The notes under the pieces: generated by a model | Databases searched by the model: none | What the model was told of the DNA's origin: nothing | What the model saw: only the letters and a program-made list of their open reading frames with translations | In this document: in pieces, positions 1 to 32,000 of the stretch | Layout: each line of letters opens with the position of its first letter | Position numbering within the stretch: position 1 is the stretch's first letter | Made by a program: the position numbers and the translations under genes | NCBI RefSeq assembly: GCF_000025925.1 | Contig: NC_014033.1 | Location: forward strand, 2,850,001-2,882,000 | From: Xylanibacter ruminicola 23 | GTDB lineage: Bacteria; Bacteroidota; Bacteroidia; Bacteroidales; Bacteroidaceae | Length of the DNA: 32,000 bases | Reading direction: 5' to 3'

Positions 1-321
1 GCCCGAGATGAATCATGGAATAGTTGAATAAAGCAATACATATAGTGATATTATAAAAAAAGATAGCGACTTTGCTGTCTGTCGCCCGTTTGAATGTTGC
101 GCCAGCAGGCGCGGATGAAGAGAAAAATTGGTTTATGGCGGCAAAAGTACGGAGATTATGCGGAATCGACCATACCAAATTGTACAAACGCATTACAAAT
201 GAAGCGCAAGTTCATTACATATGAATGCAAGACACATTACAAATTGTACAAAACGTGTAAGAAACGATGTAAGAACCATCGCAAAAATACTTCATTTATC
301 CCAAAAACTTTACCATTTGTA

Positions 322-1425
322 TCATTTTGTCGTTTTGGGACTCAATCCTTCGTTTTCAAGTTTTTTCTTAGCGCGATAGTAGGCCGTGTATGACGAGAAG
401 CCCGATGCAAGAGCAGCAGATTCCTTGGTTTCGTTAGGGTGTTGAGACAGATATTGCTCGTAGTGAGTCAGTCGTAGACTGTTCACATAGTTGGCGAATG
501 AGCTGAAATGGCAACGGAAAGTAAGCGAGACATTGGTTCGGCCGAGATGCGTGTGAGCCACGACATCATCGAGCTTCAGGTGACTGTCAAGATAAGCACG
601 CTGGCCTTTGACGTATTCCTCTATCTCGATAGCAGTTTGTTCTATCTGTTCATTCTTGTTATCATCAGTCGGTTCTTCGTGGCATTCGGTTATGTCGGCT
701 TCCGATGACGAGAGAATGGTCTTGCGTCGCCAAGCAGGCATGACGTTGAGCAGCAATAGGATGTTGGATGCCGCCAAGAGCACGTTATCAATGGCCATCC
801 ACAATGGCGAGTCCCAAATGTAGGCGGGCCAAAGCAGCGGTGTGAAGAGTACAGGGGCGAGCCAGACACGACGGGCATAGTCAGCAGGGAAGTCATCAGG
901 GTTGGAATAGTTCTGGTCGCGCGCCTCTTCCATCCAGTGTTTCACCTGCCACATGGCAAGCCCGGAATAAACCATCATGATGATACTCTCAATGAGTACC
1001 ACGTAGTTCCAGATGCGCAACCCTTGGGCATTTAGAATTCCTGAGGGAAACCAGGCATCGACGGCGGGTACGAGCATGGTGGCGACAACTATCAGCGCTG
1101 CTGCCCAACTTACGGTTTTCCACTGGTTCCATTGCTTTACCGAGCCGAAGAAACAGAGTAGCAGCACGCCACAGTAGAAATAGTAACAGGCCGGGAAGTA
1201 TGATTTTTCCAGCATCCATGCCGACGGACTAGCCGGGTTGATGATGTATGGTAGAAGGATGGTGGCGCAAAGGTAGATAAGACACTGTAGTTTGCGATCG
1301 GGCCAGATATATTTGTGGCGTTCCTTGGGGGCGCGACAGGTGTGGAACCATCGTACCGCAGAAAATGTCCAGCAAGTGGTCAGATACATCAGTGCTGCCA
1401 ATCCGTAAAAATAGTATTCGCTCAT
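322..1425 (-). CDS. Membrane-anchored AraC-family HTH transcriptional regulator
   Basis: 367-aa ORF. The N-terminal ~250 aa is a series of hydrophobic helices (YFYGLAALMYLTTCWTF, LQCLIYLCATILLPYII, YYFYCGVLLLCFFG, AAALIVVATMLVPAV, VVLIESIIMMVYSGLAMW, WLAPVLFTPLLWPAYIW, AASNILLLLNVMPAW). The C-terminal ~100 aa resembles an AraC-type HTH unit (LKLDDVVAHTHLGRTNVSLTFR...FANYVNSLRLTHYEQYL...SAALASGFSSYTAYYRAKKK). A -7 box lies 40 nt upstream. Confidence 0.7.
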   Translation of the reverse strand: MSEYYFYGLAALMYLTTCWTFSAVRWFHTCRAPKERHKYIWPDRKLQCLIYLCATILLPYIINPASPSAWMLEKSYFPACYYFYCGVLLLCFFGSVKQWNQWKTVSWAAALIVVATMLVPAVDAWFPSGILNAQGLRIWNYVVLIESIIMMVYSGLAMWQVKHWMEEARDQNYSNPDDFPADYARRVWLAPVLFTPLLWPAYIWDSPLWMAIDNVLLAASNILLLLNVMPAWRRKTILSSSEADITECHEEPTDDNKNEQIEQTAIEIEEYVKGQRAYLDSHLKLDDVVAHTHLGRTNVSLTFRCHFSSFANYVNSLRLTHYEQYLSQHPNETKESAALASGFSSYTAYYRAKKKLENEGLSPKTTK

Positions 1426-1464
1426 TGTCGTCTCAAAAAGATTAGTGTTCTATGAACACGGATA

Positions 1465-1472
1465 CAAAATTA
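1465..1472 (-). promoter_or_regulatory. Bacteroidota-type -7 promoter box (TAATTTTG on minus strand) for the AraC-like gene
   Basis: Plus-strand CAAAATTA is minus TAATTTTG, which matches the TAnnTTTG consensus. It sits 40 nt upstream of the ATG at 1425. Confidence 0.4.
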
Positions 1473-1653
1473 CAACAATTTTGGGAAATATCGTTACACT
1501 TTCGTCAGTTTAACATAATTTTTGACAATTTTGTGGCATTTTGATATAAAAACCGAGAAAAACATAGAATTAAGAAGCAAATCCGCCCTTATTAATTACT
1601 GACATTGTACTCCAAACATATAGTGCATCCGAGGTACAATGACCTTGACCATT

Positions 1654-2034
1654 TTAACCACCCGTCTGGCGAATCTGTGGCAGCACCTCGCTGGTAACCC
1701 ACCGCTTAAAGGCTTTGGCCTGTGGAAGCTTTGAAGAGAGAATCAGTGAGTAGAGACCACTTTCGTTGATGATAACTACTTTCGATTTATAGTTAGAACC
1801 AGTCCCCTGAATCAGGGTAGTGGTTTTATCTTCGATATCAACATGTGTGGAAATAGCGTTTTCAGGTTTGCTATCCCCCAGCGCCAGTGCCACATCTTTG
1901 CCAACAAAGAAAGTCTCGGGTTTCGTAGGCACCGTCGCGAATCGCGAGGGTGCCCTGAATCGGGGCCCCCCGCGACCGGTGGTCATGGTGGTCAAGGTCA
2001 AAGTGGTCATTTTCGATTTCGGAAACGCGGTCAT
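1654..2034 (-). CDS. Bro-N domain protein, short and possibly truncated (phage or mobile-element antirepressor-like fragment)
   Basis: The core ETFFVGKDVALALGDSKPENAISTHVDIEDK...INESGLYSLILSSKLPQAKAFKRWVTSEVLPQIRQTGG matches the Bro-N pattern (WFVAKDVA..LGY, ESGLYSLI..S..P.A..F..WV...VLP.IRKTG). The ORF stops right after the domain. The first ~20 codons (MTTLTLTTMTTG) are just the translation of a TGACC word array, so the true start is uncertain. Confidence 0.55.
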   Translation of the reverse strand: MTAFPKSKMTTLTLTTMTTGRGGPRFRAPSRFATVPTKPETFFVGKDVALALGDSKPENAISTHVDIEDKTTTLIQGTGSNYKSKVVIINESGLYSLILSSKLPQAKAFKRWVTSEVLPQIRQTGG

Positions 2035-2138
2035 TGCTCACTATATATAAATAGAATATTTATATTATAGTGGCGGAATTTGACAGTTGGTTTTCGATTT
2101 TGACCAAAATGACTTTGACCATCGCGACCGCGGCCCCG
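1961..2138. repeat. Imperfect inverted repeat of GGTCA(A/T) and (A/T)TGACC words with GC clamps, around an AT-rich core
   Basis: Left arm 1961-2023: CGGGGCC, then GGTCAT 1981, GGTCAA 1990, GGTCAA 1996, GGTCAT 2005, TTTTCGAT 2010. Right arm 2089-2138: TTTTCGAT 2091, TTGACC 2100, TTGACC 2115, GGCCCCG 2132. The core at 2041-2070 is CTATATATAAATAGAATATTTATATTATAG. Confidence 0.5.
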
Positions 2139-2145
2139 AAGTGAC

Positions 2146-2177
2146 ATTAAACATGAAACATGAAAGATTAAACATTA
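2146..2177 (-). repeat. 32-nt element, inverted copy of 22037-22068 (31/32 identical)
   Basis: ATTAAACATGAAACATGAAAGATTAAACATTA is the reverse complement of TAATGTTTAATCTTTCATGTTTAATGTTTAAT at 22037-22068, apart from one base. Confidence 0.8.
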
Positions 2178-2206
2178 AGCATTCGTGAACCGCAATGCCA
2201 ATGTCG

Positions 2207-2214
2207 TACCTTTG
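2207..2214 (+). promoter_or_regulatory. -7 promoter box TACCTTTG upstream of the HU-like gene
   Basis: Matches TAnnTTTG and sits ~140 nt upstream of the ATG at 2354, which implies a long leader. Confidence 0.35.
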
Positions 2215-2353
2215 CATTGTTGATTTGAGAGAAGAAATATACGCGCCCACGAGAAAAAATTTACGGGCCCACGGGGGAGGCGGATTTTCGATCGAAATGA
2301 GACGTTAGGAGAATGTAAAAATTTAAAAATTAAAGAATTTAACATTAAAGATT

Positions 2354-2884
2354 ATGGCATTGAAAGTAAAAGCTAAGGAACAGTTGCAGAACATCGGCAA
2401 GTATGCTGGTAAGTATCGTTACGTGATGATGCCGGAGCTGTACACGGCTCTGACTCAGGACAAGGTGATTAAGGAGGCTGCCCTGCGCAGCGGCGTGAGC
2501 AAGGGTGTGATGCAGGCCTGCTGGGATGCGGCTGGCGAGGTGATTAAGGCATGGGCCACCGAAGGCCACTCGGTTGCGCTGCCCGGACTGGGTACCATGC
2601 GATTCGGCTTGCGCGCCAAGAGCGTTGAGAAGGTGGACGAGGTGAAGGCCGGACTGATTTCGAGTCGTCGCATTATCTTTACCCCCGACACCGATCTGAA
2701 GGAGGAGCTGTCGAAGACGGCCGTGCAGATTACCTGTTTTGACCGCGACGGCAAGGAGGTGAAGCGTGTGACCAGTACCGACGATGGTAACGTGGAGGAC
2801 CCCGACCAGCCTACCAATGGCGACAACGGTGGAAACACCGGAGGCGGAAACCAGGGCGGCGGCCACGAACCTATCGGAGACTAA
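2354..2884 (+). CDS. HU-family (Bacteroidales HU-like) DNA-binding protein with a Gly/Asn-rich C-terminal tail
   Basis: 176 aa. MALKVKAKEQL...GKYRYVMMPELYTALTQDKVIKEAALRSGVSKGVMQACWDAAGEVIKAWATEGHSVALPGLGTMRFGLRAKSV...RRIIFTP is the pattern of the Bacteroidales HU-like DNA-binding protein family. The tail DGNVEDPDQPTNGDNGGNTGGGNQGGGHEP is low complexity. Confidence 0.8.
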   Translation: MALKVKAKEQLQNIGKYAGKYRYVMMPELYTALTQDKVIKEAALRSGVSKGVMQACWDAAGEVIKAWATEGHSVALPGLGTMRFGLRAKSVEKVDEVKAGLISSRRIIFTPDTDLKEELSKTAVQITCFDRDGKEVKRVTSTDDGNVEDPDQPTNGDNGGNTGGGNQGGGHEPIGD

Positions 2885-2890
2885 GTTTTA

Positions 2891-2996
2891 GGCACGGATG
2901 ACACGGATTTACACGGATTAATTAAGTCCTCGGATGATAATAATTCGTGTAATTCGCGAAATTCGTGCCAAGAAAAAATCCGTGTAATCCGTGCCA
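2891..2996. repeat. Array of CACGGAT(T) words followed by their complements AAT(C/T)CGTG; the outer arms can form a 19-bp stem
   Basis: Left half: GGCACGGAT 2891, ACACGGATT 2901, ACACGGATT 2911, CTCGGAT 2929, at a 10-nt period. Right half: AATTCGTGT 2942, AATTCGCG 2951, AATTCGTGCC 2960, AATCCGTGT 2978, AATCCGTGCC 2987. Positions 2891-2909 pair with 2978-2996 with one mismatch. Confidence 0.7.
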
Positions 2997-3024
2997 AATT
3001 ATTAACCATCAAAAATTAAACATT

Positions 3025-3126
3025 ATGAGTAAGAGAGAAACCATCAAGTTTATCGTGCAAATGATTGCAAGTATCGCTACGGCGATAGTAACGGCGCTGG
3101 GTGCTACCAGCTGCATGGGATATTGA
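3025..3126 (+). CDS. 33-aa small hydrophobic protein, smalltalk-like (below the ORF-track size cutoff)
   Basis: ATG 3025, TGA 3124-3126. It translates to MSKRETIKFIVQMIASIATAIVTALGATSCMGY: a charged N-terminus, one helix and a C-terminal SCMGY. It lies directly downstream of an HU-like gene, as I recall for the ~30-aa Bacteroidales family that NCBI names smalltalk protein. An A-rich leader AAAAATTAAACATT precedes the ATG. Confidence 0.6.
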   Translation: MSKRETIKFIVQMIASIATAIVTALGATSCMGY

Positions 3127-3158
3127 CCAGTGTAAGCATGGTAGAAACCGACACTATG

Positions 3159-3196
3159 GGAGGACCGACATTCAAGCCATTGGATGCCGGTTCTTC
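3159..3196 (+). terminator. Stem-loop after the small ORF (9-bp stem including two G:U pairs), followed by TTTGTATATAT
   Basis: GGAGGACCG 3159-3167 pairs with CGGTTCTTC 3188-3196. It shares 15-nt and 8-nt blocks with the hairpin at 9848-9882. Confidence 0.4.
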
Positions 3197-3234
3197 TTTG
3201 TATATATGCCCTGCAGATGGGGCTATTCATCTGA

Positions 3235-3277
3235 AAAAAATGCAAATTGAGGAAGTATCTTTTAAAAAATGCAAATT
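3235..3277 (+). promoter_or_regulatory. Two perfect copies of AAAAAATGCAAATT spaced 29 nt apart; candidate operator of the mannose cluster
   Basis: Copies at 3235-3248 and 3264-3277, immediately upstream of or overlapping candidate -7 boxes TAATTTTG (3277-3284) and TACTTTTG (3304-3311). Confidence 0.4.
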
Positions 3278-3303
3278 AATTTTGTTTATTCTTTATAGGG
3301 ATA

Positions 3304-3311
3304 TACTTTTG
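3304..3311 (+). promoter_or_regulatory. -7 promoter box TACTTTTG for the PMI-like/ROK/GH92/MFS cluster
   Basis: Matches TAnnTTTG, 47 nt upstream of the ATG at 3358. An alternative box, TAATTTTG, lies at 3277-3284. Confidence 0.4.
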
Positions 3312-3357
3312 CAAACCGAAACAACATGTGCTGAACATACTGGACTTAAAATAAATA

Positions 3358-5079
3358 ATGAGAAAATCAAATTATGACAAGTTTCCTTCGACCAAGTTTG
3401 AGGGGAATATCTTACAGGGATGGGATGCCATCATGGCCCAGCTGAAAGGGGCTATAAAGGGCAACGCAATGTGTATCGACCTATATACGGGCGTGTATGA
3501 AAACGAGATCATCGAGGCTTTTTCGGGATGGGGAAAGATTATCAATACCCGCGACCTGATGAAGCCCGAAGAGGAAATCAGGAAGATGACCGAACCGTTT
3601 ATGACCGACGATGTGCTGTTTGGCTACATCACCAACCTGAAAATGGTCGATTTCTTCAGCGAAGAGAAACTGCGCGCCGCCAGCAACGAACTGGCAACAG
3701 CCACAGTGCCTACAGTAGTGATTGGTATTGGCGCCTGCCTGGTAGCCCCTGCCAACGCATTGAAGGTGTATGTGGACATGGCCCGCTGGGAGATACAGCA
3801 GCGATTCCGTAGGCACGAGGTGATGGCGCTGGGCGTTGACAACCGCGAGGATGCCGTGTCGATCCAATACAAACGCGGATTGTTTATCGACTGGCGCGTA
3901 CTCGACAAGTACAAAGACAAGCTCTTTACAAGCATCGACTGGTGGTTGGACACCCATATCGCAGGCGAACCCAAGATGATTGACAGCAGTACCTTTTTTC
4001 AGGGCATCGAGAAAACCTCGAAAACGCCCTTCCGCGTGGTACCTTTCTTCGACCCAGCTCCATGGGGCGGCCAGTGGATGAAAGAGGTGTGCGACCTGGA
4101 CCGCTCGAAAACCAACTTCGGCTGGTGTTTCGACTGTGTGCCCGAGGAGAACAGTCTGCTGTTCGAGGTGAACGGCGTGCGTTTCGAGCTGCCCTCGGTC
4201 GATCTGGTGCTGCTGAAGAGCCGACCATTGCTCGGTGAGCCTGTAGAGGCCCGTTTTGGCAAGGATTTTCCGATTCGTTTCGACTTTCTCGACACCATGG
4301 GCGGTGGCAATCTGAGTTTGCAGGTGCATCCCACCACCCAGTTTATCCGCGAGAATTTCGGCATGTACTATACACAGGACGAGAGCTACTATCTGCTGGA
4401 TGCCGGAGAGGATGCTGTGGTGTATCTGGGACTGAAAGAAGGTATCGACAAGGATGCGATGATCGACGACCTGCGTAAGGCTCAGAAAGGCGGTTTTGTG
4501 TTCGACACCGAGAAATATGTGAATAAGATTAAGGCCAAGAAGCACGACCACTTTCTGATTCCTGGCGGAACGGTGCATTGCTCGGGTGCTGAGAGCATGG
4601 TGCTGGAAATCAGTTCGACGCCAAACATTTTCACCTTTAAGCTGTGGGACTGGCAACGACTGGGGCTGGACGGCAAACCGCGCCCCATCAACGTGGAACG
4701 TGGAAAGGATGTGATCGACTGGGGCCGCGACACGCAGTATGTATATCAACATCTGCGCAATCAGTTTGAAACCCTTGCCGAGGGCGACGGATGGCAGGAG
4801 GAGCGCACGGGACTGCATCGCAATGAGTTTATCGAAACCCGTCGCCACACCTTCAGCAAGTCCGTGCATCATACCACCAACGGCAGTGTGAATGTATTCA
4901 ACCTGCTGGAAGGCGATGAGGCCATCATCGAGAGTCCCACCCAAGCCTTCGAGCCATTCGTTGTGCACTATGCCGAAACATTTATCATCCCTGCCTGCGT
5001 AGGCGAATATACCATCCGCCCTTATGGCGCCTCGGAGGGTAAGACATGCGTCACCATCAAAGCATACGTGCGTTGCTAA
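3358..5079 (+). CDS. Long-form class I mannose-6-phosphate isomerase-like protein (cupin core plus ~220-aa N-terminal extension)
   Basis: 573 aa. GGGNLSLQVHPT at about residue 316-326 is the type I PMI zinc-site motif (LS.QVHP). FRVVPFFDPAPWGGQW resembles the PMI N-terminal W-G motif. HFLIPGGTVHCSG resembles the second His ligand region. Sits with a kinase, GH92 and a permease. Confidence 0.7.
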   Translation: MRKSNYDKFPSTKFEGNILQGWDAIMAQLKGAIKGNAMCIDLYTGVYENEIIEAFSGWGKIINTRDLMKPEEEIRKMTEPFMTDDVLFGYITNLKMVDFFSEEKLRAASNELATATVPTVVIGIGACLVAPANALKVYVDMARWEIQQRFRRHEVMALGVDNREDAVSIQYKRGLFIDWRVLDKYKDKLFTSIDWWLDTHIAGEPKMIDSSTFFQGIEKTSKTPFRVVPFFDPAPWGGQWMKEVCDLDRSKTNFGWCFDCVPEENSLLFEVNGVRFELPSVDLVLLKSRPLLGEPVEARFGKDFPIRFDFLDTMGGGNLSLQVHPTTQFIRENFGMYYTQDESYYLLDAGEDAVVYLGLKEGIDKDAMIDDLRKAQKGGFVFDTEKYVNKIKAKKHDHFLIPGGTVHCSGAESMVLEISSTPNIFTFKLWDWQRLGLDGKPRPINVERGKDVIDWGRDTQYVYQHLRNQFETLAEGDGWQEERTGLHRNEFIETRRHTFSKSVHHTTNGSVNVFNLLEGDEAIIESPTQAFEPFVVHYAETFIIPACVGEYTIRPYGASEGKTCVTIKAYVRC

Positions 5080-5101
5080 TTTTTAAAACCACTATTATAT
5101 T

Positions 5102-6205
5102 ATGTACCAACACGACAAACGAATTGTATTAACACTGGATGCAGGAGGTACCAACTTCGTATTCTCGGCCATCCAGGGGTGTAAGGAACTGGTAGTGCCC
5201 ATCCGACTGGCTGCTGTGACGGATGATACCGAGGCTTGTCTGCACGTTCTGGTTGAAGGATTTTCGCAGGTGATGCAGCAGCTGCCATCAAAGCCTGTGG
5301 CCATCAGTTTTGTTTTCCCAGGGCCTGCCGACTACGAGCATGGCATCATTGGCGACCTGCCCAACTTCCCCTCGTTCAGGGGCGGTGTGGCCTTAGGTCC
5401 TTTCTTGGAAGAGAAGTTTGGCATCCCCGTTTTCATCAACAACGACGGCAACCTGTTTGCCTATGGCGAAGCACTGGCTGGTTCGCTGCCTGCCATCAAC
5501 AATCTGCTGGCATCGCATGGTTGCAACAAGCGCTATCGCAACCTGATTGGCATCACCTTGGGAACAGGATTCGGCGCAGGTGTCGTCATCGATGGCCGAC
5601 TGCTGACAGGCGATAACGGCTGTGGCGGTGATGTGTGGATTATGCGCAACAAGAAATATCCTGAGCTGATAGCCGAAGAGAGTGTGAGCATCAGGGCCGT
5701 GCGCAGGGTTTATGCCGAATTGTCGAAGACCGACGACGCCAACCTGACACCGAAGGATATCTTTGATATCGCCGAAGGCACCACACCAGGCAACCCTTCA
5801 GCTGCCATCGCCGCTTTCAGAGAGTTAGGTGTGATGGCGGGTGCCGCTATTGCCAACGCCCTCAACATCGTTGATGGCATGGTGGTGATAGGCGGCGGTT
5901 TGGCAGGTGCAGCCAAGTATATCCTGCCGGGCGTGATGAGCGAACTGAGATCGCAGGTTGGAACCTTTGCCGGCAACACATTCCATTGTCTGCAGATGGA
6001 TGTTTACAACCTGAGCGATGCCCACGAGATGGCCCGATTCCTGGAAGAGAAGGACACGCTGGTAATGGTGCCCCTGTCGGACAAGCGTGCCAGATATTCA
6101 CGCGACACGAAGATTGGTGTGATGGTATCTGAACTGGGCGCCAGCCGCGCCATCGCACTGGGTGCCTACACATTTGCTTTAGCACAACTCGACAACAACA
6201 GATAA
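5102..6205 (+). CDS. ROK-like (ASKHA superfamily) sugar kinase
   Basis: 367 aa. LTLDAGGTNFVFSAI is the N-terminal phosphate-1 motif, and GITLGTGFGAGVVIDGRLLTGDNG is ROK/glucokinase-like. I could not find the canonical ROK CxCGxxGC zinc motif, so the subfamily is uncertain. Confidence 0.75.
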   Translation: MYQHDKRIVLTLDAGGTNFVFSAIQGCKELVVPIRLAAVTDDTEACLHVLVEGFSQVMQQLPSKPVAISFVFPGPADYEHGIIGDLPNFPSFRGGVALGPFLEEKFGIPVFINNDGNLFAYGEALAGSLPAINNLLASHGCNKRYRNLIGITLGTGFGAGVVIDGRLLTGDNGCGGDVWIMRNKKYPELIAEESVSIRAVRRVYAELSKTDDANLTPKDIFDIAEGTTPGNPSAAIAAFRELGVMAGAAIANALNIVDGMVVIGGGLAGAAKYILPGVMSELRSQVGTFAGNTFHCLQMDVYNLSDAHEMARFLEEKDTLVMVPLSDKRARYSRDTKIGVMVSELGASRAIALGAYTFALAQLDNNR

Positions 6206-6225
6206 CTTTAAACATAACACAGAAA

Positions 6226-8613
6226 ATGAAAAAATCTAGATTTATCTTAGGAATACTGTCCTTGCTTGGATTGGCAGCCTGTTCCACAACAACAAGTACC
6301 CCACTCGACGAAACGCTGATTGACTATGTGAAGCCCAATCTGGGCACCGTTCACAGTCGTTGGTTCTTCTACACGCCCGCTGCCGAACCTTTCGGCATGG
6401 CCAAACTGGGCGCCTCGACCAATGGCACCTATGGCAACAATCAGGGATGGGAAGCCATTGGCTACGAGGATGGTCACACCTCTATCGACGGATTCCCCTG
6501 TCTGCACGAGTTTCAGGTTGGCGGCATCTCGCTCATGCCTGTTACAGGCGAGGTAAAAACGGTGCCTGGCAAGCTGGAGAAACCCGACGAAGGTTTCCGC
6601 TCGCGCTTCGACAAGGATAGCGAAACAGCTCATCCCGGCTACTATTCGGTACTGCTGAAAGACTATCAGGTAAAAACCGAACTCACAGCCACAACACGCG
6701 TGGGTTTCCAACGCTACACGTTCCCAGCATCCAGGTCGTCGCACATTCTGCTCAACATCGGTAACCGCCAGGGTGAGAGTGGCGCTGTGAAGGATGCCTA
6801 TATCCATCAGATCGACGGCAACACCATCGAGGGCTATGTGGTTACAGAGCCTGAATATGTGAAGAAATATCAGGCAGGCGCCACCGTATCGATGTATTTC
6901 TATGCTGTGCTCGACAAGGCACCTGCATCGGTAGATGTGTTTTATCAGGGCGACAGCCTGAAAGCCGGTACAGAGATTAAAGGTCCTGGTGCCATCATGA
7001 GTCTGAACTATACCACCCGTCAGAACGATCAGGTAAACGTAAAAATCGGTTTGTCGTACACCTCGATTGCCAATGCCAAGCTGAATCTGGAGACAGAGGC
7101 CAAGAACCTGACATTCGACGAGGCACTGGCTGCTACAACCCAGAAGTGGCACAAGGCCCTGAACCGCATCAAGGTATCAGGCGGCACGAACGACAACAAG
7201 ATCAAGTTCTACACAGGTCTTTATCACGTGCTGCTGGGCAGAGGAATTGCCAGCGATGTGAATGGCGCCTATCCCAAGAACGACGGCACCGTGGGAGTAA
7301 TCCCTGCGGGTAAAGACGGGAAACCTCTCCACAATCATTACAATACCGACGCCATCTGGGGCGCCTACTGGAACCTGACACCGCTATGGGCCATGGCTTA
7401 TCCTGAGTATTATAACGAGTGGGTGAACAGTCAGCTGCTGGTTTACAAGGATGCCGGCTGGCTGGGTGATGGCATTGCCAACAGCAAGTACGTGTCGGGT
7501 GTAGGCACCAATATGGTGAGCATCGCTATTGCAGGCGCCTATAACAGCGGCATTCGCGATTTTGATATAGCCACTGCCTACGAGGCTGCGCTGAAGAACG
7601 AGCTCTGCTCTGACAACCGTATCGAGGGTGCAGGAAAGATGGATGTGGGCCAGTTTGTAGAGAAGGGTTATGTACCCTTCGACGACAGCATCTTCTATGG
7701 CACACATCGTGGCGGATCTCAATTCTCGGTTTCTCATACCGTAGAGTATAGTTTCAGCGCCTATGCGGTAGCACAACTGGCCAAAGCCTTGGGCAAGGAG
7801 GCCGACTACAAGCAGCTGATGGCCCTCTCGAACGGTTGGACCAAGCTGTTCGACGACGATCTGAAGATGATTCGTCCGCGCGTGGCCAACGGCGATTTTA
7901 TCGATCATTTCAACCCATTGGAGTCGTGGCGCGGTTTCCAGGAGGGTAACGCCTTCCAATACACTTTCTTTGTGCCACAGAATCCTGAGGCATTGGTGGC
8001 CCGCATGGGTCAGGAAGAGTTTAATCACCGCCTCGACTCGGTCTTCACCGAAGCCCGAAAAACCATCTTTGGTGGCGGCAAGGTGGTGAATGCCTTCTCG
8101 GGTGTGGCCAGTCCGTATAATCATGGCAACCAGCCAAGTCTGCACATCCCCTGGCTGTTCAACTTCTCAGGCAAGCCTTATCTCACCCAGAAGTGGACCC
8201 GCCTGATTTGCGAGGAGTTCTATGGCACAACTGGCGAGCATGGTTATGGCTACGGTCAGGACGAAGACCAGGGCCAGCTGGGTGCCTGGTTTGTGATGGC
8301 AGCGATGGGCTTGTTTGATGTGCAGGGCGGTGCCTGCGAGCATCCTACCTATCAGCTGGGCAGTCCGCTGTTCGACAGAATCGAGATTCAGTTGAGCGAC
8401 AAATACGCATCGGGCAAGACGTTCGTTATCGAAACAGAAGGTAATGGCGCTGGTGCCAGCTATATCCAGTCGGCCGAACTGAACGGCAAAACCTGGAACA
8501 AGTGCTGGCTGTTCCGCGATGAGCTCTTCAAGGGTGGTGTACTCAAGCTCAAAATGGGCACTCAGCCCAATAACAACTGGGGACTGGAAGCACCCGTTCA
8601 TTGTCCGCAGTAA
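6226..8613 (+). CDS. GH92 family alpha-mannosidase, lipoprotein
   Basis: 795 aa with a lipoprotein signal MKKSRFILGILSLLGLAAC. GH92-typical blocks are present: HPGYYSVLLKDYQVKTELTATTRVGFQRYTF, FYTGLYH, YNHGNQPSLHIPWLFNFSGKPYLTQKW and YGYGQDEDQGQLGAWFV. Confidence 0.9.
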   Translation: MKKSRFILGILSLLGLAACSTTTSTPLDETLIDYVKPNLGTVHSRWFFYTPAAEPFGMAKLGASTNGTYGNNQGWEAIGYEDGHTSIDGFPCLHEFQVGGISLMPVTGEVKTVPGKLEKPDEGFRSRFDKDSETAHPGYYSVLLKDYQVKTELTATTRVGFQRYTFPASRSSHILLNIGNRQGESGAVKDAYIHQIDGNTIEGYVVTEPEYVKKYQAGATVSMYFYAVLDKAPASVDVFYQGDSLKAGTEIKGPGAIMSLNYTTRQNDQVNVKIGLSYTSIANAKLNLETEAKNLTFDEALAATTQKWHKALNRIKVSGGTNDNKIKFYTGLYHVLLGRGIASDVNGAYPKNDGTVGVIPAGKDGKPLHNHYNTDAIWGAYWNLTPLWAMAYPEYYNEWVNSQLLVYKDAGWLGDGIANSKYVSGVGTNMVSIAIAGAYNSGIRDFDIATAYEAALKNELCSDNRIEGAGKMDVGQFVEKGYVPFDDSIFYGTHRGGSQFSVSHTVEYSFSAYAVAQLAKALGKEADYKQLMALSNGWTKLFDDDLKMIRPRVANGDFIDHFNPLESWRGFQEGNAFQYTFFVPQNPEALVARMGQEEFNHRLDSVFTEARKTIFGGGKVVNAFSGVASPYNHGNQPSLHIPWLFNFSGKPYLTQKWTRLICEEFYGTTGEHGYGYGQDEDQGQLGAWFVMAAMGLFDVQGGACEHPTYQLGSPLFDRIEIQLSDKYASGKTFVIETEGNGAGASYIQSAELNGKTWNKCWLFRDELFKGGVLKLKMGTQPNNNWGLEAPVHCPQ

Positions 8614-8646
8614 TCAACAGTACATCAACTTCCAACAACTATCATC

Positions 8647-9825
8647 ATGAAACAAAAACCGATTTTTTCTGCCCTCCCGATACTGTTCGGGTTCTTTATC
8701 ATGGGCTTCTGCGATATCGTAGGCATCTCGTCCGACTATGTACAGCGCAGTTTCGGATGGTCGCCAGTGATGACAGGCTTCGTGCCTTCGCTGGTATTTA
8801 TCTGGTTTCTGTTCCTCAGCATCCCTGTGGGCAATCAGATGAACAGATGGGGCCGCAAAAACACCGTTCTGCTGAGTATGGGTATCACCGTGGTGGGCAT
8901 GCTCCTGCCGCTGGTGACCTATAACAGCACAACCTGCATGCTTGCCTATGCCCTGCTGGGCATTGGCAACGCCATTCTGCAAGTATCGCTGAATCCGCTG
9001 TTGAATAATGTGATAACCGATGATAAACTCCTGACCAGCAGTCTTACTGCCGGTCAGGTTATCAAGGCAATATCCTCACTGGTAGGTCCGGAAATCGTAC
9101 TGCTGGCAGTAAACTATGGCGGCGAGGATAAGTGGTACTACTGTTTCCCGCTATTGGGTTTCACCACCCTACTGTCGGCGGTTTGGCTGATGCTCACCCC
9201 TATCAAGCGCGAACCAGCTGTTGCCGAGAGCCAGGTATCCCTTTCTTCTTCGTTCGCATTACTGAAGAATCAAACGATACTTCAGCTGTTTCTGGGCATT
9301 TTCTTTATCGTGGGTGTTGATGTGGGCACCAATTACATCAGTTCCAAACTGATGGCCATGCGGTTCGGATGGGATGAGGACGCAGTAAAGTTTGCACCTC
9401 AGGTTTATTTCTTCTGTCGAACCATAGGCGCCTTGATAGGTGTGTTTGCGCTGTCGCGCGTGGCAAGCATCAAGTATTTCAGAGTCAATATCCTGTGTTG
9501 CATCGCTGCGCTGCTGGTGATGCTGACAGTAGAGCACGATATGGTTAACCTGGCATGCATCGGGGCCGTGGGCTTTTTTGCCTCGTCGGTATTCTCTATC
9601 ATCTATTCGAAGGCCATCCAGGCTCAACCCGACAAAGCCAATCAGATTTCAGGACTGATGATAACTGCCGTTGCAGGCGGCGGTGTGGTCACCCCTGTGA
9701 TTGGTTTCGCCATTGGCGCCATAGGCATCATCGGCGGCATCCTTGTAACGCTGTGCTGCGTGCTTTATCTCACCTATTGTGCTTTTGGTCACGCAGGCAG
9801 CTGCATGGGCCACGGACCATTCTAA
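8647..9825 (+). CDS. MFS transporter (sugar/H+ symporter, FucP-like)
   Basis: 392 aa with ~12 hydrophobic helices. It contains a G..MNRWGRK loop motif typical of MFS loop 2-3. It is the last gene of the mannose cluster. Confidence 0.85.
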   Translation: MKQKPIFSALPILFGFFIMGFCDIVGISSDYVQRSFGWSPVMTGFVPSLVFIWFLFLSIPVGNQMNRWGRKNTVLLSMGITVVGMLLPLVTYNSTTCMLAYALLGIGNAILQVSLNPLLNNVITDDKLLTSSLTAGQVIKAISSLVGPEIVLLAVNYGGEDKWYYCFPLLGFTTLLSAVWLMLTPIKREPAVAESQVSLSSSFALLKNQTILQLFLGIFFIVGVDVGTNYISSKLMAMRFGWDEDAVKFAPQVYFFCRTIGALIGVFALSRVASIKYFRVNILCCIAALLVMLTVEHDMVNLACIGAVGFFASSVFSIIYSKAIQAQPDKANQISGLMITAVAGGGVVTPVIGFAIGAIGIIGGILVTLCCVLYLTYCAFGHAGSCMGHGPF

Positions 9826-9847
9826 GGATGGTTTAGCCCCAACCACA

Positions 9848-9882
9848 AGAGGACCGACATTCACAACGAATGCCGGTCCTCT
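9848..9882. terminator. Bidirectional stem-loop between the convergent MFS gene and the small membrane ORF
   Basis: AGAGGACCG 9848-9856 pairs perfectly with CGGTCCTCT 9874-9882. An inner pair CATTC/GAATG (9858-9862 with 9868-9872) closes on loop ACAAC. Confidence 0.55.
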
Positions 9883-9887
9883 CGCTT

Positions 9888-10181
9888 CTAACTCATAATA
9901 ACATATTTGGTAAACACCAGTATCAGCATCATGAAGGAAAAGGCGAAAGCCCAATATTTACTGGCGCACTTTAGCAATGCGGTCGAAAAATGCATCTGCT
10001 CGTTGGATGTGGCATACTTAATTAAGACAACTGCCATAGTGAACAACAATGCTACATAGAATGCGCTGCCTACCATATAGCCCCACCCCATAAACTGGAG
10101 GTTTTGAAGCATATTGAGGAATGGCACACTAAGGAATACGCATGCAATAATAATCGATTGTTTATCCGTTGCTTTCATCAT
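9888..10181 (-). CDS. Small hypothetical membrane protein (97 aa), AT-rich
   Basis: MMKATDKQSIIIACVFLSVPFLNML...GWGYMVGSAFYVALLFTMAVVLI...YWAFAFSFMMLILVFT has three hydrophobic helices. The ORF-track start at 10214 is a TTG lying inside the -7 box, so I trimmed it to the ATGATG at 10181. Confidence 0.45.
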   Translation of the reverse strand: MMKATDKQSIIIACVFLSVPFLNMLQNLQFMGWGYMVGSAFYVALLFTMAVVLIKYATSNEQMHFSTALLKCASKYWAFAFSFMMLILVFTKYVIMS

Positions 10182-10211
10182 TTTATATCTCTTATTTATT
10201 GATTGACGGTG

Positions 10212-10219
10212 CAAAGATA
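10212..10219 (-). promoter_or_regulatory. -7 promoter box TATCTTTG (minus strand) for the small membrane ORF
   Basis: Plus-strand CAAAGATA, 31 nt upstream of the ATG at 10181. Confidence 0.35.
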
Positions 10220-10272
10220 ACTACTTTCGATGGCAAAAAGGGTTAACCGAACGTTATTTTTTTGTTAAATAC

Positions 10273-10302
10273 AAAAAAAAGTCCCAACCTTGCGATTGGG
10301 AC
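10273..10302 (-). terminator. Rho-independent terminator of tRNA-Asn
   Basis: On the minus strand: GTCCCAA-TCGCAAGG-TTGGGAC followed by T8. It begins 5 nt after the tRNA 3' end. Confidence 0.65.
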
Positions 10303-10307
10303 TTAAG

Positions 10308-10381
10308 CGCTTCAGGATGGGCTTGAACCAACGACCCCCTGATTAACAGTCAGGTGCTCTAACCAACTGAGCTACTGAAGC
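10308..10381 (-). tRNA. tRNA-Asn (anticodon GUU)
   Basis: Minus strand reads GCTTCAG TA GCTC AGTTGGTTA GAGC A CCTGA CTGTTAA TCAGG GGGTC GTTGG TTCAAGC CCATC CTGAAGC G. It is a 74-nt cloverleaf with a 7-bp acceptor stem and anticodon loop CU-GUU-AA. The T stem has one U:U mismatch. No CCA is encoded. Confidence 0.9.
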
Positions 10382-10403
10382 AGGTATTGCTGTTAAGCGG
10401 GTG

Positions 10404-10411
10404 CAAAAGTA
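10404..10411 (-). promoter_or_regulatory. -7 promoter box TACTTTTG (minus strand) for tRNA-Asn
   Basis: Plus-strand CAAAAGTA, 23 nt upstream of the tRNA 5' end. Confidence 0.45.
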
Positions 10412-10516
10412 CGAGGATTTTTTGAAACTACCAAACTTTTTTGGAAAAAAATGACTATAAACCTTAATTTTTTTCATTTTTCAGACAAAAATGCACGTTT
10501 TTCGCCGTAAATCTTG

Positions 10517-10524
10517 TAATTTTG
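10517..10524 (+). promoter_or_regulatory. -7 promoter box TAATTTTG for the S41 peptidase gene
   Basis: Matches TAnnTTTG, 27 nt upstream of the ATGATG at 10551. It lies inside the over-extended ORF-track N-terminus. Confidence 0.45.
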
Positions 10525-10550
10525 CAGCCATAAACATTAATTATATTAGG

Positions 10551-12314
10551 ATGATGAAGAAACGATTAATGATAGCTCTTTGCGCGATGGCCCTATCCAC
10601 CACCGCCACAATGGCCCAGAAAACCAGCGACCATAACTTTGAGGTGGCTAAGCAGCTGGATATACTGAACCACGTATATAAGAATCTGGACCTGCTGTAT
10701 GTGGATACGCTGAACCCCAAGGAAACGGTGGGCACAGCCATTAACGCCATGTTACGCAGTCTTGACCCCTATACCGAATACTACGCACAGGACGAAACCA
10801 AGAACCTGCGACAGATGCTTACAGGAAAGTATGCAGGTATAGGCGCCGTGGTGCGCAAACACCAGAAACTGGACCGTGTGGTGATTGACGAGCCATACGA
10901 GAACATGCCAGCCGCCGAGGCCGGACTGAAGAAGGGCGACATCATACTGAGTATCGACGACTCGATGATGATATCGAAAGAGGTGGGCTACGTGAGCAGT
11001 CATCTGCGTGGCGAGCCTGGCACTACCTTTGTACTGAAGGCCATGCGCCCCAGCACAGGTAAGCTGATGAACTTTAAGATTACACGTCGCAACATCAAAC
11101 TTCCCGAACTGCCCTACTACGGTGTAAAGGATGGCGTGGGCTACATTGTACTGAACCAGTTTACCGAGGGATGCGCCAAGGAGGTGCGTCGTGCATTTGT
11201 GGATTTGAAGAAACAGGGTGCCACATCGCTGATATTCGACCTGCGCGGCAATGGCGGCGGATCGGAGCAGGAGGCTGTGGATATCTTGAACATCTGGCTG
11301 GCAAAAGGCGTAAAGGTAGTTGAGAACCGAGGCAAACTGCGCCAGGCCAGCAAGGGATACGAAACGCGCGTAGAGCCCGTTGACACCGTGATGCCCATGG
11401 TGGTGCTGGTGAACAGCGAGACGGCATCGGCCAGCGAGATTACCAGCGGCGCGCTGCAGGATTTGGATCGCGCCATTATATTAGGTACGCGTACGTATGG
11501 CAAGGGATTGGTACAGATACCTATCGACCTGCCTTACAATACCAACATGAAGGTAACCACCTCGAAATACTACATCCCCAGCGGACGCTGCATTCAGGCT
11601 TACAACTACAAGCGCGGCATGGGCTATCAGGAGCATATACCCGATTCGCTCACCAAGGTGTTCTACACCCGCAACGGTCGCGAGGTGCGCGATGGCGGTG
11701 GCATTATGCCCGATGTAGAGCTGAAGGGCGACACCATACCTAACATTGCCTTCTACCTGAGTGCCAGCGGACAGGACTCAACCGAGGTGATGTTCGACTA
11801 CGTGGTGGATTACATTGCCAAGCACCCACAGATAGCACCTGCTACCGAGTTCCACATCAGCGCTGCCGACTGGCAGGAGTTTAAGGCCCGCGTCATCAAG
11901 AGCGGTTTTACTTACGACCCCGTGAGCAAGAAGCAGTTGGCCGAACTGGTAAAGACAGCTAAGTTTGAGGGCTACTACGATGATGCCAAGCAGACTTTTG
12001 ACGAGCTGGAGAAGCAGCTGAACCACAACGTGGCTACCGATCTGGACAAGCACGAGAAGGTGCTGCGACAGGTGCTGGAGACTGATATCATCGCCGCCTA
12101 CTACTACCAGCGCGGCACCATCGAGGCTGCCCTGGCCTACGACAAACAGGTGAAAGAGGCCATACGCCTGCTGAAGAATCAGGAGGAGTACAAGAAAATA
12201 CTGCAGCCCAAGAAGCCCAAGCAGACTGCCCAGTTGATACAGCTGCAGAAGAAATCGCCCGTAAATATCACCAAAAACGCCCCTAAACGAATGATTTTTA
12301 GTGATTTAGCATAA
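10551..12314 (+). CDS. S41 family peptidase (C-terminal processing / tail-specific protease)
   Basis: The start is trimmed to MMKKRLMIALCAMALSTTATMAQ, a signal peptide. A PDZ-like segment AAEAGLKKGDIILSIDD is present. The catalytic Ser region is VVLVNSETASASEI and the Lys region is TYGKGLVQ. Confidence 0.85.
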   Translation: MMKKRLMIALCAMALSTTATMAQKTSDHNFEVAKQLDILNHVYKNLDLLYVDTLNPKETVGTAINAMLRSLDPYTEYYAQDETKNLRQMLTGKYAGIGAVVRKHQKLDRVVIDEPYENMPAAEAGLKKGDIILSIDDSMMISKEVGYVSSHLRGEPGTTFVLKAMRPSTGKLMNFKITRRNIKLPELPYYGVKDGVGYIVLNQFTEGCAKEVRRAFVDLKKQGATSLIFDLRGNGGGSEQEAVDILNIWLAKGVKVVENRGKLRQASKGYETRVEPVDTVMPMVVLVNSETASASEITSGALQDLDRAIILGTRTYGKGLVQIPIDLPYNTNMKVTTSKYYIPSGRCIQAYNYKRGMGYQEHIPDSLTKVFYTRNGREVRDGGGIMPDVELKGDTIPNIAFYLSASGQDSTEVMFDYVVDYIAKHPQIAPATEFHISAADWQEFKARVIKSGFTYDPVSKKQLAELVKTAKFEGYYDDAKQTFDELEKQLNHNVATDLDKHEKVLRQVLETDIIAAYYYQRGTIEAALAYDKQVKEAIRLLKNQEEYKKILQPKKPKQTAQLIQLQKKSPVNITKNAPKRMIFSDLA

Positions 12315-12353
12315 AAAAGTGTGGAAAAATTTGGAGGATTGCAGAATTATTCG

Positions 12354-12361
12354 TAATTTTG
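12354..12361 (+). promoter_or_regulatory. -7 promoter box TAATTTTG upstream of rimP
   Basis: Matches TAnnTTTG, 64 nt upstream of the rimP ATG. Confidence 0.4.
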
Positions 12362-12375
12362 CACCCGTTCAGCGG

Positions 12376-12403
12376 AATGAGAGGCTCGAAAGAGTCTCTC
12401 ATT
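12376..12403 (+). promoter_or_regulatory. 12-bp stem-loop with GAAA tetraloop: either the rimP-nusA-infB leader attenuator/5' hairpin or the terminator of the S41 gene
   Basis: AATGAGAGGCTC-GAAA-GAGTCTCTCATT with one G:U pair, followed by TCACATTTT. It sits between the -7 box and the rimP ATG. Confidence 0.45.
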
Positions 12404-12424
12404 TCACATTTTAATAACTGATAG

Positions 12425-12892
12425 ATGATAAATAAAGAGATTATTCAGACATTAACGGAAGAGTGGTTGCAGGGCAACGAGTACTTCCTGGTAGACGTGA
12501 ACTTTGCGGCTGATGACCGCATCGTGATTGAGATTGACCATGCCGATGGTGTATGGATCGAGGATTGTGCAGCATTGAGCCGATTCCTGCAGGAGCGCCT
12601 GGGCGAGGAACTCGGAGAATACGAACTGGAAGTGGGCAGCGCCGGCTTAGGTCAGCCATTTAAGGTAGCCCAGCAATACATGAACCACATTGGCGACACC
12701 CTTGAGGTGCTGCAGGCCGATGGTAAGAAGGTACAGGGCACGCTGAAGGCAGTAGATGCCCCAAGCTTTACCATTACCGTACAGGAAAAGCAGAAGATTG
12801 AAGGCAAGAAGCGCCCCGTGCTGGTAGATGTAGATAAGACCTACCAGATGGACGAGGTGAAGTACGCCAAGTACGTGCTGGCCTTTAAATAA
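12425..12892 (+). CDS. rimP: Ribosome maturation factor RimP
   Basis: 155 aa. The N-terminal pattern is EYFLVDVNFAADDRIVIEIDHADGVWIEDCAALSRFL. It occupies the conserved position directly upstream of nusA-infB. Confidence 0.85.
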   Translation: MINKEIIQTLTEEWLQGNEYFLVDVNFAADDRIVIEIDHADGVWIEDCAALSRFLQERLGEELGEYELEVGSAGLGQPFKVAQQYMNHIGDTLEVLQADGKKVQGTLKAVDAPSFTITVQEKQKIEGKKRPVLVDVDKTYQMDEVKYAKYVLAFK

Positions 12893-12970
12893 AATGTAAA
12901 AATTAAAAAATTCAAGAATGTAATAATTCAAGGATTGTAGTTTGGTAAAAATTAAAAAAACAATATAAGA

Positions 12971-14230
12971 ATGGCAGTAAAAAAAGAAGAGAAGGGCCCC
13001 TCAATGATTGAGACCTTCCAGGAATTCAAGGAAACCAAGAACATCGATCGTACCACACTGGTGAGCGTACTGGAGGAAAGCTTCCGTAACGTTATCGCTA
13101 AGATTTTTGGTTCGGACGAGAATTTTGACGTGATCGTAAACCCCGACAAGGGCGACTTTGAGATTCACCGTAACCGCGTGGTAGTACCCGACGGCGAGGT
13201 GATGGATGAGAACAAGGAGATTGAGCTGAGCGAGGCTCAGAAGATTGAGCCCGACTACGAGGTTGGCGAGGAAGTATCAGAGGAGGTACAGTTCGCTAAG
13301 TTTGGTCGCCGTGCCATTCTGAACCTGCGTCAGACTCTGGCTTCGAAGATTCTGGAGCTGGAGCACGACTCACTCTACCAGAAGTACAAGGATAAGGTTC
13401 ACCAGGTAGTTAGCGGTGAAGTTTACCAGATTTGGAAGCGCGAGGTACTGCTGATTGACGATGAGGGTAACGAGCTGCACTTGCCAAAGCAGGAGCAGAT
13501 TCCTGGCGACAACTACCACAAGGGCGAGACCGTACGTGCCGTAGTAAAGGAGGTACAGAACGAGAACAACAACCCTCGTATCATCCTCTCTCGTACAAGC
13601 CCCGTATTCCTAGAGCGTTTGCTCGAGGCTGAGGTACCTGAGATTCAGGACGGACTGATTACCATCAAGCGTGTGGCCCGTATCCCTGGCGACCGTGCCA
13701 AGGTGGCTGTTGAGAGCTACGACGACCGTATCGATCCAGTAGGAGCCTGCGTAGGTGTTAAGGGTAGCCGTGTGCACGGTATCGTTCGCGAGCTGTGCAA
13801 CGAGAATATCGACGTGATCAACTACTCGGCTAACACCCAGCTGTTTATCCAGCGCGCACTTAGCCCAGCTAAGATTTCGAGCATCAACCTGGATCAGGAG
13901 AACCACAAGGCCGAGGTTTATCTGCAGCCCGAGGAGGTATCGCTGGCCATCGGTCGTGGCGGTATGAACATCAAGCTGGCCTCTATGCTTACCGAATATA
14001 CCATCGACGTATTCCGTGTGCTTAACGAAGGCGAGGCCGATGAGGATATCTACCTGGATGAGTTCTCAGACGAGATCGACCAGTGGGTTATCGATGCCAT
14101 CAAGGCTATCGGACTGGATACAGCTAAGGCTGTGCTCAATGCTCCACGTGAAATGTTGATTGAGAAGGCCGACCTGGAGGAAGAGACCGTCGACCAGCTG
14201 CTGGATGTACTCCGCGCGGAGTTTGAGTAA
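12971..14230 (+). CDS. nusA: Transcription termination/antitermination factor NusA
   Basis: 419 aa. The N-terminal domain is FQEFKETKNIDRTTLVSVLEESFR, the S1 region is GEVYQIWKREVLLIDDEGNELHLPKQEQIPGDNYHKGETVRAVV, and the KH motifs are RIDPVGACVGVKGSRV and AIGRGGMNIKLAS. Confidence 0.95.
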   Translation: MAVKKEEKGPSMIETFQEFKETKNIDRTTLVSVLEESFRNVIAKIFGSDENFDVIVNPDKGDFEIHRNRVVVPDGEVMDENKEIELSEAQKIEPDYEVGEEVSEEVQFAKFGRRAILNLRQTLASKILELEHDSLYQKYKDKVHQVVSGEVYQIWKREVLLIDDEGNELHLPKQEQIPGDNYHKGETVRAVVKEVQNENNNPRIILSRTSPVFLERLLEAEVPEIQDGLITIKRVARIPGDRAKVAVESYDDRIDPVGACVGVKGSRVHGIVRELCNENIDVINYSANTQLFIQRALSPAKISSINLDQENHKAEVYLQPEEVSLAIGRGGMNIKLASMLTEYTIDVFRVLNEGEADEDIYLDEFSDEIDQWVIDAIKAIGLDTAKAVLNAPREMLIEKADLEEETVDQLLDVLRAEFE

Positions 14231-14266
14231 GAATTGAAAATTAGAAAACTGAAAAATTGAAGTTTA

Positions 14267-17110
14267 ATGGGTGTAAGATTAAATAAAGTATTAACAGAAT
14301 TGAATATCGGACTTCAGACGGCCGTTGACTATCTGAAGAAGAAGAACCTGGGCGAGATCAACGACGCCACTATGAACACCAAGATTAGCGACGAGCAGTA
14401 CAACGCGCTGGTTAAGGAGTTTAAGGGCGACAAGGATGTGAAGAACCAGGCCGCTATGATATTCCCCAAAAAGGAGAAGAAAGCTAAACCCGACTTTAAA
14501 TCTGAAACCGTTGAGGTAAAGGATGAAATCAAGCAGACTTTCACTCCATTAGGAAAGATTGACCTGAGCAGCGTGGGCAAGCCCGCCAAGCATCAGGAGG
14601 AGAAGCCACAGGCAGCAGCACCCGCTGAGCCTAAGGCCGAGCCCAAACCCGAGCCAAAGCCAGAGCCCAAACCTGAGGTTAAGCCTGAGCCAAAGCCCGA
14701 GGTGAAAGCCGAAGTAAAACCCGAACCCAAGCCCGAGCCAAAGCCTGAGGTGAAGCCTGAGCCAAAACCAGAGCCCAAAGCCGAGGTTAAGCCCGAGGTA
14801 AAAGCTGAGCCCAAGCAGGAGGAGAAGCCCGCCGCTACCGAGCAGAAGAGCATCTTTACGCTGAAGAGCGAGAAGAAGATGGCTCCTAACTTTAACGTGG
14901 TAGGTAAGATCGACCTCGACTCGCTGAACCAGAGCACTCGTCCGAAGAAGAAGTCGAAGGAGGAGCGCCGCAAGGAGCGAGAGGAGAAGCAGGCCCAGAT
15001 GCACGGCGAGAAGAAGAAGCGCGAGCGCATTCACGGCGGCAAGGAGCGTGTTGACATCGAGGCTGCAGCCAGTCAGGAAAACCGTAATGGCGGCAACCAG
15101 AACAACAATAAGAAGAACAAGGGTGGCAACCAGAACTTCCAGGATGGAAACAACGGTGGCGGCAAGAAGAACAAGAAGAACCGCCCCATCCAGAAGCCAC
15201 TGGAGGTTGACGACGAGGCAGTAGCACGCCAGGTTAAGGAAACACTGGCCCGCCTTACCTCGAAGAACCAGAATAAGAAGGGTGCCAAGTACCGTCGTGA
15301 GAAGCGTGATGCCGTAGCAGAGCGCATGAACGAGGAGATGGCAGCCGAGGCAGCACAGAGCAAGATTCTGAAGCTTACCGAGTTTGTAACCGTATCAGAG
15401 CTGGCCACCATGATGAACGTAGGTGTGAACCAGGTTATCGGTACCTGTATGAGCATCGGTATCATGGTATCTATCAACCAGCGTCTGGATGCTGAGACCA
15501 TCAACATCGTAGCCGAGGAGTTCGGATTCACCACCGAGTATGTATCAGCCGAAGTACAGAACGCCATTACTGAGGAGGAGGATGATGAGAACGATCTGAT
15601 CAGCCGCGCTCCAATCGTAACCGTGATGGGACACGTTGACCACGGTAAGACATCGCTGCTCGACCACATCCGCAACACCAACGTGATTGCCGGTGAGGCC
15701 GGTGGTATTACACAGCACATCGGTGCTTACAACGTGAAGCTAAAGGATGGCCGACAGATTACCTTCCTGGATACCCCAGGACACGAGGCATTTACCGCTA
15801 TGCGTGCACGTGGTGCCCAGGTAACCGATATCGCCATCATCATCGTAGCAGCCGACGACTCAGTGATGCCTACCACCAAGGAGGCCATCGCCCACGCACA
15901 GGCTGCTAACGTACCAATGGTATTCGCTATCAACAAGATAGATAAACCAGGTGCTAACCCCGATAAGATTCGTGAGGACCTGGCCAACATGAACCTGCTG
16001 GTTGAGGAATGGGGCGGTAAGTACCAGTGCCAGGAGATCAGCGCCAAGAAGGGTATCGGCGTTGACGAGCTGCTGGAGAAGGTACTGCTCGAGGCCGAGA
16101 TGCTCGACCTGAAGGCTAATCCTAACCGTAAGGCTACCGGTAGCATTATCGAGAGTTCGCTCGACAAGGGTCGTGGTTACGTTTCAACCGTACTGGTATC
16201 AAACGGTACACTGAAGGTAGGCGACGTAGTGATTGCAGGTACAGCTTGGGGTAAGGTAAAGGCTATGTTCAATGAGCGAAACCAGCGCATTGAAAAGGCC
16301 GGTCCTGCCGAGCCAGCTATCATTCTTGGTTTGAACGGTGCTCCTACTGCTGGTGACTCGTTCCACGTGATGGAGAGTGAGCAGGAGGCCCGCGAGATTG
16401 CCAACAAGCGTATCCAGCTGCAGCGCGAGCAGAGCCTGCGTACCACCACCAAGCTTGGACTGGACGAGCTGTCGCACCGTATCGCTCTGGGTGAGTTCCA
16501 CGAGTTGAACATCATCGTTAAGGGTGACACCGACGGTAGTATCGAGGCCCTCTCTGATTCGTTCATCAAGCTCTCTACCGAGAAGGTTCAGGTGAACGTG
16601 ATCAACAAGGCTGTGGGTCAGATTTCGGAGAACGATGTCATGCTGGCATCTGCTTCAGAGGCTATCATCATCGGATTCCAGGTACGTCCTTCGGCCGATG
16701 CCCGTAAGGCTGCCGACCGCGAGGGTGTAGAAATCAATACCTACTCTATCATCTACGACGCTATCGACGATGTGAAGCAGACCATGCAGGGTATGCTTGA
16801 TAAGGTTAAGAAGGAGATTCTGGCTGGTGAGATCGAGGTTAAGCAGGTATTCAAAATCTCGAAGGTTGGTACTGTTGCCGGTGGTTTGGTTACCAGCGGT
16901 AAGGTACACAACAAGGACAAGGCCCGCGTTATCCGCGATGGTATCGTGATCCACACCGCTCCTATCGACGCCCTGAAGCGTTACAAGGACGATGCCAAGG
17001 AGGTTGCAAGCGGACTGGAGTGTGGTATCTCACTGGTTAACTTCAACGATATCCAGGTAGGTGATATCATCGAGACCTTCACAGAGATTGAGGTAGAACA
17101 GAAACTGTAA
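14267..17110 (+). CDS. infB: Translation initiation factor IF-2
   Basis: 947 aa. The GTPase motifs are [18 protein letters not shown] and NKID. The C-terminal domains are conserved. The N-terminal region is long and low complexity (PEPK repeats, K/E-rich and N/G-rich segments). Confidence 0.95.
14627..14815 (+). repeat. 12-nt-period coding repeat (E-P/V-K-P/A units) inside infB
   Basis: [63 protein letters not shown]. The units differ at synonymous positions (gagccc/gagcca/gaaccc, aaa/aag). Confidence 0.9.
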
Positions 17111-17112
17111 TA

Positions 17113-18561
17113 ATGTCAGATAATAAGAATGAATTTGTACGTCAGGTAGCTGAACAAAAATACGAGTTTGGTTTCACTACCGACGTACATACTGAAATAA
17201 TCGAGAAAGGGCTGAACGAGGATATCGTTCGGCTCATCTCTGCTAAGAAAGGGGAGCCCGAGTGGATGCTTGAGTTCCGCCTGAAGGCGTTCCGCTACTG
17301 GAAGGAGCAGCAGGAACCTAAGTGGGGCCATGTGCATGTGCCAGAGATTGACTATCAGGCCATTAGCTACTATGCCGACCCACTGGCTAAGAAGCCCGAA
17401 GGCGACGGCAAGATCGACCCAGAGCTGGAGAAGACCTTTGATAAGTTAGGTATCCCCCTTGAAGAGCGCCTGGCCCTGAGTGGTAACACAGCCGTTGATG
17501 CTATCATGGATAGCGTATCGGTAAAGACCACCTTTAAGGAGAAGCTGCGCGAAAAGGGTGTTATCTTCTGCTCGATTGGCGAGGCCATCAAGGAGCACGG
17601 CGACCTGGTGCGTCAGTACCTGGGAACAGTAGTGCCTTACAAAGATAATTTCTTTGCAGCACTCAACTCGGCTGTGTTCAGCGATGGTTCGTTTGTTTAT
17701 ATCCCCAAGGGTGTAAGATGCCCTATGGAGCTCAGCTCTTACTTCCGCATCAATGCCCGTAACACAGGTCAGTTTGAGCGTACACTGATTATTGCCGACG
17801 ACGATGCCTACGTATCGTATCTGGAGGGATGTACAGCCCCTATGCGCGACGAGAACCAGTTGCATGCCGCCATCGTTGAGATTATCGTGATGAACCGTGC
17901 CGAGGTGAAATACTCTACCGTTCAGAACTGGTATCCTGGCGACGAGAACGGTAAGGGCGGTGTGCTGAACCTGGTAACCAAACGTGGCGATCTGCGTGGT
18001 GTTGACTCGAAGTTGTCGTGGACGCAGGTTGAAACGGGTAGTGCCATCACCTGGAAGTACCCATCGTGCATTCTGCGCGGCGATAACTCGCAAGCCGAGT
18101 TCTATTCGGTAGCTGTTACCAACAACTATCAGGAGGCCGATACAGGTACCAAGATGATACACATTGGTAAGAACACCAAGAGTACCATCATCTCGAAGGG
18201 TATCTCGGCTGGTCACTCACAGAACTCGTATCGCGGACTGGTGCGTGCAGCATCTACTGCCGACAATGCACGTAACTACTCAAGCTGCGACTCGCTGCTG
18301 TTAGGTTCGGATTGTGGCGCACATACCTTCCCCTATATGGATGTGCACAACGACACAGCTGTGTTTGAGCACGAGGCTACCACCTCGAAGATTTCGGAAG
18401 ACCAGCTCTTCTATTGCAACCAGCGCGGTATCCCCACCGAGCAGGCCGTTGGACTGATTGTGAACGGTTATGCCAAGGAAGTGCTGCAGAAGTTGCCTAT
18501 GGAGTTTGCCGTTGAGGCACAGAAACTATTATCAGTATCATTAGAAGGAACTGTTGGATAA
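17113..18561 (+). CDS. sufB: Fe-S cluster assembly protein SufB
   Basis: 482 aa. Conserved blocks are [58 protein letters not shown] and [15 protein letters not shown]. The ATG lies 2 nt after the infB stop. Confidence 0.95.
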
Positions 18562-18572
18562 ATAAAAACGAT

Positions 18573-19880
18573 ATGCTTCAGAAATTATTTGGATTTGATG
18601 CCTCCACAATGACTTTGCGCAAGGAGGTTATTGGTGGTATTACCACCTTCTTAACAATGGCTTACATCTTAGCCGTAAACCCAAGCATCCTCTCGGCAAC
18701 CGGTATGGATGCAGGGGCAGTGTTTACCACCACATGTATCGCAGCTGTTGTAGGTACGTTGGTTATGGCCATCTATGCCAAATTGCCATTTGCCTTGGCA
18801 CCTGGTATGGGTCTGAATGCATTCTTTGCGTTCACCGTAGTGCTTACCATGGGCTACACCTGGCAGTTTGCACTTACGGCTGTGTTGATCGAGGGATTGA
18901 TTTTCATCCTGCTCACGGTTACAGGCCTGCGCAAACATATTGTTAACGCTATACCACTGGTATTGCGCCGAGCCATCAGTCCAGGTATCGGATTGTTTAT
19001 CGCTTTTGTAGGTCTGAAGGGCGCTGGTATCGTAGCCTCATCAGAATCTACATTCATCACCTTAGGAAACCTGCACGATCCTGCTGTGCTGCTGGCTATC
19101 TTCGGCATTCTGCTTACTGCCGCACTGCTGGTACGCAAGGTAACAGGCTCGCTGCTGATTGGAATTCTGATAACCACCATCGTAGGTATCCCTCTGGGTG
19201 TTACCAACTACACAGGTGTGATGTCGGTTCCACCATCAATCAGCCCCATCTTCTGGCAGTTTGAGTGGCACAACATCCTGACCGTAGATATGGTGGTAGT
19301 GGTACTCACCTTCCTGTTTATCGATATGTTCGACACCATCGGTACCCTGATTGGTGTATCAAACCGTGCCGGCATGGTTGATGATAACGGTAACGTGAAG
19401 AACCTGAACCAGGCCTTTATGGCTGATGCCATCGGTACCACCGTTGGTGCTATGCTGGGTACTTCAACAGTAACTACTTATGTAGAGAGTGCTTCGGGTG
19501 TAAACGTAGGCGGCCGCTCTGGTCTTACCAGCTTTACTACCGCCATCTGCTTTGCAGTAGCATTGCTCTTTGCGCCCCTGTTCCTGGCCATCCCAGCACA
19601 GGCCACAGCCGCCGCACTGATTCTGGTTGGTGTGATGATGATGCACGACATCCGCAAGGTTGACTTCAGCGATTATGTTACAGCCATCCCATGCTTTGTA
19701 TGTATCGTGATGATGCCACTTACTTACAGTATCTCTGATGGTATCCTGATGGGTGTTATCTCGTATGTACTCATCCATCTGCTGTCGGGCACACTCAAAG
19801 ATAAGGACGAGCGTAACAACATTAACTGGGCCACTATCCTGCTGGCCGCTCTGTTTATCTGTCGCTACGCCTTCCTTTAA
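18573..19880 (+). CDS. NCS2 family permease (AzgA/PbuG-type adenine-guanine-hypoxanthine permease)
   Basis: 435 aa. The N-terminus LFGFDASTMTLRKEVIGGITTFLTMAYILAVNPSIL and the block YVESASGVNVGGRSGLTS are characteristic of this family. It is a polytopic membrane protein. Confidence 0.88.
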   Translation: MLQKLFGFDASTMTLRKEVIGGITTFLTMAYILAVNPSILSATGMDAGAVFTTTCIAAVVGTLVMAIYAKLPFALAPGMGLNAFFAFTVVLTMGYTWQFALTAVLIEGLIFILLTVTGLRKHIVNAIPLVLRRAISPGIGLFIAFVGLKGAGIVASSESTFITLGNLHDPAVLLAIFGILLTAALLVRKVTGSLLIGILITTIVGIPLGVTNYTGVMSVPPSISPIFWQFEWHNILTVDMVVVVLTFLFIDMFDTIGTLIGVSNRAGMVDDNGNVKNLNQAFMADAIGTTVGAMLGTSTVTTYVESASGVNVGGRSGLTSFTTAICFAVALLFAPLFLAIPAQATAAALILVGVMMMHDIRKVDFSDYVTAIPCFVCIVMMPLTYSISDGILMGVISYVLIHLLSGTLKDKDERNNINWATILLAALFICRYAFL

Positions 19881-19918
19881 TTGTAAAATAGAAAATTGTC
19901 AAATAGTCAAATACATTA

Positions 19919-20674
19919 ATGTTAGAGGTTAAGAACTTACACGCCAAGATTGGCGATAAAGAGATATTAAAAGGCATCGACCTCGTGATTAACGATGGCG
20001 AGACACATGCCATCATGGGCCCTAACGGTTCAGGAAAATCTACCCTGAGCGCCGTACTGGTGGGTAACCCACTTTACGAGGTGACCGAGGGCGAGGCTTT
20101 CTTCAACGGTAAGAACCTGCTGGAGATGAAGCCTGAGGACCGTGCCCACGAGGGTTTGTTCCTCTCGTTCCAGTATCCCGTTGAGATTCCAGGTGTATCG
20201 ATGACCAACTTTATGAAGGCTGCCATCAACGAGAAGCGCAAGTATCAGGGACTGGAGCCCATGAACGCTGCCGAATTCCTGAAACTGCAGCGCGAGAAAC
20301 GTAAGATTGTTGAGCTCGACTCGAAGCTGGCTAACCGCTCGGTTAACGAGGGTTTCAGCGGTGGTGAGAAGAAGCGCAACGAGATTTTCCAGATGGCTAT
20401 GCTGGAGCCCAAACTGAGCATCCTCGACGAGACCGACTCTGGTCTTGACGTAGATGCTATGCGTATTGTAGCCGAGGGTGTTAACAAACTGCAGACACCT
20501 GAGACTTCGTGCATCGTCATCACCCACTACGACCGTCTGCTCGAAATGATTAAGCCCCAGTTTGTACACGTGCTGTACAAGGGTAGAATCGTGAAGACTG
20601 GCGGTCCAGAGCTGGCTGTACAGATTCAGGAGCACGGCTACGATTGGATTAAGGAAGAAATAGGCGAGGAATAA
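19919..20674 (+). CDS. sufC: Fe-S cluster assembly ATPase SufC
   Basis: 251 aa. It has Walker A GPNGSGKST, the signature region FSGGEKKRNEI, Walker B LSILDETDSGLD and the H-loop ITHY. Confidence 0.95.
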   Translation: MLEVKNLHAKIGDKEILKGIDLVINDGETHAIMGPNGSGKSTLSAVLVGNPLYEVTEGEAFFNGKNLLEMKPEDRAHEGLFLSFQYPVEIPGVSMTNFMKAAINEKRKYQGLEPMNAAEFLKLQREKRKIVELDSKLANRSVNEGFSGGEKKRNEIFQMAMLEPKLSILDETDSGLDVDAMRIVAEGVNKLQTPETSCIVITHYDRLLEMIKPQFVHVLYKGRIVKTGGPELAVQIQEHGYDWIKEEIGEE

Positions 20675-22029
20675 TGAATAGCGAACAACAATATATTGAC
20701 CTCTATCAGCAGGCACGCGAGATGATTATCAAGCATGCCCCAGAGTCGATGAACGTGGTGCGCGATCAGGCCTTTGAGGACTTCCGCAAGCAGGGCTTCC
20801 CAACAAAGAAGGTAGAGCGATACAAGTACACCGATATGCAGAAGCTGTTTGAGCCCGACTACGGTGTGAACCTGAATCGCCTGCAGATACCTGTGGATCC
20901 CTACGAGGCTTTCCATTGCGACGTGCCCAACCTGAGCACAAGCCTGTACTTTGTGGTAAACGATATGTTCTACCACGACGACAAGCAGAAGGGTCACTTA
21001 CCTGAAGGCGTTGTGATCGGCTCTATGCGCGATTACCCTGAGCTGGTGAGCAAGTACTACACCAAGCTGGCTAAGACTGGTGAGGATGCCGTTACAGCAC
21101 TCAACACCATGCTGGCACAGGACGGACTGCTGGTTTACGTGCCCAAGAACGTGAAGGTGGATCGCGCCATTCAGGTGATTAACATCCTGAAGGCCACCCC
21201 ACAGAACGCGCAGCATGTAGTGACCGACCTGATGGTGAACCGTCGCGTGCTGATTGTACTCGAAGAGAGTGCCGAAATTAAAATGCTGTTCTGCGATCAT
21301 GCTGCCGACGACCGTAACTTCCTGGCCACACAGGTTATCGAGGCTTACGTAGGCGAGAATGCATCGTTAGACCTCTATTGCATGGAGGAGACGCATCATA
21401 AGAATGTACGCGTAAGCAACGTGTATATCGACCAGCAGGCCAACAGTCGTGTAAACCACAACGTCATCACCCTGCACAACGGTATTACCCGTAACAAGCT
21501 TGACCTGACCTTCAGTGGCGAGGGTGCCGAGTGCCAATGCTACGGATGTGTGATTGCCGACAAGCAGCAGCACGTAGATAACAACACGCTGATAGTTCAC
21601 AAGGTGCCTCACTGCAACTCGCAGGAGCTGTACAAATATGTACTCGACGAGAAGGCTACTGGTGCTTTTGCCGGTCGTGTGCTGGTTGAGCATGGTGCTC
21701 AGAAAACCACCTCGCAGATGACTAATCAGAACCTCACTGCCACCAAAGAGGCACGCATGTACACCCAGCCCATGCTGGAGATCTATGCCGACGACGTGAA
21801 GTGTGCCCACGGTTCGACCGTTGGACAGCTGAACGATGCCGCCCTGTTCTACATGCGCCAGCGAGGCATTTCATTACAGGAGGCTAAGGTACTGCTGCAG
21901 AACGCCTTTATCAACGAGGTTATCGACCACATGCAGTTAGAGCCACTGCGCGATCGCCTGCACTACCTGGTAGAGAAGCGATTCCGTGGCGAGCTGAACA
22001 AATGCTCAGGCTGCAAACTCTGCAAGTAA
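20674..22029 (+). CDS. sufD: Fe-S cluster assembly protein SufD
   Basis: 451 aa. The ATG overlaps the sufC TAA by 1 nt. The C-terminal beta-helix block is [36 protein letters not shown], typical of SufB/SufD. Confidence 0.9.
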   Translation: [451 protein letters not shown]

Positions 22030-22036
22030 AGGGTAT

Positions 22037-22068
22037 TAATGTTTAATCTTTCATGTTTAATGTTTAAT
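22037..22068 (+). repeat. 32-nt element (three ATGTTTAAT-like words) filling the sufD-sufS junction; a copy of 2146-2177 in inverted orientation
   Basis: TAATGTTTAATCTTTCATGTTTAATGTTTAAT. It contains both candidate sufS start codons, at 22039 and 22060. Confidence 0.8.
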
Positions 22069-23280
22069 CTAAATAAAGTACGCGAAGATTTCCCTATCCT
22101 GGGTCGCGAGGTATATAAAAAGCCGCTGGTTTATCTGGACAACGCGGCTACCACACAGAAGCCACTGATGGTGCTCGACGCTATGCGCGACGAGTATCTC
22201 AACGTGAATGCCAACGTGCATCGTGGTGTACACTACCTGTCGCAGCAGGCTACCGACCTGCACGAGGCGGCTCGCGAGGCAGTTCGTGGATTCATCAACG
22301 CCCGCAAGATAGAGGAGATTATTTTTACGCGTGGTACTACCGAGGCCATTAACCTGGTGGCCAGCTCGTTCTGCGAAAGTCAGATGCAGGCCGGCGACGA
22401 GGTGATTGTAACCGAGATGGAGCACCACTCAAACATCGTATCGTGGCAGTTACAGGCCATGAAGCGTGGCATTGTGGTAAAGCACATCCCCATTACCGAC
22501 GATGGTATCTTGTGTATCGACCAGCTGGAACAGCTCATCACTCCCAAGACCAAGATAGTTAGCGTGGCCCACGTAAGCAACGTGCTGGGCACCGTTAACC
22601 CTGTTGAACAGATAATCAAGATAGCCCACGCCCACAACATCCCCGTGCTGGTAGATGGTGCCCAGAGTGCGCCACACTTCAAGGTAGATGTTCAGGCGAT
22701 GGATTGCGACTTCTTTGCTTTCAGCGGACATAAGATGTACGGACCAACCGGCATCGGTGTGCTGTATGGAAAGGAAGAGTGGCTGGAGAAGTTGCCTCCC
22801 TATCAGGGTGGCGGCGAGATGATTGACAAGGTGACTTGGGAGAAGACCACTTTTGAGCGCCTGCCATTCAAGTTCGAGGCTGGCACACCCGACTATGTGG
22901 CTACCCACGGACTGTCTAAGGCCATCGAATATATCGATGCTATCGGCTTTGATGCCATCCAGCAGCACGAGCAGGAACTCACCCGTTACTGCATGGAGCA
23001 GCTGATGACCATCGACGGCATGAAGATCTACGGTCCGATGGATGCATCGAAGAAGGATGCTGTAGTATCGTTCAACGTTGGCGATATCCACCACCTGGAT
23101 ATGGGTACCCTACTCGACCGTCTGGGTATTGCTGTTCGTACCGGTCATCATTGTGCACAGCCATTGATGGACCGTTTGGGCATCTCAGGCACCGTTCGTG
23201 CCTCGTTCGCACTTTATAACACAAAAGAAGAGATTGATACCCTTATAGCGGGCATCCGTCGTGTGTCACAAATGTTCTAA
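22060..23280 (+). CDS. sufS: Cysteine desulfurase SufS (class V aminotransferase, group II)
   Basis: MFNLNKVREDFPILGREVYKKPLVYLDNAATTQKP aligns with the E. coli SufS N-terminus as I remember it (MIFSVDKVRADFPVL...YLDSAASAQKP), so I prefer the start at 22060 over 22039. The PLP lysine region is FSGHKMYGPTGIG and the active-site Cys region is RTGHHCAQP. Confidence 0.9.
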   Translation: MFNLNKVREDFPILGREVYKKPLVYLDNAATTQKPLMVLDAMRDEYLNVNANVHRGVHYLSQQATDLHEAAREAVRGFINARKIEEIIFTRGTTEAINLVASSFCESQMQAGDEVIVTEMEHHSNIVSWQLQAMKRGIVVKHIPITDDGILCIDQLEQLITPKTKIVSVAHVSNVLGTVNPVEQIIKIAHAHNIPVLVDGAQSAPHFKVDVQAMDCDFFAFSGHKMYGPTGIGVLYGKEEWLEKLPPYQGGGEMIDKVTWEKTTFERLPFKFEAGTPDYVATHGLSKAIEYIDAIGFDAIQQHEQELTRYCMEQLMTIDGMKIYGPMDASKKDAVVSFNVGDIHHLDMGTLLDRLGIAVRTGHHCAQPLMDRLGISGTVRASFALYNTKEEIDTLIAGIRRVSQMF

Positions 23281-23305
23281 CAGCCCCACTAAAGGCTGTT
23301 AGAAC
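23274..23305. terminator. Perfect 12-bp inverted repeat forming a bidirectional terminator hairpin across the sufS and GH27 stop codons
   Basis: GTTCTAACAGCC (23274-23285), loop CCACTAAA, GGCTGTTAGAAC (23294-23305). The left arm contains the sufS TAA. The loop and right arm encode the last GH27 codons and its stop. Confidence 0.6.
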
Positions 23306-24878
23306 ATATAGTCATATTGTCGATATTCGGCATCCAGGCATCTGCATTATACAGTTGGATACGGTTTGAGCCAGCCTTTAGTTTGAGGGTAAGCTCAAAC
23401 TCCTGGAAATGATTCCAGTCATTGGTATTCACACTTACAGTACCAACTGTCTCACCATTCACTTCCACGTTGAATGAACGTTTTTCCTGAGAACCTGCAC
23501 GAAACTTTACCACATATTTACCGCCTTTCTTCACATACACATCTCTCCACTCCAAATAGTTACTGCGACGGTGACCTAACCAACCTGCAAACATACGACC
23601 GCTGGCACCATCGCCTGGTAGATAGATAGCTGTACCCAAGGCTTCATGATTAGCCACCTGCTGATAATCGTGCAGAAAAGCAGTCTCAGCCTCATAAACG
23701 CGGCGCTCAAGGCGCTTCTCGCCCTTCAGGCGATAGATACGTGTGGCATGGGCTGGAACCTGAACTGTAAGCGAGTTCTGCATCTTACCTAAATCCTTAT
23801 GCTCGAACAAGTCGCGCACAGACACCTTTCCACCTAACTCCAGTTCGCTGAAATCAACACACATCTCTACAGGCTTATCTGAAGGGTTGTAGAGCGCTAC
23901 TGCGCGGGTGTTACCATGCAGTTTCAGCAAGTCTTTAACCAATACATAAGTTTCACCAATATGCTGAATCACATAGGCTTGCAAATGAAGTAGATCCTGA
24001 TTCAAGGCAATCAGCTCTTTGTTCTTGAGCAACTCCAAGGCACGCTCATTAATAGTAGCCATATTGCAACCGATCAGTAGCGGACTTGCCATGATACACC
24101 ACAAGCCAAAATGAGTTTTGTCTTCTTCTGCTGTCAGCGAGCGTCCTACCTCCAACATGTCCATATCATTATAGGTATCATTATAGCAATAGGCCGACAT
24201 ATAGAGGTTCTCGTTTACCAAGTCCTTTACCGACTGCCAACTCTCGTGGATATCACCCGTGGTACGCCAAGAGTTTGCGGCATAGTGGCACCAATCGCCT
24301 GGATAGCGCCAACGGCAAATGTTAAACACAACATCGCGACCAGTATTCTTAATGGCGTTTGAGATACGCGTATATTGCTCTTGCTCATTAAGACTCATAT
24401 GATTACCACCACAATAATCTACCTTAATAAAATCGAACTCCAACTCCTTGAAGTAGAAATCAGCATCCACTTGTTCATAACCATACAAACCTACATTTGT
24501 ATTCCTCACATCACCATTACTGATACTACCACAAGTAAGGTCGCCGGCATCACTATAGATTCCAGCTTTGAGTCCTTTCGAATGGATATAGTCACTCACC
24601 ACTTTCAACCCGTTAGGAAATCGCTCAGGATGTATGCATACCTTACCTTCTGGCGTACGACCGTACTGGAATCCATCATCGATATTAATGTATTGATAAC
24701 CAACGGCCTTCAATCCTTGGTTCACCATCGCATCGGCTTGACCTTTAATGATGTCTTCAGAGATGTTTACTGCGAAAGTATTCCATGAACTCCACCCCAT
24801 TGTAGGGCCCTTCTTCTTACTTGCTGATGCTACAATCGCAAAGGCGACAACAAGTGTTGATAATAGTATTCGTTTCAT
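23289..24878 (-). CDS. GH27 family glycoside hydrolase (alpha-galactosidase / alpha-N-acetylgalactosaminidase-like) with a C-terminal carbohydrate-binding-module-like domain
   Basis: The start is trimmed to MKRILLSTLVVAFAIVASA, a signal peptide; the ORF-track TTG at 24914 lies inside the -7 box. PTMGWSSWNTFAVNISE...GYQYINIDDGF and FDFIKVDYCGG are GH27 signatures. The C-terminal ~130 aa (YEAETAFL...YLEWRDVYVKKGGKYVVKFRAGS...NRIQLYN) looks like a CBM6/35-type beta-sandwich. Confidence 0.85.
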   Translation of the reverse strand: MKRILLSTLVVAFAIVASASKKKGPTMGWSSWNTFAVNISEDIIKGQADAMVNQGLKAVGYQYINIDDGFQYGRTPEGKVCIHPERFPNGLKVVSDYIHSKGLKAGIYSDAGDLTCGSISNGDVRNTNVGLYGYEQVDADFYFKELEFDFIKVDYCGGNHMSLNEQEQYTRISNAIKNTGRDVVFNICRWRYPGDWCHYAANSWRTTGDIHESWQSVKDLVNENLYMSAYCYNDTYNDMDMLEVGRSLTAEEDKTHFGLWCIMASPLLIGCNMATINERALELLKNKELIALNQDLLHLQAYVIQHIGETYVLVKDLLKLHGNTRAVALYNPSDKPVEMCVDFSELELGGKVSVRDLFEHKDLGKMQNSLTVQVPAHATRIYRLKGEKRLERRVYEAETAFLHDYQQVANHEALGTAIYLPGDGASGRMFAGWLGHRRSNYLEWRDVYVKKGGKYVVKFRAGSQEKRSFNVEVNGETVGTVSVNTNDWNHFQEFELTLKLKAGSNRIQLYNADAWMPNIDNMTICSNSL

Positions 24879-24911
24879 TTTGGATGTTAGTTTTAATTTG
24901 ATTTTATGCTG

Positions 24912-24919
24912 CAAAATTA
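24912..24919 (-). promoter_or_regulatory. -7 promoter box TAATTTTG (minus strand) for the GH27 gene
   Basis: Plus-strand CAAAATTA, 34 nt upstream of the ATG at 24878. Confidence 0.45.
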
Positions 24920-25083
24920 CATAACTACTGGCAAATACTTTGATAACTTATGAATTGTATAAGGTATTATTATCTGATGACGGCATAGGTTTCCTGATAA
25001 TCAACTACTTACTAATATGCTTGCGTTACAACTGTATAACATAATTATTTTGTATCTTTGTTGCTTTTATCGAGGAGAATTAG

Positions 25084-25091
25084 TACCTTTG
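25084..25091 (+). promoter_or_regulatory. -7 promoter box TACCTTTG for rnhB (a second candidate, TATCTTTG, lies at 25053-25060)
   Basis: Matches TAnnTTTG, 21 nt upstream of the ATG at 25112. Both boxes lie inside the over-extended ORF-track N-terminus, which begins with TTG. Confidence 0.4.
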
Positions 25092-25111
25092 CAGCCAAAA
25101 TAAAGATCATT

Positions 25112-25741
25112 ATGTTAGCAAGTCATTATTACAAAGGTAAGATAGAGGCAGGTTGCGACGAGGCTGGGCGTGGTTGTCTGGCAGGTAGTGTGTATGCTGC
25201 AGCTGTCATACTGCCAGAAGGTTATCAGAACGAGTTGCTCAACGACTCCAAACAACTGTCGGAGAAGAAGCGCTATCAGCTGCGAGAGATGATTGAGCGC
25301 GACGCTGTAGCGTGGGCTGTAGGCATTGTTACACCTGAAGAGATAGATAAAATCAATATTCTGAATGCTTCTATCTTGGCGATGCACCGCGCACTCGACC
25401 AACTGAAGGTACGTCCAGAGGCTATCATCGTTGATGGCAACCGTTTTAAGCCCTATAAAGAGCCTGCTAACGGCGAAACACTCCCCCACACTACCATAGT
25501 CAAGGGTGACGGTAAATATCTCGCCATAGCAGCTGCCAGCATTCTGGCCAAGACTTATCGCGACGACTATATGAACCAGTTGGCCGAGGAATACCCTCAG
25601 TACGACTGGCGCTCGAACAAGGGCTACCCCACCAAGAAGCATCGCGAGGCCATCAAGCAGCACGGCATTACGCCCTATCATCGCAAAAGCTACAACCTGC
25701 TGGGCGATGGACAGCTGAGCATCGACTTTGGTGAGTTCTAA
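25112..25741 (+). CDS. rnhB: Ribonuclease HII
   Basis: MLASHYYKGKIEAGCDEAGRGCLAGSVYAAAVIL carries the RNase HII DEAGRG active-site motif. Other conserved blocks are IVDGNRF, DSKQLSEKKR and AAASILAKTYRD. Confidence 0.9.
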   Translation: MLASHYYKGKIEAGCDEAGRGCLAGSVYAAAVILPEGYQNELLNDSKQLSEKKRYQLREMIERDAVAWAVGIVTPEEIDKINILNASILAMHRALDQLKVRPEAIIVDGNRFKPYKEPANGETLPHTTIVKGDGKYLAIAAASILAKTYRDDYMNQLAEEYPQYDWRSNKGYPTKKHREAIKQHGITPYHRKSYNLLGDGQLSIDFGEF

Positions 25742-25786
25742 CGCTCACCACCAAATACAGAACATATCAACTATAAAAATACTACA

Positions 25787-26290
25787 ATGAGAAAACTGTT
25801 TATGGCTTTGCTGGCCGCCATTTCTATCAGTGCCAGCGCACAGATTCAGGAGCCCGAGGCTCCACAGTTAGAGTTTGCTTTGCAACTGAAGGTAACCCTT
25901 GGCGAAGCTTATGGTATCGACAACACACAGCACGGACGCCGCACCGTTATCCCCATCACAGGTGGTACCTTTGAGGGTAAGGGTCTGAAGGGAACCATTG
26001 TGAACGGTGGTGCCGACTACCAGCTGAATACCGAAGGACGTACAGAGCTGGAGGCTATCTACTGTATCAAGACCGATGATGGTATCTACATCCACGTTCG
26101 TAACCGTGGTATCATTGCCAACGGCAAGGATGCCGATGGAAAACCCAGCTTCTACTTCCGCGCAGCACCCCAATTCGAGGCGCCTGCCGACAGCAAATAC
26201 GGCTGGCTGAACAATTCGCTGTTTGTTTGCGCACCTTCGTTCTCAAGCGATTTCAAGGGCATTGTGCTCAACGTGTGGCGCATTAAATAG
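25787..26290 (+). CDS. Secreted DUF3237 (UPF0311) family protein
   Basis: 167 aa with signal peptide MRKLFMALLAAISISASAQ. GRRTVIPITGGTFEGKGLKGTIVNGGADYQ is the characteristic DUF3237 block as I recall it. Confidence 0.7.
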   Translation: MRKLFMALLAAISISASAQIQEPEAPQLEFALQLKVTLGEAYGIDNTQHGRRTVIPITGGTFEGKGLKGTIVNGGADYQLNTEGRTELEAIYCIKTDDGIYIHVRNRGIIANGKDADGKPSFYFRAAPQFEAPADSKYGWLNNSLFVCAPSFSSDFKGIVLNVWRIK

Positions 26291-26292
26291 GG

Positions 26293-27216
26293 TTAACCTA
26301 AGAAGAACAGGCTAACACCTACCACCGAGATAACCGCACCCACTACGGCGCGCCAGGTTATCTTCTGCTTAAACAACCAATACGACGGCAGCAATATAAT
26401 AATAGGTGTCATCGCCATCAGTGTGCTGGCGATGCCAGCTGCTGTGTATTGTACAGCCATCAGCGAAAAGCCTACACCTACAAACGGACCGAACACGGTG
26501 GTAGCTGTAGCAACAGCCAATCCCTTACGATCGTGCATAGCTTCGCGTAGAGGCTCTAAACCCTTGCGGAAGTACAATAACAGCGAGAAGCCTATGATAC
26601 CCGCTACACAGCGATAGAAATTAGCGCTGAAGGGCACCAGCCATTCGGGTGTGCCTGTGAGCGAAGCCTCGTAGTGGTCCATACCAATCTTGCTCAGCAC
26701 CAAACCAATACCCTGACACATAGCAGCACCAATGGCAAACAGCACACCGTTAAGAGGCAGTTTCAGTCCTACCTTGTGGTGCTCGCCACGACCTAATACT
26801 GAGATGCTGATACCACCCAGTGTAATCAGCATGGCCAGAATGCTCATAGCGTTCATCTGCTGACCCAACGTTATCCATGCCATCAGGGCGGCTGAGAGCG
26901 GTGCTAAGGTCATAAACAACTGTCCGTAGCGCGAACCAATGATGATATAGCACTGAAACAGGCAGAAATCGCCTATCACGTAACCAACCACACCCGACAG
27001 CAGCATCCAACCAGCAGCCTCGACCGATGCGCCTGGAGGCATCATGCTACCTGTTACAACAAGAAACAGCACCAACGAAAACACCAAAGCCAAACCCATA
27101 CGCAGCACATTCAGCGTAAGGTTACCCAATCGTTTACTACCAAATTCACTCAGAAGCGCCGTAGCTGTCCATGAAAAGGCTACGCCAATCGATATCAATT
27201 CACCTATATAAGTCAT
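26293..27216 (-). CDS. DMT superfamily (EamA-like) transporter
   Basis: 307 aa with ten hydrophobic helices in two similar halves, each ending in a Gly-rich helix typical of EamA repeats (ITLGGISISVLG; VISVVGVSLFFLG). Confidence 0.8.
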   Translation of the reverse strand: MTYIGELISIGVAFSWTATALLSEFGSKRLGNLTLNVLRMGLALVFSLVLFLVVTGSMMPPGASVEAAGWMLLSGVVGYVIGDFCLFQCYIIIGSRYGQLFMTLAPLSAALMAWITLGQQMNAMSILAMLITLGGISISVLGRGEHHKVGLKLPLNGVLFAIGAAMCQGIGLVLSKIGMDHYEASLTGTPEWLVPFSANFYRCVAGIIGFSLLLYFRKGLEPLREAMHDRKGLAVATATTVFGPFVGVGFSLMAVQYTAAGIASTLMAMTPIIILLPSYWLFKQKITWRAVVGAVISVVGVSLFFLG

Positions 27217-27249
27217 TGCTTAGTATAAATACGTTAAAACTTCAGGTTG

Positions 27250-27257
27250 CAAAATTA
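27250..27257 (-). promoter_or_regulatory. -7 promoter box TAATTTTG (minus strand) for the DMT transporter gene
   Basis: Plus-strand CAAAATTA, 34 nt upstream of the ATG at 27216. Confidence 0.4.
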
Positions 27258-27331
27258 TACAAAAAATCGTTAATTCTACGCTTCTGGATGCAAGATTTGC
27301 CGTTTGTTCAAGTTATTTAAGAAAAAACTCA

Positions 27332-27339
27332 TACTTTTG
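27332..27339 (+). promoter_or_regulatory. -7 promoter box TACTTTTG for the lipoprotein-rSAM pair
   Basis: Matches TAnnTTTG, 26 nt upstream of the ATG at 27365. Confidence 0.45.
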
Positions 27340-27364
27340 TATCCACTTTAAACAAAATCGAACA

Positions 27365-27847
27365 ATGAAAGTAAGATTCAATCGCTGGTACAACACCATC
27401 CTCACAGCCCTGCTGTCGCTGTTGGGCTATGGTTGCTCATCAGAGAATTCGATGGAGATGTACGGTCCGCCTATACTCATGTATGGCGTTCCCTCGGCCG
27501 AGTATAAGATATCGGGCACTGTTACCGACGAGGGCGGCAAGGCCGTAGAAGGCATCAAGACATCAGTGAAACAAGTAACAAACTATGAGGGCAAGCCCAT
27601 AACGTTTGCCATCGACTCTGTACTGACTGATGCCAACGGCCACTACGATATGACATCAACCCACTTCCCCCAAAGTCCGGAAATCAAGTTGATTGTTGAG
27701 GATGTGGATGGCGATACCAATGGTGCCTACCAGAACGATACCATCGACATTAACTACAACAACGCCCAGAAGGTAAAAGATGGCGAAGGCACTTGGAACA
27801 ACGGCACTTTTACGATTAAACAGGATATTAAACTGAAGAAGAAATAA
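27365..27847 (+). CDS. Radical SAM-associated putative lipoprotein
   Basis: 160 aa with a lipoprotein signal ending LLSLLGYG-C (Cys24). The mature N-terminus has a duplicated MYGPP/MYGVP motif, followed by a beta-rich segment YKISGTVTDEGGKAVEGIKTSV that resembles a carboxypeptidase-regulatory-like fold. The stop overlaps the ATG of the rSAM gene by 1 nt. Confidence 0.7.
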   Translation: MKVRFNRWYNTILTALLSLLGYGCSSENSMEMYGPPILMYGVPSAEYKISGTVTDEGGKAVEGIKTSVKQVTNYEGKPITFAIDSVLTDANGHYDMTSTHFPQSPEIKLIVEDVDGDTNGAYQNDTIDINYNNAQKVKDGEGTWNNGTFTIKQDIKLKKK

Positions 27848-28932
27848 TGAAGCCAACTCCCCTTACCCTTCGCAAAAAGTTAGCTTTAGAACTCTGGCGA
27901 CAGAAGGAAGAAATGGTACGCAAGGAACATCCCCTGAAACAACTGTTCTGGGAGTGTACGCTACGTTGCGACCTCAAATGCAGGCATTGTGGTAGCGACT
28001 GTAAGATGAAGTCCGACAGTAGGGATATGCCTAAGGAGGATTTCCTGCGTGTTCTCGATGGAATCGCTAAAAAGACTGACCCTCACAAGGTGTTTGTCAT
28101 CATATCGGGTGGCGAACCGCTGATGCGTCAAGATATTGAGGAGTGCGGCCGTGCGATATACGACAAGGGATTCCCCTGGGGAATGGTTACCAATGCGCTG
28201 CATCTTACACCCCAGCGCTGGCAGAATCTGCAACGTGCCGGTATCCATTCGATGGCCATCAGTCTGGATGGCTTAGAGGATAACCACAACTGGATGCGCG
28301 GCAACACACACAGCTTTCAGATGGTGAGCAATGCCATCGATATGCTGGTAGCCACCAAAGGGTTTGTGTTCGATATCGTGACCTGCGTAAACCGTCGTAA
28401 CTATACGCAGCTGAACGACATTAAGGAATTCCTGATTTCAAAAGGTGTACAGCGCTGGCGATTGTTTACTGTTTTTCCAGTAGGTCGTGCGGCTCTCGAT
28501 CCTGATATGCGCCTAACCAACGAGCAGTTTCGCGGGGTGTTTGATTTTATTCGTGAAACAAGAAAAGAAGGACGCATCCGTGCCGATTATGGTTGCGAGG
28601 GATTTCTGGGCAACTACGAAGGCGAGGCCCGCAGCAGGTTCTTTAGCTGTCAGGCCGGCATTACCGTAGGCTCAGTGATGGCCGATGGCTCGATAGCTGC
28701 TTGTGCCAGCATACGTGCCGACTATCATCAGGGCAACATCTACGAGGATGACTTTATGGAGGTTTGGGAGAACCGCTATGCCCCCTATCGCAATCGCGAA
28801 TGGATGCGCAATGGCGAGTGCAAGGACTGCAAATACTTCCGCTATTGCCAGGGCAACGGCATGCACCTACGCGATGCTAACGGCGAACTTCTGCTGTGCC
28901 ATCTGAAGCGCTTACAGCAGGCTGCTGATTAA
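27847..28932 (+). CDS. Radical SAM / SPASM-domain protein
   Basis: 361 aa. CDLKCRHC is the CxxxCxxC rSAM cluster and ISGGEPLM is the SAM-binding GGE motif. The C-terminal Cys-rich region (CQAG...DGSIAACASIR...GECKDCKYFRYCQGNG) is SPASM-like. Confidence 0.85.
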   Translation: MKPTPLTLRKKLALELWRQKEEMVRKEHPLKQLFWECTLRCDLKCRHCGSDCKMKSDSRDMPKEDFLRVLDGIAKKTDPHKVFVIISGGEPLMRQDIEECGRAIYDKGFPWGMVTNALHLTPQRWQNLQRAGIHSMAISLDGLEDNHNWMRGNTHSFQMVSNAIDMLVATKGFVFDIVTCVNRRNYTQLNDIKEFLISKGVQRWRLFTVFPVGRAALDPDMRLTNEQFRGVFDFIRETRKEGRIRADYGCEGFLGNYEGEARSRFFSCQAGITVGSVMADGSIAACASIRADYHQGNIYEDDFMEVWENRYAPYRNREWMRNGECKDCKYFRYCQGNGMHLRDANGELLLCHLKRLQQAAD

Positions 28933-29110
28933 CTCCTATAGAATCGCTCTCAGCATTTCTGAAAGCTACACTTAGACTATCTGCCATCTCCTCACGATAG
29001 TCACAAGGTTTTGTACCATAACAAGCAGTAAACACAAATGCCACAGAACTGAAACCCAGCAGCGTCAGCATCTTGTTAATGGCCTTAAGTTTAAACATCT
29101 TTATATTCAT
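28877..29110 (-). CDS. Small putative lipoprotein (77 aa), hypothetical
   Basis: MNIKMFKLKAINKMLTLLGFSSVAFVFTA-C is a lipoprotein-type signal. The ATG forms an ATGA overlap with the murQ stop, which suggests translational coupling. The 3' 56 nt overlap the rSAM gene end antisense. I know of no recognisable family. Confidence 0.45.
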   Translation of the reverse strand: MNIKMFKLKAINKMLTLLGFSSVAFVFTACYGTKPCDYREEMADSLSVAFRNAESDSIGVNQQPAVSASDGTAEVRR

Positions 29111-29919
29111 AGTTTTTGTTTTAGTACAACATCAACGCTCCCTGCAGCTAATAATCTCTGACGGGCTTCGTCGTAACTGATACCGAGTTCGTCGGCAATC
29201 ATGCGGGTGCCTCGGTCTATCAATTTCTCGTTAGTAAGCTGCATCTTTACCATACGATTACCCTCTACACGCCCCATGCGAATCATCAAGGCAGTAGAAA
29301 TCATATTCAGAACCATCTTTTGGGCAGTACCGCTCTTCATACGGCTGGAACCAGTTACAAACTCTGGGCCGACAATCGTCTCTATGGCATACTCAGCGGC
29401 AGCAGCCAAAGGCGTATGAGGATTGCTGGTAATACAACCTGTAAGCAAACCCTGCTTACGAGCTCCCTTGATGGCACCAATCACGTAAGGTGTGGTACCA
29501 GAGGCTGCAATACCTATCACCGTATCATCGGCGGTAGGCTGATAGCGCATCAGGTCGTTCCAACCCTGCTCCTTATCGTCCTCGGCACGCTCTACAGCGC
29601 GTCGTAAGGCCTCGTCGCCACCAGCAATCAAGCCTATCACCCAATCGGGCTGTACACCAAAAGTTGGTGGCAGCTCGCTGGCATCAAGCACGCCTAAACG
29701 ACCGCTGGTGCCCGCACCCACATAGAACAGTCGGCCACCGCGTTTCATTCTTGGTTCGATGGCCAGCACCAGTGTCTCTATCTGCGGCAGCACGCGTCCC
29801 ACAGCCTCGGCTACCAACCTATCCTCCTGGTTGATGCTCCTCAGCACCTCGCCTACCTCCATCTGCTCCAGATGGTCGTAATGCGAAGCCTGCTCTGTGA
29901 TCTTATCTTCAATCCTCAT
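29107..29919 (-). CDS. murQ: N-acetylmuramic acid 6-phosphate etherase
   Basis: The start is trimmed to MRIEDKITEQASHYDHLE (ATG 29919); the longer ORF-track start would overlap the GH16 gene. SIS-domain motifs are FYVGAGTSGRLGVLDASE, GIAASGTTPYV and TGSSRMKSGTAQKMVLNMIST. Confidence 0.85.
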   Translation of the reverse strand: MRIEDKITEQASHYDHLEQMEVGEVLRSINQEDRLVAEAVGRVLPQIETLVLAIEPRMKRGGRLFYVGAGTSGRLGVLDASELPPTFGVQPDWVIGLIAGGDEALRRAVERAEDDKEQGWNDLMRYQPTADDTVIGIAASGTTPYVIGAIKGARKQGLLTGCITSNPHTPLAAAAEYAIETIVGPEFVTGSSRMKSGTAQKMVLNMISTALMIRMGRVEGNRMVKMQLTNEKLIDRGTRMIADELGISYDEARQRLLAAGSVDVVLKQKL

Positions 29920-29926
29920 GTGCGTA

Positions 29927-30721
29927 TTATTTTTTCTGGTACACACGTACATAATCAATCTCGTAACGCATAGGGAAGGCAGCGTTATCGATGGTACCAC
30001 CATTATCGCCACCTAAGGCCAGGTTCAGAAGGATATACTGCGGACGGTTGAAGGGATTGGTATATTGGCCAATCTTACCGTTCTGCGTGCTACTGAGAGG
30101 AATCTCGTTCAGCAGCTCATCATCCAGATAAAGTCGGATAGCCATTTCGTCCCAGTCCATACGCCATATATGAAAATGCTGGGCCCATGCAGGGTCTTTC
30201 TCTGTAAAATGGGTAAACGGTGTTTTCTTGCTATTCCACACAGCCTTGTAAGGCTGGTCGTTACCCCAACAGGCATTGGCTAAGATATGAGGCACTCCAT
30301 TGATACGGTAATACTCCATCAAATCAATCTCGCCACACGAGGGCCAAGGCATGTCGTTGCCTAACGTCCAGATGGCAGGCCAGGTACCACCAGCGGTTGG
30401 GATGCGGGCGCAAACCTCCAGTCGTCCGTACAGGAAACTGTACTTACCTTTGGTATTTAAACTGGCCGATGTATAGGGAATACCCTCACGACCAGTTTCC
30501 TGGCGAGCCTCAATCACCAGCATACCATTGTGCAGGTAGGCATTATCTGCCTGATACCACTGAGCTTCGTGGTTACGCACAAATCCCTGCTCATAGCCCC
30601 AGATGGTGCTATCAGGGCGCCCGTTACCATCAAACTCATCGGCAAAAACCAGCTGATACTCCTGTGCCACAAGGGGCACAGCAAGCATACCAAGCAGCAA
30701 CGACAGTAAAACCTTTCTCAT
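29927..30721 (-). CDS. GH16 family glycoside hydrolase (beta-glucanase/laminarinase-like), secreted
   Basis: 264 aa with signal MRKVLLSLLLGMLAVPLVAQ. LVFADEFDG, WPAIWTLG and the catalytic GEIDLMEY (E-I-D-x-x-E) are GH16 hallmarks. Confidence 0.85.
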   Translation of the reverse strand: MRKVLLSLLLGMLAVPLVAQEYQLVFADEFDGNGRPDSTIWGYEQGFVRNHEAQWYQADNAYLHNGMLVIEARQETGREGIPYTSASLNTKGKYSFLYGRLEVCARIPTAGGTWPAIWTLGNDMPWPSCGEIDLMEYYRINGVPHILANACWGNDQPYKAVWNSKKTPFTHFTEKDPAWAQHFHIWRMDWDEMAIRLYLDDELLNEIPLSSTQNGKIGQYTNPFNRPQYILLNLALGGDNGGTIDNAAFPMRYEIDYVRVYQKK

Positions 30722-30725
30722 ACCA

Positions 30726-31124
30726 TTAAATAAAGTCTTTGAAAGCCTCGTCGTACTCAGGACTATTGGCCAGGCGACCGTTTACCAGGCATACAAGCTC
30801 GATATCGCCTTTCCACGACAGCTTCTCATCGCTGGCACGATAGATGGCCTGATGGAATACGTACTTGATGCCCTCCTTGGTGAGCGAGAGGCGTGAGATA
30901 AACTCATCGTCGCATCGGAGTGGCGTCTTATACTGCAAGTTCATACGAGCCACAACGGCATCGATACCCTGCTCGTGCAACGCAGCAAAGCTAACGCCCA
31001 GACTGCGAAGAAACAGGTGACGGGTGTGCTCAGCATAGTGCAGATAGTTGGCATTGTTTACGATGCCCTCGATATCGCACTCGTAATCGCGCACCTCCAT
31101 GCGGGTTTCGAAAATATAGTTCAT
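30726..31124 (-). CDS. Hotdog-fold acyl-CoA thioesterase (YbgC/4HBT-like)
   Basis: 132 aa. The N-terminal FETRMEVRDYECDIEGIVNNANYLHYAEHTRHLFL is the 4HBT/YbgC pattern with the catalytic Asp in the DxxGxV context. Confidence 0.8.
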   Translation of the reverse strand: MNYIFETRMEVRDYECDIEGIVNNANYLHYAEHTRHLFLRSLGVSFAALHEQGIDAVVARMNLQYKTPLRCDDEFISRLSLTKEGIKYVFHQAIYRASDEKLSWKGDIELVCLVNGRLANSPEYDEAFKDFI

Positions 31125-31813
31125 AATAGCTTCAATATTTCGTTGAAATGGGTAATCTTTGTCAGTCGTGGATGCACGATATCCTCAGAGTGCTCCAACT
31201 GCCAGGTAACGTGGAAGGGGATATGAATGGCCCAGGCACCGATATTGAGTGCAGGAGCGATGTCGCTCTTCAGCGAGTTACCCACCATAAGGAACTGTGA
31301 GGGCTGAACCTCCAGACGCTCACAGAGCTGCGAGAACTCTGTTTCGGTTTTATTGCTGGTGATTTCTACATGTGAGAAATACTTATCCAGATAGCTGCGA
31401 TACAGCTTATTCTCCTGATCCTGCAACTCGCCTTTGGTAAACACCACAAGACGATAGGGATAGGCCTGCAAACGCTGCAATGTTTCCTCTACCTCAGGCA
31501 ACGGTGTGGCAGGCAGATGCAACAGCTGCTTGCTGTGCGCCAGCAACTCAGCCAGTTGGGTATGTGATAAATGTGCGCCACCAACACGGAGCGCTGTTTC
31601 TATAATCGAAATAGTGAAAGCCTTGCAGCCATAGCCCAAATCGGCCATATTTCCCGATTCGGTAACAAACAACTCGTGGGCAGGGTCGTCGCAATAAGGC
31701 GCAATCAGGTCGTAGAGATGTTTCTCTACTTCCTCGAAATGACTCTGACAATCCCACAAGGTATCATCGGCGTCGAAAGCTATCACACGGAGATTTCTAA
31801 CGTCTATCTTCAT
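31121..31813 (-). CDS. HAD superfamily hydrolase
   Basis: 230 aa. Motif I is VIAFDADDTLW (DxDxT), motif II-like is VVFTKG, and motif III/IV is MVGNSLKSDI. It has ATGA overlaps with both neighbours. Confidence 0.8.
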   Translation of the reverse strand: MKIDVRNLRVIAFDADDTLWDCQSHFEEVEKHLYDLIAPYCDDPAHELFVTESGNMADLGYGCKAFTISIIETALRVGGAHLSHTQLAELLAHSKQLLHLPATPLPEVEETLQRLQAYPYRLVVFTKGELQDQENKLYRSYLDKYFSHVEITSNKTETEFSQLCERLEVQPSQFLMVGNSLKSDIAPALNIGAWAIHIPFHVTWQLEHSEDIVHPRLTKITHFNEILKLL

Positions 31814-32000
31814 TTCTTACAATGTGGACAAGTTCCTTTAATAATATAATTAGATGTATGGGCCTCAAAGCCCTCGGGCAGTTCTACCTTAGGCATCATA
31901 ACGCCATCCAGACAGTAGGTCTGCTGGCACTGCTCACAGTAGAAGTGGGGGTGCACATCATCATCGTGATCGTCGTGATGACTATGGCAGAGCTCAAAAC
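31810..32000 (-). CDS. Fur-family metalloregulator, C-terminal part only (the gene continues beyond the window end)
   Basis: Not in the ORF track because it has no start in the window. The minus-strand frame reads FELCHSHHDDHDDDVHPHFYCEQCQQTYCLDGVMMPKVELPEGFEAHTSNYIIKGTCPHCKK*. It has a His-rich site followed by CxxC...CxxC, typical of the Fur/Zur/PerR dimerisation domain. The TGA overlaps the HAD ATG (ATGA). Confidence 0.7.
   Translation of the reverse strand, partial: FELCHSHHDDHDDDVHPHFYCEQCQQTYCLDGVMMPKVELPEGFEAHTSNYIIKGTCPHCKK

Follow-up and report, generated by a model that had tools for sequence, protein, structure and literature searches.

Our analysis shows that two coupled genes in the 32-kb stretch of Xylanibacter ruminicola DNA examined here (the window) are a member of the Bacteroidales radical SAM (rSAM)/lipoprotein module TIGR04133 + TIGR04134. 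This module is very common in gut and rumen Bacteroidales, yet its function is blank in annotation. The conservation of the lipoproteins strongly supports a short x-Y-G-x-P motif as the target of the rSAM enzyme, and as a candidate chemistry, newly proposed here, we infer tyramine splicing at X-Y-G. Taken as a whole, the model of pre-export tyramine splicing of YG lipoproteins by the rSAM enzyme has, in our estimate, an even chance of being right.

The proposed substrate gene (27365..27847, + strand; ORF list, NCBIfam) encodes a 160-aa protein of the family TIGR04134, 'radical SAM-associated putative lipoprotein', and the proposed maturase gene (27847..28932, + strand; ORF, NCBIfam, Pfam) encodes a 361-aa rSAM/SPASM protein of the family TIGR04133, the predicted splicease. 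A sequence-only reading of the same DNA had described the two genes as coupled, and both ORFs as well as the 1-nt overlap are borne out, the TAA of the lipoprotein gene (27845-27847) having base 27847 in common with the ATG of the rSAM gene. The pair's own promoter box, also claimed there, could be located by a pattern search as TACTTTTG at 27332..27339 (+ strand), 26 nt 5' of the lipoprotein ATG. It fits TAnnTTTG, which we take, from the known Bacteroides consensus, to be the Bacteroidetes-type -7 box, and is the putative promoter of the pair; the window holds 35 matches to this pattern vs. 16.4 expected. The DMT transporter named in that reading is indeed a divergent neighbour here, but it is not a conserved partner, since DMT/EamA genes are found in only 5 of 81 loci, and a neighbour census ruled out a conserved link to an EamA transporter, MurQ or Suf genes.

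Each of the two proteins exceeds the curated cut-off of its NCBIfam model; thus, the pairing has already been catalogued, with its function left blank. The lipoprotein matches TIGR04134 with 124.9 bits (cut-off 39.8, E 2.7e-36; residues 4-159 on model positions 1-150 of 150), and the rSAM protein matches TIGR04133 with 580.7 bits (cut-off 425, E 8.5e-175; residues 8-357 on model positions 1-350 of 350). TIGR04133 (rSAM_w_lipo), TIGR04134 (lipo_with_rSAM) and the JGI 'rSAM/lipoprotein system' denote the same family, the names of the homologues match, and the product name given in the sequence-only reading is exactly that of NCBIfam. The two models are 'hypothetical equivalogs', and neither assigns a substrate residue, a chemistry or a role. 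Literature searches on TIGR04133/TIGR04134 returned only a citation of TIGR04134 for T9SS type B C-terminal domains, which is unrelated and apparently a slip, and none of the literature found joins radical SAM, SPASM, lipoprotein and Prevotella.

The rSAM protein possesses all the motifs that had been read from its translation (CxxxCxxC, GGEPLM and a SPASM-like Cys cluster), and both NCBIfam and Pfam make it an rSAM/SPASM protein: both Radical_SAM (PF04055, 69.4 bits) and SPASM (PF13186, 30.8 bits) are matched above their gathering scores. The radical SAM [4Fe-4S] motif CDLKCRHC (C41-x3-C45-x2-C48; 27967..27990, + strand) is invariant in our alignment of the enzyme (A1), and the SAM-binding motif SGGEPLM occupies residues 87-93. 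The SPASM region for auxiliary Fe-S clusters (28594..28899, + strand), identified from the translation, Pfam and A1, has seven C-terminal cysteines, C250, C268, C286, C325, C328, C334 and C351, all invariant in 21/21 homologues; the SPASM pattern itself is matched by C268-x12-G-x4-C286 and C325-x2-C328-x5-C334. The enzyme is conserved far more strongly than the lipoprotein, its homologues being 78-98% identical. None of the solved structures found by a PDB sequence search with the enzyme is closely related, the best matches being BlsE, PqqE, SkfB and anSME (E 1e-11 to 1e-6), and in an AlphaFold2 model from a shallow alignment (mean pLDDT 57.7) residues 8-27 form an additional N-terminal helix, predicted with low confidence.

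Bacterial lipoproteins follow a PROSITE PS51257-type pattern: a basic N-terminus is followed by a hydrophobic helix and then by a lipobox whose last residue is Cys. The 160-aa protein has the basic residues K2 and R4, a helix predicted by AlphaFold2 at residues 2-19 and the lipobox L20-G-Y-G-C24, and with these features it is predicted to be a lipoprotein and an Lgt/Lsp substrate; together with the score against TIGR04134, the lipobox upholds its earlier reading as a lipoprotein. The signal peptide (27365..27436, + strand), defined by the AlphaFold2 helix and by conservation, contains a family-specific LLG[F/Y] element along with the lipobox Cys24 and is also the proposed leader. Homology searches yielded 379 lipoprotein homologues, and 1510 cluster representatives at E<=1e-3. 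The beta-sandwich-like body suggested before is likewise found in the AlphaFold2 model (mean pLDDT 90.6, body >90), in which strands start at residue 44; together with a weak match to Pfam PF13620, this points to a transthyretin-like/CarboxypepD_reg-like beta-sandwich at residues 44-160 (27494..27844, + strand). A Foldseek search with the model returned only generic transthyretin-like sandwiches (dioxygenase cores, pilins; TM<=0.5), matches that are silent on function.

Chance adjacency of the two genes was rejected. Among 80 rSAM loci taken at species level, 73 are adjoined by one or more ORFs that combine a signal peptide, a Cys and xYGx(x)P, 61 have an adjacent lipoprotein as judged by HMM, and five have no partner within 3 kb of the rSAM gene. 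The adjacency is conserved across families of Bacteroidales and 1- or 4-nt overlaps of the two genes recur in Prevotella relatives; the conserved pairing speaks for the interpretation given in the sequence-only reading. At least 580 module hits were confirmed in one-genome-per-species contigs, and the reciprocal association was looked at on four contigs. The motif is present in 91/170 signal-peptide-like ORFs near the rSAM gene vs. 4/119 elsewhere in the same loci, and LG[FYI], at a spacing from the Cys that varies between 3 and 11 residues, in the signal peptides of 80/91 partners vs. 0/119 control ORFs. The neighbour census (81 loci) detected no other conserved gene, the next commonest family being found in at most six loci, and no conserved gene for a Y protein or RRE nearby. 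Short proteins of 53-96 aa make up 28 of the 91 distinct partners and lack the beta-sandwich, showing that an association with the rSAM enzyme does not require this domain. These short partners include a C-Y-G class, a coiled-coil class ending in ...VVYGPRP and others in which YGPP is repeated; one locus (L052) holds as many as five partner genes, and rSAM clades track partner classes, indicating co-diversification. All that the partner sequences have in common is the LLG[F/Y] signal peptide, the lipobox Cys and the YG-P motif, and it is the enzyme, not the fold, with which the motif travels.

In the window lipoprotein the motif occurs twice. Site 1, M32-Y33-G34-P35-P36 (X-Y-G-x-P; 27458..27472, + strand), is an optional upstream copy, while site 2, M39-Y40-G41-V42-P43 (27479..27493, + strand), is the predicted modification site; both lie within a flexible tether of the AlphaFold2 model, with a pLDDT of about 58-65 at site 1. 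An alignment of 80 diverse lipoprotein homologues (A2; mean column identity 33%) contains only six invariant columns, G21, C24, Y40, G41, P43 and G92, and L20 is at least 90% conserved. Moreover, xYGxP is present in 125 of 133 diverse representatives (50% clustering), as one copy in 105 and as two in 20. The duplication of the MYG-P motif noted earlier is therefore real here but is not a general feature, and the domain-proximal copy (site 2) appears to be the sole universal one. These data agree with the idea of the MYG-P segment as the substrate, as Y40, G41 and P43 are among the six invariants and the motif is kept where the beta-sandwich is absent. In a logo of 106 sites from the 91 partners, in which Y and G are fixed by the search pattern (independent support coming from alignment A2), position -1 is E in 43, M in 29, L in 13, V in 9 and C in 7, and position +3 is Pro in 91; one partner, in locus L076, is an exception, with YA replacing YG. 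In full-length lipoproteins YG-x-P immediately precedes the first beta-strand, and two-domain lipoproteins have one copy per domain. Possibly, its conservation is thus partly structural.

We propose that the cytoplasmic rSAM/SPASM enzyme would act on the unfolded pre-lipoprotein before Sec export, by analogy with anSME and exported sulfatases; anSME (AtsB/ChuR), also an rSAM/SPASM enzyme, modifies a short protein motif in the cytoplasm before export and offers a precedent for 'modify, then export'. The target would be the invariant x-Y-G-x-P in the tether that links the beta-sandwich to the lipidated Cys. Judging by the motif, the most likely chemistry would be the splicease reaction, in which Tyr loses a tyramine equivalent (C8H9NO, 135.07 Da) and its carbonyl becomes linked to that of the residue before it; this would turn M39-Y40-G41, and perhaps also M32-Y33-G34, into an alpha-keto-beta-methionine-Gly ketoamide. 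The prediction is directly testable as a loss of 135.07 Da at the named residues, M32-Y33-G34 and/or M39-Y40-G41, and we consider it evenly poised between true and false. The signal peptide with its LLG[F/Y] element, which we here newly suggest to be leader-like, would probably serve as the leader, and the general Lgt/Lsp pathway would then export the protein, remove the leader and anchor the product; such a route would account for the absence of a dedicated protease, transporter or RRE gene alongside the pair. A ketoamide on an anchored, probably surface-exposed tether might plausibly be a protease-inhibiting or -trapping warhead, although this is speculative. More broadly, we can tentatively imagine, while holding it rather doubtful, a RiPP-like route via lipoprotein export, with the signal peptide as leader and signal peptidase II as leader peptidase, which would yield lipid-anchored 'lipo-spliceotide' proteins and short lipopeptides (30-70 aa once cleaved) with an internal alpha-keto-beta-amino acid; dominant Bacteroidales of gut and rumen would display them on their surface or outer-membrane vesicles, where they could inhibit serine or cysteine proteases in a covalent-reversible manner or trap them. 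If the splicing model is true, membrane-anchored proteins of prominent commensals of humans and animals would join secreted peptides of cyanobacteria and proteobacteria as carriers of ribosomal beta-amino-acid/ketoamide chemistry, a common Sec/Lsp signal peptide would turn out to act as leader for a maturase, this long-standing pair of 'hypothetical equivalog' models would gain a function, and protein engineering would gain a compact single-enzyme, short-tag tool.

Spliceases belong among the rSAM enzymes and carry a SPASM domain (PMC11002830, PMC10849128). Their native sites are MYG and LYG, within cores such as PIRP-L-YG-LP-I and AVAA-M-YG-VVFP (PMC11414181, PMC10533398, PMC11626197, PMC9811515), and a strict Tyr-Gly with a free X is the hallmark of their substrates (PMC11414181, PMC11626197, PMC9811515); for binary spliceases the leader helix suffices (PMC11414181). 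Like PlpX/PlpY/PlpA, PcpX, RhaX/RhaA, RcsX and RasX, the pair described here combines an rSAM/SPASM enzyme with an adjacent ribosomal X-Y-G substrate. The sites in splicease substrates are often followed by x-P (LYGLP), as are those here, multiple precursor genes can occur in both, and splicease systems include binary ones without an RRE protein as well as enzymes that act on proteins and not only on peptides. There are also differences: the substrates here are Sec/Lgt/Lsp lipoproteins, whereas splicease precursors are of Nif11/NHLP type; there is no PCAT or other leader protease here, and the product would remain lipid-anchored; and X is mostly Glu here, in contrast to the native Met or Leu, with no documented example of Glu at X in the splicease literature searched. 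No literature joining splicease and lipoprotein was found. A 2022 survey by Scott et al. (Chem 8:2659) reportedly covered 27 characterised and 939 predicted splicease systems, among which the TIGR04133 family may be included. PlpX aligns with the window rSAM protein over its full length (E 2e-24) at only about 26% identity, and the chemistry is thus inferred. Against the PlpX family model TIGR04103 the window rSAM protein scores 119.7 bits (cut-off 725) and is not a member of TIGR04103/IPR026482; in turn, TIGR04133 ranks fifth (103 bits) among the NCBIfam matches of PlpX. Since the window enzyme scores 120-137 bits against AhbD, NirJ2, TIGR04053 and MftC, and PlpX is no closer than these, homology does not single out splicing.

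We weighed the possibility that the same pair and the same site undergo another reaction, such as a Tyr C-C or C-O crosslink (cyclophane- or PqqE-like), hydroxylation, epimerisation or another change of Tyr or Gly, a reading to which we give appreciable weight while holding it unlikely. The conservation data alone do not specify the reaction, most SPASM peptide maturases characterised so far are crosslinking enzymes, MftC, PqqE, WgkB, DynA and PapB are among the HMM matches of the enzyme, and Pro at +3 would favour a turn. MftC (122.6 bits) and PqqE (82.7 bits) are SPASM enzymes that attack a Tyr of a small ribosomal precursor encoded nearby. Both depend on an RRE protein (MftB, PqqD) that the rSAM/lipoprotein loci lack, and their motifs (C-terminal VY; E-x3-Y) differ from x-Y-G-x-P. 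Invariance in the motif is limited to Y, G and P, and no second conserved side chain could take part in a crosslink; position +2, where three-residue cyclophanes have their acceptor, varies widely (T, P, S, V, C, A), with Gly in a few cases (YGGP, loci L059 and L075). The strict Tyr-Gly with free X is, in turn, what is expected of spliceases.

It is improbable, in our view, that the enzyme acts on a small molecule or cofactor in the manner of AhbD or NirJ, the lipoprotein being a non-substrate partner, such as a periplasmic protein that binds or carries the product, and YG-x-P structural. The heme-modifying NirJ2 and AhbD (130 bits each) are among the best-scoring characterised families, and the position of YG-x-P next to the first strand, once per domain, would suit such a role. 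Outside its own family the enzyme scores highest against AhbD, NirJ2 and TIGR04053 (130-137 bits), which PlpX matches too, all belonging to one SPASM sub-group, and the AhbD/NirJ score of 130.3 bits is far below the cut-off of 500. The substrates of AhbD and NirJ are tetrapyrroles rather than proteins, and no tetrapyrrole genes were found in the rSAM neighbourhood; nor is any further biosynthetic or transport gene conserved there. The rSAM enzyme is cytoplasmic while its partner is exported, the domain-less partners retain only the signal peptide and YG-P, and multi-copy partner arrays exist. An anSME-like maturation of a sulfatase or similar protein encoded elsewhere, with an incidental lipoprotein, was rejected as very improbable: although anSME, likewise of the rSAM/SPASM type, has exported Bacteroides proteins as substrates and is weakly similar in HMM and PDB searches (4k37, E 8.7e-07), it forms a separate family (TIGR03942, 59.2 bits vs. 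a cut-off of 349.45), so that the clustering which the sequence-only reading had held against its own proposal is not seen, it acts on C/S-x-P-x-R, a motif absent from the lipoprotein, to yield formylglycine, its gene does not form a coupled pair with that of its substrate, and the lipoprotein adjoins the rSAM gene in 73/80 loci across Bacteroidales families.

In the splicing model, a 77-aa lipoprotein with a C-Y-G site would be the second substrate. Its ORF (28877..29110, - strand), a candidate substrate gene newly recognised here from its sequence and its homologues, reads ...LLGFSSVAFVFTA-C30-Y31-G32-T-K-P35..., is convergent with the rSAM gene and overlaps its 3' end by 56 nt. The site C30-Y31-G32-T33-K34-P35 (29006..29023, - strand; TGT TAT GGT ACA AAA CCT) has the lipobox Cys as X; for partners of this C-Y-G class splicing would fall on the lipidated Cys itself, which may clash with Lgt/Lsp processing. 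The 77-aa protein has 39 homologues and is annotated 'Lipoprotein' in Xylanibacter ruminicola, and within the 32-kb window the bipartite signature is found only in this ORF and in the 160-aa one. It aligns with the short partners upstream of the rSAM gene in loci L017, L020, L021 and L022, and the invariant positions of this alignment are L15, L18, G19, S22, F27, A29, C30, Y31, G32, P35 and D44.

Our comparative data narrow the predicted target of the radical SAM (rSAM) enzyme to x-Y-G-x-P together with a leader-like signal peptide, and point to a specific, falsifiable chemistry; they support the overall interpretation of the sequence-only reading, namely a lipoprotein matured by the enzyme encoded next to it. 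The coordinates proposed there for the 160-aa lipoprotein gene (27365..27847, + strand) and the 361-aa rSAM/SPASM gene (27847..28932, + strand) were exact, base 27847 being common to the TAA of the former (27845-27847) and the ATG of the latter. The lipoprotein starts with a basic stretch, followed by a hydrophobic helix and the lipobox L-G-Y-G-C24, and carries two motif copies, M32-Y33-G34-P35-P36 and M39-Y40-G41-V42-P43. The enzyme contains the CxxxCxxC motif noticed earlier (C41-x3-C45-x2-C48) as well as GGEPLM, its Pfam matches to Radical_SAM (69.4 bits) and SPASM (30.8 bits) both exceed the cut-offs, and its seven C-terminal cysteines (C250, C268, C286, C325, C328, C334 and C351) are all invariant among 21 homologues. 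In NCBIfam, the lipoprotein matches TIGR04134 (124.9 bits vs. a cut-off of 39.8), whose title, 'radical SAM-associated putative lipoprotein', agrees with the one given in the sequence-only reading, and the enzyme matches TIGR04133 (580.7 bits vs. 425). Since both genes match these models, each graded a 'hypothetical equivalog', their co-occurrence has already been curated, without an attached function; JGI names it 'rSAM/lipoprotein system'. Within this catalogued family, which has no characterised member, the pair is in no way unusual. At protein level, the window shows ~97% identity to Xylanibacter (Prevotella) ruminicola.

Scanning a set in which each species is represented by a single genome yielded at least 580 confirmed relatives of the enzyme, and 80 loci at 60-97% identity were kept, drawn from Prevotella, Phocaeicola, Bacteroides, Alistipes, Paludibacteraceae, Muribaculaceae and Cryptobacteroides. 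When searched with an HMM built from the 160-aa lipoprotein, 61/80 loci showed a copy adjoining the rSAM gene, located 5' or 3' of it and at times present as two or three in tandem; gene overlaps of 1 or 4 nt were repeatedly seen in the Prevotella group. Under uniform motif scoring, 73/80 loci have one or more neighbouring ORFs that combine a signal peptide and a Cys with xYGx(x)P (hereafter, partners), confirming by HMM search and neighbourhood census that the pairing is conserved; two of the remaining seven loci are truncated by a contig end, and L076 is another of the seven. The motif occurred in 91/170 signal-peptide-like ORFs near rSAM vs. 4/119 elsewhere in the same loci. In the sole YA-for-YG variant seen, the L076 lipoprotein downstream of rSAM (7073-7399) ends in LLYAVPNVPY. 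No gene family beyond rSAM and the partners was present in more than 6/81 loci, hence the module is self-contained and includes neither a protease nor a transporter or RRE. The rSAM clades of an NJ tree match the partner classes, and within the same relatives the enzymes are 78-98% identical vs. ~50-57% for the partners. In a reciprocal check of four contigs, three motif-bearing lipoprotein homologues adjoin rSAM. The fourth contig, L083 (147-1094), encodes two tandem TIGR04134-like paralogues lacking the YG motif ('GEPYADF', 'IDCPYKRL'), and no rSAM gene is present on its 2 kb, which include only 146 nt of upstream sequence; this single case fits co-dependence of motif and enzyme.

Among 80 diverse lipoprotein homologues (mean column identity 33%), only G21, C24, Y40, G41, P43 and G92 are invariant, and L20 is conserved in at least 90%. 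The xYGxP motif lies within the first 75 residues in 125/133 full-length representatives (50% clustering), as one copy in 105 and two in 20. In a logo of 106 sites, whose Tyr and Gly were preset by the search pattern, the preceding residue (X) is E in 43, M in 29, L in 13, V in 9 and C in 7, position +2 is variable, and Pro occupies +3 in 91/106. The signal peptides carry a second element, LG[F/Y/I], found in 80/91 partners vs. 0/119 control ORFs; it is not simply the lipobox, because 3-11 residues separate it from the Cys. In the window's clade the signal peptide MKVRFNRWYNxxLTALLSMLGYGCS is almost invariant, whereas the whole proteins are ~50% identical. The AlphaFold2 model of the lipoprotein (mean pLDDT 90.6) comprises a helix (2-19), a flexible segment (20-43) in which the two MYG sites lie, and a beta-sandwich predicted with confidence (44-160), in line with the body anticipated from sequence; Foldseek matches to this model were limited to generic transthyretin-like sandwiches. 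Part of the YG-x-P conservation could be structural, since the motif abuts the first beta-strand, and proteins with two domains have one copy for each. On this comparative evidence, we consider it quite probable that the YG-P site would be the rSAM substrate, modified in the cytoplasm ahead of Sec export.

Spliceases are rSAM enzymes that cut a tyramine equivalent from X-Y-G; PlpX, PcpX, RhaX, RcsX and RasX remove C8H9NO (135.06 Da) in this way (PMC11414181, PMC10533398, PMC11626197, PMC9811515). An invariant Tyr-Gly, a free preceding residue and an adjacent rSAM/SPASM gene form the splicease signature, and we therefore propose splicing, giving even chances that the reaction would be tyramine excision. 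Native splicease sites are MYG and LYG (PMC10533398), and the PlpA cores, ...PIRP-L-YG-LP-I and AVAA-M-YG-VVFP... (PMC10533398), have an X-Y-G-x-P flavour like that of the lipoprotein sites. Binary spliceases work without a Y/RRE protein, their leader helix being the activator, and folded proteins with inserted tags can also be spliced (PMC11414181). A PlpX query taken from the machine-read text of a published supplement aligned with the window enzyme over its full length (26% identity, E 2e-24), and its NCBIfam ranking was TIGR04103, TIGR03913, AhbD, TIGR04053 and then TIGR04133 (103 bits), which places both enzymes in one SPASM sub-group. The window enzyme lies outside the PlpX family (TIGR04103, 120 bits, far under cut-off), and homology by itself does not single out splicing; our literature search found no documented example of Glu, the commonest X here, in a splicease site. 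A possible though less favoured alternative is that the enzyme acts on this site by different chemistry, for instance crosslinking or hydroxylation. Residues 1-28 of the enzyme (27847-27930) include a conserved helix at ~8-27, LRKKLALELWRQKEEMVRKE, in a low-confidence model. PlpX lacks this helix, the BLAST alignment beginning at residue 23, and it might stand in for the activating helix of PlpY or of a splicease leader.

Because accessory genes are missing and an LLG[F/Y] element is present, the signal peptide may double as leader, with Lgt/Lsp in place of a dedicated protease and exporter. Compared with characterised systems, what would be new is that a protein maturase of the rSAM/SPASM type, probably a splicease, makes use of the lipoprotein pathway. 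In the papers that our literature search covered, spliceases are nowhere linked to lipoproteins, and a 2023 review on how RiPP leaders are removed brings up neither lipoproteins nor signal peptidase. As far as PMC10533398 and PMC10849128 relate, Scott et al. (2022) mined all rSAM-SPASM proteins of UniProt reference proteomes for YG-rich neighbours and tallied 27 systems as characterised and 939 as predicted, across 189 genera; these may already include this family. More speculatively, a ketoamide on an anchored tether could act as a protease-directed warhead, since spliceotides, the splicease products, are reported to inhibit proteases (PMC11626197, PMC9811515).

Most loci outside the 61 HMM-positive ones encode short lipoproteins without the beta-sandwich, still with Tyr-Gly-x-Pro; 28/91 distinct partners are 53-96 aa long. 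These include an 'FMAC-YGPAP' class (L017, L020-22), a coiled-coil class ending '...VVYGPRP' (L023, L026, L034, L058, L065), and 'DLYGPPVLYGPP' and 'MYGPPLAMYGPPMYGPP' (L057 and L080). In C-Y-G partners, splicing would involve the very Cys that is lipidated. The locus L052 (5098-7289) resembles a RiPP precursor array, with five partner genes (71-81 aa) around a single rSAM, four in tandem upstream and one downstream, each bearing LG[FIL]..C plus VYGPPP, EYGTP or LYGVRP. Such domain-less partners and arrays argue against an rSAM acting on a small molecule with the lipoprotein as accessory, which we regard as unlikely. Together with the invariance of Y40, G41 and P43, the motif kept by domain-less partners supports the earlier suggestion that the MYG-P segment may be the substrate. 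The genome RUG209 has two rSAM paralogues whose partners differ in class, a C-Y-G short lipoprotein 5' of one (L021) and a coiled-coil '...VVYGPRP' lipoprotein ~1 kb downstream of the other (L034), beyond an EamA gene.

A 77-aa lipoprotein, ...KMLTLLGFSSVAFVFTA-C30-Y31-G32-T-K-P35... (28877..29110, - strand), is a second candidate substrate. Its gene converges on rSAM, the 3' ends overlapping by 56 nt (28877-28932), and the ORF is an annotated gene, called 'Lipoprotein' in X. ruminicola; its 39 homologues extend down to 59% identity. The protein can be aligned with the short partners upstream of rSAM in L017 and L020-22, leaving L15, L18, G19, S22, F27, A29, C30, Y31, G32, P35 and D44 invariant. 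Within the 32-kb window, the bipartite signature occurs only in this ORF and the 160-aa gene, both flanking rSAM; in the relative L081, the pair of MurQ and small lipoprotein is inverted, the latter lying on the rSAM strand behind MurQ. The window enzyme scored far under the cut-offs of TIGR04053 (137 bits), NirJ2 and AhbD (130 each) and MftC (123), and with only 59 bits for anSME, likewise far under its cut-off, an anSME-like enzyme that adjoins the lipoprotein incidentally is highly improbable.

A TAnnTTTG box precedes the lipoprotein gene (27332-27339, + strand) and another belongs to the divergent EamA gene (27250-27257, - strand); the whole window contains 35 occurrences vs. 16.4 expected from shuffles, consistent with a Bacteroidetes genome using such a -7 promoter box. 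The Fe-S cluster assembly genes sufD (20674-22029) and sufS (22039-23280), which together with the ORFs from ~17113 are probably parts of a suf operon, map 4-10 kb upstream of rSAM; their proximity to an Fe-S enzyme is probably coincidence, since suf genes are not conserved beside rSAM elsewhere. The MurQ-like SIS protein, listed as a 301-aa GTG-started ORF (29107-30012, - strand) overlapping a GH16 gene (29927-30721) by 86 nt, probably starts at an internal ATG (MRIEDK...), because its relatives are ~270 aa long (L002, L081).
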